From a virus: a DNA stretch of 40,625 bases. A model generated the notes under the pieces. It made no database searches and was not told the DNA's origin. It saw only the letters and a program-made list of their open reading frames with translations. Below are positions 1 to 40,625 of this stretch, in pieces. Where the stretch lies: UHGV virus genome UHGV-0137877. One strand, written 5' to 3'. The position numbers and the translations under genes were made by a program. Positions within the stretch are counted from its first letter, which is position 1; each line of letters opens with the position of its first letter.

Positions 1-49
1 ATGTTTGCAGTTTCAAGGCATTTTCTTAAATCTGCTGGTGATGCCCTGT

Positions 50-700
50 TCATGCAGCACGCTCCCGCCCCTGGTTGTCTGTTGGTGACAGCGGAGAATT
101 GCTGAATGCATTTGTTAATCTGGCAATATCCAACGCGTATCCAGGGTGTAGTTGCACTGCCGGGTCTTCGCACTGATTACCCCAAACATCGAAACCATGA
201 GACGACTGGCGGGCGAACAGTTCAATGCGAGAAACATCGCCTAACAATTGCACAAGTTTTTCACGAACGACATCTGGCTTTCTTGAATGCTCAAGCCGCG
301 GTGCGGTAAATGACTGAACGATCCCTGCATTAATGCGCGTAGGTAGTTTTCCCTTTACCGCAAACAGGCAATCTTCACTATTGGCGCGAGTCATGTGTCC
401 CATACCCATAACCAGTTTATCTGGTTGTCGACTACCACATTTTATCCACGTGAAGCCCTTCATCGTCATCAGACGGAATCCCCAGGCTTCAACAACTTTT
501 AGTGCTTCGAGTGGTTGTGTTGGCACCCACCACATGGCCAACAGACAGTTTTCATCGGCCAAATCCCACACAGGAAGGCGGCAGATATCCAGCACACTCA
601 TAACCGGATATTTAAAACCGGCACCGCGATTACCATCTGCGGCTTTATCCCGGTATACCCAGGGTGGATCTGCATAGATTAGCGTGTATTTCTTAGTCAT
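50..700 (-). CDS. N6-adenine DNA methyltransferase, MT-A70-like
   Basis: 216 aa; N-terminal LIYADPPWVY (DPPW motif); ATG at 700 preceded by GGGGTGG. Confidence 0.75.
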   Translation of the reverse strand: MTKKYTLIYADPPWVYRDKAADGNRGAGFKYPVMSVLDICRLPVWDLADENCLLAMWWVPTQPLEALKVVEAWGFRLMTMKGFTWIKCGSRQPDKLVMGMGHMTRANSEDCLFAVKGKLPTRINAGIVQSFTAPRLEHSRKPDVVREKLVQLLGDVSRIELFARQSSHGFDVWGNQCEDPAVQLHPGYALDIARLTNAFSNSPLSPTDNQGRERAA

Positions 701-992
701 AAACCACCCCGCAACATCCTATACCGCTATAGTCGCCACGGCGAAGGCCGTTACCTTTTGTGATACATTGGTCCCTGCGAACCGCGATCCTTGCACGCTC
801 AACATCACCAGAAGCAACATCCATACACTGAAGCCAAAGGTGGGCAGCAATGCGGAACTGCCCTTTTTTCTCTCTTTCAATCGCGCGTTTTTCGATCTCT
901 ATCGCCGCAGGAGTAACGGCAACAACCTTTGAAGGGCTGCGCATTGAAACCTTGTTCATGTGATATTTTTCAAGTCGGCTTAACTTTCTCAC
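693..992 (-). CDS. Hypothetical protein
   Basis: 99 aa; GTG start with AGAGGG Shine-Dalgarno; overlaps methyltransferase start by 8 nt; no recognisable motif. Confidence 0.35.
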   Translation of the reverse strand: MRKLSRLEKYHMNKVSMRSPSKVVAVTPAAIEIEKRAIEREKKGQFRIAAHLWLQCMDVASGDVERARIAVRRDQCITKGNGLRRGDYSGIGCCGVVYD

Positions 993-1101
993 TTAATCCA
1001 ACCCTCTCTGAAAATTAATGCCAGCAGATAAAGCCATGCTGAAACAGAGGCCAGGAATAAGTACCATCCTGACCATTTGCTCCAGTGCCTTAGCAGCACA
1101 C

Positions 1102-1350
1102 TCATGCCGCGTTGCTCACAGGACGATATACACGTTGCTGAACAGGAGGTTTTTTACCATGGAACTCTGCCGGGCTTGCTGCCTGACGTTCATCAAGCCA
1201 ACGCTCAACTTCATCACGGTTCCATGCGCAGCGTTTGTCAGTGATATACCAGCGTTTAGGAAATTCCCCTGCGCGCTCCATACGGTCGATAGTGCTCCAT
1301 GACAGTGGCACCACCGCCAGGAGTTCCTTCTTACCTAATGCACCTTTCAT
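1102..1350 (-). CDS. AlpA/excisionase-like HTH DNA-binding protein
   Basis: 82 aa; LSWSTIDRMERAGEFPK...CAWNRDEVERWL pattern typical of AlpA-family regulators; ATG with GAGAGG RBS. Confidence 0.6.
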   Translation of the reverse strand: MKGALGKKELLAVVPLSWSTIDRMERAGEFPKRWYITDKRCAWNRDEVERWLDERQAASPAEFHGKKPPVQQRVYRPVSNAA

Positions 1351-1399
1351 AAATACCTCTCTTGGTTGCAGTGCGGCGCGCGTGGCGCCGCGGTGGTGG

Positions 1400-2281
1400 T
1401 TACATAGATGTTTCGTTTAATTCTTCCCGACGAACGCTGTAAACGTCGGTGGCTTTTGCCAGCAGTTCGTCATCATCTGAAAGTTTTTGTGCAATGTATT
1501 TGTAAGCCTTATCCAGTTCGGAGACAGTGCTGTAATTCATCGCTGCGCTGGTAAAGGCCATCAGCATTTCTTCTGGATCACGGCTATCCGCTTTACGCGT
1601 TTGCTCATCAGGCTTTTTCGCTGGTTTAGCGTTGATCAGACTGTTCATTCCCGCAGCAGTGGTCGTTTGCGGAGTAATGTCTCGCTCAACGCGCGGTGCC
1701 GTTTCCTGTAATTCGTCAGGGGTGTAAACACCGAGAAGTACATCAGGAGCGTGCAGGCGAGCCCATCGTTTCGTGCAAAGATAGGCAAGCTGCTGGCGCG
1801 GATCCTGTTCCCACAATGGAGAGTTACGCACTCCGGCTTGCGCCATACTGATGGTAAGCTCACGGGGTTCTGCTTCTCCTTTAAGAACTGCTGACACAGT
1901 TACCGTCAGATTCGGTGATTTATCTGTTTTGCCGTTAACATTCGACCAGTCACCGCTCCAGCGATAATTCAGGCGTGTCGCTAGCAGGCTGGAAGAGGAT
2001 ACGACCGCGTTTACCAACTGTGCTTCGTAGCCTAACGTTCCGTTTACCACATGCGTTTTCTGCGCCACGGCGAAAGGATTCATTCCCCACTGTGCCGCCT
2101 GCATGGTCACCGCCAGACAATCGGCAGGTTTGCCTTCAAGATGTTTCGGTACAGTCGCTTTGCTTTGTGACATCAACTCCGCGAAACGCACCAGTTGATT
2201 CATGCCCTCCGGGCTGAAGATTGCCGCAGCAGTACCTACAGTTGCGCCTGGTTGTGATGTGATTGCGATATCATTGCTCAT
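1400..2281 (-). CDS. Single-strand annealing protein, Bet/RecT type
   Basis: 293 aa; conserved core and ERDITP motif recalled from lambda Bet; start overlaps exonuclease stop (ATGA), the usual SSAP-exonuclease pairing. Confidence 0.6.
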   Translation of the reverse strand: MSNDIAITSQPGATVGTAAAIFSPEGMNQLVRFAELMSQSKATVPKHLEGKPADCLAVTMQAAQWGMNPFAVAQKTHVVNGTLGYEAQLVNAVVSSSSLLATRLNYRWSGDWSNVNGKTDKSPNLTVTVSAVLKGEAEPRELTISMAQAGVRNSPLWEQDPRQQLAYLCTKRWARLHAPDVLLGVYTPDELQETAPRVERDITPQTTTAAGMNSLINAKPAKKPDEQTRKADSRDPEEMLMAFTSAAMNYSTVSELDKAYKYIAQKLSDDDELLAKATDVYSVRREELNETSM

Positions 2282-3099
2282 ACGTACATATCCTGTTTAC
2301 GTGCCCAGTCAGGGCGTTTAATAATTTCCACTCCGCCCCACTCATCGTTGATGCGGCATTCGTGATAGGTATTCAGATCCCGGCGGAACAGAGCGTGCCC
2401 GGCATCGACATCCGGCGCATCCAGCTCGAACACGCGTACCGGATACCGACCACAATCAATGCTTTCGCTCACGGCAAGAAAGAAAAAACCATGCGGCTGA
2501 CCAGTAACCTTCATTGCGCCTTCGCGGTACATTGCGTCCTGCACGTGGTAGCGGAATTCCTCGATGTGGCGTGCAAAACGGTCCATATCTGCAACCTTTT
2601 TCACGTCGACGATCACGTTGTGCTCGTTCAGCCATTTGTCTGGACGAATTCGGCACAACTCACCCGTATCTTCATCGTTCCAGTACATTGATGCTTCGCA
2701 GTAACCAGGTGCTTCCAACATCCAGCGTGCCGCTGGGTGAGCCATTGCGCTATCACGCATCAGCTCCAGTTTTCGCCACTGCTCTGCATCAAGTACCGAA
2801 ATCCCCATATCCGCTACATCACGAAGAAATGCTTCTTCGTCAGCTTTACCTTGTTTCGTCCGACGATCGAACTTTGGTGAAACAATGAAGCGTTTGTCGA
2901 ATTCTCCAGGTTCCAGAAGCAGACAGTGCAATGCAGTTCCCATATCTAGTGCAGACTTTTTCTCTTCGTCTTCTGGTGCTGCCTGAACCCATTTGAGAAG
3001 CGCCGGATTCTTGGCAACCATGTCCAGTTGCGACTTACTCACGCCGTCACCGGCGTGGTAGTCTTCGTTGCTGATGTCGAAATAAATTCCCGGTTTCAT
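2278..3099 (-). CDS. PD-(D/E)XK recombination exonuclease
   Basis: 273 aa; N-terminal ISNEDYH and D...IVDVKK signature; immediately upstream of the SSAP gene. Confidence 0.6.
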   Translation of the reverse strand: MKPGIYFDISNEDYHAGDGVSKSQLDMVAKNPALLKWVQAAPEDEEKKSALDMGTALHCLLLEPGEFDKRFIVSPKFDRRTKQGKADEEAFLRDVADMGISVLDAEQWRKLELMRDSAMAHPAARWMLEAPGYCEASMYWNDEDTGELCRIRPDKWLNEHNVIVDVKKVADMDRFARHIEEFRYHVQDAMYREGAMKVTGQPHGFFFLAVSESIDCGRYPVRVFELDAPDVDAGHALFRRDLNTYHECRINDEWGGVEIIKRPDWARKQDMYV

Positions 3100-3395
3100 G
3101 CCGCTTCCCTCTGCCCATCAATCCGATCCGCCAGATCCCAGCGGGCGATAATTGCCATTGCCTCGCGCCGGTAGGAATCTATCAGTTCTTCGAACTCAGG
3201 GCTGTCTTTAGCAGCCTCCAGCACTTCCTGACGAACGCCTTTGCCTGTTACAACGTCGAAAGTTGAGGACAGTTGATGAAGTCGGATGCTCTCAATCAGT
3301 TCAACTTGTCGGTCATATAGCTGTTCTGACAGGCGGTAGTCCTTGTCGAATGCCAGCATGATTTTTTGAAGATTTTTCTGCTGATTAACGTTCAT
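3096..3395 (-). CDS. Hypothetical protein
   Basis: ORF track 3096..3410; preferred ATG at 3395 preceded by GGGAGGG; no recognisable domain. Confidence 0.5.
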   Translation of the reverse strand: MNVNQQKNLQKIMLAFDKDYRLSEQLYDRQVELIESIRLHQLSSTFDVVTGKGVRQEVLEAAKDSPEFEELIDSYRREAMAIIARWDLADRIDGQREAA

Positions 3396-3397
3396 TA

Positions 3398-3550
3398 TCA
3401 GCCCTCCCATATCTCGTTATCGTTGGCTACATCGCGAGCTTCTTTGCTGACGAAAGCCCACTTAATGCCTTCCTGTAAGGTGCGGAACTTCCAGCTCATG
3501 AATCCGCATGCAGTAACGCAGTACCAACCGTTGATGATTTTCCACTGCAT
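3398..3550 (-). CDS. Small 50-aa protein, first gene of the leftward early operon (not in ORF track)
   Basis: ATG at 3550 with GAGG 9 nt upstream; TGA at 3398-3400 abuts the next gene's RBS; sits directly downstream of the operator pair at 3570-3646. Confidence 0.35.
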   Translation of the reverse strand: MQWKIINGWYCVTACGFMSWKFRTLQEGIKWAFVSKEARDVANDNEIWEG

Positions 3551-3569
3551 AACTTGTTACCTCGGTCTG

Positions 3570-3646
3570 TTACCGTTGAGGTAATAATTATGCTTATTTG
3601 GTTTGGTGTCAATAGATATGAGTTAAAAAAATTACCCGTAAGGTAA
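3570..3646. promoter_or_regulatory. Leftward early promoter with two operator sites (TTACC-N5-GGTAA at 3570-3584 and 3632-3646)
   Basis: Two perfect 15-bp palindromes flank a minus-strand TTGACA -35-like and ATAATT -10-like hexamer pair. Confidence 0.6.
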
Positions 3647-3656
3647 TCTATCTGGC

Positions 3657-3682
3657 AATAAAAAAGCCGCCATGAGGCGGCT
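3657..3682 (-). terminator. Rho-independent terminator after the repressor gene
   Basis: Hairpin AGCCGCC-atga-GGCGGCT followed by a U-run on the minus strand. Confidence 0.6.
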
Positions 3683-3703
3683 TACTTACTGAAAAATATA
3701 GTT

Positions 3704-4288
3704 TTATTGTTTGCTTTTTTCGTTCTGGTTGATGACAAATTCAATGTAACTTTCGATCTTTGCTTTCTCGGTTTCGGGTAACAATGCGTAGCGTGAGCGG
3801 TCATAGTTGATAGTCGCAGGGTCGTGCGGGTGAATCAGTAGTTCATATCCGTGACGCCCGAATGCGGATGCAACATTCTCCAGGGTGGAAATGGAAACGC
3901 TGACCTCATTGTTTAACAGGCGGCTGATTGTCACCTGGGCGACGCCGGATGCGCGGTGAAGTTTTCCCTGTGTTGAAAGGTCGCGGCTTTCGCTCATCCA
4001 GCGTTCCAGGTTGTGAGCCGCCAGCTGACCAATGTCGCTTGGGCCGACAGGCTGAAAACCTTCCTGAGAAAGCGAGCGATCGATATCAAGCCAGTTACGG
4101 GGTTTATTGGCGGCAGCTTCAATTTTTCGCGCAACCTGGTCGCCGATAACCTTCTTGCCAAGAGCCCAGCGGTTTACCAGATTTGCCTGAGTTCCAAGTT
4201 TTTCTGCCATCCGCGTCTGAACACCATTGAATTCACGGTCGATCAAGTCGTTGAGATTTTGCCTGCGGACGTCCTGGATACTTTTCAT
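3704..4288 (-). CDS. Prophage repressor (CI-like), two HTH domains, no S24 peptidase domain
   Basis: 194 aa; N-terminal HTH (QTRMAEKLGTQANLVNRWALGKK) and a second HTH-like segment (ASGVAQVTISRLLNNEVSVSISTLENVA); divergent from the cro-like gene. Confidence 0.7.
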   Translation of the reverse strand: MKSIQDVRRQNLNDLIDREFNGVQTRMAEKLGTQANLVNRWALGKKVIGDQVARKIEAAANKPRNWLDIDRSLSQEGFQPVGPSDIGQLAAHNLERWMSESRDLSTQGKLHRASGVAQVTISRLLNNEVSVSISTLENVASAFGRHGYELLIHPHDPATINYDRSRYALLPETEKAKIESYIEFVINQNEKSKQ

Positions 4289-4343
4289 TTTCTGGAAAAT
4301 CGCCTCATATATGAATCAGTAGATGATTCAATTTAAAGCAATA

Positions 4344-4406
4344 TTACCCAACAGGTAAATGCACCTCATAGGTAACTATCCTTGATTTTTGTTACCTTAT
4401 GGGTGA
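4344..4406. promoter_or_regulatory. Tripartite operator between repressor and cro-like genes
   Basis: TTACC-caaca-GGTAA (4344-4358), gcACC-tcata-GGTAA (4361-4375), TTACC-ttatg-GGTgA (4392-4406). Confidence 0.6.
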
Positions 4407-4442
4407 ATATTTATTATCTGAAATAAATATCAGGCAATAGCT

Positions 4443-4673
4443 ATGAGCGATAACGGACATTTCGATTTCAAAAAGCACTGGCTTGCACTTACTCCGGATG
4501 AGCGTGAAGCCTTCGCACAGGAAGCCGGAACGACGAGTCACTATATCCAGACTCACTTAACAGGCAAGCGCAAAATGCCAGGTAAGGTATTGATGAATGG
4601 GCTTTTTAAAGCCTGTAAAACAAGACAATGGCTGCGCTCAAAAGCAGAACTGGCATACTTCTTCTACTCATGA
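4443..4673 (+). CDS. Cro-like HTH regulator
   Basis: 76 aa; divergent from repressor; LTPDEREAFAQEAGTTSHYIQTHLTGKRKMP resembles YdaS/Cro-type HTH proteins. Confidence 0.6.
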   Translation: MSDNGHFDFKKHWLALTPDEREAFAQEAGTTSHYIQTHLTGKRKMPGKVLMNGLFKACKTRQWLRSKAELAYFFYS

Positions 4674-4695
4674 TATCCAGCTACAACCCTCTGTA

Positions 4696-4717
4696 GACCG
4701 CCACCCGGCGGTCTTTT
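4696..4717 (+). terminator. Rho-independent terminator after the cro-like gene
   Basis: GACCGCC-accc-GGCGGTC followed by TTTT. Confidence 0.55.
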
Positions 4718-4728
4718 CATATCTATTC

Positions 4729-4743
4729 GTACCTCAAAGGTAA
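4729..4743. promoter_or_regulatory. Operator site (gTACC-tcaaa-GGTAA) after the cro terminator
   Basis: 15-bp palindrome matching the operator family in 9 of 10 fixed positions. Confidence 0.5.
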
Positions 4744-4821
4744 TAAAAAACCAAATCTGGTTGATCAAATTTTCCAATTGTGCAAAATAGCCAATATCAA
4801 TAACAAAAAGGGGCGGAAAAA

Positions 4822-5034
4822 TTGAAGATAGTAACCAGAATGGAGGCCGCAAAAGCCGGGTTAAATCGCTATTTCACAGGAAAGCGGTGCCGTCACGGCC
4901 ATCTCTCTGAAAGGTATGTTCTGAACGGAACATGTGTTGAATGTGCAATGAATAGCGCCAACCGCCATCGTAATGAATTTGCTTGTGCACTAAAGAGTGC
5001 AAGAGGGGAAACCTATGGCAAGCAGCTGGATTAA
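4822..5034 (+). CDS. Small zinc-finger-like protein in the cII position
   Basis: 70 aa; probable TTG start with GGGG RBS; C-x4-H...C-x2-C cluster (CRHGH...CVEC). Confidence 0.4.
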   Translation: MKIVTRMEAAKAGLNRYFTGKRCRHGHLSERYVLNGTCVECAMNSANRHRNEFACALKSARGETYGKQLD

Positions 5035-5845
5035 GGTTGAAGTTATCACTCCTGATAAACCTGAAATTTTTCAGATAGCAGAAATTCTGGGTATTGATCC
5101 AGATGCTGTTCTTGGAAAGCTGGTTCGTATATGGGCATGGGCTGACCAGCAAACAATAGACGGTAACGCTGGCAGCGTTACAAAAGGAGTACTTGATAGA
5201 CTCGCTTTTATTACAGGATTTGCTGACGCCCTCATTAGCGTCGGATGGCTTGCTTATCATGACGGCAAACTAATTCTTCCAAACTTTGAGCGACATAATG
5301 GAGAATCATCGAAAAAACGTGCACTTACGAATAGAAGAGTGGCAGAGCATCGAAAACGAGTAACGCAAAAAGTAACGCCAACAGCGTTACAAAAGGAGTT
5401 ACCAGAGGAAGAGGAAGAGGAAGATATATATAAAACCCCACACATAGCGCACGTGCGCGAGGGTGCTCCGACCAGTGAAGCGAACAGTACGCCGTTGCAG
5501 GTGGCAGAACCTGAATTTCTGGATGGCCTGAGTGAACCCATCGGGAAATTTCCGATGACAGATGGCTGGCTACCGTCGCCAGATTTTCGGCGGCGTGCTG
5601 CGCTGTGGGGAACGGCCCTGCCGGAACCGGAATTTACACCTGCTGAACTTGCTGCATTCCGGGATTACTGGATGGCTGAGGGCAAAGTGTTCACGCAGGT
5701 TCAGTGGGAACAAAAATTCGCCAGGCACGTAAATCATATCAGGGGAAAATCAAAAAATGCCGGGAAAAGCGATGAGCTTGACTGGAATAACACTGACTGG
5801 ATAGAAGGGGTGTGGGATGAAATCAACTCCAGAACTTCTCAATGA
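5015..5845 (+). CDS. Replisome organiser (O-like) with DnaT-like C-terminal region
   Basis: ORF track 4997..5845; preferred ATG at 5015 with GAGGGG RBS; acidic linker (EEEEEED); C-terminal FRDYWMAEGKVFTQVQWEQKF resembles DnaT-type domains. Confidence 0.55.
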   Translation: MASSWIKVEVITPDKPEIFQIAEILGIDPDAVLGKLVRIWAWADQQTIDGNAGSVTKGVLDRLAFITGFADALISVGWLAYHDGKLILPNFERHNGESSKKRALTNRRVAEHRKRVTQKVTPTALQKELPEEEEEEDIYKTPHIAHVREGAPTSEANSTPLQVAEPEFLDGLSEPIGKFPMTDGWLPSPDFRRRAALWGTALPEPEFTPAELAAFRDYWMAEGKVFTQVQWEQKFARHVNHIRGKSKNAGKSDELDWNNTDWIEGVWDEINSRTSQ

Positions 5846-6593
5846 GTACGATCGCTTACGTGAGCATGGTGTTGCTGTGCATGAAGAGCGGCGTGACAGC
5901 AATGGCAAAAAGGAGCAGGTTGCTAGAATTTTCAATGAACTATTTGTCCAGTTACAGGCTGCATTTCCTGCAAGCGTTTCGACCATAAGGGAGCAGAACA
6001 AACTTAATGAATTCCGTAAGCAATGGATGCTTGCGTTTCTGGAGAATGGGATCACTACAATGGAACAGGTTAACGCTGGTATGCGCCACGCCCGCGCCAG
6101 TGAGTCTCCGTTCTGGCCGTCGCCAGGGCAATTCATCAAGTGGTGTAAAGACAGCAAGATGGTTCTTGGCGTCACCATTGACGATGTGATGGCGGAGTTT
6201 CACCGGTACAGCAAGGAAAAAAGTTTATATCCTGGTGGTCCCGAAAGATTCCCGTGGCGACATCCGGTTATGTACTGGGTCGTATGTGATACCCGCCGTG
6301 CAATGTATCAGCGCCAGCTTAGCGAGATTGAGGTTGAGAAACACGCGCGCAGGCTGCTCGATGATTGGGCGAAAAAGGTGGCTTCCGGACAGCAGATACC
6401 GGATCCGGTGATCAGCATACAGGCAAAGCCAGAACCCATGAGTACGCCTCCGGACACAGGGAGAGACGTTTACCATCCACCAGGGCGAAGTTTCGGGTGC
6501 ATGCCTAACGCCGCCACCCTTGGGGGAATAACACCGGCGCAGTGGCTGATGGAGGAATACAGGCGGGGAAAGGCGGCAGGATTTATCAAGTAA
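5817..6593 (+). CDS. P: Replication protein P-like helicase loader
   Basis: 258 aa; ENGITTMEQVNAGMRHARASESPFWPSPGQFIKWC closely matches the conserved core recalled from lambda P. Confidence 0.75.
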   Translation: MKSTPELLNEYDRLREHGVAVHEERRDSNGKKEQVARIFNELFVQLQAAFPASVSTIREQNKLNEFRKQWMLAFLENGITTMEQVNAGMRHARASESPFWPSPGQFIKWCKDSKMVLGVTIDDVMAEFHRYSKEKSLYPGGPERFPWRHPVMYWVVCDTRRAMYQRQLSEIEVEKHARRLLDDWAKKVASGQQIPDPVISIQAKPEPMSTPPDTGRDVYHPPGRSFGCMPNAATLGGITPAQWLMEEYRRGKAAGFIK

Positions 6594-6597
6594 TACC

Positions 6598-6618
6598 AGC
6601 GCGATAGCGCATTTTTTT
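6598..6618 (+). terminator. Weak terminator after the P-like gene
   Basis: Short GC hairpin (GCGC-gata-GCGC) followed by a T7 run. Confidence 0.4.
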
Positions 6619-6630
6619 ACGTCTCAATAA

Positions 6631-6707
6631 TTACCTATCAGGTAACAAAATATTCTAAACTCTATTGATTTCGTGTCTTATGTGGTTTTTAATTACCTTA
6701 GAGGTAA
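6631..6707. promoter_or_regulatory. Promoter region with two operator sites (6631-6645, 6693-6707) and an ATGTGGTT element (6680-6687)
   Basis: TTACC-tatca-GGTAA and TTACC-ttaga-GGTAA; TTGATT -35-like (6665-6670) and TTTAAT -10-like (6688-6693); second site overlaps the RBS of the 6711 gene. Confidence 0.55.
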
Positions 6708-6710
6708 ATC

Positions 6711-7064
6711 ATGAGAAAACAGATACAGGCTCTTGGTCGACTCAAAACAGGCCAGATGAACAAAACAGAATCTGCGTATTGCCAGCACCTTGAGCAGCGT
6801 AAACGTGCAGGGGAAATCGCCTGGTATCGATTCGAGGGTATCAAGCTGCGGTTAGCTGACAACTGCTTCCTGACTGTAGATTTTGCCGTGATGTTGGCTG
6901 ACGGGCAGTTGGTGATGGTGGACGTTAAGGGAAGTAAGTCAGTCTTTACTGACGATGCGAGAGTCAAGATGAAGGTTGCGGCAGACAGCTATCCGTTTGT
7001 CTTTCAGGTTGCTTATCCAAAACCTAAAAAGCTCGGTGGTGGATGGGAGGTTGAGGAACTATGA
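6711..7064 (+). CDS. DUF1064-like phage protein
   Basis: 117 aa; pattern (TESAYCQHLE...W..FEGIKLRLA...DFAV...VDVKG) recalled from the DUF1064 family. Confidence 0.5.
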   Translation: MRKQIQALGRLKTGQMNKTESAYCQHLEQRKRAGEIAWYRFEGIKLRLADNCFLTVDFAVMLADGQLVMVDVKGSKSVFTDDARVKMKVAADSYPFVFQVAYPKPKKLGGGWEVEEL

Positions 7065-7669
7065 GCGAGAAGCCCAATGCTGCGGGATTGATTGTATCCG
7101 GTGATAAAAACCCGAATTGGAAGGGTGGGAAAATCGAAAAGGTTTGTTCCGTATGTGGCAGGCAATATCAGGTTAAGCGAGCCAACTCATCTTCAAGGTT
7201 CTGCTCACTTCAGTGTGTAGGAATTTCACAGCGAGGCAAGACGGTAAATCGGGAACTAAAGCGAGTATTAAAAATATGCTGCGTATGCGGATCTTCGTTC
7301 TCCGTTTTCTTGAGTCATGAGAAGCGTCATAAATGCTGCTCGAAACAGTGTTCCAACATAATGCGTTCTTCTCTGATGAAGGGGGAAGGAAATCCAAACT
7401 GGTCTGGTGGATTATCGAGATTGCCGTATCCGTGGGATTTCCGAGAAACGAGCAAGAGGGTTATTGAGCGAGATGGTTTTACTTGTCAGAACCCAGGTTG
7501 TGATGGAACAGACAAAAGGCTAACAACTCATCACATCAATTACGACAAGCAAGACTGTCGTCAGGAGAACCTTATTTGCCTTTGTTCGAGCTGTAACTCG
7601 AAGGCTAATTTCGGTCGGCATAAGTGGCAAAAGTTTTATGAATCACTGATGAAAAATAGATCGGCATGA
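7061..7669 (+). CDS. HNH endonuclease
   Basis: 202 aa; HNH core (TTHHINYDK...NLICLCSSCN) plus repeated GxKNPNWxGG and Cys-rich segments. Confidence 0.75.
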   Translation: MSEKPNAAGLIVSGDKNPNWKGGKIEKVCSVCGRQYQVKRANSSSRFCSLQCVGISQRGKTVNRELKRVLKICCVCGSSFSVFLSHEKRHKCCSKQCSNIMRSSLMKGEGNPNWSGGLSRLPYPWDFRETSKRVIERDGFTCQNPGCDGTDKRLTTHHINYDKQDCRQENLICLCSSCNSKANFGRHKWQKFYESLMKNRSA

Positions 7670-7730
7670 ATCGACGATCTTTTTAGTTATCAATGTAATC
7701 AATAAGTTATGTGGATAAGCGAGGGTAAAG

Positions 7731-8267
7731 ATGGAAAGTAATATCAAAGGGTTAGTTGCCGCCGGGCATGAGATGGCTTCGGAACTGAAAGCAGAATGTG
7801 GTGCCGTTGATATGCGCAGTGTGGCAAAGCTGCTCAGCGATTTGGCAACGCAACTGGAAGTGCAACTGGTGCGTGCTAATGCGCTGGCTGTGGAGAATGC
7901 GGGGCTGAAGTCTGGCGCTATGGGCGAAATCAAGGTTATCAACCGTGGAGGTCAGGCATATTGCGTAAAAGATGGAGTGCAAGTTAATCCCATGTATGCA
8001 AGAGGGTGGAATGACTATCGCGCAAAGTCTCTGCAATCAGACACCCCAGCCACCGACGCTTTCCTTGCTGAAGTACGGGCGCAGGGCGTGGATGCTGCTA
8101 TAGAAGCTGCAAAAAATCTGGTGGCCCAAGAATATGAGTATAAGGATTTCAAAGCGGCGCAGAGTGATTGCTGTATGCACCCTGGTTCAGACCTGGTAGG
8201 GAAGGTTGAAATGACTGAGTGGTTAGTTGACTTTGCTGAACAGCTTCGCAAAGGAGGCAACCAGTGA
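7731..8267 (+). CDS. Hypothetical nin-region protein
   Basis: 178 aa; good RBS (GAGGGTAAAG); no confident family. Confidence 0.5.
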   Translation: MESNIKGLVAAGHEMASELKAECGAVDMRSVAKLLSDLATQLEVQLVRANALAVENAGLKSGAMGEIKVINRGGQAYCVKDGVQVNPMYARGWNDYRAKSLQSDTPATDAFLAEVRAQGVDAAIEAAKNLVAQEYEYKDFKAAQSDCCMHPGSDLVGKVEMTEWLVDFAEQLRKGGNQ

Positions 8268-8563
8268 CTGTATGTCTTATTGATAAACGTCGACGTGGAC
8301 AACAAATACCATCTGTTGAAATGCCGAATCACACATGGTTTTGCGTACTTGATATCGATGGTATGGATACGTTGATCGACACTCGTCATTACTGCGATAC
8401 CGCAACAGCTACTCCTGCAAAAGCAAAGAAAATGGCTGCTCTGATAGAAAACTGGACTCCACCTGATGGTTGGTGCAATGGGAATGATCGAGATTGGCAC
8501 GAAAAAATGAAGGGCTATATCTGCGATTTTTTACGTAAATGCAACGGCTTCAGGGTGATGTGA
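8264..8563 (+). CDS. Hypothetical protein
   Basis: 99 aa; GTG start with AGGAGG RBS, overlapping the upstream stop. Confidence 0.45.
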   Translation: MTVCLIDKRRRGQQIPSVEMPNHTWFCVLDIDGMDTLIDTRHYCDTATATPAKAKKMAALIENWTPPDGWCNGNDRDWHEKMKGYICDFLRKCNGFRVM

Positions 8564-8564
8564 C

Positions 8565-9233
8565 ATGAGCAAGATTGACTATCAGGCACTGCGTGAAAAG
8601 GCAGAGAAAGCAACGTGTGGTGTGTGGTCGCTCGAATATGGAGAGGGCCGATTTGATGGTGATGATGCACTAATTCATCGCGAGGCTGCTGGGTATATTC
8701 CCATTTGCAGAATTGAAGGAGCGCATCCAGAAAGCGGTTTCGATGAAGATTTCCAAATGGAACAGCAGGCCAATGCTGAATTCATCGCCGCAGCCAGTCC
8801 AGCTACCGTGCTGGCGCTGCTGGATGAACGGGAAAGAAACCAGCAATACATCAAACGCCGCGACCAGGAGAACGAGGATATTGCGCTAACGGTAGGGAAG
8901 CTGCGCGTTGAGCTGGAAGGCAAAGACAAGCTGATTGCAGAGCTTAGAAAACAATGCGCTGAATGGGAGCGAAAAGCATTAAGCAACTTTGAAGAGTGTG
9001 CTGCGATGGCTGAACGTATCGAAAAGATGAGTAAGCAAAGTTGCGAAGCCCGGGAGCGTGATTTGTTTGAATCATGGGTAATGCATTCAATTTGTATCTC
9101 CAAATCGACGCTTGAAGGATTGCGTACCGAAACTGGATACCGTAACGCAACCTTATCAGGCACAGACTTCAACCGCATGTGGGAACAATGGAAATCTATC
9201 CGCGCCGCTGGCATTCGCACTAAAGGAGAGTGA
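8565..9233 (+). CDS. Ead/Ea22-like protein
   Basis: 222 aa; N-terminal AEFIAAASPATVLALLDE segment plus coiled-coil middle, resembling the Ea22 family. Confidence 0.45.
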   Translation: MSKIDYQALREKAEKATCGVWSLEYGEGRFDGDDALIHREAAGYIPICRIEGAHPESGFDEDFQMEQQANAEFIAAASPATVLALLDERERNQQYIKRRDQENEDIALTVGKLRVELEGKDKLIAELRKQCAEWERKALSNFEECAAMAERIEKMSKQSCEARERDLFESWVMHSICISKSTLEGLRTETGYRNATLSGTDFNRMWEQWKSIRAAGIRTKGE

Positions 9234-9234
9234 T

Positions 9235-9750
9235 ATGGCGTTAACACACCGCGAACTCTGTCAGATTGCGTACAAGTTCCTTAAGCGCAACGGGTTCAAG
9301 GTTTGTTTTCATGACCGCTTTATAGCTGTAACCAGTACCGGAGAACAGCCAGATGCTATGGGGTTCAGAAATTCAGCATCATGCCTGATAGAGGCGAAGT
9401 GTTCTCGTGCTGATTTGTTGGCAGATAGAAAAAAGCGTTTTCGTAAAAATCCGTCTCTTGGAATGGGCGACTGGCGATTCTTTATTAGTGAGCCGGGAAT
9501 TATTTCAATTGAGGATTTACCACCTGGCTGGGGATTACTTCACGTTGTTAACGGAAGAGTACGGAAAGTACATGGGTGGCCCAAGGGTAATTGCTGTTGG
9601 GGTAACCCTGAAGATAAACCTTTTATTGGGAATAAGCAGGTTGAATGCGATTACATGTTATCTGCATTAAGGCGCATGGAGTTGAGAGGGCACCTTAATG
9701 AAATATATGACGGTGTAATTGTTAATAAGAAAGAAGGAAACGCGGCATGA
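9235..9750 (+). CDS. PD-(D/E)XK nuclease-fold protein (MmcB-like)
   Basis: ORF track 9112..9750; preferred ATG 9235 after AAGGAGAG; motif QPDAMGF...LIEAKCS. Confidence 0.5.
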   Translation: MALTHRELCQIAYKFLKRNGFKVCFHDRFIAVTSTGEQPDAMGFRNSASCLIEAKCSRADLLADRKKRFRKNPSLGMGDWRFFISEPGIISIEDLPPGWGLLHVVNGRVRKVHGWPKGNCCWGNPEDKPFIGNKQVECDYMLSALRRMELRGHLNEIYDGVIVNKKEGNAA

Positions 9751-10610
9751 TCACTATTACCAAAGAGCGACTGCTGACAATCAAGCAGTGGCGCGAAACA
9801 TACGGACCTGATAGCAACGTTGTACTGCCAGCAGAAGAAGCGGAAGAACTGGCGCGTATCGTGCTGGCATCGCTGGAAGCAGAGCCTGTTCTGTATCAGT
9901 CCTGCACTCGCCCCACCTGGAATAGCGGTGTTCCGTGGACGGAATGGAAAGAACGTAGTCGTGAGTGCTACGAAGACGATTTGCGTTTTACAGACACGCC
10001 TGACCATGCCGGTTGGATATACAAATGTCGAAAACTATATACCACTCCGCCAGCGCCGATAGCGTTAGAGGCCATTGAAAACGCAATTGAATACATTCGT
10101 AGTATCGCTTTTCACATCGATGAAGACGATTACCACGGCAAACATATTGCGTATTTCATGCGACAAGCATTGGCCTGGCTGGAAGGGCATTCATGCAGCG
10201 ACGACAGACTGGGTAAAGCCGACAATCAACCAGTACGCGGCAACCAGGCTGCCGAATCCAATCGCGGTAATGAGTGGACCGGCAATCCTGATATTGATAA
10301 CGCAATCATCATGCTCGACCGCATAGATACGGCGGAAAGTTACGATGATGACCGTATTGAGGCTGTTAAGGCTGTTTTGCGTAGACTGGCAGGCAACTCT
10401 CCGGTAACTCCGGATGGTTGGATAAGCTGTAGTGAGCGAATGCCCGCTCAAGATGATTGGATTTTAATTTATTCAAAGCACGGCGAGTATATGGCAGGAC
10501 AGGTACAAGGGGAATACGTGGAGTTGAGCGACGGCACTTTATCGTGGTTAGGGAACGCCTTGTACTGGATGCCTCTACCGGAACCGCCGCAGGAGGTTAA
10601 CCGTGGCTAA
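9747..10610 (+). CDS. Phage protein with DUF551-like C-terminal domain
   Basis: 287 aa; C-terminal GWISCSERMPAQDDWILIYS...WMPLPEPP. Confidence 0.5.
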   Translation: MITITKERLLTIKQWRETYGPDSNVVLPAEEAEELARIVLASLEAEPVLYQSCTRPTWNSGVPWTEWKERSRECYEDDLRFTDTPDHAGWIYKCRKLYTTPPAPIALEAIENAIEYIRSIAFHIDEDDYHGKHIAYFMRQALAWLEGHSCSDDRLGKADNQPVRGNQAAESNRGNEWTGNPDIDNAIIMLDRIDTAESYDDDRIEAVKAVLRRLAGNSPVTPDGWISCSERMPAQDDWILIYSKHGEYMAGQVQGEYVELSDGTLSWLGNALYWMPLPEPPQEVNRG

Positions 10611-10884
10611 CCTACAACTTGCCGTCAAAGGTGAATACTTCGATGCCATGATTCGCGGGGAGAAAACGGAAGAGTATCGCCTGTGCAATGACTACTGGAA
10701 TAAGCGAATTATGTTCCGGGAATATGACCGCCTGATTATCACAAAGGGATATCCGAAGCGCGACGATTCCAGTCGCAGAATTGATGTTCCGTATGGTGGA
10801 TATGAAATCAAGACAATCACACATCCGCACTTCGGTGATAAACCGGTAAAGGTGTTCGCGATAAAGGTGAATATTGATGGCTAA
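10603..10884 (+). CDS. ASCH/DUF3850-like small protein
   Basis: 93 aa; GTG start after GGAGG; LAVKGEYFDAMIRGEKTEEYR pattern. Confidence 0.4.
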   Translation: MANLQLAVKGEYFDAMIRGEKTEEYRLCNDYWNKRIMFREYDRLIITKGYPKRDDSSRRIDVPYGGYEIKTITHPHFGDKPVKVFAIKVNIDG

Positions 10885-11215
10885 ATCAGCAGCAGAGCGC
10901 AAAGCCGCGCAGCGCGCTCGGCAGTCCGCCGCCGGTGAGCGCAAAATTGAACTGGTGCTGGATAAGCAGGAGCAGGAAATGCTGGCGCGGAACTGCGCCG
11001 CCCGGCGCCCTGGTCACGATCCCTATGAAATGGCCGAGTACATCGCGCTGCTGATCCGCCAGGATGATGCACGTGTGCGCGGGCGTATAAAATCGATCAG
11101 CAGAAAACTTTGCGGTAAGTGCGGCGAGAGAGTTCCCGTTAATTCATGCCCGTGTAATGGTGACTCGCAATGCTGGGTGACTAAAGGCTGGCATGAAACG
11201 AAATTAATAGTGTGA
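10877..11215 (+). CDS. Hypothetical protein with C-terminal Cys cluster
   Basis: ORF track 10874..11215; ATG 10877 after AAGGTGA; basic N-terminus, CGKCGERVPVNSCPC. Confidence 0.45.
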   Translation: MAKSAAERKAAQRARQSAAGERKIELVLDKQEQEMLARNCAARRPGHDPYEMAEYIALLIRQDDARVRGRIKSISRKLCGKCGERVPVNSCPCNGDSQCWVTKGWHETKLIV

Positions 11216-11445
11216 CATGTCACGAAGGTGTTATGCCAAAAATACGCTACGACCTTGAAGATATGAGAGATAACTCAGCAAATTTTCCGAAAGAGGTTAA
11301 ATTTCTCATGCATAAGTATGGTTGCGCCAGGAGGGATATAGTTATCGACAGTCAGCACCCTTGCGGCGAGGATGTAATTTTCATTCGCGGTAAATGGGAA
11401 GGGTATCTTGACGAGAGTTTTTACGATGAATTTGATGGACTTTGA
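11212..11445 (+). CDS. Hypothetical protein
   Basis: 77 aa; track start is GTG at 11212 overlapping the upstream stop; alternative ATG at 11233. Confidence 0.4.
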   Translation: MTCHEGVMPKIRYDLEDMRDNSANFPKEVKFLMHKYGCARRDIVIDSQHPCGEDVIFIRGKWEGYLDESFYDEFDGL

Positions 11446-11519
11446 ATACTGCCGCCAACTATGGCGGCTTTATTTTGCATGGTACTATTACCACAACGGT
11501 AACTATTACCACGGTGGTT

Positions 11520-12116
11520 ATGATGCCTGCTGAACCTAAAACCTATAAACGCAAATCAACGCAATTTAAGCCGCTCACAGCAATGCAGGAGGCTTATTGC
11601 CAGTCATACATCAAAACGCCTGAAAACCAGACTCAGGCAGCGATTAACGCAGGATTCTCCCCAAATACAGCGGCAGTTAAAGCCAGTGTCATGATGCGCG
11701 ATGAACGCATTCAAAAACGGATTGCCGAGTTGATGGAGGAGCGCAACAAACGAATGCGCGTCAGTGCTGATTACGTTCTCATGCGCCTGGTGGAGATCGA
11801 CCAGATGGACGTGATCGACATCCTCAACGACGATGGGAGCCTTAAGCCAATCCGCGAGTGGCCGAAAATCTGGCGCACTACGCTTAGTGGCTTTGATCTG
11901 TCATCGACCATCATGAACATGAACGAGGATTCGATAGAGACAATCCTCAAAAAAATTAAATGGCCTGACAAGGTGAAGAACCTCGAACTGATTGGTAAGC
12001 ACGTCGACGTCAACGCATTCAAAGAACGCCTGGATGTTAATGTGAATGTGACAATTGCTGATCGCATAGCGGCAGCCAGGAAGAGACTGAAAGAACGTCA
12101 GGATGGCAATCAGTGA
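11520..12116 (+). CDS. Terminase small subunit
   Basis: ORF track 11442..12116; preferred ATG 11520; LTAMQEAYCQSYIKTPENQTQAAINAGFSPNTAAVKAS fits the small-terminase pattern; directly upstream of the large subunit. Confidence 0.6.
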   Translation: MMPAEPKTYKRKSTQFKPLTAMQEAYCQSYIKTPENQTQAAINAGFSPNTAAVKASVMMRDERIQKRIAELMEERNKRMRVSADYVLMRLVEIDQMDVIDILNDDGSLKPIREWPKIWRTTLSGFDLSSTIMNMNEDSIETILKKIKWPDKVKNLELIGKHVDVNAFKERLDVNVNVTIADRIAAARKRLKERQDGNQ

Positions 12117-13588
12117 CAGATACAGCGTTATCTCCTGAAGAGCAGTTAATCGAGGATATTGCAGGGTTCACTCACGATCCGCTTGGCTATGCCCTCTATG
12201 CGTTCCCATGGGGGGAAGAGGGGACTGAACTGGCACATGCCACCGGCCCACGTCAGTGGCAGGCTGATGCGTTCCGAGAGATACGTGATCACCTGCAGAA
12301 TCCAGAGACGCGCTATCAGCCGCTTATGCTGGCACGCGCTTCTGGTCACGGTATTGGTAAATCCGCATTCATCTCAATGCTGATCAACTGGGGCATGTCC
12401 ACTTGCGAGGATTGTAAGGTCGTGGTGACCGCCAACACCGACAACCAGCTACGAACGAAGACCTGGCCGGAAATTATCAAGTGGTCGAACCTTGCTATCA
12501 CGAAAGACTGGTTTACCTGTACCGCTACCGCGATGTACAGCAATGACCTAGGGCACGACAAGCGGTGGCGGGCTGACGCAATACCCTGGTCTGAGCACAA
12601 CACCGAGGCATTCGCCGGACTACACAACGAGCGCAAACGCATCATCGTGGTGTTTGATGAAGCGTCGAACATTGCGGATCTGGTGTGGGAAGTTGCCGAG
12701 GGTGCGCTTACGGACGAAGACACTGAGATTATTTGGGTGGCGTTCGGAAACCCTACACGTAACACCGGGCGTTTTCGCGAATGTTTCCGCAAATATAAAC
12801 ACCGCTGGAAAACTGCGCAGATTGACAGCCGGACGGTGGAAGGCACTAACAAACAGCAGTTGCAGAAATGGGTTGATGACTACGGGGAAGACAGCGACTT
12901 CGTTAAAATCCGTGTGCGTGGCATATTCCCTGATGCATCTGAATTGCAGTTTATCCCTACCGGTCTTACTGACGAGGCAATGAAACGGGTGGTAACCGCT
13001 GCGCAGGTTGCACATGCTCCGGTGATAATCGGCGTTGACCCGGCATACTCCGGCGTTGATGACGCTGTGATATACCTGCGGCAGGGGCTACACAGTAAGG
13101 TGCTGTGGACTGGCAACAAGACTACCGACGATCTGATTATGGCGAAGCGTATCGCTGACTTTGAAGACCAGTATCAGGCTGACGCGGTGTTCATCGACTT
13201 CGGTTACGGAACCGGTTTGAAGTCAATCGGTGACGGCTGGGGTCGTACATGGCAACTTGTTCCGTTCGGTGGCGCGTCTACTGACCCGCAGATGCTCAAC
13301 AAGCGTGGGGAGATGTTCAATTCATGCAAGACATGGCTGAGGCTGGGCGGCATGCTGGATGACCAGGAAACAGCAGACGACCTGTCGGCGGCAGAGTACA
13401 AAGTTCGAGTGGACGGTAAAATCGTTATCGAACCGAAGGAAGATATCAAGGAGCGGCTTGGGCGTTCACCGGGTAAAGGCGATGCGCTACTGCTGACGTT
13501 TGCGTTCCCTGTGTCTAAGCGTCTGCGAATTCCCGGGCAGCAGAACCAGCAAGGCAAGGCCATCACAGATTACGATCCCTATGCTTAA
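12113..13588 (+). CDS. Terminase large subunit
   Basis: 491 aa; Walker A-like ASGHGIGKS, Walker B-like VVFDEAS, C-terminal nuclease-like region. Confidence 0.85.
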   Translation: MTDTALSPEEQLIEDIAGFTHDPLGYALYAFPWGEEGTELAHATGPRQWQADAFREIRDHLQNPETRYQPLMLARASGHGIGKSAFISMLINWGMSTCEDCKVVVTANTDNQLRTKTWPEIIKWSNLAITKDWFTCTATAMYSNDLGHDKRWRADAIPWSEHNTEAFAGLHNERKRIIVVFDEASNIADLVWEVAEGALTDEDTEIIWVAFGNPTRNTGRFRECFRKYKHRWKTAQIDSRTVEGTNKQQLQKWVDDYGEDSDFVKIRVRGIFPDASELQFIPTGLTDEAMKRVVTAAQVAHAPVIIGVDPAYSGVDDAVIYLRQGLHSKVLWTGNKTTDDLIMAKRIADFEDQYQADAVFIDFGYGTGLKSIGDGWGRTWQLVPFGGASTDPQMLNKRGEMFNSCKTWLRLGGMLDDQETADDLSAAEYKVRVDGKIVIEPKEDIKERLGRSPGKGDALLLTFAFPVSKRLRIPGQQNQQGKAITDYDPYA

Positions 13589-13638
13589 TCCGCTTGAGGG
13601 GATAATGTTGTTGATATCCTCTGATGAGGATAAAACAA

Positions 13639-13658
13639 AGCCAGCTCATAGGCTGGCT
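13639..13658. terminator. Bidirectional terminator between the terminase gene and the convergent 124-aa ORF
   Basis: AGCCAGC-tcatag-GCTGGCT hairpin flanked by A-run upstream and T-rich downstream. Confidence 0.6.
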
Positions 13659-13678
13659 GTTTGTGATATGTCACGGTG

Positions 13679-14053
13679 TTATTGCTCGCTTAACTTCTGC
13701 TTCAGCAAGTAACCTTCAAGCATCCAGATTTTGTTTACAGCATTCTGTCGGGCAATCTTCCGACCAATTTCTGCATCAAAGTTTTCCGGGCTTGCACAGG
13801 CGCTCTCTCCGGTGACGGTGAAGCCGTTGCGCAGCACCAGGACGCAGAAAGTGAGAAGGTGCAGAGCATCAGGGGTGGCTTCGACATAAGGCTCTGGATT
13901 ATAAATAAGGTCATCTTCTTTAGCCTGATGATCCCCCTGCGCAGCAGTAAAAAAATGCTCACTGCAAATGAGACCTTCAATTTTCTCAGGAGTTACACGA
14001 GGTGCCGTTTTACCTTTCTCAACGATTTCTTTTTCGATTTGCTGGTCGTTCAT
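13679..14053 (-). CDS. Hypothetical protein (inverted insert between terminase and portal)
   Basis: 124 aa; ATG at 14053 with AAGGTGA RBS; opposite strand to all flanking virion genes. Confidence 0.6.
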   Translation of the reverse strand: MNDQQIEKEIVEKGKTAPRVTPEKIEGLICSEHFFTAAQGDHQAKEDDLIYNPEPYVEATPDALHLLTFCVLVLRNGFTVTGESACASPENFDAEIGRKIARQNAVNKIWMLEGYLLKQKLSEQ

Positions 14054-14063
14054 AATCTCACCT

Positions 14064-14088
14064 TAAAAAAATGCCCGGCGAACCGGGC
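14064..14088 (-). terminator. Rho-independent terminator between the tRNA and the 124-aa ORF
   Basis: GCCCGG-cgaa-CCGGGC hairpin followed by a U7 run on the minus strand, ending 10 nt before the ORF's RBS. Confidence 0.6.
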
Positions 14089-14257
14089 GAACTGGAAGCA
14101 ATGAGTTATGCCTTCCGTGGCTGTACTGGTTTACAGCATGAAGTCATCGCAATGGCGTCCTGCTGTAAAAAGGGCAAGGGCGGTGATAGTCCTTCAAGGG
14201 AAACCATCACCGCCAAGCACCTGGAACTTCTGGCATCACGGTCCTTAGGCGTGATTC

Positions 14258-14334
14258 TGGCGTGGCATGCAGGATTCGAACCTGCGACCAACCGCTTAGA
14301 AGGCGGTTGCTCTGTCCAACTGAGCTAATGCCAC
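14258..14334 (-). tRNA. tRNA-Arg (anticodon UCU)
   Basis: 77-nt cloverleaf folded by hand: 7-bp acceptor stem, D-arm GCTC/GAGC, anticodon stem ACCGC/GCGGT with loop CTTCTAA, T-arm GCAGG-TTCGAAT-CCTGC, discriminator G, encoded CCA. Confidence 0.9.
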
Positions 14335-14656
14335 AACGCTGAGAGCACTTAGCCTGTTAAGGCGCCACACTTTGTCGCGGCTCCATAAATGCTCTCATCG
14401 TTGTACCCTCGTCTCTTCCGAGGCGTCACACCGAATCGCCGGGATGGTGAATCCCCGTGCGCGGAATAAAACCGCTCGACTTGCACATTCCGGCTACCTG
14501 GTTCGTTTGCCACAGCCAGGGAGGGTGCCCCTTAAACGTATCCAGACCGCTATCGGCGCATGTGCCATACGCCGTACTGCTCAAAATAAAAGCTCACTCC
14601 ACCTGTTTAATTTAACGACAAGCCAGTCAGGTTAGTAACCAGAATGAGCCCTTTGG

Positions 14657-14734
14657 TTACCTGAAAGGTAATAATTAACGCGTTAAATGTCAACCTTCTA
14701 CGATAAATAAATCATATGTGGTTAAATTGGTAAT
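14657..14734. promoter_or_regulatory. Late-operon promoter region: operator (14657-14671), ATGTGGTT (14716-14723), GGTAAT (14729-14734)
   Basis: Perfect TTACC-tgaaa-GGTAA, then the same ATGTGGTT-N5-GGTAA arrangement seen at 33323-33340. Confidence 0.55.
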
Positions 14735-14761
14735 AATTTAATTGCGTACGGAGTCATTGAT

Positions 14762-14968
14762 ATGTGCATGGGTAGCTCACCATCAGTGCCTGCAACACCA
14801 GAAGTTCAGGCAGCACCACAGGAGCAGGATGCCGCCGTTGTTGATGCCCGCGACGAAGAAACACGTCGCCGTCGCGCTGCTGCTGGTCGTAGTTCTACGC
14901 TGCTTACCGGTTCTCAGGGCGACACATCAACCGCTAATACCAGCGGTAAAACGCTGCTTGGTCAGTAA
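14762..14968 (+). CDS. Small hypothetical protein upstream of portal
   Basis: 68 aa; GGAG RBS; its initiation region is almost identical to the portal gene's. Confidence 0.45.
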   Translation: MCMGSSPSVPATPEVQAAPQEQDAAVVDARDEETRRRRAAAGRSSTLLTGSQGDTSTANTSGKTLLGQ

Positions 14969-14982
14969 CCGGAGTCATTGAA

Positions 14983-16662
14983 ATGGCGGAAACAACTAAA
15001 GAGCGATTGAACAAACAGTTCGCACAACTTGAAAGCGAGCGTCAGTCGTTCGAGCCGCACTGGCGCGAGTTGAGTGATTACATCAACCCGCGTGGTTCCC
15101 GCTTTCTGACTTCTGAAGTCAACCGTAACGATCGACGCAATACACGCATTATTGATTCGACCGGGACTATGGCGGCGCGCACTCTCGCCAGCGGCATGAT
15201 GTCAGGCATCACAAGCCCTGCGCGTCCGTGGTTTCGCCTGGCTACGCCAGATCCTGAAATGATGGATTATGGTCCTGTTAAGTTGTGGCTCGAGGCGGTG
15301 CAGAACCGCATGAACGATATGTTCAATAAGTCGAATCTCTACCAGTCTCTTCCGCAGTTATACGGAAGCCTCGGCACATACAGCACTGGTGCAATGGCGG
15401 TGCTGGAGGATGACGAGGACATCATTCGCACAATGCCATTCCCGATAGGCAGTTACTACCTGGCTAACTCACCTCGTGGCAGTGTGGACACCTGTTTTCG
15501 CAAGTTCTCTATGACTGTTCGTCAGCTTGTTCAGGAGTTCGGGCTAAATAACGTCAGCGAATCCGTAAAAAGCATGTGGGAAAGCGGCACCTACGAGAAG
15601 TGGATTGAAGTGATGCATTCGGTTTACCCGAACATTGACCGCGATACATCGAAGCTGGATAGCAAGAACAAGCCATTCAAATCGGTTTATTACGAGGTTG
15701 GTGGCGATAACGACAAGTTGTTGCGTGAGTCCGGATTCGATGAGTTTCCAATTATGGCTCCGCGCTGGGAAGTTAACGGCGAAGATGTTTATGGATCATC
15801 ATGCCCGGGTATGCTGGCGCTTGGACCTGTTAAGGCATTGCAGCTTCTCCAGAAGCGCAAGTCGCAGTTGATTGATAAAGCCACCAATCCGCCGATGGTT
15901 GCTCCGACTTCCCTCAAGAATCAGCGCGCCTCCCTTCTTCCTGGCGACATCACGTATATCGATCAGATTACTGGTCAGGATGGTTTCAGGCCTGCTTATC
16001 TGGTTAACCCCAGTACAGCAGATTTGGTGGCAGACATTCAGGACACTCGTCAAATCATTAACAGCGCCTACTTTGTCGATCTGTTCATGATGTTGCAGAA
16101 CATCAATACCCGCTCGATGCCTGTGGAAGCGGTGATCGAAATGAAAGAAGAAAAACTTCTGATGTTGGGGCCGGTTCTGGAGCGCCTGAACGACGAATGT
16201 CTTAATCCTCTCATTGATCGCTCTTTCTCGATGATGGTGCGTAAAAACATGCTGCCGCCACCGCCTGACGCGATGGAAGGCATGCCCCTGAAGGTCGAAT
16301 ACATTTCCGTCATGGCTCAGGCGCAGAAGTCTATCGGCCTGTCCAGTCTGGCGTCCACGGTTAACTTCATTGGTCAACTTGCGCAAGCGAAACCAGAAGC
16401 TCTCGACAAACTCAACGTTGATCAGGCGATCGATGCATTCGCTGATATGTCCGGAGTGTCTCCAACCGTCATTGTTCCGCAGGAACAGGTTGAGCAGGCT
16501 CGCCAGCAACGGGCACAGCAACAACAGCAGCAACAAATGATGGCGATGGGGATGGCGGCGGCACAGGGTGCCAAGACGCTAAGCGAAGCTAAAACTTCGG
16601 ATCCGAGTGTTTTGTCAGCTATGGCGAATGCAGTTAGTGGTCAGGGTGGGCAATCACAATGA
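14983..16662 (+). CDS. Portal (head-to-tail connector) protein
   Basis: 559 aa; sits between terminase and scaffold/capsid; N-terminal region resembles podovirus connectors; Q-rich C-terminal tail. Confidence 0.75.
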   Translation: MAETTKERLNKQFAQLESERQSFEPHWRELSDYINPRGSRFLTSEVNRNDRRNTRIIDSTGTMAARTLASGMMSGITSPARPWFRLATPDPEMMDYGPVKLWLEAVQNRMNDMFNKSNLYQSLPQLYGSLGTYSTGAMAVLEDDEDIIRTMPFPIGSYYLANSPRGSVDTCFRKFSMTVRQLVQEFGLNNVSESVKSMWESGTYEKWIEVMHSVYPNIDRDTSKLDSKNKPFKSVYYEVGGDNDKLLRESGFDEFPIMAPRWEVNGEDVYGSSCPGMLALGPVKALQLLQKRKSQLIDKATNPPMVAPTSLKNQRASLLPGDITYIDQITGQDGFRPAYLVNPSTADLVADIQDTRQIINSAYFVDLFMMLQNINTRSMPVEAVIEMKEEKLLMLGPVLERLNDECLNPLIDRSFSMMVRKNMLPPPPDAMEGMPLKVEYISVMAQAQKSIGLSSLASTVNFIGQLAQAKPEALDKLNVDQAIDAFADMSGVSPTVIVPQEQVEQARQQRAQQQQQQQMMAMGMAAAQGAKTLSEAKTSDPSVLSAMANAVSGQGGQSQ

Positions 16663-16955
16663 CAGATTACGAAGACGATCAACTGAAAGAAGAAAACGCC
16701 CGTAAGCAACGTGACATGGCACAGCGTGAAATTGATGACATTCGCTTTGTCATGAGCAGTGAACAGGGGCGTCGCGTTGTCTGGTCGGTGCTGGAGAAAG
16801 GCCGGGTGTTTTCCGCTATCTCTCCGATGGATGCTATGGCAATGGCATTTAATGAGGGGCAACGCAATCTGGCGCTGGAACTGTTTCAGCGCGTTATGGC
16901 GCATTGCCCTGAACAGTATTTGAAGATGGCCAAAGAGGCCAGTGAACAGGAGTGA
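16659..16955 (+). CDS. Hypothetical head-module protein
   Basis: 98 aa; start overlaps portal stop (ATGA). Confidence 0.5.
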   Translation: MTDYEDDQLKEENARKQRDMAQREIDDIRFVMSSEQGRRVVWSVLEKGRVFSAISPMDAMAMAFNEGQRNLALELFQRVMAHCPEQYLKMAKEASEQE

Positions 16956-16957
16956 TC

Positions 16958-17653
16958 ATGAATTTATTTGAGCGTTTGCTGTATCGCCGTCTTTGCAATG
17001 AGCAACCAGTCGATGGTGGAGCAGCTCCGGCTGCGTCAGAACCGTCAGCGCCTGCAGGTGATAACCCTGCTCCAGTTGGTGATCCATCACAACAGGAAGG
17101 TGATAAGCCACAACCTGTTGCTGATGGCGATAAACCTGCTGATGACAAAAAGCCTGAAAACGATAAGCAGGATGAAAAAAAGGACGGCGATAAACCAGAG
17201 GGTGCGCCTGAGAAGTACGAGTTTCAGGCAGCCGAAGGCGTAGAGCTGGATACAGAAGCGTTGAAGGAATTCGAGCCGGTGGCGCGAGAACTTAACCTGA
17301 CCAACGAGCAAGCGCAAAAGCTGGTTGATGCTTATCCGAAGATTCTGGCAGGTGTTCAGCAGCGCCAGGCAGAAGCCTGGCAGAAAACAACCGAGCAGTG
17401 GGCTGCGGATGTAAAAGCTGACAAAGAAATCGGTGGCGACAAGTTGATTTCTAACCTTAGCGCCGCACAGCGTGCGCTTGACCAGTTCGGGACACCTGAA
17501 CTCAAAGAATATCTGAACACCACCGGGCTGGGTAATCACCCTGATCTGGTCAAAACGTTCGTGAAAATTGGAAAGGCGATGTCTGAAGATGGCATGGTCA
17601 CCGGTGGTAATGAAGGCCAGCGTAGTGCGGCCGAAGTGCTCTATGGCAAATAA
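16958..17653 (+). CDS. Scaffolding protein (putative)
   Basis: ORF track 16952..17653; preferred ATG 16958 after CAGGAG; acidic, Pro/Ala/Lys-rich N-terminus; sits between portal and capsid. Confidence 0.5.
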   Translation: MNLFERLLYRRLCNEQPVDGGAAPAASEPSAPAGDNPAPVGDPSQQEGDKPQPVADGDKPADDKKPENDKQDEKKDGDKPEGAPEKYEFQAAEGVELDTEALKEFEPVARELNLTNEQAQKLVDAYPKILAGVQQRQAEAWQKTTEQWAADVKADKEIGGDKLISNLSAAQRALDQFGTPELKEYLNTTGLGNHPDLVKTFVKIGKAMSEDGMVTGGNEGQRSAAEVLYGK

Positions 17654-17667
17654 GAGAGGAAATGACA

Positions 17668-18654
17668 ATGGCTGTTAAAGGCTTAACTGCGCTAACGCTG
17701 GCTGACTGGGGTAAGCGCGTCGATCCAAACGGGAAAGTCGATAAGATTATCGAGCTTCTCGGTCAAACTAACCCGATCCTTCAGGATATGCCTTTTGTCG
17801 AAGGGAACCTTCCTACCGGACACCGAACCACCATTCGTTCTGGTTTACCTTCAGCTACCTGGCGTTTGCTGAACTATGGCGTACAGCCAAGCAAATCAAC
17901 CACAGTGCAGGTAACCGATTCCGTTGGCATGCTGGAAACCTATGCTGAAGTCGATAAGTCACTGGCTGATCTGAACGGCAATACCGCCGAATTCCGCCTG
18001 TCTGAAGACCGCGCATTTATTGAAGCGATGAATCAGCAGATGGCGCAGACGCTGTTTTATGGTGATTCCAGCGTTAACCCTCAGCAGTTTATGGGACTGT
18101 CCTCCCGCTATTCCAGCATGTCTGCGGGTAATGCTCAGAACATCATTGATGCTGGTGGCACGGGTACAGATAACACCTCAATCTGGTTAGTGGTGTGGGG
18201 CGAAAACACCGTGCATGGCATCTTCCCGAAAGGGCAGAAGGCTGGCATCCAGATGGAAGATAAAGGCCAGGTGACACTGGAAGATGCTAATGGCGGCAAG
18301 TACGAAGGCTATCGCACCCATTACAAATGGGACAACGGACTTGCTCTGCGTGACTGGCGTTATGTTGTTCGCATTGCAAATATCGATGTCAGCAATCTTT
18401 CAGAACCTTCCTCTGCCGCAAATATTGCGAAGTTGATGGTTAAAGCACTACATCGCATTCCAAACCGTGGCATGGGCCGCCCGGTGTTCTACATGAACCG
18501 CACTGTAGGCCAGGCTCTTGATCTGCAGTCTCTGGAGAAAACATCTCTGGCTATCAGCGTAAAAGAGACTGAAGGCGAGTGGTGGACTTCATTCCGTGGT
18601 GTACCAATCCGTGAAACTGATGCGCTTCTGGAAACAGAATCCCGCGTGGTGTAA
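17668..18654 (+). CDS. Major capsid protein (putative)
   Basis: ORF track 17662..18654; preferred ATG 17668 after AGAGAGGAA; about 330 aa, directly after the scaffold gene and followed by a hairpin at 18671-18690. Confidence 0.6.
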   Translation: MAVKGLTALTLADWGKRVDPNGKVDKIIELLGQTNPILQDMPFVEGNLPTGHRTTIRSGLPSATWRLLNYGVQPSKSTTVQVTDSVGMLETYAEVDKSLADLNGNTAEFRLSEDRAFIEAMNQQMAQTLFYGDSSVNPQQFMGLSSRYSSMSAGNAQNIIDAGGTGTDNTSIWLVVWGENTVHGIFPKGQKAGIQMEDKGQVTLEDANGGKYEGYRTHYKWDNGLALRDWRYVVRIANIDVSNLSEPSSAANIAKLMVKALHRIPNRGMGRPVFYMNRTVGQALDLQSLEKTSLAISVKETEGEWWTSFRGVPIRETDALLETESRVV

Positions 18655-18705
18655 CGCCTGTTATTAACCTGTGGGTCGTAACAGACCCACTAATGGAGAA
18701 AGAAG

Positions 18706-19143
18706 ATGATCACCGACAAACTGTTGATGTTCTCCGAAGCTCAGGCGGTTACGAATACCGCGGCTTCTACTGACGTAATCGATCTCGGTCCAATTGACGG
18801 AAAACGTCGTGATATCGGCGTGGGTTACCCGCTTGAGTTTTGGGTGCTGGTTAACGAAGCCGCCACGGCAAGTGGTGAGGCAACTGTAAACATCCAGTTG
18901 CAGACGAGTGAGAATAACAGCTCATGGACCACTATTTATGATAGTGGCGCACTGGCAAAGGCCACCCTGACAGCAGGTAAGCGAGTTGTTTCTGCAAAGG
19001 TGCCAGCCGGTGTTCAGCGATATCTGCGTGTTAACTACTCCGTCGCAACTGGCCCACTAACGGCTGGCAAATTCACTGCGGGTATCAATCTTGATGTTGA
19101 TGCCAATACGCCGTATCCGATCCGCTCAAAAGTAACTGGTTAA
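18706..19143 (+). CDS. Possible capsid decoration or minor head protein
   Basis: 145 aa; beta-rich composition; position directly after the capsid gene. Confidence 0.35.
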   Translation: MITDKLLMFSEAQAVTNTAASTDVIDLGPIDGKRRDIGVGYPLEFWVLVNEAATASGEATVNIQLQTSENNSSWTTIYDSGALAKATLTAGKRVVSAKVPAGVQRYLRVNYSVATGPLTAGKFTAGINLDVDANTPYPIRSKVTG

Positions 19144-19153
19144 GGTGATATCG

Positions 19154-19489
19154 ATGTCAGGTGAGAAACCAAGATACCGCGTTCTGCGCCTCTCTCATAT
19201 CCATAACACACTGTGGCCGGAGGGGGCAGAAATCGAATACGAAGGTGAGCCTGGTAGCGCACTGGAACCTGTTAACGATGCAGCCAGACAGGCAAAAGCA
19301 AAGGTAGCAGGAAAGGTGTCTATGGCAGCAACCAGCACCAAAATCATCAACGATGTGTCAGATGATGGTGAACTGGATAAGCTCCGTGAAGAGTACGAAT
19401 TGCTCTTTAACGAGAAGCCACACCATAACGCCAAAGCCGAAACGCTCCGCGAGAAGATCGCAGATAAGCGTAAAGAACTGGGCGTGTAA
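19154..19489 (+). CDS. Hypothetical virion-module protein
   Basis: ORF track 19145..19489; preferred ATG 19154 after AAGGTGA. Confidence 0.45.
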   Translation: MSGEKPRYRVLRLSHIHNTLWPEGAEIEYEGEPGSALEPVNDAARQAKAKVAGKVSMAATSTKIINDVSDDGELDKLREEYELLFNEKPHHNAKAETLREKIADKRKELGV

Positions 19490-19507
19490 GCCTCGCGAAT
19501 CAGACAA

Positions 19508-19527
19508 GGGGCTTCGGCCCCTTTATT
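19508..19527 (+). terminator. Intra-operon rho-independent terminator
   Basis: GGGGC-ttcg-GCCCC followed by TTTATT. Confidence 0.55.
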
Positions 19528-19545
19528 GCAGGAGTATAGAAACTT

Positions 19546-20151
19546 ATGGCCTCTGTAGTAGAGATCTGCAATCGTGCGCTGTCCAATATTGGCAACAGCC
19601 GCAGCATTAACAGCCTGACGGAAGCCAGCAAGGAAGCGGGGGAATGTTCGCTGCACTTTGAGGCCTGCCGTGATGCTGTGCTTTCTGATTTTGACTGGAA
19701 CTTTGCTACCAAACGCGTGGCGCTTGCAGATACGAGCAATCCACCGCCTGACTGGGAATATGCGTATCAGTACCCGTCCGATTGTCTGCGCATTACTGAA
19801 ATTATGCTTCCTGGTGTACGCAATCCAACAGCAGCAATGCGCGTTCAGTACGAAGTAGGTGTAGACACCAACGGAACAGGAAAGTTGATCTACACAGACC
19901 AGCCTCAGGCATGGCTCAAGTATGTCTCTCGCGTTACAGATGTGAACATGTTTGATGCCATTTTTATGGAGGCGTTGGCCTGGCGTCTTGCGGCAGCTAT
20001 TAACATGGCGCTGACTGGGAATGCAGACCTCGGTACGTTTGCCCTCAATATGTACAATCGCGTGATTCTTAGTGCTGGCTCGCATAGCCAGAATGAATCA
20101 CAGGAACCACAGCCACCGGTTGACGAGTTTACCATTGCGAGGTTGTCCTGA
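19546..20151 (+). CDS. Tail tubular protein A / adaptor (T7 gp11-like)
   Basis: 201 aa; N-terminal ICNRALSNIGNSRSINSL...DFDWNF follows the pattern recalled for gp11; immediately upstream of a gp12-sized gene. Confidence 0.55.
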   Translation: MASVVEICNRALSNIGNSRSINSLTEASKEAGECSLHFEACRDAVLSDFDWNFATKRVALADTSNPPPDWEYAYQYPSDCLRITEIMLPGVRNPTAAMRVQYEVGVDTNGTGKLIYTDQPQAWLKYVSRVTDVNMFDAIFMEALAWRLAAAINMALTGNADLGTFALNMYNRVILSAGSHSQNESQEPQPPVDEFTIARLS

Positions 20152-22604
20152 TGGCTATCAGTTGGATCCAGCCCAGCTTTGCCGGTGGTGAGATTGGACC
20201 GTCGTTGTACGGTCGTATCGACATGGCGAAGTACCAGGTGGCATTGCGCAAGTGCGATAACTTTATCGTGCGGCAGTATGGCGGCGTTGAGAGTCGACCT
20301 GGTACGCGTTTTGTCGGTGCCGCCAAATACCCAAATCGGAAATGCCGCCTGATCCCGTTCCAGTTCTCGACGGTTCAGACTTATGCTCTGGAGTTCGGAC
20401 ACCAGTACATGCGCGTTATCAAAGATGGTGCGTTGGTGCTGAACAGCAGCAATGTTATTTATGAAATTGCCACGCCATATACTGAAGCCGATCTGTTCCG
20501 AATTAAATTCACGCAAAGCGCCGACGTGCTTACGCTGGTTCATCCGGCATACCCGCCGAAAGAGTTGCGTCGCTATGCGCATGACAACTGGCAACTGGTT
20601 GATGTGGTAACGAAGAACGGGCCATTTGAAGATATCAATATTGACGAGTCAGTGACGGTTTATGCCAGCGCCAGCACCGGGACAATTACGTTAACGGCAA
20701 GCGCCTCTATTTTTGGCGCGGAGCAGGTAGGCAAATTGTTCTATCTGGAACAGCCTGCAGTGGATTCAGTGCCGGTATGGGAAACCAGTAAGAGTACGTC
20801 GATTGGCGATATTCGCCGTGCAGACAGTAACTACTATCGCGCCGTTACAGCAGGCAAAACAGGTACTTTGCGCCCTTCGCATACAGAAGGCACATCATGG
20901 GATGGCTGGGGCGGATCCGGTGATGATGATACTGGCATTGAGTGGGAATATCTGCACAGTGGTTTTGGCATTGCCCGTATCACTGCTGCAAATGGAACTA
21001 CTGCAACTGCCGAGGTGATTTCCTATATCCCTTCGCAGGTCGTTGGCGAGGATAATGCCAGCTATAAATGGGCTAAATATGCCTGGAACAGTGTTAATGG
21101 TTATCCTGGCACTGTTGTTTATTATCAACAGCGTCTTTACTTCGCCGCATCGACTGCGTTCCCTCAGACTATCTGGGCCAGCCGTACTGGGGATTATAAG
21201 GATTTTGGCAAAAGCAATCCTACGCAGGATGACGATAGAATTATCTACACCTATGCCGGGCGTCAGGTTAATGAGATCCGCCACCTGATTGATGTTGGTT
21301 CGCTGGTGGCGCTGACTTCCGGAGGTGAGTACGTCATCACCGGCGACCAGAACAAAGTGTTAACCCCATCATCATTTGCATTCAGCTCTCAGGGATCAAA
21401 TGGCTCAAGCAACGTCCCACCAATTGCCGTGGCGAATATTGCTCTGTTCGTCCAGGAGAAAGGCAGTGTTGTCCGTGATCTGGCCTATTCATTCGATGTT
21501 GACGGCTATCAGGGGAACGACCTTACTATCCTTGCCAATCATCTTTTTCAGAAGCACAGCATTGTTGACTGGTGCTTCTCTATTGTCCCTTACTCCAGCG
21601 CCTTCTGCATTCGTGATGACGGTAAATTACTGGTGATGACCTATCTGCGTGATCAACAGGTTTTTGCATGGGCACCACAGTCCAGTACCGGAAAATATGA
21701 AAGCACATGCAGTATCAGCGAAGGCAATGAAGATGCGGTGTATTTCGTCGTTAACCGAACCGTTAACGGGCAAACAGTGAGATACATCGAGCGACTGTCC
21801 AGCCGTTTATTTACCAGCGATGAAGATGCTTTCTTTGTTGATTCTGGCCTTAGCTATGATGGAAGAAATACGTCTGACAGAACGATGACCATCACTGGTG
21901 GTTCTGGTGAATGGGATTACCGCGCGGAATATACAATCAGTGTTTCTGGTGGTGCGTACTTCACCAGTAGTGATGTCGGTGCGCAACTACAGTTCCCTTA
22001 TACCGGCGATGAAGTGTCAAAAGAATTACGTTGCGACATTATTTCTGTAACCAGCAATACCGCAGTAGTGGTTCGTGCTAACAGGAACGTCCCGCCATCC
22101 CTCAGGAATGTGGCTACCACAAACTGGCAGATGGCGCGCCGGACATTTGGCGGCTTGTCTCATCTTGAAGGCCAGACCGTAAACATCCTCTCTGATGCGA
22201 ACGTGGAACCACAAAAAGTGGTTTCCGGAGGTGCCGTCACGCTGGAATCACCGGGGGCTGTTGTGCACATCGGCCTGCCAATAACTGCTGAATTCGAAAC
22301 ACTGGATATCAACATTAACGGACAGGAAACGCTGCTGGACAAAAAACAGGTGATCCCGTCCGTTACTCTGGTTGTGAATGCCAGTCGCGGCATCTGGGCG
22401 ACTACGCCCGGCGGTAAATGGTACGAATATCCACAGCGTGAATTCGAGTTCTACGATGATCCTGTTGATGACGCTACCGGAAAAGTAGAAGTGAAACTGG
22501 ACAGTAACTGGGGCAAAAACGGACGTGTAAAAATCCGTCAGCTTGACCCGTTGCCGCTGTCTGTTCTTGCCGTTATTCCTCGCCTTACTGTTGGGGGATT
22601 CTGA
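20151..22604 (+). CDS. Tail tubular protein B / nozzle (T7 gp12-like)
   Basis: 817 aa; size and position match gp12; N-terminal GGEIGPSLYGR. Confidence 0.55.
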   Translation: MAISWIQPSFAGGEIGPSLYGRIDMAKYQVALRKCDNFIVRQYGGVESRPGTRFVGAAKYPNRKCRLIPFQFSTVQTYALEFGHQYMRVIKDGALVLNSSNVIYEIATPYTEADLFRIKFTQSADVLTLVHPAYPPKELRRYAHDNWQLVDVVTKNGPFEDINIDESVTVYASASTGTITLTASASIFGAEQVGKLFYLEQPAVDSVPVWETSKSTSIGDIRRADSNYYRAVTAGKTGTLRPSHTEGTSWDGWGGSGDDDTGIEWEYLHSGFGIARITAANGTTATAEVISYIPSQVVGEDNASYKWAKYAWNSVNGYPGTVVYYQQRLYFAASTAFPQTIWASRTGDYKDFGKSNPTQDDDRIIYTYAGRQVNEIRHLIDVGSLVALTSGGEYVITGDQNKVLTPSSFAFSSQGSNGSSNVPPIAVANIALFVQEKGSVVRDLAYSFDVDGYQGNDLTILANHLFQKHSIVDWCFSIVPYSSAFCIRDDGKLLVMTYLRDQQVFAWAPQSSTGKYESTCSISEGNEDAVYFVVNRTVNGQTVRYIERLSSRLFTSDEDAFFVDSGLSYDGRNTSDRTMTITGGSGEWDYRAEYTISVSGGAYFTSSDVGAQLQFPYTGDEVSKELRCDIISVTSNTAVVVRANRNVPPSLRNVATTNWQMARRTFGGLSHLEGQTVNILSDANVEPQKVVSGGAVTLESPGAVVHIGLPITAEFETLDININGQETLLDKKQVIPSVTLVVNASRGIWATTPGGKWYEYPQREFEFYDDPVDDATGKVEVKLDSNWGKNGRVKIRQLDPLPLSVLAVIPRLTVGGF

Positions 22605-23068
22605 TGATCGACGTTCAAATTATTCCCGCTACCGAAGAGCATCTTCAGATGATTTTGCCGGATGTTCGTCAGGCTGATATTGACGAACTGTATGCGGTAT
22701 CGCTGATGACTACCGAAGATGCGCTGCGTGTTGGTCTGCGTACTGCGACTATGGCCTGGTCAGGATTTGCGAACGGAGAACTGGTAACCATGTTTGGCGT
22801 ATCTCCGGCGTCAATGATCGGTGGCAATGGTACGCCCTGGCTGGTCGGAACCAGCCGTATCGAAAAATATCAGAAGACATTTCTTCGCCACTGCCGCCCT
22901 GTATTGCAGCAGATGCTGGCAGTTTATCCGCGCCTGGAAAACTATGTCGACGAGCGAAACCATGTTGCCAAAGCATGGCTGCACTGGCTTGGATTCAGGC
23001 TTGAAGAAGCCGCGCCTTATGGTGCTCTTGGTCTTAATTTCCACAGATTTCACATGGAGAGAAAATAA
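22604..23068 (+). CDS. Hypothetical virion protein (gp13 position)
   Basis: 154 aa; assigned by position only. Confidence 0.4.
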   Translation: MIDVQIIPATEEHLQMILPDVRQADIDELYAVSLMTTEDALRVGLRTATMAWSGFANGELVTMFGVSPASMIGGNGTPWLVGTSRIEKYQKTFLRHCRPVLQQMLAVYPRLENYVDERNHVAKAWLHWLGFRLEEAAPYGALGLNFHRFHMERK

Positions 23069-23613
23069 TGTGCGATCCGGTTATTGCTGGTGGCGCAATG
23101 CTCGCCATGAGTGGCATTCAGGCATACACCCAGTACCAACAGGGAAAGTATGCCTCGAAGGTTGCAGAAGCGAACGCAGATATAGCCACAGCTCAGGCAA
23201 ATGATGCAATAAACAGGGGTAACGCTGAAGCTGAGCAACGGCGCAGAGAGACCCGACAGCGGCTTGGTACACAGGCGGCGACAATGGGGGCTACCGGCGC
23301 CGATTTATCTACAGGTAACGCGCTGGATATATTTGGTGACACTGCTCAGTTTGGCGCTCTTGATTCGCTGACGACGGTGAATAACGCGCAACGCGAGGCT
23401 TACGGTTATCAGGTTCAGGCTGCCAACTATAAAGCAGAAGCCAGTTCAGCCCGTAAACAGGGGAATGTGGGAGCAGCAACAACATTGCTCACTGCGCCTC
23501 TGAAGGCATACGGTGCGTACCAGATGTTTGGTGGGACGTGGAGTCCGTTTACTCAAAGCACCCCTGCGCCAATCGGGGCAGCAGCAGGAACCAGATTACC
23601 CGGAGGATTATAA
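23068..23613 (+). CDS. Internal virion/ejection protein (gp14-like)
   Basis: 181 aa; starts MC, with Ala/Gln-rich N-terminus as in gp14-type proteins. Confidence 0.5.
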   Translation: MCDPVIAGGAMLAMSGIQAYTQYQQGKYASKVAEANADIATAQANDAINRGNAEAEQRRRETRQRLGTQAATMGATGADLSTGNALDIFGDTAQFGALDSLTTVNNAQREAYGYQVQAANYKAEASSARKQGNVGAATTLLTAPLKAYGAYQMFGGTWSPFTQSTPAPIGAAAGTRLPGGL

Positions 23614-26126
23614 TGCCAGTCGTACCAACAGTATCCGGCCGTCAGGTTCAGAGCCGTGGAGTTCAGTCAGCAGGCTTGCAGACGTTTTCTCAGCCAGGTA
23701 TTGGTGATGCTTTTGTTCGGGCAGGGACAGAGGCAATTGATGTTTTTGGTCAGGCAAAACAGCGTGCCAATATCGCTCTGGCTCAGGAGGCATCTCTTAA
23801 CCTCAGTCAGATAAGCAGTGATCTGCTGAATAATCCTGAAACAGGATTGCTTAACCTGAAAGGGAAAAATGCTATTGGAAAAGGTCAGGAGTATACGCAG
23901 CAGTTTGATGCTCAGGTCGAACAACTGGCTATGTCGCTGCCGGATGAACAGGCTCGTAATGCTTTCATGCAGCAGGCGCAGCAGCAGCGCATTCAGTTCA
24001 CTACGCAGGCAGGGCGGCACGAGATAGGGCAAATAAATGCCTACGAAGAAGGCCAGTTTCAGGCTACGCTGCTGAACAATGGTAAAAATGCCGCAGCATT
24101 GTATGGCGACAACGTCGCATACGTATTGGCTAATAAGCAAACTTTCCAGCAAATTGAGGATTACGGCATTGCACATGGCTGGAGTGACGAGCAAATCCAG
24201 GCCAAGAAAATCGAGTTTAAAGAAGCAACAGCAAAAGCAACTGCTCAAAATGCTATTGGAGCAAACTATCTTCAGGTAAGACAGCAAAACGGCGAGTTAA
24301 GCGATACTGCTGCTGGATCTCGCCGTGCTGTAGCAGATAGTGGCTCTTCCGATCGTACCCGCGGTATACGCAACAATAACCCCGGCAATCTTGAATACAG
24401 CAAAACTAATCCGTGGGTTGGGCAGACTGGTGATGATGGTCGCTTTGCCAAATTCGAAACCCCTGAACACGGTATTCGTGCATTAGGGCGGAACCTGATG
24501 TCGTATCAGCGGCAGGGTATTGATACCGTCAGCGAGATAATTAATCGCTGGGCACCGCCTACTGATAAAAATGACACTATGTCGTATATCAAAGCAGTGT
24601 GCGAACAACTTGGCGTTTCTGCTGATGAGCCTCTCGATGCATCAAATCCTGATACCCTGAAGGCGCTTTGTGCAGCCATTATCCATCATGAAAACGGTAG
24701 CCAGCCATACAGTGATCAGCAGTTAACTGCAGGTGTTAGTGCTGCGCTGGGGCTTTCTCAGCTACCGACAAAAAATAAACGTTATACCGGTGTAGCCTGG
24801 TTCGATGCTTTAAGTGAATCAGATCAGGCCAGCGTGTTGCGACAGACTGATGCACTAGCCAGACAACAGCAGGCTGAATATAAAACGATGCTCGACAGCC
24901 GGGTTCGCGATGCGACGGCTGCGTATATGCGTGGCGTTGAATTTCCTAACCCACCTGGTGAGGATGATTTTATTGCAGCTTATGGAGTCAGAGAAGGAAA
25001 CCTGCGATATACCGAGTTTAAGAATACGCAGATCGCCGGACAGTATATCGGCTCTTTCCGCAACATGCCGACAAGCAGCATTACAGCATATGTTGAGCAA
25101 TTACGCCCGGATACTGGTGAAACAGGGGAGGGGTATGCGGCACGCGCAGCTCTTTATGACAACGTTGTTTCGGCTGCAAATCAGGTGATAAAGCAGCGGC
25201 AGTCGGATCCTGTGCAGTTCTCTCTTGCCTCCGGACAGACAAAGCCTATCGACATGAGCAATAAGGATAACTTTGGACAGAGCGTTGCCTTGCGTGCCGC
25301 TCAGGTCAGTGACCTTGCTAAGTCATATGGCACTCCACTGACGTTCTTTTCCAAAGACGAGGCCAATCAGATCGGTGTTTTCTTTCGTGATGCTCCAGTT
25401 TCCCAACAGGCAGCATATCTCGATACCATCAGGCAGAGCACTGGTGGTGGGCAGGTGTATATGTCAGCACTACAGCAGATCAGTGCCAACGCTCCATCTG
25501 CTGCCGTTGCCGGGATACTGATGGACAAGCCTGGTGGTATTTTGGCAGAAAAAAACTGGTTTAATCCGGATGTTTCCGTGTCTCCTGAAACCGCTGCGCA
25601 GACAATTCTTGCTGGCGCGGCGGCTCGTAAAGGTACTGATGATGCGAAAGGTATTCCGATGCCTAAAGATGCTGATCTTCGCCTTGAGTTTTCTGACATG
25701 GTGAAGGATGCATTTGCTGGTGATGCTCAGGGGGCATCAATGGCATACGAGATCGCAAAGGACTATTACGCTGGTGTGATGGCGAAAAAAGGCGTGATAT
25801 CAGGTGAAATTGACACTGATATCTGGAAACAGGCTGTTAACGTAGCTACAGGTGGCGTGCATGACTATAACGGAATGGGGAATGTCCTTTTGCCGTGGGG
25901 AATGTCTGCAGAGCAATTCGATAAGCAGGTTAATCAGGCTTGGAATGAACAAGTTGTCGGCACTGGGATAAAAACACCGCCTGGTCAGTATGGTTTGCAA
26001 AGTTACGGCGATAGTCAGTATCTGGTGAAACTTGGTACTGGTTATCTGCTGAAAGATGATGGTTCTCCTGTTGTTCTTGATCTGACACAGAAGCGTCAGA
26101 GATTCTCCGGAGATATTCCGCAATGA
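23613..26126 (+). CDS. Internal virion/ejection protein (gp15-like)
   Basis: ORF track 23538..26126; preferred ATG 23613 after GGAGG; 837 aa; contains RGIRNNNPGNL...AIIHHENG segment. Confidence 0.5.
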   Translation: MPVVPTVSGRQVQSRGVQSAGLQTFSQPGIGDAFVRAGTEAIDVFGQAKQRANIALAQEASLNLSQISSDLLNNPETGLLNLKGKNAIGKGQEYTQQFDAQVEQLAMSLPDEQARNAFMQQAQQQRIQFTTQAGRHEIGQINAYEEGQFQATLLNNGKNAAALYGDNVAYVLANKQTFQQIEDYGIAHGWSDEQIQAKKIEFKEATAKATAQNAIGANYLQVRQQNGELSDTAAGSRRAVADSGSSDRTRGIRNNNPGNLEYSKTNPWVGQTGDDGRFAKFETPEHGIRALGRNLMSYQRQGIDTVSEIINRWAPPTDKNDTMSYIKAVCEQLGVSADEPLDASNPDTLKALCAAIIHHENGSQPYSDQQLTAGVSAALGLSQLPTKNKRYTGVAWFDALSESDQASVLRQTDALARQQQAEYKTMLDSRVRDATAAYMRGVEFPNPPGEDDFIAAYGVREGNLRYTEFKNTQIAGQYIGSFRNMPTSSITAYVEQLRPDTGETGEGYAARAALYDNVVSAANQVIKQRQSDPVQFSLASGQTKPIDMSNKDNFGQSVALRAAQVSDLAKSYGTPLTFFSKDEANQIGVFFRDAPVSQQAAYLDTIRQSTGGGQVYMSALQQISANAPSAAVAGILMDKPGGILAEKNWFNPDVSVSPETAAQTILAGAAARKGTDDAKGIPMPKDADLRLEFSDMVKDAFAGDAQGASMAYEIAKDYYAGVMAKKGVISGEIDTDIWKQAVNVATGGVHDYNGMGNVLLPWGMSAEQFDKQVNQAWNEQVVGTGIKTPPGQYGLQSYGDSQYLVKLGTGYLLKDDGSPVVLDLTQKRQRFSGDIPQ

Positions 26127-27925
26127 GTTACTTTGGCCTTAATCCAGTAAACCAGAATCAGCAGCTTGACGAAGCAGCATCAAATCCAGCGGGCTTTAAC
26201 AGCGATGTTGGTTTTTTCGACAATGCTGTAGGAGCGGCATTGTCTGGTTTGTACTCCGGGCTGGTGGCAAAGCCAGACCAGTTGCTATGGGCAGGAATGG
26301 ATAAAATCGTATCCCCGATTGCTCAGTTTGTTAACGAAAACACCTCGTTCAATGATACTTCAGTTTCATACATTGCCGAGCAGAGAAAACTAGCAGAGCA
26401 GCAGGTTAAGCGGTTGACGCCTGATGCCGCGACAACCGGAACCGCCGGGCAGGTTCTTTATGGGTTGTTCGATATGGGCGGACAGGCTGTTGTCGGTTCA
26501 GCATTAGCAGGGCCGATTGGTGGCGCAGCCGCAGTTACCTCTCTTCAGGGATTCTCTGAATTTGAGCGCCTGTCCGCTCAGGGTGTTGATTTCAGGACGG
26601 CGCAGGAAGCGGGATTAGTGCAGGGTATTACTGCTGGTGCCGGAACACTGATCCCTATGAGCCTCGGGTTACGTGCTGGTGGTGCGCTGGCGGAAGGTGT
26701 GGCGGCCCAGCTTGCGCGGACGGGTGAAAGTTCAGTGCGACGCGCCGCAGCAACAGCAGTACGTGCAACGCCAGATATTGCCTATGCCACAGGTACAAAT
26801 ATTGCGTTCGGTATGGCACAGCGTGGGCTTACTGCAAAAACGCTTCGTGATGGTGGCTATAGCGAAATGGCTAACCAGTATGATGTGTTGGATCGACAGG
26901 CAATTGCTATTGATGCTGTTCTTGGGGTGGCGTTTGGTGGTGTCGGCAGATTTATGAACTCTCGCGGCGAGTCTACAAGCGCACCAAATTTTGCACCAGT
27001 TGATATCGATGCTGCACTGGCGGCGAATGCCGCTCATCATGCTGAAATTGATATTGCTCCCGGCGTTCCGATCAACGTGCTTTCGCGTAATTCGCACATT
27101 CAGGCTCTGCGAAAAGCCATGTCTGATGTTAGCCAGGGGAGACCTGTAGACGTTGCCAGCATTGTTGAGTCTGCATCTTTCAGTGAAATTCCTGGGCGCA
27201 AGAGTCTGCTGTCTCAGGCAGTTAATGAGGCTCTGTCATCTGTAGATGATGGAGTAACGGCGCGCGCTATAGAAAATCGGTTGCTTGAAGAACAGGCCGC
27301 GCAGCTTTTGCCGCGTGGCGATAGACAGGTTTACCAGTCTGAAATCGCTAATAGCCAACGAATTATTGAAAATCTCACTGAACAGCGCGCACAAATTCTT
27401 GCAGAAGAGCCAACCGGTAGCGGTAAGGCTTTATCTCGTGCTCGATCAGATAAACAGGCCAGACTTCGCGATATTGACCAACGAATCCGGCAGGCACAAG
27501 AACGCTTGGAATTTTCCCGTAACGCGTTGGCACCGCATGAGCCTGGCGGTCAGTTTTTTGAAGCTCGAGCAGAACTGGCACGGCGACAGCAGGCAGAAAG
27601 TGAACTTAATGCTCAGGCTGTTTCATTCTATAAAACAGCAGAGGTCAGGACGCCAGACGAAGTAGCTCCTTTTGAGCCCGGTAAGATATTGCAACAGACA
27701 GAACAAAAAATGATGTCAGATCAGGCAGGAGATATTGATCTGCGCATAGCTGAAGACTCGCTGCTTGAATCACCTGACATGATAATCACCGTGCTGGATG
27801 ATGATGGTAATCCACAATCGCGCAGTGCGCGTGAAGTACTGGATGAAACGAACAGGGAAAGTGAGCAGGCAATACAGGATTCCAGCCTGTTTGATGTCGC
27901 TGTGGCGTGTTTCTTGAGAGGTTAA
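26123..27925 (+). CDS. Internal virion/ejection protein (gp16-like, first part)
   Basis: 600 aa; start overlaps upstream stop; Gly/Ala-rich N-terminus, coiled-coil C-terminus. Confidence 0.45.
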   Translation: MSYFGLNPVNQNQQLDEAASNPAGFNSDVGFFDNAVGAALSGLYSGLVAKPDQLLWAGMDKIVSPIAQFVNENTSFNDTSVSYIAEQRKLAEQQVKRLTPDAATTGTAGQVLYGLFDMGGQAVVGSALAGPIGGAAAVTSLQGFSEFERLSAQGVDFRTAQEAGLVQGITAGAGTLIPMSLGLRAGGALAEGVAAQLARTGESSVRRAAATAVRATPDIAYATGTNIAFGMAQRGLTAKTLRDGGYSEMANQYDVLDRQAIAIDAVLGVAFGGVGRFMNSRGESTSAPNFAPVDIDAALAANAAHHAEIDIAPGVPINVLSRNSHIQALRKAMSDVSQGRPVDVASIVESASFSEIPGRKSLLSQAVNEALSSVDDGVTARAIENRLLEEQAAQLLPRGDRQVYQSEIANSQRIIENLTEQRAQILAEEPTGSGKALSRARSDKQARLRDIDQRIRQAQERLEFSRNALAPHEPGGQFFEARAELARRQQAESELNAQAVSFYKTAEVRTPDEVAPFEPGKILQQTEQKMMSDQAGDIDLRIAEDSLLESPDMIITVLDDDGNPQSRSAREVLDETNRESEQAIQDSSLFDVAVACFLRG

Positions 27926-27930
27926 ATTAA

Positions 27931-30405
27931 ATGAGACAGGAATGTATACAAGCGGTCCAGCAGGCGGCGCAGCGCACGTTAACGGCGCGAGAAATACAGA
28001 ACATTGAAGACCGCATTTATCGCAATATGCGCTCCATTGCTCGTGATGACCCTATGTCGTGGCGACAACTTTCCGAGTCAGAGCGGCTGTATCGTGCAGC
28101 ACAATTGGCATCTGAAGAATTACAGCGAGAAGCGGCATTAAAGAAACGTCGTGTGGCTCTTACTATAGCCGCACGTCAGAGATTGGATAAATTTATCAAT
28201 AGCTATCAAGGGGCTGATGGGAAACTTGGCGCTCTTAACCGTACTATTGCTTTTAATGCAGACGGTAAATCGAATTTCCTCTCTGTTGAGTCCAGAACAA
28301 AAGCCACTCGTGATTATGCATTGAGTCAATTGCAGGAGGCATTCGAAGCAGTTGATCCTCGCTTTTTTGGCCTGTTTGAAGATGAAGCGGGCGTGCGTGA
28401 CCTGGTATATGAAATGCGAGGGCAAAATACTGGCAATGCTAAAGCAAGAAAAGGTGCTAAGGCGTGGAGAGAAGTGACAGATCTACTCCGCCGCCGGTTT
28501 AATGATGCTGGTGGGGACATTGGCTATCTCGAAAACTGGGGGATCCCTCAACATCATTCTATGGAAAAGGTTGGGGCGGTATCAAAAGATAAATGGGTTA
28601 GCGATGTTATAGGTAAGCTGGATCGCAAATATTATACCCGAGCCGATGGACAACTGATGAACGATGCCGAGTTGTCTGCATTTCTTGGAGAGGCTTATAA
28701 CACGATCGCTACTGGTGGGCTGAATAAGCTTACTGATACCGGAATGCGAATTTCCGGCGCACGTGCTAACCGTGGTAATGCATCACGACAGATACATTTC
28801 AAAGATGCAGATTCCTATCTGCAATATCAGCAACTTTATGGCGATCGCTCTCTATGGGAAATCATGGTCGGTCACCTGGAAGGTATCAGTAAAGATATTG
28901 CACTGGTGGAAACATATGGCCCAAACCCCGATCATGTTTTCCGCTCCCTTCTTGATCTGGTTAAGGCAGAAACGGCAACAGCTAACCCGAGTAAAACCGG
29001 TAAAGTCGAGCGGCTGGCGAACAACACAGAGAATCTGTACAACTTTATTTCTGGAAAGACACAGCCTGTAGCGAATCCGCACATCGCGCGATGGTCTGAC
29101 AATATCCGCAACTGGCTGGTTGCCAGCAGACTCGGATCCGCGTTGCTGTCATCGTTCTCTGATCTTGGAACCATGTATCTGTCTGCGAAGGTTACCAACC
29201 TTCCAATGAACCAGTTATTCCGCAACCAGCTTGAAGCTATGGACCCAACGAACCGTACAGAACTTGCGCGGGCGCGCCGCGCTGGTCTGGCGATGGAATC
29301 TCTACTTGGCAGCGTTAACCGCTGGGCGATGGATAATATGGGGCCGTCAGTGTCTCGTTGGGCGGCAACGGCCGTAATGCGTGCCAGTGGGCTTACAGCA
29401 TGGTCAGATGCGCACAAGCGCGCCTATGGCGTAACCATGATGGGAAGCCTGGGAGAAGTAGTGTCACGGACACCAGACCTTCGTAGCCTCGATGACTCTG
29501 ATTTTCGTATCCTGAAAAGCAAAGGGATTACTGACACAGACTGGAGCGTATGGAAGCTGGCGCAACAGGAGGACTGGGGGAACGGTAATAATACGATGCT
29601 GACACCGGAAAGCATTATGCGTATCCCTGATTCAGCAGTTAAACATCTTGGTGAGCCTGAACGAGTGAAATTTGAGGCAATGCGTAAACTGCTCGGTGCC
29701 GTAACTGAAGAAGTTGATATGGCTGTTATTACACCGGGAGCACGTGAGCAACTGATAACCGGTTCTGGTATTCAGCGTGGAACATGGAAAGGTGAATTAA
29801 CGAGAAGTGTTTTCCTGTTTAAATCGTTCCCTATCTCGGTTGTTATGCGTCACTGGTCACGCGCTATGGGTATGCCGTCTGCTGGTGGGCGTGCGGCATA
29901 TATTGCGACGTTTATTGCCAGTACGACCATTCTTGGCGCTTTGTCGCAGCAACTTAACGACCTTGCGTCTGGTCGTAATCCTCGAGAGATGACAGGAGAA
30001 GGTGCCGCAAAATTCTGGCTTGGTGCTCTACTGAAAGGTGGTGGCCTTGGCCTTTACGGTGACTTTTTATTGTCAGATCACACTAGGTACGGAAGCGGCG
30101 CGCTGGCGTCGATGCTTGGCCCGGTAGCTGGTCTGGTTGATGACGTAGTGAAGATTGCTCAGGGCATACCGTTAAATGCTGTGGAAGGGAAGAGTGAGCA
30201 GACTGGTGGTGATCTGGTGAAGCTGGGGAAAGGTTTGATGCCAGGTGCGAATCTCTGGTACTTAAAGGCGGCTCTCGATCATATGATCTTTAACCAGATG
30301 CAGGAGTATTTTTCACCAGGCTATTTGCGTAAAATGGAGCAACGTTCGAAGAAAGAGTTTAATCAGACATACTGGTGGCGACCTCAGGATGTCACTCCGC
30401 AATAA
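27931..30405 (+). CDS. Internal virion/ejection protein (gp16-like, second part)
   Basis: 824 aa; GAGAGG RBS; last large gene of the ejection block. Confidence 0.45.
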   Translation: MRQECIQAVQQAAQRTLTAREIQNIEDRIYRNMRSIARDDPMSWRQLSESERLYRAAQLASEELQREAALKKRRVALTIAARQRLDKFINSYQGADGKLGALNRTIAFNADGKSNFLSVESRTKATRDYALSQLQEAFEAVDPRFFGLFEDEAGVRDLVYEMRGQNTGNAKARKGAKAWREVTDLLRRRFNDAGGDIGYLENWGIPQHHSMEKVGAVSKDKWVSDVIGKLDRKYYTRADGQLMNDAELSAFLGEAYNTIATGGLNKLTDTGMRISGARANRGNASRQIHFKDADSYLQYQQLYGDRSLWEIMVGHLEGISKDIALVETYGPNPDHVFRSLLDLVKAETATANPSKTGKVERLANNTENLYNFISGKTQPVANPHIARWSDNIRNWLVASRLGSALLSSFSDLGTMYLSAKVTNLPMNQLFRNQLEAMDPTNRTELARARRAGLAMESLLGSVNRWAMDNMGPSVSRWAATAVMRASGLTAWSDAHKRAYGVTMMGSLGEVVSRTPDLRSLDDSDFRILKSKGITDTDWSVWKLAQQEDWGNGNNTMLTPESIMRIPDSAVKHLGEPERVKFEAMRKLLGAVTEEVDMAVITPGAREQLITGSGIQRGTWKGELTRSVFLFKSFPISVVMRHWSRAMGMPSAGGRAAYIATFIASTTILGALSQQLNDLASGRNPREMTGEGAAKFWLGALLKGGGLGLYGDFLLSDHTRYGSGALASMLGPVAGLVDDVVKIAQGIPLNAVEGKSEQTGGDLVKLGKGLMPGANLWYLKAALDHMIFNQMQEYFSPGYLRKMEQRSKKEFNQTYWWRPQDVTPQ

Positions 30406-30414
30406 GGAAGTGTT

Positions 30415-30588
30415 GTGTTTTTAATTATTTTGAGTGTGATAATTTCTGGTGGGTTGTTATTTATTGACCGCTACAAATATTTTCTTAACCCTCAGACTCA
30501 AGCTATTTGCTGGTTCATCTTTGTTGTGCAGGGAATAGTTCTTGTTGCAAGCCTTATTGAGGGGAGGCCTCTGATTTTTACTGGGTAA
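30415..30588 (+). CDS. Small hydrophobic protein (57 aa, GTG start; not in ORF track)
   Basis: GTG at 30415 just after AAGGAAG; two predicted transmembrane segments; open frame to TAA at 30586-30588. Confidence 0.25.
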   Translation: MFLIILSVIISGGLLFIDRYKYFLNPQTQAICWFIFVVQGIVLVASLIEGRPLIFTG

Positions 30589-30600
30589 ATAGGTGACTAC

Positions 30601-30897
30601 ATGCAAGCGATAGGATTCATTGTTTATATCGTCGTTGGCCTTTTTCAGTTGGCAGCAATTATGGCTGGGCTTGAATCATGGTGGGGATTGCACTGGATAA
30701 TTGCAGCCCCCATTGCTTTCATCGTGAGCTATATTCCATTTGTTGGAGCGATTGTTGGTATGGTTGGCGCTGTGGATGTATGGCGGTGGGAGTGGTGGCA
30801 GGCTGGCCTTCTCTTCTTTGGTGGGATCATCTTTGCTATTGTCTGCGGTGGAATGTCATCATTTTTCGAATGGCTATCATTCAGAAAAGGGACGTGA
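30601..30897 (+). CDS. Trp-rich integral membrane protein
   Basis: 98 aa; AGGTGA RBS; three or four hydrophobic helices; last gene of the late operon. Confidence 0.55.
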   Translation: MQAIGFIVYIVVGLFQLAAIMAGLESWWGLHWIIAAPIAFIVSYIPFVGAIVGMVGAVDVWRWEWWQAGLLFFGGIIFAIVCGGMSSFFEWLSFRKGT

Positions 30898-30905
30898 CAT
30901 GTCAC

Positions 30906-30930
30906 AGGCCGCTTTCGCGGCCTTGTTTTT
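30906..30930 (+). terminator. Rho-independent terminator ending the late operon
   Basis: AGGCCGC-tttc-GCGGCCT followed by TGTTTTT. Confidence 0.65.
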
Positions 30931-30970
30931 AACGAATGCCACCGCCACCCGGGCGGGAATCCGCAGACAC

Positions 30971-30992
30971 AAAAAAGCCCGCAGAGCGGGCT
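30971..30992 (-). terminator. Rho-independent terminator after the DUF2335-like gene
   Basis: AGCCCGC-aga-GCGGGCT followed by a U6 run on the minus strand; overlaps the stop codon. Confidence 0.6.
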
Positions 30993-31540
30993 TACTTTTC
31001 TTCAGGTTTATTGTCTTCAGATTTCTTCTTGATGCTTGGTTTTTGTCTAAGAACGAAAATACCAGCCACTGCAACAACTGTACCGATCACTGTGCCTGCT
31101 AGAACTTCATGACCTGTTAAACCTAATAATGTTGCACAAGCTACTGTAAAAATAGTTGCACTCAGGCCAAACCACTGCCCACGTTTATCTCTATTAATAG
31201 CCCCGTCAAGTGCCTTTTCCTCCATTTTCTGGCGGTGAGCAAACTCCTTCTCCGTCAGCTGGAAGATGCGTTCGGGGGCATCAGGTAAAATATCCTGATA
31301 CCCGCGAAGCAGATAGGGGGGAGGAAGCGGACCCTGAAACGCATGGTGAGCGACAACTATCTCCTGAATTTCAGGGCGATCAAGAACTCTTGTGAAGGCA
31401 TCTGGGTGTTGAATGATCTCGTTACTTAGCCCTTCCTCAACTTCCTCGAACTCAGTTTCTTCGTTATCACTTGGTTGCCCAATAGATTTTTGCATATTTG
31501 TCGAAGGACATTCCTTTAGCTTCTGGTTTTCCTCTTGCAT
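30992..31540 (-). CDS. DUF2335-like membrane protein
   Basis: 182 aa (167 if it starts at the internal ATG 31495); acidic N-terminus, PPPYLL...ERIFQLTEKEFAHRQ core, two C-terminal transmembrane helices, Lys-rich tail. Confidence 0.55.
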   Translation of the reverse strand: MQEENQKLKECPSTNMQKSIGQPSDNEETEFEEVEEGLSNEIIQHPDAFTRVLDRPEIQEIVVAHHAFQGPLPPPYLLRGYQDILPDAPERIFQLTEKEFAHRQKMEEKALDGAINRDKRGQWFGLSATIFTVACATLLGLTGHEVLAGTVIGTVVAVAGIFVLRQKPSIKKKSEDNKPEEK

Positions 31541-31793
31541 TTGAGTTTTTCCCTGTCACTATTGCCCATTTTCCGCCAGCAGGCGCTGCAATTTTTTTTC
31601 CGTTCTTTACTATATATTCAGCATAAACACGATTTTCTGACCGTCTGAGATCGTCTCCGACCATATTCATGTCTCTTGATATAACTTTGACGACAGAGTC
31701 TCTGTTTAAAGCCTTGGCATAGTTGGAGCCAGGAACGATACCCAAAGGGGTGCCAGACTCTATAGCCAGCTCCTTGACATATCTTCTGCTCAT
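31467..31793 (-). CDS. Small basic protein, overlaps the DUF2335-like gene
   Basis: 108 aa from ATG 31793 (GAGG RBS 6 nt upstream); overlaps the next ORF by 29-74 nt in another frame; own promoter with operator. Confidence 0.4.
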   Translation of the reverse strand: MSRRYVKELAIESGTPLGIVPGSNYAKALNRDSVVKVISRDMNMVGDDLRRSENRVYAEYIVKNGKKIAAPAGGKWAIVTGKNSNARGKPEAKGMSFDKYAKIYWATK

Positions 31794-31813
31794 ATGAACC
31801 TCAACCAATCGAC

Positions 31814-31847
31814 TTTACCAATCGGGTAATTTTAAACATGAGTATAA
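31814..31847 (-). promoter_or_regulatory. Promoter with operator site for the 108-aa/DUF2335-like pair
   Basis: Perfect TTACC-aatcg-GGTAA (31814-31828) 14 bp downstream of a minus-strand TATACT -10-like hexamer (31842-31847). Confidence 0.5.
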
Positions 31848-31914
31848 TGCTTTTAACTGCAACGAGTGTAAACAATTATTGATAATTGTAGGCACATCCC
31901 TGTGCCGCCGCCCG

Positions 31915-32625
31915 TCAGAAGAACCCTGCCTTGTCGTTGATGTACTCCGCGTGAGTCTGGATATCACGCAGGCATTTGCTCACACCAACGATGTAGCAGA
32001 ACATGCTGGTCAGCTCCGCCGCCGCGCCCGATACATCGTGCCCGTCTTCCTGCAACTGGTTCAGCAAATTCATCAGCAGTGAGTTCTCCGTCAGGCCGAG
32101 AACACCAGACGGCGAATGAATCAGGCTACGGTAGCCGGGCTTCAGTGGGGCGCTGTAGGTTTTGTTCTCTATCTTCATTGCCTGCATCACTGCTGATGCT
32201 GTGGCGTTGGCTACCTGGTCGGCAACCATCTTTATGCGTTCTTCCTGCGGGAGCGAGTTTTTAATGTAACTTCCGGTGCGGCGGATCTGAGGAAGAACCT
32301 CACCTGTAACCCATTTACGAAAGCGGTAGGGGATAGTGCCTGGTGTCACCGCATCGCGGCAGCGGAGGATCAGTGTGTAGAGGCCTGACTCGGAGATGAT
32401 GTTGATCTCTTTTACTCGGCTGTCAAAAATTGCACGATGTTCATGCCCTATGTTGAACATAGACCTTTCATCATCATCCAGTTTTTCAAGTGCTTGGGTG
32501 ACGTTTTGGATACGCAGCGCACTACAAACGTCTTGGGCTACAAACCATGGTTGGCCATCGATAATGATGGAACGGATAGGGTTAACAGATTCAAATTTGA
32601 AGATGGCAGTTTGAGCATTAGCCAT
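31915..32625 (-). CDS. Antirepressor (BRO-N domain plus Ant-type C-terminal domain)
   Basis: ORF track 31915..32640; preferred ATG 32625 after GGAGAT; N-terminal FKFESVNPIRSIIIDGQPWFVAQDVCSAL is a classic BRO-N start. Confidence 0.8.
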   Translation of the reverse strand: MANAQTAIFKFESVNPIRSIIIDGQPWFVAQDVCSALRIQNVTQALEKLDDDERSMFNIGHEHRAIFDSRVKEINIISESGLYTLILRCRDAVTPGTIPYRFRKWVTGEVLPQIRRTGSYIKNSLPQEERIKMVADQVANATASAVMQAMKIENKTYSAPLKPGYRSLIHSPSGVLGLTENSLLMNLLNQLQEDGHDVSGAAAELTSMFCYIVGVSKCLRDIQTHAEYINDKAGFF

Positions 32626-32781
32626 GGTGGTTATCTCCACTTAGTGATTTTAATCACCACCGCAACGCCAATTACTGGTGGTGAACTGGACAAGGTTGGC
32701 GTACCGGCCTAAGTGGTACCGGCGTCCTTTCGGACCCCTGCCCAGCCCACCATAATTCGGATATAGCTGTGCTTAACGCAT

Positions 32782-32803
32782 AAAAAAACCACGTCTGGCG
32801 TGG
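32782..32803 (-). terminator. Rho-independent terminator between the two antirepressor genes
   Basis: CCACG-ccaga-CGTGG followed by a U7 run on the minus strand. Confidence 0.6.
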
Positions 32804-32894
32804 TATGCGCCACTTAGTAACTCGGGACGCCAATCCCGGCACTGGATTTTGCCAGTGCTCAATTACTATGGCACAAGAGGAGTGCGATGTAAAT

Positions 32895-32909
32895 TTACCG
32901 CAAAGGTAA
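32895..32909. promoter_or_regulatory. Operator site (TTACC-gcaaa-GGTAA) downstream of the small antirepressor gene
   Basis: Perfect 15-bp palindrome of the operator family. Confidence 0.5.
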
Positions 32910-32940
32910 ATATAAGCACTCCACTTGGTAATTGCAAACC

Positions 32941-33198
32941 TTATCTGGTTTGTTTTCGTAATTGTTCGGCACAATAGTCGAGATGTGTTTGCAGATCCTG
33001 CATAGACATCTGTGAGCTGGTGACGTAGTTAATCAGTGCAGTCAGTTCGGCAAGTGGGCCATCGACATTAAATCCATCCTTATCGAGATCCCGGAGTAAT
33101 TTCATCAAGTGCGATCCCTCCACCAGTGACCTGACGCCTCCCGGCGTGTGAATCCTTTCGGTAAATCCGTCTTCCAGTGGATAGTGATACTGCTGCAT
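32941..33198 (-). CDS. Small antirepressor-like protein (Ant C-terminal domain only)
   Basis: ORF track 32941..33213; preferred ATG 33198 after GGAGAAG; roughly half its residues are identical to the C-terminal 85 residues of the 31915-32625 antirepressor (IHTPGGV...LMKLL..L...G..V.G..AELT...). Confidence 0.65.
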   Translation of the reverse strand: MQQYHYPLEDGFTERIHTPGGVRSLVEGSHLMKLLRDLDKDGFNVDGPLAELTALINYVTSSQMSMQDLQTHLDYCAEQLRKQTR

Positions 33199-33220
33199 CT
33201 TAATCTTCTCCATGCAATAA

Positions 33221-33236
33221 CTGTATATTTATACAG
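33221..33236. promoter_or_regulatory. LexA (SOS) box
   Basis: CTGTATATTTATACAG, a perfect CTGT-N8-ACAG palindrome with AT-rich centre, 8 bp upstream of the small antirepressor ORF. Confidence 0.8.
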
Positions 33237-33275
33237 TAGCAAATAATTTGTTTGCTATCCAGCACGTTTTGCAAA

Positions 33276-33347
33276 TTACCTGAAAGGTAATATCTATTCG
33301 TATTCACAGTCTTTCTATCCATATGTGGTTTTTCAGGTAATAGAATA
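33276..33347. promoter_or_regulatory. Tailspike promoter region: operator (33276-33290), ATGTGGTT (33323-33330), GGTAAT/TAGAAT -10-like
   Basis: Perfect TTACC-tgaaa-GGTAA; same layout as the 14657-14734 region. Confidence 0.55.
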
Positions 33348-33394
33348 ACCAGATATGCGGCGCAACGGGTGCTGCGACTATCTGGAGATTTAAC

Positions 33395-36300
33395 ATGACG
33401 GTCTCAACCGAAGTTGACCACAACGAATACACAGGTAACGGCGTTACGACATCGTTTCCGTATACTTTTCGAATTTTCAGAAAATCAGACCTGGTTGTTC
33501 AGGTGTCTGACCTGAACGGGAACGTAACAGAATTGGTTCTGGATACCGGTTATACGGTAACTGGGGCGGGAACTTATAGTGGCGGTTCTGTGGTTCTTCC
33601 GTCGCCGCTTGCTACTGGATGGCGAATTACGATAGATCGTGTGCTTGATGTAGTGCAGGAGACAGACCTTCGCAATCAGGGAAAATTTTTCCCCGAAGTG
33701 CATGAAGATGCTTTTGACTACCTGACGATGCTGATCCAGCAATGTTTTGGGTGGTTCAGACGTGCATTGATGAAACCATCTTTGCTTGCAAAATATTACG
33801 ATGCAAAGCAAAACAAAATTTCTAACCTTGCAGATCCATCACTTGAACAGGACGCTGTAAATAATCGCTCAATGCGTAATTATGTCGATGCTGCAATCGC
33901 CGGGGTTGTTGGTGGTTTTGGTTGGTTTATTCAGTATGGTTCTGGGGCTGTGTACCGAACGTTCCAGGATAAAATGCGTGATGCTATTAGCCCCAAAGAT
34001 TTTGGAGCTGTTGGTGATGGTATAAATGACGATTCCACTGCAATAAGCGCGTGCCTTGAAGCCTCATCTCCAGGTTATAAAATTGACGGATTAGGGCTTA
34101 CTTTTAAAGTATCAACTCTTCCGGATGTCAGCCGATTTAAAAATGCTCGTTTTTTATTTGAGAGAATACCGGGTCAGCCTCTTTTTTATGCTTCTGAAGA
34201 TTTTATCCAGGGAGAGTTATTTAAAATTACAGATACACCGTGGTACAACGCCTGGACGCAGGATAAAACGTTTGTATATGACAATGTCATCTATGCGCCT
34301 TTTATGGCTGGAGACCGCCATGGTGTAAATAACCTCCATGTTGCATGGGTTCGCTCAGGAGATGACGGGAAGACCTGGACAACGCCGGAATGGCTTACAG
34401 ATTTACATGAAAACTATCCCACAGTTAACTATCACTGCATGAGTATGGGGGTTGTCAGAAATCGCCTTTTTGCTGTAATTGAGACGCGGACCGTGAGCGG
34501 AAATAAACTGCAGGTTGCAGAGTTGTGGGATCGCCCAATGAGTCGCAGCCTTCGCGTTTATGGTGGTATAACGAAAGCAGCAAATCAGCAAGTCGCTTAT
34601 ATTCGCATTACTGATCACGGATTATTTGCTGGTGATTTTGTCAACTTCTCAAACTCTGGTGTTACAGGTGTTACCGGGAATATGACGGTGACTACTGTTA
34701 TTGATAAAAATACTTTTACAGTTACGACGCAAAATACCCAGGATGTGGATCAGAATAACGAGGGTAGATACTGGAGTTTTGGTACATCATTTCACTCGTC
34801 ACCATGGAGAAAAACCAGTCTTGGAACTATTCCTTCTTTTGTTGACGGAAGCACTCCTGTTACTGAGATTCACAGTTTTGCGACGATTAGCGATAACAGT
34901 TTTGCTGTTGGCTACCATAATGGTGATATTGGTCCACGCGAGCTTGGGATACTCTATTTCTCTGATGCTTTCGGTTCTCCTGGTAGCTTTGTTCGCAGAC
35001 GCATACCTGCAGAATATGAGGCGAATGCATCTGAGCCATGTGTAAAATATTATGATGGCATTCTGTATCTGACGACCAGGGGGACATTAAGTACTCAACC
35101 CGGTAGTTCATTGCACAGAAGCTCTGATTTAGGTACATCATGGAATTCTCTTCGCTTCCCAAATAATGTTCATCACTCAAACCTTCCTTTTGCCAAAGTT
35201 GGCGATGAGCTGATTATTTTTGGCAGTGAGCGCGCATTTGGTGAGTGGGAAGGAGGAGAACCTGATAACCGTTATGCAGGAAATTATCCAAGAACATTTA
35301 TGACCAGAGTTAACGTCAATGAGTGGAGTCTGGATAATGTAGAGTGGGTTAATGTTACTGATCAGATTTATCAGGGCGGAATAGTTAACTCTGCGGTTGG
35401 TGTTGGTTCAGTTTGTATCAAAGACAACTGGCTGTACTACATTTTCGGTGGGGAAGACTTTCTAAACCCATGGAGCATAGGGGATAACAACAGAAAATAT
35501 CCTTATGTTCACGATGGTCACCCGGCTGATTTGTATTGTTTCAGGGTGAAAATTAAACAGGAAGAATTTGTTTCAAGGGATTTTGTCTACGGAGCCACTC
35601 CTAACAGAACGCTTCCTACTTTTATGTCGACGTCAGGCGTGAGGACGGTTCCTGTACCCGTTGATTTCACAGATGATGTTGCCGTCCAGTCACTGACTGT
35701 CCATGCAGGTACATCAGGACAAGTTCGCGCGGAAGTCAAACTTGAGGGTAATTACGCCATTATTGCGAAGAAAGTACCGTCTGATGATGTTACCGCTCAG
35801 AGATTAATCGTTAGCGGAGGTGAAACAACGTCTTCAGCAGATGGTGCAATGATAACGTTGCATGGTTCCGGAAGCAGTACTCCACGTCGCGCGGTATATA
35901 ACGCACTCGAACATCTTTTTGAGAACGGAGATGTTAAACCTTATCTTGATAATGTAAATGCTCTTGGTGGTCCGGGAAACAGGTTCTCGACAGTTTATCT
36001 TGGCTCCAATCCTGTGGTTACCAGTGACGGAACATTAAAGACAGAGCCGGTCTCTCCTGACGAAGCATTGCTGGATGCCTGGGGTGACGTCAGGTATATC
36101 GCTTATAAATGGCTGAACGCTGTCGCTATAAAGGGGGAAGAAGGGGCGAGGATACATCATGGTGTAATCGCGCAGCAACTTCGTGATGTTCTTATTTCTC
36201 ACGGACTCATGGAAGAAGAAAGCACAACATGCCGCTATGCCTTTCTTTGCTATGACGATTATCCCGCAGTATATGATGACGTCATTACTGGCCAAAGGGA

Positions 36301-36514
36301 AATGCCGCTGACTGATAATGACGGGAGCATCATTGTTGATGAGGATGATAATCCAGTGATGGTAATGGAAGACATCATTGAGCGCGTTGAAATAACGCCA
36401 GCAGGATCTAGATGGGGGGTCAGACCTGATCTCTTATTCTATATCGAGGCGGCATGGCAGCGCAGAGAAATGGATAAGATAAAAGAGCGGATTCAGTCTC
36501 TGGAAGAACGTTAA
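33395..36514 (+). CDS. Tailspike: endosialidase with gp17-like N-terminal anchor and C-terminal self-cleaving chaperone domain
   Basis: 1039 aa; N-terminus resembles the particle-binding domain of T7 gp17; two Asp-box motifs (SGDDGKTW, SSDLGTSW); C-terminal NPVVTSDGTLKTEP...HHGVIAQQLRDV resembles S74-type chaperone domains. Confidence 0.75.
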   Translation: MTVSTEVDHNEYTGNGVTTSFPYTFRIFRKSDLVVQVSDLNGNVTELVLDTGYTVTGAGTYSGGSVVLPSPLATGWRITIDRVLDVVQETDLRNQGKFFPEVHEDAFDYLTMLIQQCFGWFRRALMKPSLLAKYYDAKQNKISNLADPSLEQDAVNNRSMRNYVDAAIAGVVGGFGWFIQYGSGAVYRTFQDKMRDAISPKDFGAVGDGINDDSTAISACLEASSPGYKIDGLGLTFKVSTLPDVSRFKNARFLFERIPGQPLFYASEDFIQGELFKITDTPWYNAWTQDKTFVYDNVIYAPFMAGDRHGVNNLHVAWVRSGDDGKTWTTPEWLTDLHENYPTVNYHCMSMGVVRNRLFAVIETRTVSGNKLQVAELWDRPMSRSLRVYGGITKAANQQVAYIRITDHGLFAGDFVNFSNSGVTGVTGNMTVTTVIDKNTFTVTTQNTQDVDQNNEGRYWSFGTSFHSSPWRKTSLGTIPSFVDGSTPVTEIHSFATISDNSFAVGYHNGDIGPRELGILYFSDAFGSPGSFVRRRIPAEYEANASEPCVKYYDGILYLTTRGTLSTQPGSSLHRSSDLGTSWNSLRFPNNVHHSNLPFAKVGDELIIFGSERAFGEWEGGEPDNRYAGNYPRTFMTRVNVNEWSLDNVEWVNVTDQIYQGGIVNSAVGVGSVCIKDNWLYYIFGGEDFLNPWSIGDNNRKYPYVHDGHPADLYCFRVKIKQEEFVSRDFVYGATPNRTLPTFMSTSGVRTVPVPVDFTDDVAVQSLTVHAGTSGQVRAEVKLEGNYAIIAKKVPSDDVTAQRLIVSGGETTSSADGAMITLHGSGSSTPRRAVYNALEHLFENGDVKPYLDNVNALGGPGNRFSTVYLGSNPVVTSDGTLKTEPVSPDEALLDAWGDVRYIAYKWLNAVAIKGEEGARIHHGVIAQQLRDVLISHGLMEEESTTCRYAFLCYDDYPAVYDDVITGQREMPLTDNDGSIIVDEDDNPVMVMEDIIERVEITPAGSRWGVRPDLLFYIEAAWQRREMDKIKERIQSLEER

Positions 36515-36520
36515 AAAAAA

Positions 36521-36540
36521 GCCCGCAATATTTTGCGGGT
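36521..36540. terminator. Hairpin terminator after the tailspike gene
   Basis: GCCCGCAA-tatt-TTGCGGGT with A8 upstream; the U-run lies on the minus strand, so plus-strand termination may be weak. Confidence 0.45.
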
Positions 36541-36820
36541 ATCAAAAACGGAGTTTGTGAAAAGTTATCTTTGAATTCTATCATGAATCAGTACGTATTT
36601 TAAATACATGTTCAGGTTTATTACACCATAGCATTATTAAATACAAAATTAAGTCTATGGTTCCTGTACAACTGCCCCCACTCTGCTGGCTCGTTCTGTA
36701 AAATCATTAGTACTTTTATTGAGATATATGATACGGAACAATAATGATTCATATATGGTTTACTATGCGGGTTTAGTCATCAATAATTGACTGGCTTATA
36801 GATAGTAAACAGGAGAAAGT

Positions 36821-37225
36821 ATGTCTGCTCAAGTAACAAGTGAGCAATTAAATCAGTTGCTTAGTTTTGGTTCTCTTGCTGCGGTTATTGCAGGTGTCCC
36901 TCCGGAGGTTGCTTTAGGGGCTTTGGCTGGGGCGGTAATTTTTGTTACCTCTGCAGTAGAGTACCCCATCCGTCGCCGGGTGCTCCTGTCGATGCTCAGC
37001 TTTCTTTGCGGCCTTCTCTTTTACAAACCAGCAGCATCAATTCTTATCGGCATAGCCAGCCTGATCCCTACCATCACGCAGGACTCTTTTGAAAAAGGGA
37101 TTGTTTTCTCTGCAGGCGCATTCGTGTCAGCAATTGTCGCTGTGCGTATTGGTATATGGCTCTATCACCGTTCCGATAATCCACGCGAGTTAATTCCGGG
37201 GAGAAAAGACGATGGTAACGCATGA
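36821..37225 (+). CDS. Membrane protein, putative holin or lysis regulator
   Basis: 134 aa; AGGAGA RBS; three or four transmembrane segments; first gene of the lysis cluster. Confidence 0.45.
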   Translation: MSAQVTSEQLNQLLSFGSLAAVIAGVPPEVALGALAGAVIFVTSAVEYPIRRRVLLSMLSFLCGLLFYKPAASILIGIASLIPTITQDSFEKGIVFSAGAFVSAIVAVRIGIWLYHRSDNPRELIPGRKDDGNA

Positions 37226-37520
37226 GTTTTTTTTGCTTATCACCAATGCAGTTATTTGCACTGGCATAGCAATTCGCGTTGTCACATTCCGGCGTAACGG
37301 CTCTCAACATCGAAGGTGGGGAGGATGGCTTGCTTATTTCCTGATTGTTGCTGCGGCCAGTATTCCTGTTCGAGTCGCCTATGCAATCTGGTTACGTACG
37401 CCAATGGCTGTGGATTTATCCGAGGTCATTATCAACGCTGTCATGCTTGCTGCGGTTATTAAAACGCGCGGTAACGTCGTTCAAATTTTCAAAGTATCGA
37501 GGTCTAAACATGGAGATTAA
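37212..37520 (+). CDS. Holin-like membrane protein
   Basis: 102 aa; three hydrophobic helices, charged C-terminus; overlaps the endolysin start. Confidence 0.5.
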
Positions 37521-38139
37521 ACAATTCCAGCGAGCTGCTGGTATCAGCGAGGCACTGGCCGCACGCTGGTTCTCGCATATAACTTCTGCGATGAAAGAGT
37601 TTGGTATCAGCAAACCAGAAGATCAGGCTATGTTTATTGCTCAGGTCGGGCATGAGTCTGGAGGCTTCACCCGGTTGCAGGAGAATTTCAACTACAGCGT
37701 CAGCGGACTGGCTAACTTTGTTCGGGCTGGGCGTCTCACTCAGGGACAGGCCAACGCATTGGGGCGCCGTGCTGGTGAACCACCATTGCCACTTGAGCGC
37801 CAGCGCGCGATCGCAAATCTGGTATACAGCAAACGCATGGGGAACAATGCCCCTGGTGATGGCTGGAATTACCGAGGGCGCGGACTTATCCAGATTACCG
37901 GTTTGAATAACTATCGTGATTGCGGAAACGGTCTGAAGGTTGACCTGCTGGAGAGCCCTGAACTGCTGGCGCAGGACGAATATGCGGCTCGTAGCGCGGC
38001 GTGGTTCTTTGCCAGCAAAGGATGCATGAAGTATACCGGCGATATTGCACGTGTAACTCTGATTATCAATGGTGGCCGGAACGGCATCGACGACCGGCGC
38101 GCGCGATACATCAATGCCAGTAAGGTGCTGGCGGTATGA
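37510..38139 (+). CDS. Endolysin, GH19 chitinase-like
   Basis: ORF track 37345..38139; preferred ATG 37510 after GAGG; motifs [10 protein letters not shown] and [15 protein letters not shown]. Confidence 0.75.
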
Positions 38140-38633
38140 TCCTGACATTCGTAAAAGCATATTGGAAACAGCTGCTTATCGTGTTGATGCTTGCTGCTCT
38201 GTTCATCGTCGGAGTGGTTGCCTGGAATATACACGGCAGCCGCCAGTACGATGCCGGGTATGCGCAGGCACAGGAAGATCAGAAACAGGCTGATGATAAG
38301 GCCAGGTCACAACGTGATCAGGAGAAAACACAAATTGAACGTGAAGCACAATCCCGTATCGATGTGGCGCGTGTTGATGCTGAGCATGCTAATGCCGCTG
38401 CTGACAGCCTGCGCGCCGAGCTTGACAAAACCAAGCGACTCGCCGAACACTATACCGGATCTTTCCCCACTGGCACGCCAGCCAGCAAGGTCATCGGTGT
38501 GCTCGCCGACATGCTTGAAGAAAGCAATCGAGTTTACAACGCAACAGCAGCTGAGGCTGAAAAGTATCGGATTGCAGGAGAATCCTGCGAACAGCAATAC
38601 GATTCACTGAAGAAGCAAAAATCGTGGCACTGA
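38136..38633 (+). CDS. i-spanin (Rz-like)
   Basis: 165 aa; N-terminal transmembrane helix then charged coiled coil; directly after the endolysin. Confidence 0.6.
38362..38610 (+). CDS. o-spanin (Rz1-like), embedded in the +1 frame of the i-spanin gene
   Basis: ORF track 38191..38610; proposed start at an internal ATG giving [17 protein letters not shown] (lipobox LTAC) then a Pro-rich mature region. Confidence 0.5.
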   Translation: MWRVLMLSMLMPLLTACAPSLTKPSDSPNTIPDLSPLARQPARSSVCSPTCLKKAIEFTTQQQLRLKSIGLQENPANSNTIH

Positions 38634-38765
38634 TTTCCGGCGACGGTATATAAAACGGTACGGTGAAAATCATGTTGCAGAAAGTTGTTATCAATCAATT
38701 GTTTATGGTATCCGTAAATAATTGAGTGGGAATGATTTTGATCCCTGCACTATGAATGAACAAAA

Positions 38766-38791
38766 CCCTCTGTTACTACAGAGGGTTTTTT
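38766..38791. terminator. Bidirectional rho-independent terminator near the prophage right end
   Basis: CCCTCTG-ttacta-CAGAGGG followed by TTTTT on plus and a short U-run on minus. Confidence 0.65.
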
Positions 38792-38829
38792 ATCTTCAAG
38801 AATTATAGGCTTGAAGTTACTTACATCGA

Positions 38830-39369
38830 TTAATTAAACCAGCTGTCCGATTTGTTCTCTTCTGCTTTGCCCACGCTTTTCATCAGATCGCGACCGCCTT
38901 CAGTCATATTTCTGTTTGCGTCAGCTTCAGATTGCACCACATCGGTTTGCGCAGCTTTGTGCTTCAGTTCCTGATCGATAAATTCGTTTTCGCGCTTGAC
39001 GCGGGCTTCTTCTTTCGCCAGCGCCAGTTTTTGTTTCTGAATCTCTAAGCTACGTAGCTCATCTTCATAACTTTGATCGCGTTTTTTGTCCGCAGTGGCT
39101 TCGGCGTCCAGTTTATCCTGACGAGCTTTCTTATTCGCTGCTGCCGTTGCCGCTCTTTTATTAGCCGCGGCCTGGGCGTTTGCGCGACGTTGCTTCTCTT
39201 GCTGGATTTCCCTGTTGCGCTCCGCGACCCATTCGTCATGCTGCCTTTGCTCTTCATTTTTACCTTGCTGTTCCGCTTCTGCGACAGCCGAGAGTTGATC
39301 CTGCAATGATGAGGCGATAGCCGGATAGCTTAAGGAGGCTAAGATGGCGCAAAGAAAAACTTTCTTCAT
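38830..39369 (-). CDS. Secreted Lys/Ala/Glu-rich coiled-coil protein
   Basis: 179 aa; signal peptide MKKVFLCAILASLSYPAIA; strong AGGAGG RBS; 15-nt gap from the upstream gene. Confidence 0.55.
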   Translation of the reverse strand: MKKVFLCAILASLSYPAIASSLQDQLSAVAEAEQQGKNEEQRQHDEWVAERNREIQQEKQRRANAQAAANKRAATAAANKKARQDKLDAEATADKKRDQSYEDELRSLEIQKQKLALAKEEARVKRENEFIDQELKHKAAQTDVVQSEADANRNMTEGGRDLMKSVGKAEENKSDSWFN

Positions 39370-39384
39370 GACTCCTCCTGATTA

Positions 39385-39900
39385 TTAGCTCTTTTCAGGA
39401 CATTTGGTATTTGGCTGAATACGCGTTTCGTTATACGTCGTGGTAATAACAACGGCTAAACCTGTCGTAAACTGGCACTCTTTACCCACCTGGGTGGAGG
39501 TATACACTTTGGTGCCTTCCTTATATGTTAAAGAAACACCTTCCACTAAGGTTTTATCATTCACCATCGAACCCGCTGCCGCGCCTACAGCTCCGCCGCC
39601 AACTGCACCTGCCGTCGTTCCGGAATTGCTGCCAGACCCGACGTTGTGGCCGATAACACCGCCAGCGACAGCGCCAATAAGCGCGCCGAAGGCTTGTGCG
39701 TTCCGTTTATTTTGGGCGTTGTCTACGGCAACTTTTGCGGGAAGAATGGAAATAATATTAACGGTTTTAGTTTCTTGTTTGGTATTCAGTTGATCGGTTT
39801 GATAAACATCGGCGGCATGATCATCAGCATTTGACTGGCATCCTGCCAGAGTGAATGACGCTAACATTGCCACAGGCAGAAGACATTTTTTAAATTTCAT
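39385..39900 (-). CDS. Glycine-zipper lipoprotein (SlyB/YcfJ-like)
   Basis: ORF track 39385..39903; preferred ATG 39900; lipobox LAGC; Gly-zipper segment GALIGAVAGGVIGHNVGSGS...AVGGGAVGAAAG. Confidence 0.65.
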   Translation of the reverse strand: MKFKKCLLPVAMLASFTLAGCQSNADDHAADVYQTDQLNTKQETKTVNIISILPAKVAVDNAQNKRNAQAFGALIGAVAGGVIGHNVGSGSNSGTTAGAVGGGAVGAAAGSMVNDKTLVEGVSLTYKEGTKVYTSTQVGKECQFTTGLAVVITTTYNETRIQPNTKCPEKS

Positions 39901-40213
39901 CACTATTCCTTGTTATACACATTACGAAAAATGAGACATTTAAGATCATCAAAAGAGGAAAGTAAATGTATTGCGTATAAAGGAATAGATTAAATTTATT
40001 AAAATTCATGCGGGAAATAATTTATAAAAATACATCATCACAACATATGTATTAATGATGTATTTATTTCGCAGCCGAACAGGATGAACTTCAGTCAGAA
40101 CAAAGACGTAAAATTTAAGATGAAAGAATATCTGCCGCTTTGATAATCTCAAAGAGCAAAAGCATCCGACAGCGAGGTGCCGTTATGTTCTGTGAGAGTG
40201 GAGAAGGTAACCG

Positions 40214-40405
40214 CTAACGTTGTACCGGTGATTCGACGGAGAGTGTGGATTGCTGAGCTTCTTTTTTGCTCTGATGGTGCTGCCAGGCACCGACGGACGA
40301 GTAGATAAAACGGCCAAAGAAGAAGATAAAGCTGATGAGCAGTACGATACGGGTCATGCGACTGTTAAATCGGTGTCGTTTTCGCATACTGGTTGCCTGA
40401 CTCAC
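40214..40405 (-). CDS. Small single-pass membrane protein
   Basis: 63 aa; GTG start after AAGGAA; basic N-terminus then one hydrophobic helix. Confidence 0.35.
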   Translation of the reverse strand: MSQATSMRKRHRFNSRMTRIVLLISFIFFFGRFIYSSVGAWQHHQSKKEAQQSTLSVESPVQR

Positions 40406-40625
40406 AAAAGGTTCCTTGAAGTATGTCCCACGCCGTGGACGGTACTTACATTAAGGCACAACAGGACAAAATGGTCAATTCTTCGTTATGTAAAAAAGCG
40501 TCAGTTGATACATATTTTAATGTTATGAAAGTTAATTTAATTATTTACAATGATGATGTAATAATGATGAGTTAACATGATAAACGTAATAATTCATTAA
40601 TCAGGGTTATTTTGTTTGATATATA

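Follow-up and report, generated by a model that had tools for sequence, protein, structure and literature searches.

The locus described here, part of a 40,625-nucleotide viral genome (UHGV-0137877; hereafter the window), probably serves an epsilon15-like prophage as its secondary module for immunity and induction, in which two known switches lie head to tail. One is an antirepressor switch of the SPC32H type, and the other is an RNA gate of the type present in P1 immI and Gifsy-1 isrK, placed ahead of a second antirepressor gene; this assessment refers to the two taken together as a single explanation. Every component is already known, and the locus represents an ordinary but neatly assembled prophage switch that introduces no new kind of element and does not overturn current understanding. 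All features listed in the original prediction are present, on the minus strand, as are all genes of the locus. DNA and protein matches lead to epsilon15-like (Uetakevirus) phages, and a P22-like (CUS-3) identity was dropped on these grounds. The locus was matched in 549 of 5426 complete E. coli genomes. Its features are collected in Table 1.

Table 1 Features of the antirepressor locus and of the repressor gene, in window coordinates
Feature	Position	Strand	Basis or remark
rep, phage repressor, presumed target of both antirepressors	3704..4288	-	PDB 5D50_A 'Repressor', E 3.5e-42
TTACC-N5-GGTAA site	31815..31829	.	downstream edge of unit; just past -10-like hexamer
ant236	31915..32625	-	BRO-N (residues 17-112), linker, C-terminal domain (~150-236) paralogous to ant85
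ant236 leader	32626..32684	-	exact complements of a' and b'
C4-type antisense RNA	32674..32757	-	RF01695, 66 bits (gathering score 45)
'Clamp' helix GCGCAU (32810-32805) / AUGCGU (32781-32776)	32776..32810	-	minimum-free-energy fold
IsrK-type sRNA, equivalent of c4-a1b1 leader	32782..32858	-	RF01394, 67.2 bits (gathering score 50)
Predicted IsrK promoter	32865..32893	-	promoter scan
44-bp imperfect palindrome GGAGTGC...GCACTCC	32879..32922	.	encloses putative Rep operator 32895-32909
ant85, small antirepressor, 85 aa, SPC32H Ant orthologue	32941..33198	-	homology
Predicted LexA (SOS) box TACTGTATAAATATACAGTT	33219..33238	.	LexA consensus match at 18/20 positions
TTACC-TGAAA-GGTAA inverted repeat, inferred Rep operator	33276..33290	.	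ahead of small ant gene

The small open reading frame (ORF) spans 32941-33213 (90 aa), with a likely ATG start at 33198 preceded by GGAG at 33211-33208. The resulting length of 85 aa bears out the size first proposed and agrees with the annotation in phiV10, ZX5 and RefSeq, the last of which labels the product 'hypothetical protein'. Ant85 is 88% identical to SPC32H Ant (tblastn), aligns over 83 residues with PDB 5D50_E, 'Anti-repressor protein' (phmmer against PDB, E 4.1e-47), and also matches PHROG 450. 5D50_E is the crystal structure of Ant, the antirepressor that LexA controls in Salmonella phage SPC32H.

The larger ORF extends over 31915-32640 and likely begins at ATG 32625, giving 236 aa in agreement with RefSeq. 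The BRO-N domain expected in this second protein was recovered by Pfam (Bro-N, PF02498; 71.5 bits against a gathering score of 25.6, E 9.6e-20), residues 155-231 match 5D50_E (E 8.8e-14), and the protein matches PHROG antirepressor families. An AlphaFold2 model computed from the single sequence without an alignment reached a pLDDT of 37 and a pTM of 0.26. Alignment of the two proteins established their paralogy (E 4e-17), but the identity is 42% (33/78) rather than about half, as had been claimed. The label "Ant C-terminal domain" also had to be replaced: neither protein matched the ANT/KilAC or P22_AR_C Pfam models at E <= 0.01, an identity that was therefore rejected, and the shared domain has the SPC32H-Ant fold. 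The four local proteins had no NCBIfam match.

Paralogues of the Ant85 and Ant236 types are approximately 40% identical in all within-phage and between-phage pairs, and within-genome homogenisation or co-evolution was rejected for that reason. Otherwise near-identical phages differ in the first 75 residues of Ant236; its C-terminal domain shows almost no variation among E. coli phages with the same Rep. The 42% identity is what suggests that this domain may bind Rep. Since SPC32H works with the small Ant alone and ant236 is frameshifted in phiV10, a viable phage can dispense with the second antirepressor. Overexpression of the ant236 orthologue in ZX5 reduces lysogeny approximately 1000-fold (PMC9782041).

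Judged from sequence, the evident contrast between the two antirepressor genes would be their control, with a LexA box on one and an RNA gate on the other. The core of the LexA box, CTGT-N8-ACAG, occupies 33221-33236, with 22 nt separating it from the ant85 start codon downstream, and the C-to-A change of SPC32N (ACAG to AAAG) falls in the homologous box of SPC32H. The promoter scan detected no ant85 promoter in that region; the best candidate found by eye (TTGCAA, 17 nt, ACAAAT) is unconvincing. The inverted repeat at 33276-33290 lies 1 nt upstream of this TTGCAA -35-like hexamer, within the divergent region between ant85 and the tailspike gene, and SPC32H, phiV10, ZX5, Tyrion and a Klebsiella phage all have this site in the same place.

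Sites of the form TTACC-N5-GGTAA occur 13 times in the window against 0.6 expected, a number reached by none of 100 shuffles, and 18 times in SPC32H against 0.62 expected, the rep-cro intergenic region included. Most likely they serve as operators for Rep, the phage repressor, which is presumed to bind them and is 43% identical to SPC32H Rep. The rep-cro intergenic region of the window contains two operator-like sites, one of which overlaps the -35 element and spacer of a rightward promoter. The operator originally placed at 32895-32909 reads TTACC-GCAAA-GGTAA and is one of the 13 family members. The palindrome that encloses it follows the ant85 stop codon and precedes the IsrK promoter; its arms are a perfect 18 nt in phiV10, and in the Klebsiella phage the outer arms differ (ATGGGT/ACCCAT). 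This putative operator abuts the upstream side of the IsrK -35 hexamer with its centre near -44, a position from which Rep could either repress the IsrK promoter or activate it (compare lambda CI at PRM). At the other end of the unit, the terminator scan found none between the ant236 stop codon and the site at 31815-31829, beyond which lie ORF108 and a gene for a DUF2335 membrane protein.

The spacer of approximately 300 bp between the antirepressor genes houses two catalogued RNA genes, IsrK and C4. Both exceed their Rfam gathering scores, and their target sites are complementary and covary, so that the small-RNA control layer proposed earlier finds support. The predicted RNA fold of the spacer has an energy of -105.8 kcal/mol (z = -4.4), matched by none of 200 shuffles. 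A protein-coding reading of the spacer, based on a 100-aa ORF (32672-32974), a 34-aa ORF (32709-32813) and the ZX5 'ash' ORF, was rejected because the two RNA genes account for the DNA and none of the three ORFs gave a Pfam match.

The predicted IsrK promoter consists of a -35 hexamer TTTACA (32893-32888), a 17-nt spacer and an extended -10 element TGcCATAGT (32873-32865), with a predicted start at about 32858, which is also position 1 of the Rfam IsrK model. Five Uetakevirus relatives conserve the -10 block TGTGCCATAGT, and in other phages a promoter stands at the same offset. The RF01394 match covers model positions 1-77 of 77; the c4-a1b1 model (RF03163) at 32819-32871 scored 40.6 bits, just below its gathering score of 46.7. 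The hairpin noted earlier, GCACTGG-CAAAAT-CCAGTGC at 32858-32839, proved to be IsrK hairpin 1. Hairpin 2 (32838-32823) presents a1, UUGGCGU (32833-32827), in its loop, and b1, CUAAGUGG, follows at 32817-32810. The terminator recognised in the original prediction was likewise found, as a Rho-independent stem at 32804-32788 followed by seven T (U7 in the RNA) down to 32782. The predicted fold reproduces the two 5' hairpins and the terminator, the terminator and the extended -10 promoter sit at the offset expected for IsrK, and an antirepressor gene, ant236, lies downstream. The suggestion of an "attenuator" is partly borne out; this terminator is IsrK's own, and that of the Gifsy-1 homologue is partly read through (PMC4825925). 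The clamp helix encloses the terminator and can form in read-through RNA only, with a compensatory change to GCGACA/UGUCGC(U) in sal3, VT2-Sakai and Gifsy-1. A third candidate b-site, CCAAGUGGAG (32927-32918), was discarded; it shows no covariation, and phiV10 retains it despite a different b type.

The RF01695 match likewise spans the complete C4 model (positions 1-87 of 87), and minimum-free-energy prediction recovers the Y-shaped fold, with the hairpin 2 loop holding b', CCACUUAG (32716-32709), the 3' internal loop holding a', ACGCCAA (32702-32696), and a 3' end (...CACC-A-CCA) resembling a tRNA acceptor end. The leader of ant236 exposes a2, UUGGCGU (32671-32665), on a hairpin at 32684-32654, and b2, CUAAGUGG (32644-32637), overlaps the Shine-Dalgarno sequence GGAG (32638-32635) of the ATG at 32625. 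The a1/a'/a2 sites are exact 7-nt complements and the b1/b'/b2 sites exact 8-nt complements. Both triplets match in 17/17 phage loci despite differing sequences, and in every one of them b2 stops 8-16 nt short of the ATG or runs into it. The a2 hairpin contains three pairs with compensatory changes (nine loci). E. coli phages carry two a-types and three b-types, in five observed combinations, with Rep at least 99% identical among carriers. Covariation of b' and b2 with each other, not only with b1, implies direct pairing of C4 with the Shine-Dalgarno sequence. The stretch from the 3' end of C4 to the start codon of ant236 contains no ORF, and so no counterpart of icd, the small ORF whose translation is targeted directly in the P1-type operon; together with b2 lying on ant236's own Shine-Dalgarno sequence, this makes the RNA a member of the C4 family in an operon unlike that of P1. 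The predicted leader fold can also pair the Shine-Dalgarno sequence and the AUG.

In RefSeq, neither RNA gene is annotated at the locus. ORFs overlying the RNA genes are named 'Ash family protein'. ZX5 is a close relative, and the single experimental study of it dealt with the BRO-N antirepressor, overlooking the RNAs, the LexA box and the small Ant (PMC9782041). A 2025 review enters IsrK and c4 as unrelated (PMC12197685). The locus joins three usually separate literatures: those on SPC32H Rep/Ant, on P1 c4 and on Gifsy-1 IsrK.

We infer the directions of the regulatory steps, the RNA processing and the sign of the Rep effect on the IsrK promoter in the following scheme. LexA would keep ant85 silent; DNA damage would remove LexA, allowing Ant85 to be made and Rep to be inactivated. 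About 80 nt past the ant85 stop codon, the promoter beside the Rep operator would start an RNA, most transcripts stopping at the IsrK terminator as short IsrK RNA with a1 and b1, and some extending across C4 (a', b') to include the leader with its a2 and b2 sites as well as the Ant236 gene. C4, either free or within the transcript, would pair with a2 and b2 and leave Ant236 untranslated because b2 overlaps the Shine-Dalgarno sequence. The a1/b1 sites of IsrK would compete for C4, and an excess of IsrK-containing RNA, arising from Rep removal or from read-through of the SOS-induced ant85 transcript, could titrate C4 and permit synthesis of Ant236. Because Ant236 and Ant85 have a Rep-binding-type domain in common, Ant236 would then reinforce derepression. 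On a superinfecting phage, Ant236 could act as an anti-immunity factor unless the C4 of the resident prophage matches.

A reading confined to what Gifsy-1 has taught differs mainly in the role of the RNA: the element would be an mRNA leader with alternative folds that the short IsrK opens as a trans-activator, the 'C4' fold would be no free repressor RNA, and RNA-based immunity would be absent. The sole experimental study of an IsrK-C4-antirepressor arrangement showed that IsrK activates and that the read-through mRNA is translationally silent (PMC4825925), and the leader fold that can pair Shine-Dalgarno and AUG, as well as the covarying clamp helix confined to read-through RNA, fit such a mechanism. 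It is nevertheless unlikely here, given that the stable processed RNA STnc1160 (PMC4825925) sits where the C4 match is, that C4 folds with a tRNA-like NCCA at its end, and that b' covaries with b2 and not merely with b1. The Gifsy-1 authors proposed activation via translation of the small orf45, which overlaps the C4 element (PMC4825925). In the present locus, only a 14-codon ORF ends inside C4 and none comparable to orf45 reaches ant236; this coupling ORF being missing, that part of their model is not transferable. IsrK read-through, trans-activation and Hfq binding are results for Gifsy-1 only (PMC4825925).

The two remaining alternatives concern the proteins. The original prediction raised the possibility of two antirepressors aimed at different repressors, for example Ant85 at its own Rep and Ant236 at other prophages through cross-induction. 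The age and distinctness of the paralogues, which are about 40% identical in every phage and not homogenised within a genome, would suit this, as would the variable N-terminal 75 residues of Ant236 and the documented antirepressor cross-talk between Salmonella prophages (PMC7380047). Yet both proteins share the SPC32H-Ant domain, a non-systematic ORF screen of the window identified one Rep-type repressor gene, the Ant236 C-terminal domain hardly changes among E. coli phages with the same Rep, and the ZX5 orthologue affects ZX5's own lysogeny (PMC9782041). We thus consider separate targets quite improbable. It is very unlikely that the BRO-N protein is instead a DNA-binding regulator or a host-takeover protein whose shared C-terminal domain serves oligomerisation only. 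BRO-N function is poorly defined, truncation is tolerated in phiV10, and SPC32H Ant is reportedly a tetramer, so that the shared domain could mainly mediate assembly; but in SPC32H an 86-aa domain by itself is a complete Rep-binding antirepressor (PDB 5D50), the IsrK-C4 cassette stands upstream of antirepressor-type genes in every phage examined, and the ZX5 overexpression phenotype (PMC9782041) speaks for antirepressor activity.

Within the preferred reading of two switches acting on one Rep, a bolder proposal is that both units form one SOS-triggered feed-forward switch, with reshuffled a/b sites defining RNA immunity types; we regard this as doubtful. The minus-strand scan found no terminator between the ant85 stop codon and IsrK, so that LexA-derepressed ant85 mRNA would carry an a1/b1 'sponge' in its 3' end. 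If the proposal is true, one RNA would deliver the first antirepressor and neutralise C4, whereupon the second antirepressor would be translated and the prophage committed to lysis. The a/b types would then separate E. coli Uetakevirus prophages having the same Rep and Ant85, and would decide which superinfecting relatives induce a resident prophage. In TL-2011b, an insertion of approximately 1.1 kb lies between ant85 and IsrK, so the two units need not be physically coupled. The locus is a compact model in which to ask why two antirepressors of the same domain are retained under different controls, and it allows the IsrK-C4 cassette to be tested for P1/P7-like RNA heteroimmunity outside P1.

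Among known systems, the closest to the upstream unit is the SPC32H Rep-Ant-LexA lytic switch, which is said to have been described by Kim and Ryu (J Virol, 2013) and Kim et al. (PNAS, 2016), with structures PDB 5D50 and 5D4Z; there, Ant reportedly dismantles the Rep tetramer on binding. SPC32H belongs to the same genus, and its ant, whose product is 88% identical to Ant85, occupies the same place beside the tailspike gene, with the same LexA box, an adjacent TTACC-N5-GGTAA site and a homologous Rep. In contrast to the present locus, a terminator hairpin directly follows SPC32H ant, IsrK, C4 and the BRO-N antirepressor are lacking, and the Rep proteins are just 43% identical.

The downstream unit can be compared with the P1/P7 immI operon (c4 - icd - ant1/2), reportedly characterised by Citron and Schuster in 1990. 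RNase P frees P1 C4 from the precursor RNA. C4 blocks ant expression (PMC8198154), and the ant operon is also under control of the C1 repressor (PMC12197685). Both operons place C4 upstream of an antirepressor gene on the same transcript, with a1/b1 upstream and a2/b2 downstream on the ribosome-binding site; both vary in specificity among phages with the same main repressor, and the operon described here would also be under the main repressor's operator. The present locus differs in having no icd-like ORF, with b2 directly on the ant Shine-Dalgarno sequence, in an a1/b1 segment that is a terminated sRNA (IsrK), and in an antirepressor unrelated to P1 Ant, in a podovirus with another repressor family.

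In the Gifsy-1 locus (isrK - orf45(STnc1160) - anrP - isrJ), terminator read-through and trans-activation by short IsrK have been demonstrated (PMC4825925). Its RNA architecture is identical to that described here, running from IsrK through C4 to an antirepressor gene with b2 on the Shine-Dalgarno sequence. However, AnrP is an ORF6N protein without similarity to Ant236, the present locus has neither an ORF of orf45 length nor isrJ, the Gifsy-1 locus lies beside Q in a lambdoid phage whereas this one lies beside the tailspike gene, and the LexA-controlled antirepressor of Gifsy-1 is located elsewhere and is unrelated.

P4 immunity (CI RNA with seqA/seqB/seqC) likewise involves a processed small RNA that pairs with one upstream and one downstream site of the same transcript. 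The pairing in P4 causes premature transcription termination of replication genes, not a translation block of an antirepressor. IsrK has been described as a structural homologue of P4 seqA (PMC4825925). In P22 immI (mnt - arc - ant), the small RNA sar silences the antirepressor at its ribosome-binding site (PMC12197685). The present locus likewise places a podovirus antirepressor beside the tailspike gene, and a small RNA would do the silencing here too. It differs in that sar is encoded opposite its target, as a true cis-antisense RNA, that transcriptional control in P22 is exerted by Arc and Mnt, and that no P22 component is homologous to the parts described here.

Ant85 and Ant236, the 85-aa and 236-aa antirepressors of this phage, are separated by a spacer that is filled by two structured RNAs: only three Rfam hits in the whole window exceeded gathering scores, one being a tRNA and the other two, IsrK and the C4 antisense RNA, occupying the spacer. 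The original prediction, which had proposed a small-RNA control layer here, was right on this point and described the locus accurately; its hairpin, terminator and inverted repeat are all present as placed. The CACTGG hairpin is IsrK hairpin 1, the terminator is IsrK's own, and the inverted repeat is one of 13 such sites in a window where 0.6 would be expected. Matches of the 1.6-kb locus (92–98% identity to HEMP4, ZX5, TL-2011b, phiV10 and others) assign the phage to the epsilon15-like podoviruses, genus Uetakevirus, and the locus occurs in 549 of 5426 complete E. coli genomes. All relevant genes lie on the minus strand, and transcription order reads from 33300 down to 31900.

Features of the antirepressor locus (window coordinates; Gifsy-1 rows refer to Gifsy-1)
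Feature	Position	Strand	Sequence or score	Remark
TTACC-N5-GGTAA sites (13)	3570, 3632, 4344, 4392, 4729, 6631, 6693, 11488, 11506, 14657, 31815, 32895, 33276			
TTACC-N5-GGTAA inverted repeat	33276-33290			First element in transcription order; from sequence
LexA box (predicted)	33236-33221		CTGTATAAATATACAG	Upstream of ant85; from sequence
ant85, 85 aa	ATG 33198, stop 32941	minus	SD GGAG	
Imperfect palindrome, 44 bp	32922-32879			Encloses second TTACC-N5-GGTAA, 32909-32895; from sequence
Promoter-like site	Between palindrome and structured RNA	minus	TTTACA, 17 nt, extended -10 TGcCATAGT	
Structured RNA region	32858 down to 32626	minus		Fold and Rfam
c4-a1b1 (RF03163)	32819-32871		40.6 bits; gathering score 46.7	'a1, b1 targets of C4 antisense RNA'; permissive scan
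IsrK (RF01394)	32782-32858	minus	67.2 bits; gathering score 50	
a1	32833-32827		UUGGCGU	IsrK hairpin-2 loop
b1	32817-32810		CUAAGUGG	IsrK linker
C4 (RF01695)	32674-32757	minus	66 bits; gathering score 45	
b'	32716-32709		CCACUUAG	C4 hairpin-2 loop
a'	32702-32696		ACGCCAA	C4 3' internal loop
a2	32671-32665		UUGGCGU	Loop of hairpin in leader
b2	32644-32637		CUAAGUGG	Leader
ant236, 236 aa	ATG 32625, stop 31915	minus		
Gifsy-1 IsrK	34240-34316			Experimentally dissected isrK locus
Gifsy-1 C4 match	34131-34214		69 bits	At the authors' position for 'orf45/STnc1160'

The c4-a1b1 match overlaps the 5' half of IsrK, and for the 259-nt RNA spanning 32858 to 32600 the fold has z = -4.4 relative to shuffled sequence. 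The C4 loops a' and b' are exactly complementary to a1 and b1 within IsrK and to a2 and b2 in the ant236 leader, where b2 overlaps the ant236 Shine-Dalgarno GGAG (32638-32635), 9 nt before the ATG. Eight relatives were compared first: the Uetakevirus-like phiV10, ZX5, Tyrion and Klebsiella ST11-OXA245phi3.2, and the unrelated Hafnia yong2, Yersinia YpM41, Salmonella 118970_sal3 and VT2-Sakai. All eight carry the IsrK-then-C4 tandem. In the set of 17 loci, a and b vary in sequence among phages, yet a1/a'/a2 and b1/b'/b2 match within every phage, and b2 ends 8–16 nt ahead of the start codon or overlaps it. The a2 hairpin stem has compensatory changes at three pairs across 9 loci. A further helix (GCGCAU/AUGCGU, 32776-32810), formable only in read-through RNA, clamps the IsrK terminator; it falls outside the Rfam IsrK model and covaries, with compensatory GCGACA/UGUCGC(U) in sal3, VT2-Sakai and Gifsy-1.

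Among E. coli Uetakeviruses, Rep, the phage repressor, is at least 99% identical and Ant85 at least 97.6%, yet five a/b combinations occur, built from ACGCCAA or AGACCAA for a and CCACUUAG, CCUUUUAG or CCUUUGUAG for b. In phages with near-identical ant85, Rep and Ant236 C-terminal domain, the diverged parts are the C4/IsrK specificity region and the first ~75 BRO-N residues; spacer identity is ~80% versus 98–100% for ant85 (window ant236 residues 1-80 compared with L002:1078-1773, ZX5 local coordinates). This pattern points to a local hotspot of recombination or diversification.

RefSeq and most phage records carry no ncRNA annotation at IsrK or C4, and call the small antirepressor a 'hypothetical protein' (L013:2642-2899, WP_001188252.1); in Tyrion the gene call (gp21, L003:1244-1504) gives it 54 aa rather than 86. 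Matches to PF10554, the 'Ash protein family', in sal3 (L007:1473-1758) and yong2 (L005:1490-1772) ORFs coincide exactly with the IsrK and C4 genes, and in ZX5 a 37-aa 'ash family protein' ORF lies over C4 (L002:1779-1892; window equivalent 32640-32860). The window's own reading frames over the spacer gave no Pfam match. The Ash family and annotation may largely represent translation of conserved non-coding RNA DNA.

Ant85 matches PDB 5D50 chain E, 'Anti-repressor protein' (E 4e-47), and is 88% identical to the Ant of SPC32H, a Salmonella phage with a Rep-Ant-LexA switch; the Rep ORF at 3704-4288(-) matches the partner chain 5D50_A, 'Repressor' (E 3.5e-42), with 43% identity to SPC32H Rep. Ant236 combines a Bro-N Pfam domain with residues 155-231 that also match 5D50 chain E (E 8.8e-14). 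The predicted paralogy of the two antirepressors held on alignment (33/78 identical, E 4e-17), but their common region, proposed to be an 'Ant C-terminal domain', is not ANT/KilAC and has no Pfam model. Identity between the small and large forms is ~40% whichever pair is compared, so the duplication is old. The Ant-like domain is kept in the ant236 orthologues of ZX5, TL-2011b, Tyrion and a Klebsiella phage; in phiV10 a frameshift within it leaves 194 aa followed by a 29-aa ORF (L001:2512-3191, phiV10p22/p23), and this well-studied phage therefore has no intact second antirepressor. Overexpression of the ZX5 orthologue reduced lysogens from 1e9 to 1e6 (PMC9782041).

The window LexA box occupies the position homologous to the SPC32H box and is predicted with an 18/20 consensus match. 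Kim & Ryu reportedly found in 2013 that SPC32N differs from SPC32H by a point mutation in this box, which renders Ant constitutive. Over the 5.2 kb of the ant locus that were compared (about 2.5 kb either side of ant), the two deposited sequences are identical except at two positions, one of which turns the box from CTGTATGTTTATACAG into CTGTATGTTTATAAAG. According to secondary sources, Ant-type antirepressors of the SPC32H kind are under LexA control, and SPC32H Rep is a DNA-binding tetramer that tetrameric Ant splits into dimers.

The frequency of TTACC-N5-GGTAA exceeds expectation about 20-fold in the window and about 30-fold in SPC32H, which has 18 sites. Both phages carry sites in the rep-cro intergenic region, one of those in the window overlapping the -35 and spacer of a rightward promoter. 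We infer that this motif is the Rep operator. The 13 sites are spread genome-wide (3570-33290), mostly intergenic, without clustering at one immunity region. The candidate promoters of ant85 and IsrK each have such a site, centred near -44 and ending 1 nt upstream of a TTnnCA hexamer, and Rep may either repress or activate them. A longer palindrome (GGAGTGC...GCACTCC, 32879-32922) encloses the operator that lies between ant85 and IsrK. Its arms are a perfect 18 nt in phiV10; in a Klebsiella phage their outer parts differ but stay complementary (ATGGGT/ACCCAT). The palindrome may form a hairpin in the RNA at the ant85 mRNA 3' end or serve as an extended site for a protein.

Downstream of ant236, on the same strand, lie genes for a 108-aa protein (PHROG 10654) and a DUF2335 membrane protein (30992-31808), preceded by a promoter-like site with a Rep-type operator directly after its -10 hexamer; the terminator scan found none between ant236 and these genes. 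The adjacent tailspike (33395-36514) comprises an epsilon15-type N-terminus, a complete endosialidase (K1 capsule depolymerase) and a C-terminal chaperone domain, and near-identical prophages are present in E. coli isolates from blood and cerebrospinal fluid.

In the most likely working, Ant85 would be gated by LexA, and Ant236 by Rep together with the IsrK/C4 RNA pair. The terminator scan found none between ant85 and IsrK, so SOS-induced transcripts probably carry a1/b1; a feed-forward link from the SOS ant85 transcript to the RNA gate is speculative. Each component falls in a described family, and the logic is preceded by P1 and Gifsy-1. What is new is modest: the particular combination of parts, the paralogy of the two antirepressors, direct Shine-Dalgarno occlusion without an icd/orf45 step, and a/b specificity that comes in several types among phages sharing one Rep; we found no paper on any of these for Uetakevirus phages.

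SPC32H differs in that its small ant is the only one and has a terminator after it. In other phages this RNA cassette lies ahead of antirepressor-type proteins that have ORF6N, ORF6N plus P22_AR_C, or Rha domains, so the RNA gate behaves as a portable controller. In being scattered, the operators are reminiscent of P1 with its many C1 operators. The layout of pairing sites is that of P1/P7 immI, in which C4 prevents the antirepressor from being made (PMC8198154, PMC12197685); the several a/b combinations on a common Rep parallel P1 and P7, whose heteroimmunity rests on their c4 RNAs (PMC12197685). Gifsy-1 has the same order, IsrK, C4 and then the antirepressor anrP, with b2 on the anrP Shine-Dalgarno. 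There, some transcripts read through the IsrK terminator into a translationally silent long RNA, short IsrK is its trans activator, and the authors likened IsrK to P4 seqA/CI (PMC4825925). The Gifsy-1 orf45 coupling step cannot apply here, because the window has only a 14-codon ORF that ends inside C4. The P1 and Gifsy-1 pictures would be compatible if IsrK, through a1/b1, competes with the leader (a2/b2) for a'/b' of C4.

Follow-up and report, generated by a model that had tools for sequence, protein, structure and literature searches.

Antirepression of the immunity repressor Rep by the small protein Ant in Salmonella phage SPC32H was reportedly described by Kim & Ryu 2013 in J Virol 87:11775 and by Kim et al. 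2016 in PNAS, with structures 5D50 and 5D4Z. The Rep/Ant switch is therefore already known, as published for that phage (Kim & Ryu 2013; Kim et al. 2016). In SPC32H, Ant is produced upon SOS induction and self-cleavage of LexA, and it blocks the repressor through protein-protein contact (PMC7380047). The DNA-binding form of SPC32H Rep is a tetramer, which is broken up by an Ant tetramer binding two Rep dimers (PMC9638917); Ant makes contact with the C-terminal tetramerisation domain of Rep (PMC9986798). The orthologous Ant/Rep mechanism is also treated in bioRxiv 10.1101/2025.11.27.690993. Gifsy prophages are likewise SOS-induced through a LexA-repressed antirepressor, not through repressor cleavage (Lemire et al. 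2011, PMC3121763, per PMC7380047). Gifsy-1 also has a locus ordered isrK - STnc1160/orf45 - anrP, and its AnrP antirepressor induces the prophage (PMC4825925).

We analysed a stretch of viral DNA of 40,625 bp, the whole of which we call the window. The window is an E. coli prophage of the epsilon15/phiV10/SPC32H-like type (Uetakevirus). Its region 31800-33400 (1.6 kb) matched Uetakevirus records in a phage collection, including phiV10, TL-2011b, SPC32H and epsilon15, and sequence from this region is present in 549 of 5,426 complete E. coli genomes. The tailspike of the window is of the K1-capsule endosialidase type, and the prophage was found in blood and CSF isolates. Judging from its sequence, the window very probably carries a switch that works as in SPC32H, with an ant gene repressed by LexA and an Ant product that inactivates a Rep unable to cleave itself.

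The LexA box, the small ant gene and Rep

A sequence search of the window located CTGTATATTTATACAG at 33221-33236, the CTGT-N8-ACAG core of a LexA operator. It lies in the 180 bp that separate ant from the divergent tailspike gene, and around it we mapped the following features.

33219-33238, minus strand: LexA operator (SOS box), with its core at 33221-33236, agreeing with the consensus at 18/20 positions and aligned with boxes of related phages
33233-33261, minus strand: candidate ant promoter with recurrent hexamers, -35-like TGGATA (33256-33261), a 17-bp spacer and -10-like TACTGT (33233-33238)
33275-33291, no strand assigned: palindrome ATTACCTGAAAGGTAAT, putative Rep operator, with half-sites invariant in four phages and a repressor site in the epsilon15 annotation
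32941-33198, minus strand: ant, encoding an 85-aa antirepressor, from matches to PDB 5D50 chain E, SPC32H Ant and PHROG 450

The 20-mer of the box reads AACTGTATATTTATACAGTA on the plus strand and TACTGTATAAATATACAGTT in the sense of ant, and the 18 agreements are with the E. coli LexA consensus TACTGTATATATATACAGTA. Only one site within three mismatches of this 20-mer consensus occurs in the whole window, namely the ant box, and none of 100 dinucleotide-preserving shuffles of the window yielded such a site. The core alone is weak evidence, since the bare CTGT-N8-ACAG motif was observed three times in the window against 0.69 expected; the other two cores (at 14121 and 18669) have G+C-rich spacers. 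A first-pass annotation of this DNA had described the LexA box as perfect, which is correct for the core match, although the box is not a perfect palindrome.

That annotation also put the box 8 bp upstream of the Ant-like open reading frame. We measured 7 nt from the box end to the first in-frame ATG, at 33213, and 22 nt to ATG 33198, the likelier start of the gene. ATG 33213 opens the longest ant reading frame (90 aa), but it overlaps the Shine-Dalgarno GGAG of ant at 33208-33211. In the alignment of divergent loci, the Klebsiella homologue lacks this upstream ATG and retains the GGAG. ATG 33198, giving 85 aa, corresponds to the start annotated and crystallised for SPC32H Ant. On the other side, the tailspike ATG is 159 nt from the box.

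The 85-aa protein matched PDB 5D50 chain E, "Anti-repressor protein", over residues 2-84 (E = 4e-47), and is 88.2% identical to the crystallised Ant of SPC32H (∼86 aa). It also matched PHROG 450 at 9e-48. Small Ant homologues number 136 in Enterobacteriaceae. The SPC32H record labels the orthologous genes ant and rep; PHROGs labels the Ant family "unknown function", the RefSeq label is "hypothetical protein", and no Ant family model was found in Pfam or NCBIfam.

A consensus promoter scan gave no ant promoter and no strong sigma-70 consensus in front of ant. We infer that TGGATA-17-TACTGT is the ant promoter, since the same hexamers and spacing were found in nine of 12 divergent loci, the remaining three showing TGGAAG or TGGAAA followed by TATATG, one base out of register. 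These hexamers are weak, matching consensus at 7 of 12 positions, which explains why the scan missed them. Other placements of -35 and -10, made by eye, were dropped because they are not conserved between phages. The -10-like TACTGT makes up bases 1-6 of the LexA 20-mer, and with the -10 inside the box, bound LexA would be expected to occlude both the -10 and the start site, which is predicted near 33225. The palindrome at 33275-33291 is 14 bp upstream of the candidate -35, still within the ant-tailspike intergenic region. This position just upstream of the candidate ant promoter hints at an additional layer of control; the palindrome may act on ant, on the tailspike gene or in looping.

Alignment of the ant-tailspike intergenic region pairs the window box with CTGTATGTTTATACAG in SPC32H and epsilon15 and with CTGTGTATTTATACAG in phiV10, and the window is colinear with these three phages from gene order down to the ribosome-binding site, the start codon and the place of the box. 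We extended the comparison in a census of 93 loci encoding small Ant, of which two are truncated by the end of a contig, in one case at a sequencing adapter. A LexA-type box was present 19-25 nt before the ATG in 90 of the 91 assessable loci, in about ten genera, a count to which 80 nearly identical IMG/VR loci contribute numbers and little diversity, the diversity coming from eight genome loci. In 86 of the 91 the CTGT-N8-ACAG core is complete and ends 21-25 nt upstream of the ATG. Four more have seven of the eight core bases, these being the SPC32N mutant and loci from Kluyvera, Klebsiella and Superficieibacter with ATGT, and in a single locus the left half of the box has been swapped for unrelated sequence. 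The box is retained despite diverged flanks in Citrobacter, Klebsiella, Kluyvera, Scandinavium, Buttiauxella and others.

A 1,064-bp comparison of SPC32H with SPC32N shows just two differences. One of them is a G>T change at record position 19960, which turns CTGT into CTTT within the aligned box. Kim & Ryu 2013 are said to have traced constitutive Ant production to one altered base in the LexA site, and the CTGT>CTTT difference agrees with that account.

The first-pass annotation had further remarked on a module placed between the ejection genes and the tailspike. The position is as described but is nothing special, because the ant homologues of SPC32H, epsilon15 and phiV10 also follow the genes for large virion-internal proteins and diverge from the tailspike gene. 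A location next to the tailspike is thus the norm for the family.

The proposed target of Ant is encoded at the other end of the window, next to a pair of palindromes.

3704-4288, minus strand: rep, encoding a 194-aa immunity repressor, the presumed Ant target, from its match to 5D50 chain A and HTH-only Pfam matches
4344-4406, no strand assigned: two TTACC-N5-GGTAA palindromes, putative Rep operators, between rep and a divergent cro-like gene (4443-4673)

Rep matched PDB 5D50 chain A, "Repressor", over its full length (E = 3.5e-42), and its C-terminal half matched 5D4Z (3.6e-20). Pfam returned HTH-type matches only (HTH_3/HTH_26) and no Peptidase_S24 autocleavage domain, which bears out the earlier statement that this repressor has no such domain. 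Identity with SPC32H Rep is 44.3% overall, with 52% over the first 75 residues and 41% over the C-terminal, Ant-binding half. With Rep so diverged, it is from homology that we infer that the Ant of the window binds this Rep.

We counted 13 TTACC-N5-GGTAA sites where 0.6 would be expected in the window (0/100 shuffles). They are found in the gap that separates rep from the cro-like gene, on the downstream side of rep and before several other transcription units, at positions that are syntenic in SPC32H and epsilon15. The epsilon15 record marks the equivalent palindromes as "protein_bind: repressor". These palindromes are likely to be the operators of Rep.

The isrK/C4 cassette and a second Ant-domain gene

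Downstream of ant, on the same strand, we mapped a second putative antirepressor gene preceded by an RNA cassette.

32895-32937, minus strand: cassette promoter, TTGCAA-17-TATATT (32937 to 32909), from a promoter scan and palindrome search
32782-32871, minus strand: IsrK-like RNA, or a1b1 target element, from Rfam isrK and the presence of a1, b1 and an intrinsic terminator
32674-32757, minus strand: C4-type antisense RNA, from Rfam C4 and its loops b' and a'
32637-32671, minus strand: downstream C4 targets a2 (TTGGCGT, 32665-32671) and b2 (CTAAGTGG, 32637-32644), exact complements
31915-32625, minus strand: gene for a 236-aa Bro-N::Ant-like protein, the second putative antirepressor, from Pfam Bro-N, similarity to Ant and PHROG matches

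The -10 of the cassette promoter runs into a TTACC-N5-GGTAA palindrome, TTACCGCAAAGGTAA (32895-32909). This palindrome stands at the same position, between variable flanks, in all seven genera aligned, with one half-site altered in Kluyvera. The IsrK-like element matched Rfam isrK (RF01394) at 32782-32858 over the full length of the model, with 67.2 bits against a gathering score of 50, and c4-a1b1 (RF03163) with 40.6 bits, below the gathering score of 46.7. It contains a1 (TTGGCGT, 32827-32833), b1 (CTAAGTGG, 32810-32817) and an intrinsic terminator (32788-32804) that is the first terminator downstream of ant. The antisense RNA matched Rfam C4 (RF01695) at full length, model positions 1-87, with 66 bits against a gathering score of 45; its loop b' is CCACTTAG (32709-32716) and its a' is ACGCCAA (32696-32702). 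The a' and b' loops have exact complements of 7 and 8 nt both upstream (a1/b1) and downstream (a2/b2), and b2 overlaps the GGAG ribosome-binding site of the 236-aa gene.

Extent of pairing was evaluated by duplex energy and by covariation. The duplex of C4 with the a2/b2 segment was computed at -39.3 kcal/mol against -28.2 ± 4.6 for shuffles, a value reached by 4 of 300. The duplex with the a1/b1 segment, at -51.2 against -47.0 ± 5.6, was indistinguishable from shuffles (69 of 300 reached it), so the case for pairing there is made by the exact motifs and by covariation. Across seven genera, 95.2% of the a1-a' and b1-b' cells are paired and six pairs show compensatory changes, a level reached by none of 500 shuffles, while slid controls pair at 34-50%. 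All three motif sets co-vary across these genera, with three a-types, four b-types and one compensated one-base insertion. The vB_EcoP_ZX5 record has an "ash family protein" ORF annotated across the C4 RNA position. We considered it as a conserved small ORF, an analogue of orf45/icd, and rejected it because the reading frame is not preserved in the window.

The 236-aa gene starts at ATG 32625, with GGAG 7 nt upstream. The N-terminal half of its product matched Pfam Bro-N (1e-19), and the C-terminal 75 residues are homologous to small Ant (42% identity over 74 aa, E = 5e-16). The protein also matched PHROG 450 at 8e-36 (residues 153-234) and PHROG 130, "anti-repressor Ant", at 1e-56. A tblastn search with the 236-aa protein recovered mostly the ubiquitous Bro-N half. 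The first-pass annotation had counted this gene as an ant gene, and it is indeed a real gene with an Ant-like domain; the 20-mer scan of the window, however, found no LexA-like site before it, and it has the isrK/C4 cassette instead. Of the 26 residues invariant in the Ant family, the fused domain has nine altered, and it may therefore act on another target than small Ant.

In the census, the second gene was present in 76 of 93 loci. The cassette accompanies it in every one of these and is missing from every locus without it; SPC32H, epsilon15 and several other loci have small ant alone, with no cassette. Conservation is far stricter for small ant and its box than for the second gene. The putative RNA-controlled second antirepressor is built from known parts (Rfam families, P1/P7 immI, Gifsy-1 isrK) in an arrangement that is not annotated in the records inspected; in the SF-468 RefSeq genome, for example, the isrK/C4 cassette and its putative antirepressor lack annotation.

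The proposed switch and its alternatives

In a lysogen, host LexA bound at 33219-33238 would cover the -10 (TACTGT) and the start region and so keep ant silent, while Rep, which has no self-cleavage domain, would stay bound to the TTACC-N5-GGTAA operators of the early promoters and of others. Upon DNA damage, RecA would be activated and LexA would cleave itself, whereupon the 85-aa Ant would be made. Ant would then bind Rep and remove it from the DNA, and the lytic genes would be expressed. For LexA control, the failure of Rep to cleave itself and the Ant-Rep complex, this scheme draws on the literature on the SPC32H orthologues and applies to the window by analogy. The first-pass annotation had proposed induction through an SOS-controlled antirepressor in place of repressor self-cleavage, and the matches to both chains of 5D50, the homologous box and the SPC32N change support that proposal.

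Three other accounts of the locus have to be weighed against this one. That the box arose by chance as an A+T-rich palindrome, or is a relic without function, with ant controlled in some other way, is scarcely credible: this view can draw on the threefold occurrence of the bare core where 0.69 is expected, but against it stand the 18/20 agreement of the 20-mer, unmatched in 100 shuffles, the fixed distance kept in about ten genera while the flanks diverged, and the SPC32N difference falling in the same box. A functional box in a 180-bp divergent region might instead serve mainly the tailspike/late unit, or both directions, and not ant. We consider this very improbable, as 22 nt separate the box from the ant start but 159 nt from the tailspike ATG, a distance that also takes in a putative Rep operator and a block conserved in its own right. 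Moreover, the spacing conserved across genera is that from the box to the ribosome-binding site and ATG of ant, and the published SPC32H data tie the box to ant.

The other alternative concerns which antirepressor matters most. With a second Ant-domain protein encoded 0.3 kb downstream under different control, induction may not depend on small Ant, or not on it alone. The main antirepressor could even be the Bro-N::Ant-like protein under isrK/C4, leaving the LexA-controlled ant as a modulating or redundant gene. Its Ant domain is homologous, its gene occurs in 76/93 loci, and Gifsy-1 AnrP, which lies behind the same RNA leader, induces its prophage (PMC4825925). SPC32H, epsilon15 and several other loci, however, contain small ant but neither the second gene nor the cassette; small ant, with its box, is by far the more strictly conserved of the two; and 9/26 of the invariant Ant residues are changed in the fused domain. 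We therefore judge a leading role for the Bro-N fusion improbable, and prefer LexA-controlled small Ant acting on Rep as the inducing switch.

The two antirepressors may nonetheless be connected. A terminator scan found none in the stretch from the ant stop codon to the IsrK-like element, so ant transcripts should carry the a1/b1 element at their 3' end. This raises the possibility, which we put forward tentatively and consider rather doubtful, of a two-stage relay, in which LexA-controlled ant would act first and translation of the Bro-N-fused Ant-domain protein would be unlocked afterwards. The a1/b1-bearing 3' tail of SOS-induced ant transcripts would serve as a decoy for the C4 antisense RNA, and the cassette promoter, with its operator, would be freed once Rep is removed; together, decoy and opened promoter would unlock translation of the 236-aa protein. 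If the relay were true, the covarying C4 loop and target variants, in contrast to a single invariant operator sequence, would define P1/P7-like immI specificity groups among Uetakeviruses.

Recognising the Ant switch predicts that these prophages are inducible by SOS-triggering agents. There is little new in the switch as such, since published work on a phage of the same genus already covers how it operates, what the complex looks like and what the LexA box does. The practical value of the finding is in annotation, and as a discovery it matters little. The isrK/C4 cassette is the only part that might repay more work.

Comparison with known systems

SPC32H and the window belong to the same genus (Uetakevirus) and share an orthologous Ant, the same Rep architecture and a homologous LexA box positioned over the candidate ant promoter. 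Gene order is also the same, with virion-internal genes, ant leftward and the tailspike gene rightward, and the putative operator half-sites are identical and syntenic. The window differs in its host, E. coli, in its K1 endosialidase tailspike, in a Rep diverged to 44% identity, and in a box nearer to the consensus (18/20, against 17/20 in SPC32H). Furthermore, ant of the window is followed not by a terminator but by the isrK/C4 cassette and the Bro-N-fused gene, both of which SPC32H lacks.

Phage 186 resembles the window in mechanism and in promoter geometry. According to its annotation (U32222.1), its p95 promoter is LexA-repressed and the Tum product inactivates a non-cleavable immunity repressor. 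The -10 of the experimentally annotated p95, TACTGT at 29044-29049, lies inside the LexA site at 29044-29063 as the first six bases of the 20-mer, just as in the window, and this site, TACTGTATGTTTATACAGTA, is letter-for-letter the epsilon15 box. The virion of 186 is instead that of a P2-like myovirus, and its module has another genomic position. Tum and Ant showed no significant similarity in a pairwise BLASTP comparison (16.5 bits, E = 0.06), and tblastn found no Ant or Rep homologue in the 186 genome (Ant best E = 1.9).

The Gifsy prophages share with the window SOS induction through a LexA-repressed antirepressor, but are lambdoid siphoviruses. No Ant or Rep homologue was detectable by tblastn in the Gifsy-1 genome (Ant best E = 2.7). 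We also considered Gifsy-1 AnrP as a carrier of an Ant-like domain and discarded the idea, as AnrP has no similarity to Ant or to the 236-aa protein. The first-pass comparison with Gifsy and 186 Tum therefore holds for the mechanism but not for descent: on sequence comparison, Tum and the Gifsy antirepressors are analogues of Ant, not relatives.

For the cassette alone, the likeness is to Gifsy-1 and to the immI regions of P1 and P7 (c4 - icd - ant), which have the same succession of promoter, a1/b1 with terminator, C4, a2/b2 and antirepressor. In Gifsy-1, the three Rfam elements of the window cassette precede anrP in identical order. Between P1 and P7, C4 loop and target sequences covary, as they do in the window cassette. 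The window departs from these systems in its protein, a Bro-N::Ant-domain fusion unrelated to AnrP, in having no conserved ORF of the icd/orf45 type, and in the placement of its cassette directly downstream of a LexA-controlled ant, with the phage's own putative operator palindrome at the promoter.

P22, a temperate podovirus, has its antirepressor module, immI (mnt-arc-ant, with sar RNA), between the ejection-protein genes and the tailspike, and the module of the window occupies a similar place. P22 ant, however, is controlled by Mnt, Arc and sar RNA and not by LexA, and the P22 c2 repressor is RecA-cleavable.

Antirepressor genes and control cassette

Two further features on the minus strand accompany the small ant gene.

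31915-32625 (-): 236-aa protein, a fusion of a Bro-N domain and an Ant-like domain
32637-32937 (-): complete control cassette of the P1/Gifsy-1 type

The Ant-like domain of the 236-aa protein shares 42% identity with small Ant, and given this two-domain architecture, small Ant has the appearance of a larger antirepressor's C-terminal domain, copied as a protein standing by itself. Of the 93 loci encoding small Ant, 76 carry the two genes in tandem.

The cassette has the layout known from P1 and Gifsy-1. In order, its parts are a promoter carrying the operator palindrome, the IsrK-like a1/b1 RNA with its terminator, a C4 antisense RNA, and the a2/b2 targets, which cover the ribosome-binding site of the next gene. 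Its loop and target sequences covary among the seven genera compared. We found no annotation of the cassette in the RefSeq and phage records inspected. In phage vB_EcoP_ZX5 (L097:1779-1892), the position matching the C4 RNA is annotated instead as a 37-aa "ash family protein" ORF; its reading frame is not kept in the window, so the ORF is probably the RNA gene miscalled as a protein. Small ant itself is labelled "hypothetical protein" in RefSeq (E. coli SF-468).

Variants of the LexA box

The identical LexA 20-mer, TACTGTATGTTTATACAGTA, occurs in the p95 promoter of phage 186 (L096:29044-29063) and in front of gp19 (ant) of epsilon15 (L005:19841-19860), even though the two phages are unrelated, as are the proteins under its control. 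The most distant Ant homologues, those of Superficieibacter, Kluyvera and Klebsiella pneumoniae ATCC 13883 (L008, L011 and L012), have ATGT rather than CTGT as the left arm (TATATGTATATATATACAGTA). This change turns the -10 element into TATATG, and may trade a weaker LexA site for a better promoter. At one locus only, in IMGVR_UViG_2563366870_000004 (L017:2440-2500), the left half of the box and everything upstream are replaced by unrelated sequence; an insertion or rearrangement may have uncoupled ant from LexA there.

Tailspike and tRNA genes

33395-36514 (+): tailspike
14258-14334 (-): tRNA-Arg, anticodon TCT

In the tailspike, an epsilon15-type N-terminus is joined to an endosialidase (K1 polysialic-acid depolymerase), which is complete, with an S74 chaperone domain at the C-terminus. 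Close relatives in E. coli have GH28 or other tailspikes at this position. Matching prophages occur, among other hosts, in isolates from blood and cerebrospinal fluid. The tRNA-Arg gene lies where SPC32H has its annotated tRNA-Arg.

Putative Rep operators

The palindrome TTACC-N5-GGTAA was found 13 times in the window, against 0.6 expected, and precedes most transcription units, structural ones included.

3570, 3632, 4344, 4392, 4729, 6631, 6693, 11488, 11506, 14657, 31815, 32895, 33276: TTACC-N5-GGTAA palindromes
30992-31872 (-): possible accessory unit downstream of the 236-aa protein gene
31793: likely start ATG of a ~108-aa protein gene (PHROG 10654, unknown function), behind the palindrome at 31815-31829
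Second gene behind that palindrome: DUF2335 membrane protein (PHROG 3996, "moron")

Downstream of the 236-aa protein gene, another promoter-like site (TTTACA-17-CATTAT) is followed by the palindrome at 31815-31829, and the unit may be an accessory one controlled by Rep.

Palindrome positions are syntenic with those of SPC32H and epsilon15. Rep is only 44% identical to its SPC32H homologue, whereas Ant is 88% identical; despite this divergence of Rep, the palindrome half-sites are identical in the window phage, SPC32H and epsilon15.

Follow-up and report, generated by a model that had tools for sequence, protein, structure and literature searches.

A K1-type endosialidase tailspike joined to the virion anchor of an epsilon15/phiV10-like prophage

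The window analysed here is the whole 40,625-nucleotide stretch of virus genome UHGV-0137877, and its region 33395-36514 encodes what domain content and conserved residues identify as an intact K1-capsule endosialidase tailspike. Very probably the protein serves as tailspike and receptor-destroying enzyme of a temperate, epsilon15/phiV10-like podovirus able to infect E. coli K1 and to lysogenise it. Its gene is a clean case of a receptor-binding module exchanged within a gene, across phage genera.

The open reading frame is uninterrupted and starts with an ATG codon preceded by the motif GGAG 8 nt upstream. The gene and the parts of its product are the following:

33395..36514, plus strand: tailspike gene coding an endosialidase (GH58-type) with a C-terminal intramolecular chaperone, 1039 aa (open reading frame list, Pfam, PDB structures of endoNF)
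34208..35557, plus strand: six-bladed beta-propeller catalytic domain, aa 272-721 (Pfam End_beta_propel, PF12217, E 1.4e-233)
34541-34789, plus strand: beta-barrel insertion in the propeller, aa 383-465 (Pfam End_beta_barrel, PF12195, E 3.2e-46)
34355-34378 and 35120-35143, plus strand: sialidase Asp-boxes (regular expression search)
35558..36022, plus strand: stalk or tail-spike domain, aa 722-876 (Pfam End_tail_spike, PF12219, E 8.4e-78; aligned to the end of the mature endoNF chain)
36023..36511, plus strand: C-terminal intramolecular chaperone (peptidase S74), aa 877-1039, with S877/K882 (Pfam Peptidase_S74, PF13884, E 1.7e-10 over aa 877-937; PDB 3gw6)

With End_N_terminal (PF12218, aa 205-271, E 5.9e-32) added, the tailspike matches every one of the four Pfam endosialidase domains, as well as the chaperone domain S74. 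Comparison with endoNF, proposed in the initial annotation, detected similarity at E = 0 to structures 1v0e/3gvl over aa 205-876, and at E 1.3e-93 to the C-terminal chaperone structure 3gw6 over aa 757-1038. Gp17 of phage K1F is 61.8% identical to the tailspike over aa 196-1039 of the latter. Residues H350, R549, E581, R596 and R647 of K1F, listed as catalytic or substrate-binding (PMC12632334), map to H309, R515, E547, R562 and R613, all five identical. The two Asp-boxes (S-x-D-x-G-x-x-W) read SGDDGKTW (aa 321-328) and SSDLGTSW (aa 576-583). The endosialidase tailspike and the pair of Asp-boxes that had been read from the sequence are both confirmed. It is suggested that the beta-propeller binds and cleaves alpha-2,8-polysialic acid, and that capsule cleavage would open a path for the virion across the K1 capsule down to the outer membrane.

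The Ser-Lys dyad at the S74 cleavage site acts in the self-cleavage of endoNF. The dyad is kept in the tailspike, where S911 and K916 of K1F correspond to S877 and K882 in the context ...NPVVT/SDGTLK..., and the predicted self-cleavage site lies between T876 and S877. The C-terminal domain, an intramolecular chaperone, would help the stalk to trimerise before removing itself by a cut ahead of Ser877 that Ser877 and Lys882 mediate. The self-cleaving chaperone domain of the initial annotation is thus supported, as a prediction, by PF13884, by 3gw6 and by the two residues.

The amino terminus had been described as a gp17-like anchor, a label that is not firmly confirmed, the similarity being sub-threshold only. 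The Pfam family Phage_T7_tail (PF03906) reaches 15.9 bits on the tailspike where the gathering cut-off is 25.2, and only aa 135-161 are covered; BLASTP of the anchor against T7 gp17 gives E 0.045 over 22 aa; and hhalign, run on shallow profiles, returns a probability of 1.9%. Neither the sequence nor the profile comparison of the anchor with T7 and K1F gp17 is significant. Distant kinship with the T7 gp17 adaptor may nevertheless exist. By sequence the anchor is clearly an epsilon15/phiV10-type tailspike amino terminus. Its aa 1-227 are 92.5% identical to the phiv142-3 tailspike and its aa 1-166 are 68% identical to the phiV10 tail fibre, and an alignment that includes epsilon15 gp20 supports homology to the epsilon15/phiV10 amino terminus. 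In PHROG, 25 different tail fibre or spike families match the tailspike amino terminus with their first ~165-204 positions, and the N-terminal domain of PDB 28lx/8ck1 matches the anchor with E 2.7e-34. An AlphaFold2 model of aa 1-204, computed from the single sequence, has a pLDDT of 38. The ~200 N-terminal residues probably fix the trimer to a tail hub specific of the genus.

The prophage itself is identified by its sequence as an epsilon15/phiV10-like (genus Uetakevirus) temperate podovirus. PhiV10, HEMP4 and O157 typing phages cover 81-86% of a backbone query (window 8500-33390) at ~97% identity. The virion genes match those of epsilon15/phiV10, and the gene order gp19-like, tailspike, holin is common to Uetakevirus. 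The prophage had been called lambda-like, which has to be revised: the prophage does not show a lambda-type late and morphogenetic module or regulatory layout, and lambdoid resemblance is found only in some early genes, such as those for a replication protein of lambda-P type, for RecT and for an HTH repressor. An open reading frame of 216 aa at 50-700 on the minus strand was considered as a NeuO-like capsule O-acetyltransferase and rejected, its product being an MT-A70 methyltransferase.

Downstream of the tailspike gene the window carries:

36515..36820, no strand assigned: gene-less spacer between the tailspike and holin genes, the slot of conversion genes in relatives
36821..38633, plus strand: lysis genes, two of holin families, a GH19 endolysin and a DUF2514 Rz-like gene (Pfam; RefSeq annotation of the equivalent prophage)
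38721..38737, plus strand: attR core ATTGAGTGGGAATGATT, right end of the prophage (exact match), followed by host yfgI/yfgH/yfgG

The core ATTGAGTGGGAATGATT was reported for ZX5 (vB_EcoP_ZX5), phiV10 and epsilon15 (PMC9782041). Related genomes have the prophage between guaA and yfgI, with its other end at guaA. The proposal of a temperate short-tailed prophage stands. Many E. coli prophages are cryptic and the integrase end is missing from the window, so that completeness is not judgeable from the window alone; the tailspike might accordingly be a relic on a defective prophage, endosialidase-like but no longer serving a virion. This is highly improbable considering that the reading frame is intact with all catalytic and cleavage residues retained, that the tailspike is 99.6% identical to the one of a plaque-forming, lysogenising phage, and that every virion or lysis gene of the window is intact and syntenic with phiV10.

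The tailspike combines parts of two origins. Residues 1 to ~199 belong to the genus anchor, and from ~aa 233 onward DNA identity with the tailspike gene of CUS-3 is 99.5%:

33395..33990, plus strand: N-terminal virion-anchor module of epsilon15/phiV10 type, conserved backbone, aa 1 to ~199 (DNA homology to phiv142-3)
33991..34092, plus strand: junction segment with the conserved cap motif DFGAVGDGxxDD, aa ~200-233 (three-way DNA alignment, BLAST breakpoints)
34093..36485, plus strand: endosialidase and chaperone module common to CUS-3 siaK1 (99.46% over 2393 nt to CP000711)

DNA homology to phiv142-3 spans 32634-33990 at 95.6% and that to phiV10 reaches 33829 at 82%. The junction segment is near neither parent at the DNA level in the three-way alignment. 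The swapped segment has its 5' breakpoint within the gene (33990/34093) and its 3' end at 36485-36796. The backbone anchor is joined, inside the reading frame, to an endosialidase module near-identical to that of the P22-like K1 prophage CUS-3. The architecture had been likened to that of K1 endosialidases from lytic phages; the likeness to endoNF is real, but lytic phages are not alone in having it, since the module shares 99.5% DNA identity with that of temperate CUS-3.

The initial annotation had further suggested that an operator-controlled promoter of its own may make the tailspike gene an exchangeable cassette. The gene does open a rightward unit after a leftward gene block and an operator is present upstream, the part of the proposal that is retained. 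Comparative evidence places the exchange breakpoints inside the tailspike gene and downstream of it, not at the promoter. A promoter-bounded cassette fails because the promoter region and the anchor are conserved backbone and the breakpoints lie within the gene and 3' of it. In phages that have other receptor-binding domains, the region 5' of the gene remains with the backbone, as do codons 1 to ~199 (homology to phiv142-3 and phiV10 extends into the anchor, and CUS-3-derived DNA begins only at 34093), and the same operator is also found 5' of other late operons. The proposal consequently has very little left in its favour.

The chimeric tailspike occurs in 72 of 5426 complete E. coli genomes; 154 have the CUS-3 type and ~327 match a fragment of the polysialyltransferase gene neuS that was appended to the query. 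Each of the 60 carriers checked, among those listed, gained exactly one extra match and hence has neuS (60/60), in a test that does not distinguish hosts of capsule K92 (alternating alpha-2,8/2,9) from K1 hosts and on genomes that are non-independent, coming from closely related lineages, many of them ST95-type ExPEC/APEC by look. Strain APEC O1 has a full kps/neu cluster with the polysialyltransferase, and carriers serotyped as K1 include O1:K1:H7, O2:K1:H5, O7:K1 CE10 and YO1 O87:H52:K1. The prediction that the host or its relatives make a polysialic acid capsule is well supported by these results, and the search for kps/neu genes suggested along with it found them in APEC O1.

Endosialidases vary in minimum chain length, K92 tolerance and O-acetylation tolerance, and the junction/cap segment (aa 200-238) is unlike its CUS-3 counterpart. 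An enzyme directed to a sialic-acid polymer other than plain K1 polysialic acid, for instance K92 or (de-)O-acetylated forms only, would broaden or alter the predicted host range; it is still barely credible, as the propeller, barrel and stalk are ~99.5% DNA-identical to the assay-annotated CUS-3 siaK1 and the carriers include K1-serotyped strains.

The divergent region upstream of the tailspike gene has several candidate control elements:

32941..33198, minus strand: small gp19-like gene, 85 aa (phrog_450, phrog_1760 anti-repressor)
33221..33236, no strand assigned: LexA-box-like palindrome CTGTATATTTATACAG, just 5' of the leftward small gene
33275..33291, no strand assigned: operator ATTACCTGAAAGGTAAT, a palindrome of 17 bp between the divergent genes, 104 nt ahead of the tailspike ATG

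The operator assignment is based on the features of the epsilon15 RefSeq record (NC_004775), in which ATTACCTGAAAGGTAAT is the site annotated 'protein_bind repressor, lysogeny'. The site is conserved in four phages and genus-wide, and has 14 copies in the window versus 1.0 expected. CTGTATATTTATACAG is the sole exact LexA-box-like match in the window, and its form CTGT-N8-ACAG is kept in phiv142-3, phiV10 and epsilon15. The gp19-like gene is homologous to the C-terminal domain of the adjoining antirepressor (E 5e-16, 42% identity to aa 160-233 of Ant). The leftward antirepressor operon may be the main target of both the operator and the LexA box. No sigma-70 consensus promoter matching at 9/12 positions or more was found in 33199-33394 on either strand; weak candidates picked by eye are TTGCAA-16-TATCTA across the operator and, at 33341-33346, a conserved TAGAAT. 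On the downstream side, the hairpin 3' of the tailspike gene has no T-run on the plus strand, and the lysis genes 36821..38633 are probably co-transcribed with the tailspike. When the ZX5 repressor is overexpressed, transcripts of holin and endolysin fall by over 99.9% (PMC9782041). It is likely that the tailspike is silenced in the lysogen by the prophage repressor (194 aa), directly or indirectly; the divergent control region contains the 17-bp operator of this repressor.

The slot between tailspike and lysis genes is occupied by oac in phiV10, by O-antigen conversion genes in epsilon15 and by neuO in CUS-3. Neither a gene nor an AAGACTC repeat region was found 3' of the tailspike here. The spacer 36515-36820 is unrelated to CUS-3, and segment 36486-36820 is present, among phage records, only in ZX5-type records. 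The epsilon15-like lineage would be devoid of a receptor-modifying conversion gene, unlike CUS-3, phiV10 and epsilon15, and direct repressor control of the tailspike-lysis unit may spare the capsule of its own host from stripping. Strain IHE3034 carries both CUS-3-type and epsilon15-like prophages, and a 1-kb fragment spanning the tailspike junction has a second match in 43 of the 60 carriers, among those listed. The 2.4-kb module (99.5% identical) may have passed between two unrelated temperate podoviruses at the DFGAxGDGxxDD cap motif. The complete scenario, a recent exchange between a CUS-3 prophage and one of epsilon15-like type that shared a K1 cell, together with repressor control replacing the conversion gene, is put forward tentatively, with chances somewhat short of even.

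The polysialic-acid capsule K1 is the key virulence factor of E. coli that cause neonatal meningitis and of urinary and avian pathogenic strains, and endosialidases serve as reagents and anti-capsule therapeutics. Neither the protein nor the phage type is new: both are in the databases, where RefSeq names the equivalent gene of related genomes as endosialidase, and in the 2022 ZX5 paper; a literature search for older accounts of a K1 prophage of epsilon15-like type gave only that paper and general reviews. A second temperate phage lineage with a K1 depolymerase is documented here, and current understanding is unchanged because the protein was already annotated and the phage type published in 2022.

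The closest known system is vB_EcoP_ZX5, whose tail protein gene ORF7 (MW722083; PMC9782041) is 99.6-99.7% DNA-identical over its full length. The two phages share the Uetakevirus backbone, the att core, a K1 host (O87:H52:K1 for ZX5) and the three-part tailspike architecture, and the ZX5 genome covers ~77% of the backbone query (window 8500-33390) at ~97% identity. The ZX5 paper of 2022 described the tailspike domains without a test of enzyme activity or capsule dependence (PMC9782041).

CUS-3 is, like this prophage, a temperate podovirus of K1 E. coli, of a different genus (Lederbergvirus). The catalytic, stalk and chaperone modules of its SiaK1 (CP000711) are 99.46% DNA-identical (34093-36485), with 95.5% protein identity, and the siaK1 record cites experimental endo-alpha-sialidase activity. 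The CUS-3 tailspike has a P22 gp9-type head-binding amino terminus whose first ~133 aa lack a counterpart here, where a 192-aa epsilon15-type anchor replaces it and similarity starts at aa 193 (CUS-3 aa 134). CUS-3 has the phase-variable neuO after its tailspike gene, in contrast to the gene-less spacer of the present prophage.

EndoNF, gp17 of the lytic phage K1F (1v0e, 3gvl, 3gw6), agrees with the present tailspike in the domains that define the fold, in the catalytic residues and in the Ser-Lys dyad for maturation. The amino terminus of K1F gp17 is a genuine adaptor of the T7 gp17 kind (E 3e-21 to T7), whereas the tailspike described here resembles it only below threshold and has a 7-aa insertion near aa 482-488. 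PhiV10, phiv142-3 and epsilon15 share the anchor, the upstream gp19-like gene and control region and the downstream lysis genes, while their receptor-binding parts have O-antigen targets and are unrelated to endosialidase, and their tailspike genes are followed by conversion genes or an extra open reading frame.

The tailspike (1039 aa) is encoded by one unbroken ORF on the plus strand (33395..36514), with an ATG start and GGAG 8 nt upstream. Behind an N-terminal anchor (aa 1 to ~199) it has the following Pfam domains.

Pfam domains of the tailspike (E-value in brackets)
aa 205-271, End_N_terminal (5.9e-32)
aa 272-721, End_beta_propel (1.4e-233)
aa 383-465, End_beta_barrel, inserted (3.2e-46)
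aa 722-876, End_tail_spike (8.4e-78)
aa 877-937, Peptidase_S74, 'chaperone of endosialidase' (1.7e-10)

Searches against solved structures aligned aa 205-876 with the catalytic fragment of endoNF (1v0e, 3gvl; E = 0) and matched the phi92 endosialidase 4hiz (E 1.6e-271), while aa 757-1038 match the crystal structure of the endoNF C-terminal chaperone, 3gw6 (E 1.3e-93). These similarities are far beyond chance. Together with the Pfam domains they bear out the initial annotation of an endoNF-related endosialidase tailspike with a C-terminal chaperone domain, whose two Asp-boxes were also found (SGDDGKTW, aa 321-328; SSDLGTSW, aa 576-583). In a global alignment with the gene 17 product of lytic phage K1F (61.8% identity over aa 196-1039), all residues listed as catalytic or substrate-binding in a deep mutational scan of K1F (PMC12632334) are identical.

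Residues of K1F and their tailspike counterparts
H350, H309
R549, R515
E581, E547
R596, R562
R647, R613
S911, S877
K916, K882

S877 and K882 lie within NPVVT/SDGTLK and form the Ser-Lys pair at the maturation site. We take this pair (S911/K916 in endoNF) to be the autoproteolytic dyad. The protein is an intact endosialidase tailspike, predicted to cleave K1 capsule, on an epsilon15/phiV10-like prophage. The core of the initial interpretation was right; its lambda-like, gp17-like and cassette details need correction.

Window 8500-33390 is covered to 81-86% at ~97% identity by phiV10, HEMP4, O157 typing phages 9 and 10 and phiv142-3, to 77% by the temperate phage vB_EcoP_ZX5 (ZX5) and to 78% by PAS61; epsilon15 is ~76% identical. 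The genus of the phages matching this backbone is Uetakevirus, and the PHROG matches of the large virion proteins are consistent with it. Lambdoid-looking modules (replication protein P, RecT, HTH repressor) occur only in the early region, so that 'lambda-like' fits those modules but is imprecise for the Uetakevirus backbone. In RefSeq genomes this prophage is found with guaA on one side and yfgI on the other. The att core ATTGAGTGGGAATGATT is matched exactly at 38721-38737, and the same core is given for ZX5, phiV10 and epsilon15 (PMC9782041). Window 38830-40405 is host DNA (yfgI, yfgH, yfgG), and the window covers the prophage without its integrase end. Other features of the prophage are listed here.

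50-992, minus strand, integrase-proximal end: MT-A70 family DNA methyltransferase (50-700) and PerC-family regulator (693-992)
13679-14053, minus strand, Gp49/Sf6 gene-66 family gene adjoining tRNA-Arg
14258-14334, minus strand, tRNA-Arg (anticodon TCT) between the terminase and portal operons, likewise in O157 typing phages and APEC O1
30975-30993, bidirectional terminator closing the virion-gene operon
30992-31540, minus strand, DUF2335 membrane-protein 'moron' gene directly after the terminator, opposite in strand to that operon

The tailspike gene is a mosaic whose breakpoints were located by BLAST of the window against the tailspike loci of other phages. Homology to the phiv142-3 backbone runs from 32634 to 33990 (95.6%), taking in the upstream gene, all of the intergenic control region and the first ~199 codons, and sets in again at 36796, shortly before the holin gene. 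Between 34093 and 36485 the DNA is 99.46% identical over 2393 nt to siaK1 of the K1 prophage CUS-3, and aa 193-1039 share 95.5% protein identity with CUS-3 aa 134-980. The ~100 nt of the junction (33991-34092) encode the widely conserved cap motif DFGAVGDGxxDD. In DNA, the segment 33991-34109 (aa ~200-238, cap motif DFGAVGDGINDD) is near neither the backbone parent nor CUS-3, which hints at a third donor or an older recombination at the conserved motif.

Twenty-five different PHROG tail fibre/spike families match the anchor over their first 165-204 positions, marking it as a widespread adaptor that is combined with many receptor-binding domains. Identity is 92.5% with the tail fibre of phiv142-3 over residues 1-227 and 68% with phiV10 over residues 1-166. 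The description of the anchor as gp17-like is marginal, with 15.9 bits for Pfam Phage_T7_tail (cut-off 25.2) and, against T7 gp17, a BLASTP E of 0.045 over 22 aa and an hhalign probability of 1.9%. A single-sequence AlphaFold model of the anchor was unusable (pLDDT 38).

The divergent region upstream of the tailspike gene (33199-33394, 196 nt) contains two palindromic elements.

33221-33236, CTGTATATTTATACAG, perfect palindrome matching the consensus LexA box, just upstream of the leftward 85-aa gene
33275-33291, ATTACCTGAAAGGTAAT, 17-bp palindrome at the same site as the epsilon15 RefSeq feature 'protein_bind: repressor, lysogeny'

The CTGT-N8-ACAG form of the first is kept in phiv142-3, phiV10 and epsilon15. 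The second (ATTACC-N5-GGTAAT) has 14 copies in the window at no more than 2 mismatches (1.0 expected), at 3569, 3631, 4343, 4728, 6630, 6692, 11487, 11505, 14656, 23595, 31814, 32894, 33275 and 37164. They are mostly intergenic and ahead of operons, and their arrangement is that of epsilon15, with copies next to the repressor gene, behind the replication genes and in front of the terminase, portal and tailspike units. Two pairs (3569/3631 and 6630/6692) are spaced by 62 bp, and at 6679 and at 33322 an identical 12-mer, TATGTGGTTTTT, stands ahead of the downstream site. The epsilon15 annotation, the copy number and the shared layout show that the operator upstream of the tailspike is real and genus-wide. 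A search of 33199-33394 for a consensus sigma-70 promoter gave none, and each of the two palindromes may act in either direction. Overexpression of the ZX5 repressor lowers holin and endolysin transcripts by >99.9% (PMC9782041), a result compatible with repression of a tailspike-lysis unit. As control region and anchor are constant while the receptor-binding part varies, a promoter-bounded exchangeable cassette is unsupported; the unit of exchange is the distal tailspike gene and the slot behind it.

The 85-aa product of the leftward gene (32941-33198, minus strand) shares 42% identity with the C-terminal domain of the BRO-N antirepressor encoded next to it (31915-32640, minus strand), and the prophage repressor (3704-4288, minus strand) has HTH domains and no S24 peptidase match in Pfam. 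With the LexA box, this suggests SOS induction via a LexA-controlled small antirepressor, not repressor self-cleavage. Between the two leftward genes lie two Rfam gathering-level matches and a promoter-like site.

32674-32757, minus strand, C4 antisense RNA (66 bits)
32782-32858, minus strand, isrK Hfq-binding RNA (67.2 bits)
32937-32909, minus strand, promoter-like TTGCAA-17-TATATT, with an operator-like palindrome at 32894-32910

The segment 32674-32858 is a module like immI of P1/P7 or isrK of Gifsy-1, for control of the antirepressor by antisense RNA.

Behind the tailspike gene, a 306-nt spacer without genes (36515-36820) precedes the holin gene. This slot holds oac in phiV10, O-antigen conversion genes in epsilon15 and neuO in CUS-3, whereas it is gene-less here. 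Among phage records, the spacer is matched only in ZX5-type records. Its minus strand shows a promoter-like TG-extended TAGAAT (36604-36575) and, at 36539-36513, a strong hairpin with U8 after it (z = -3.2). The spacer could be a vestigial cassette, or it could encode an RNA of ~60 nt whose end falls at the stop codon of the tailspike gene.

At least 80% of window 32600-37300 is present in 72 of 5426 complete E. coli genomes, including APEC O1, IAI39, O7:K1 CE10, O1:K1:H7 APEC strains and a cerebrospinal-fluid isolate. A 1-kb junction-spanning fragment again found 72 genomes, the carriers listed now including IHE3034 and an O2:K1:H5 APEC strain. The prediction that hosts make a polysialic acid capsule agrees with their gene content. 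APEC O1 has a complete kps/neu cluster with the alpha-2,8-polysialyltransferase. When the junction-spanning fragment was compared, alone and with 501 nt of neuS appended, in the best 60 of 72 genomes, every carrier gained exactly one matching place, so neuS is present in 60/60. In all, appending neuS brought in 327 further matching places, pointing to ~327 neuS-positive genomes among complete E. coli. The association of this prophage with neuS is strong, but the genomes are phylogenetically clustered and so do not count as independent events. The CUS-3-type junction occurs in 154 complete E. coli genomes, against 72 for the Uetakevirus type, and IHE3034 has both. A second match to the junction-spanning fragment was found in 43 of the same best 60 carriers. 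Near-identical endosialidase modules are thus found in K1 strains on two different temperate podovirus lineages.

Temperate K1 phages have their prototype in CUS-3, a P22-like K1 prophage whose tailspike is also an endosialidase. ZX5 is a temperate Uetakevirus of host O87:H52:K1 integrating at guaA, and its tailspike gene, 99.6% identical to the one studied here, was described in 2022 as a T7-like tail-fibre N-terminus, endosialidase and intramolecular chaperone (PMC9782041). RefSeq names the equivalent gene of APEC O1 and ExPEC XM (WP_000218907.1) 'endosialidase catalytic beta-propeller domain-containing protein'. A K1 endosialidase tailspike on a Uetakevirus prophage is therefore correct and already known. 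What may so far be unstated in print is the near-identity of its endosialidase module to that of CUS-3, the exact breakpoints within the gene, the co-residence of CUS-3-type and Uetakevirus-type prophages in K1 strains and the conversion-gene slot lacking a conversion gene.

Follow-up and report, generated by a model that had tools for sequence, protein, structure and literature searches.

The right-hand end of the virus genome UHGV-0137877 raises the question of whether the genes that follow its lysis module belong to the virus or to the bacterium in which it resides. The window, meaning the whole stretch of DNA that was analysed, is 40,625 nucleotides long. An earlier note had described a secreted coiled-coil protein and a glycine-zipper lipoprotein encoded by a tight minus-strand pair, followed by AT-rich DNA and a gene for a 63-aa membrane protein, and had offered two readings: the genes could be cargo of the prophage, such as receptor-masking lipoproteins, or they could be host genes at the junction. 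The three open reading frames (ORFs) were recovered exactly as described, all on the minus strand, at 38830-39369, 39385-39903 and 40214-40405. Genes of the same lengths are named yfgI, yfgH and yfgG in RefSeq. Our answer, to which we assign a probability of about 95%, is that positions 38738-40625 are Escherichia coli chromosome lying beside a Uetakevirus prophage in the last 17 bp of guaA, with attR at 38721-38737.

The prophage and its right boundary

The element is an epsilon15/phiV10-type (Uetakevirus) prophage inserted in the tail of guaA. Its genes run in the order terminase, portal, capsid, tail, tailspike, two holin-like genes, GH19 endolysin and DUF2514 spanin, and its lysis cassette is 98% identical to that of phage vB_EcoP_ZX5 (ZX5) over window positions 36500-38269. 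Members of the Uetakevirus group vary in the tailspike and in some accessory genes. The last prophage gene (38136-38633, plus strand) encodes an Rz-like i-spanin (Pfam DUF2514, 91.8 bits), whose counterpart in the related lysogen NZ_CP138217 (L002) is annotated as a DUF2514 family protein. The gene pair was thus correctly placed next to the lysis module.

The attR core, ATTGAGTGGGAATGATT, lies on the plus strand at 38721-38737. It is 17 bp long and comprises the last four codons of guaA and its stop codon, encoding the C-terminus I-E-W-E of GMP synthase. The core that marks Uetakevirus integration at the 3' end of guaA, attgagtgggaatgatt, matches this position exactly. The same 17 bp are the experimentally verified attP/attB of vB_EcoP_ZX5 and have also been stated for phiV10 and epsilon15 (PMC9782041). 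The core and its position at the guaA stop are identical in these three Uetakeviruses and in the window, with the difference that only attR falls inside the window. A tyrosine integrase would have put the prophage into these last 17 bp of guaA.

The junction was examined by comparing the empty site of a K-12 derivative (L001) with both ends of the lysogen L002 and with the window. In the resulting four-way attB/attL/attR alignment, the flanking sequences swap exactly at the 17-mer. L002 contains two copies of the core, one at 4846-4862 at the end of guaA and the other at 45558-45574 just before yfgI, and together they flank the whole stretch from the integrase (5053-6303, after the left copy) to the Rz-like gene. 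The left copy, beside the integrase, is the kind of repeat that the earlier note had proposed to look for at the unseen left end. Window position 1 corresponds to position 6449 of L002 (97% identity), about 1.6 kb to the right of attL. Judging from this collinear lysogen, attL and the integrase are expected about 1.6 kb beyond the left edge of the window, and for that reason the window holds a single copy of the core; no second copy of the 17-mer was found in it, even with two mismatches allowed. The earlier observation that no att repeat could be identified is therefore correct as far as a repeat is concerned, although the core itself is present.

Matches of E. coli genomes to window positions 38600-40625 mostly begin at query position 122, which is window position 38721, and overlap the end of guaA. 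Matches of several phage or prophage-derived records of the group to positions 36500-40625 end at query positions 2237-2239 (about 38737 in the window), and those of ZX5, phiV10 and epsilon15 end earlier, within the lysis cassette. At the other end of the element, phage genomes of the group match the attL region starting exactly at the core. With the core ending at 38737 and yfgI lying from 38830, yfgI is 92 bp outside the core on the host side. This short interval of host DNA contains a hairpin at 38762-38789, found by a terminator scan, whose 12 paired bases lie between A-runs and T-runs. The identical sequence is found in the empty-site genome directly after guaA, and the hairpin serves guaA and yfgI, which converge on it, as a common bidirectional terminator. 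For annotation purposes, the right boundary of the prophage is to be set at 38737, and the three host genes are no longer to be counted as phage cargo.

Resident genes between guaA and pdeF

A megablast search with positions 38600-40625 yielded a match in every complete E. coli genome searched (5426/5426), always on the chromosome; in 5395 of these genomes it extended over 80% or more of the query. The features annotated under these matches are yfgI (DUF5384), yfgH (glycine zipper 2TM or outer membrane lipoprotein) and yfgG. A 300-bp probe spanning the guaA-yfgI junction is uninterrupted in 4463 of the 5426 genomes; the prophage-type junction, which leads from the DUF2514 gene to yfgI, was found in 184 E. 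coli genomes. The comparison with an empty site, also proposed earlier, is provided by L001, in which the order is guaB-guaA-yfgI-yfgH-yfgG-(50-aa ORF)-pdeF and the gap between guaA and yfgI is 92 bp. In E. coli K-12, yfgI, yfgH and yfgG lie between guaA and pdeF in the same order, on the same strands, with the same spacers and at the same lengths (179, 172 and 63 aa). Their DNA is 97-99% identical to that of the window, the differences being allelic only, whereas in the window the prophage parts guaA from yfgI.

The genes to the right of attR are accordingly the resident neighbours of guaA, namely the yfgH-yfgI operon, yfgG and then the start of the region upstream of pdeF. The last of these contains a 50-aa ORF (40423-40575, plus strand), a hypothetical protein in RefSeq, which lies in host DNA upstream of pdeF and runs divergently from yfgG. 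Neither Pfam nor NCBIfam gave a match for it, and L001 and L002 each have an annotated ORF of equal length at the corresponding position. The locus is an ordinary one; its genes, its att site and the phage group are all known already.

The gene yfgG (40214-40405, minus strand) has a GTG start and encodes a 63-aa protein of the DUF2633 family (Pfam PF11119, 97.6 bits against a cut-off of 25). It has a single hydrophobic span at residues 20-38, in agreement with its earlier description as a membrane protein. It is a separate transcription unit, and a terminator-like hairpin of yfgG at 40182-40167 on the minus strand, found by a consensus scan, parts it from yfgH. Nickel and cobalt tolerance phenotypes have been reported for yfgG both on overexpression and on disruption (PMC6338753), and YfgG would be an independent small inner-membrane protein needed for tolerance of the two metals.

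The AT-rich DNA noticed earlier is real, but it is confined to the spacers. G+C content is 32.9% in the spacer between yfgG and yfgH (39904-40213), 29.5% at 40406-40625 and 35.9% at 38738-38829, whereas the coding G+C content of the three genes is normal at 47.6-49.5%. A candidate promoter-like site of yfgHI was picked up by a consensus scan on the minus strand at 40152-40125, at a level not above chance; the sigma-70 promoter scan gave three sites against 4.3 expected by chance. An Rfam search of positions 38500-40625 at a permissive E-value produced no match, so that the AT-rich spacers contain no known sRNA or riboswitch.

Readings of the origin and misleading records

Could the pair nevertheless belong to the adjacent Uetakevirus prophage as cargo (a moron), such as a receptor-masking or exclusion lipoprotein system that the lysogen expresses? 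It lies only 197 bp from the last lysis gene, yet beyond the att core and on the host side. Both proteins match PHROGs families (E-values of 1e-104 and 1e-111) and the genes are contained in the phage record TL-2011b, but that record is an over-extended prophage sequence that also holds half of pdeF, and the free phages ZX5, phiV10, PAS61 and epsilon15 lack the genes, their homology stopping at or before the core. A likeness of YfgH to the exclusion lipoprotein TraT would suit an exclusion system; it scores 28 bits against PF05818, under the Pfam cut-off of 31, with an E-value of 0.004 for PDB 9E2V. Above all, virtually all E. coli genomes have the genes, among them the 4463 with an empty site. 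Because the same genes stand at the locus in strains without the prophage, the cargo reading is refuted, and we give it practically no chance of being right. The other reading offered by the earlier note, that of host genes at the junction, is the one borne out: they are core E. coli genes outside the att core and are absent from free Uetakevirus genomes.

The record TL-2011b (NC_019445, JQ011317) encodes YfgI, YfgH and YfgG at 98-99% amino-acid identity. It starts just after attL, contains a single core at 41251-41267 and runs 3.5 kb beyond it through yfgI, yfgH and yfgG into 501 codons of pdeF. In a tblastn search of the phage collection, near-identical matches to YfgI came only from the two TL-2011b accessions. 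The record is a prophage sequence plus host flank and is not evidence of carriage. The PHROG matches, phrog_1094 and phrog_1277, were rejected as support for a phage origin; in the phage collection, the near-identical matches stem from the host flank of TL-2011b and the diverged ones from P7/P1-like paralogues. In addition, the name 'DNA methyltransferase' is misapplied to a YfgH-type lipoprotein in phrog_1277, in RefSeq for TL-2011b gp55 and for P7 upf50.5. The overrun of TL-2011b or this wrong name, either on its own, could make the genes look phage-borne to homology-based pipelines.

The tblastn search of the phage collection also recovered full-length YfgI homologues of 47.5% identity in P7, some P1 isolates, SJ46, RCS47, JL22 and phi456. 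In the plasmid collection, 186 records have a YfgI copy of less than 60% identity; those listed are at 47.5-50%, apart from one Vibrio plasmid whose copy is 55% identical over the C-terminal half. Most plasmid carriers come from E. coli or Salmonella, are non-mobilizable and measure about 83-146 kb, and we infer them to be P1-like phage-plasmids. The pairing of lipoprotein and DUF5384 protein is also found on a ColE1-type plasmid of 7.5 kb (pZF34-7kb), at 61.5% identity and with an in-frame stop in the yfgI-like copy, which may be a pseudogene. The cassette travels on mobile elements, and the window's copy is the fixed chromosomal one. The idea of cargo is thus not absurd in general, as P7, P1-like elements and the ColE1-type plasmid carry the diverged two-gene cassette; each is a different element and a different copy from the yfgH-yfgI pair of the window.

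A more distant mobile origin can also be envisaged, in which yfgG-yfgH-yfgI is an old, horizontally acquired islet at a hotspot at the 3' end of guaA, the remnant of an earlier mobile element, now fixed in Escherichia and its relatives. The family is indeed narrow and patchy in its distribution: 260 database proteins match YfgI, mostly from Escherichia and Citrobacter and some from Salmonella and Enterobacter, and orthologues of both genes of the pair are present in S. Typhi and absent from S. Typhimurium (PMC11619404). The order pdeF-yfgG-yfgH-yfgI-guaA, however, is alike in E. coli, E. albertii, Citrobacter and two further Enterobacteriaceae. While integration at the 3' end of guaA is proven (PMC9782041), no integrase, repeat or second att core was found around the genes, and their coding G+C content is normal even though the spacers are AT-rich. 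The diverged copies on P7, P1-like elements, the ColE1-type plasmid and the Vibrio plasmid would fit an islet, as would a second paralogous pair located away from guaA in Escherichia sp. E1V33. On balance we consider such an acquisition unlikely, and the event, even if true, long predates the prophage of the window and is unrelated to it.

The yfgH-yfgI pair and its known counterparts

The gene yfgH (39385-39903, minus strand, GTG start) encodes an outer-membrane lipoprotein of 172 aa, with a lipobox L-A-G-C (Cys22), a Gly/Ala zipper and a glycine zipper 2TM domain (Pfam PF05433, 33.2 bits against a cut-off of 24.2). NCBIfam gave sub-threshold matches only for YfgH and none for YfgI and YfgG. 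With its lipobox, its domain score and a full-length likeness to SlyB, YfgH is the glycine-zipper lipoprotein that it had been taken for. According to a December 2025 preprint, deletion of yfgH renders E. coli sensitive to detergent and chelator, raises outer-membrane permeability and causes outer-membrane proteins to be lost under stress, and mutations in clsA suppress the deletion; the SlyB-like YfgH rings presented there are AlphaFold3 models for which the authors state that there is no strong biochemical evidence, and yfgI goes unmentioned (bioRxiv 10.64898/2025.12.22.696046). YfgH would be a lipid-anchored, SlyB-like protein that, as reported, stabilises the outer membrane together with its proteins when the envelope is stressed, and it probably acts as ring-shaped oligomers, as modelled.

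The gene yfgI (38830-39369, minus strand) follows yfgH after a gap of only 15 bp, a tight pair as claimed, and has an AGGAGG motif 5 nt ahead of its ATG. Its product is a Sec-exported, highly charged long-helix protein of 179 aa belonging to DUF5384 (Pfam PF17358, 209 bits against a cut-off of 25). The Sec signal, MKKVFLCAILASLSYPAIA, was read from the sequence; K2-K3 and a hydrophobic core (residues 4-22) are followed by an A-I-A cleavage motif, after which the mature protein begins with SS. Charged residues (D/E/K/R) make up 40% of the mature protein. AlphaFold2, run on a 14-sequence alignment, predicts a single unbroken helix at residues 3-178 with a mean pLDDT of 86 and a pTM of 0.37, which for the 159 mature residues at 0.15 nm each amounts to about 24 nm. 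The long helix is supported by this model. The protein had been called a secreted coiled coil; the Sec signal and the long helix agree with that description, but the heptad signal is weak and the coiled coil is supported as a long helix only. Conservation is strong in the N-terminal segment (residues 22-40) and in the C-terminal half (residues 95-179), and the Ala-rich middle (about residues 68-85) shows deletions of 2 to 9 residues within E. coli. YfgI would be translated from the same transcript as yfgH, 15 bp after it, and would reach the periplasm as a helix about 160 residues long, whose Ala-rich middle would tolerate insertions and deletions and might serve as a spacer.

A YfgI profile search of genome contigs returned at least 12 loci, whose taxonomic range is a sample and not a census. 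In 12/12 loci among the matches listed, the gene directly before the yfgI homologue, on the same strand, is a yfgH homologue. The pairing holds in Pseudomonas, in Cellvibrio and in an alphaproteobacterial MAG, none of which has guaA, pdeF or yfgG in the vicinity of the pair. The orthologous pair of S. Typhi has been described as an operon, srgIL, under the control of SdiA, and the same paper takes E. coli yfgHI to be a single locus (PMC11619404). Since a yfgH homologue always precedes the yfgI homologue in the loci examined, and given the srgIL operon, we infer that YfgI works in the periplasm as a partner of YfgH or an accessory to it. The strict pairing, on chromosomes and mobile elements alike, suggests a partner for the recently characterised YfgH and is a mildly useful lead.

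The outer membrane governs the entry of nalidixic acid into the cell, and this bears on a phenotype of yfgI. Relative to wild type, survival of the yfgI deletion mutant is 7% on nalidixic acid, compared with 98% on kasugamycin and 74% on ampicillin, which the authors read as pointing to the DNA-damage response (PMC3536626). A role of YfgI in that response, independent of YfgH and deduced from phyletic profiling together with the nalidixic-acid phenotype, seems to us highly doubtful: YfgI lacks any DNA-related domain and carries a cleavable Sec signal, its gene directly follows that of an outer-membrane lipoprotein in every locus listed, and the SdiA-regulated orthologous operon of Salmonella was associated with no SdiA-dependent difference in sensitivity to nalidixate or UV (PMC11619404). 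Because YfgI is exported, the sensitivity of the mutant is more simply taken as a barrier defect, and would reflect the permeability of the envelope and not a failure of DNA repair.

Among known systems, the closest to YfgH is SlyB, an outer-membrane lipoprotein that forms rings around nanodomains of lipid and outer-membrane proteins (PDB 7OJF/7OJG). YfgH aligns with SlyB (7OJF) over its full length, residues 8-164 against residues 5-154, with an E-value of 4.4e-10, and the alignment takes in the lipobox, the glycine zipper and the C-terminal domain. It is a paralogue of SlyB and not an orthologue. The gene slyB is not known to have a yfgI-like gene downstream. The genetic suppressors differ as well, being clsA for yfgH and the Mla pathway for slyB (bioRxiv 10.64898/2025.12.22.696046). 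With the surface-exclusion lipoprotein TraT, YfgH has in common a glycine-zipper region and its nature as an outer-membrane lipoprotein; the similarity is weak, and membership of the TraT family was rejected on the score below the Pfam cut-off.

The closest counterpart of the pair as a whole is on phage P7, where upf50.5 (the lipoprotein) is 67% identical to YfgH and upf50.0 (DUF5384) is 47% identical to YfgI. One speculative reading, which we hold tentatively and would not bet on, is that yfgH-yfgI is a self-contained, transferable envelope module made up of a SlyB-like ring lipoprotein and a periplasmic helix, and that the copies on P7, P1-like elements and the ColE1-type plasmid remodel or protect the envelope of the host. 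If true, the mobile copies might serve, for example, exclusion or the stress tolerance of the lysogen. This idea is independent of the prophage in the window. As in yfgH-yfgI, the lipoprotein gene of P7 comes first and the gene for the DUF5384 protein follows, 3 nt later, so that the two-gene cassette is the same. It sits between the c4-icd-ant immunity region and the late tail operon, and P1-like elements carry the same pair. The P7 copy, much more diverged, is true phage cargo.

The guaA 3' end as an integration site

The junction between guaA and yfgI is not contiguous in 963 of 5426 complete E. coli genomes (about 18%), and 184 genomes of the same collection have the right junction seen in the window. 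On these counts, the 3' end of guaA seems to be a site that is often occupied by integrated elements. In Klebsiella, too, prophage records (matches H84 and H90) carry an integrase together with a GMP-synthase fragment. In Citrobacter sp. ANG330 (L008 5534-8305), yfgI lies about 2.7 kb from guaA, and the intervening DNA may be a further insertion there. A yfgH-yfgI pair with 61% identity occurs in Escherichia sp. E1V33 (L009), at a locus that contains neither guaA nor pdeF.

In the related lysogen NZ_CP138217, a hairpin, AACCCTCTGTTTTTACAGAGGGTT (L002 4907-4934), lies in the stretch of phage DNA that separates the integrase from the att core. It has almost the same stem as the host guaA terminator (window 38762-38789), so that in the integrated state a look-alike terminator is restored to guaA at attL. 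A terminator is annotated at the corresponding place, between att core and integrase, in the phiV10 record.

Host yfgI and yfgH and their mobile relatives

Among the E. coli YfgI alleles (proteins P0002-P0032), in-frame deletions of 2, 4, 6, 7 or 9 residues all fall within a single alanine-rich repeat, AAANKRAATAAANKKARQ (window 39115-39170, residues about 68-85), outside of which the protein is near-invariant.

The 'complete genome' of phage TL-2011b (NC_019445.1, also JQ011317.1) includes 3.5 kb of host DNA beyond attR (41268-44784). This part encodes yfgI, yfgH, yfgG, a 50-aa ORF and 501 codons of pdeF, and because of it all these host genes can appear phage-borne in homology searches. A yfgH-yfgI cassette is nonetheless true cargo of P7 (NC_050152.1, L016 3476-4540) and P1-like elements, where it is diverged (67% and 47% amino acid identity) and has the immI region on one side and the late tail operon on the other. 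Of the records in the PLSDB plasmid collection, 186 contain a copy at less than 60% identity, matches H120-H141 among them. The pair is also found on a ColE1-type plasmid (L017 836-1946), with an in-frame stop within its yfgI-like copy.

RefSeq phage records and PHROG 1277 give the YfgH-type SlyB-like lipoprotein the name 'DNA methyltransferase'; the RefSeq entries are TL-2011b gp55 (L003 41915-42430) and P7 upf50.5 (L016 3476-3997). The name, in RefSeq and phrog_1277 alike, is evidently a propagated misannotation.

Genes of the prophage

The candidate Rz1-type o-spanin (window 38362-38610, plus strand) is the real phage-encoded lipoprotein of this neighbourhood. It is encoded in the +1 frame inside the DUF2514 Rz-like gene, and has a lipobox (LLTAC) and a mature part rich in proline. 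The prophage carries a tRNA-Arg gene (anticodon TCT; 14258-14334, minus strand) between its terminase and portal regions, and the NZ_CP138217 lysogen has such a gene at the matching place. The 1039-aa tailspike (33395-36514, plus strand) matches in position and length a gene of that lysogen annotated as an endosialidase catalytic beta-propeller protein, which suggests a K1-capsule-specific Uetakevirus. ZX5, a close relative, has a K1 strain as its isolation host.
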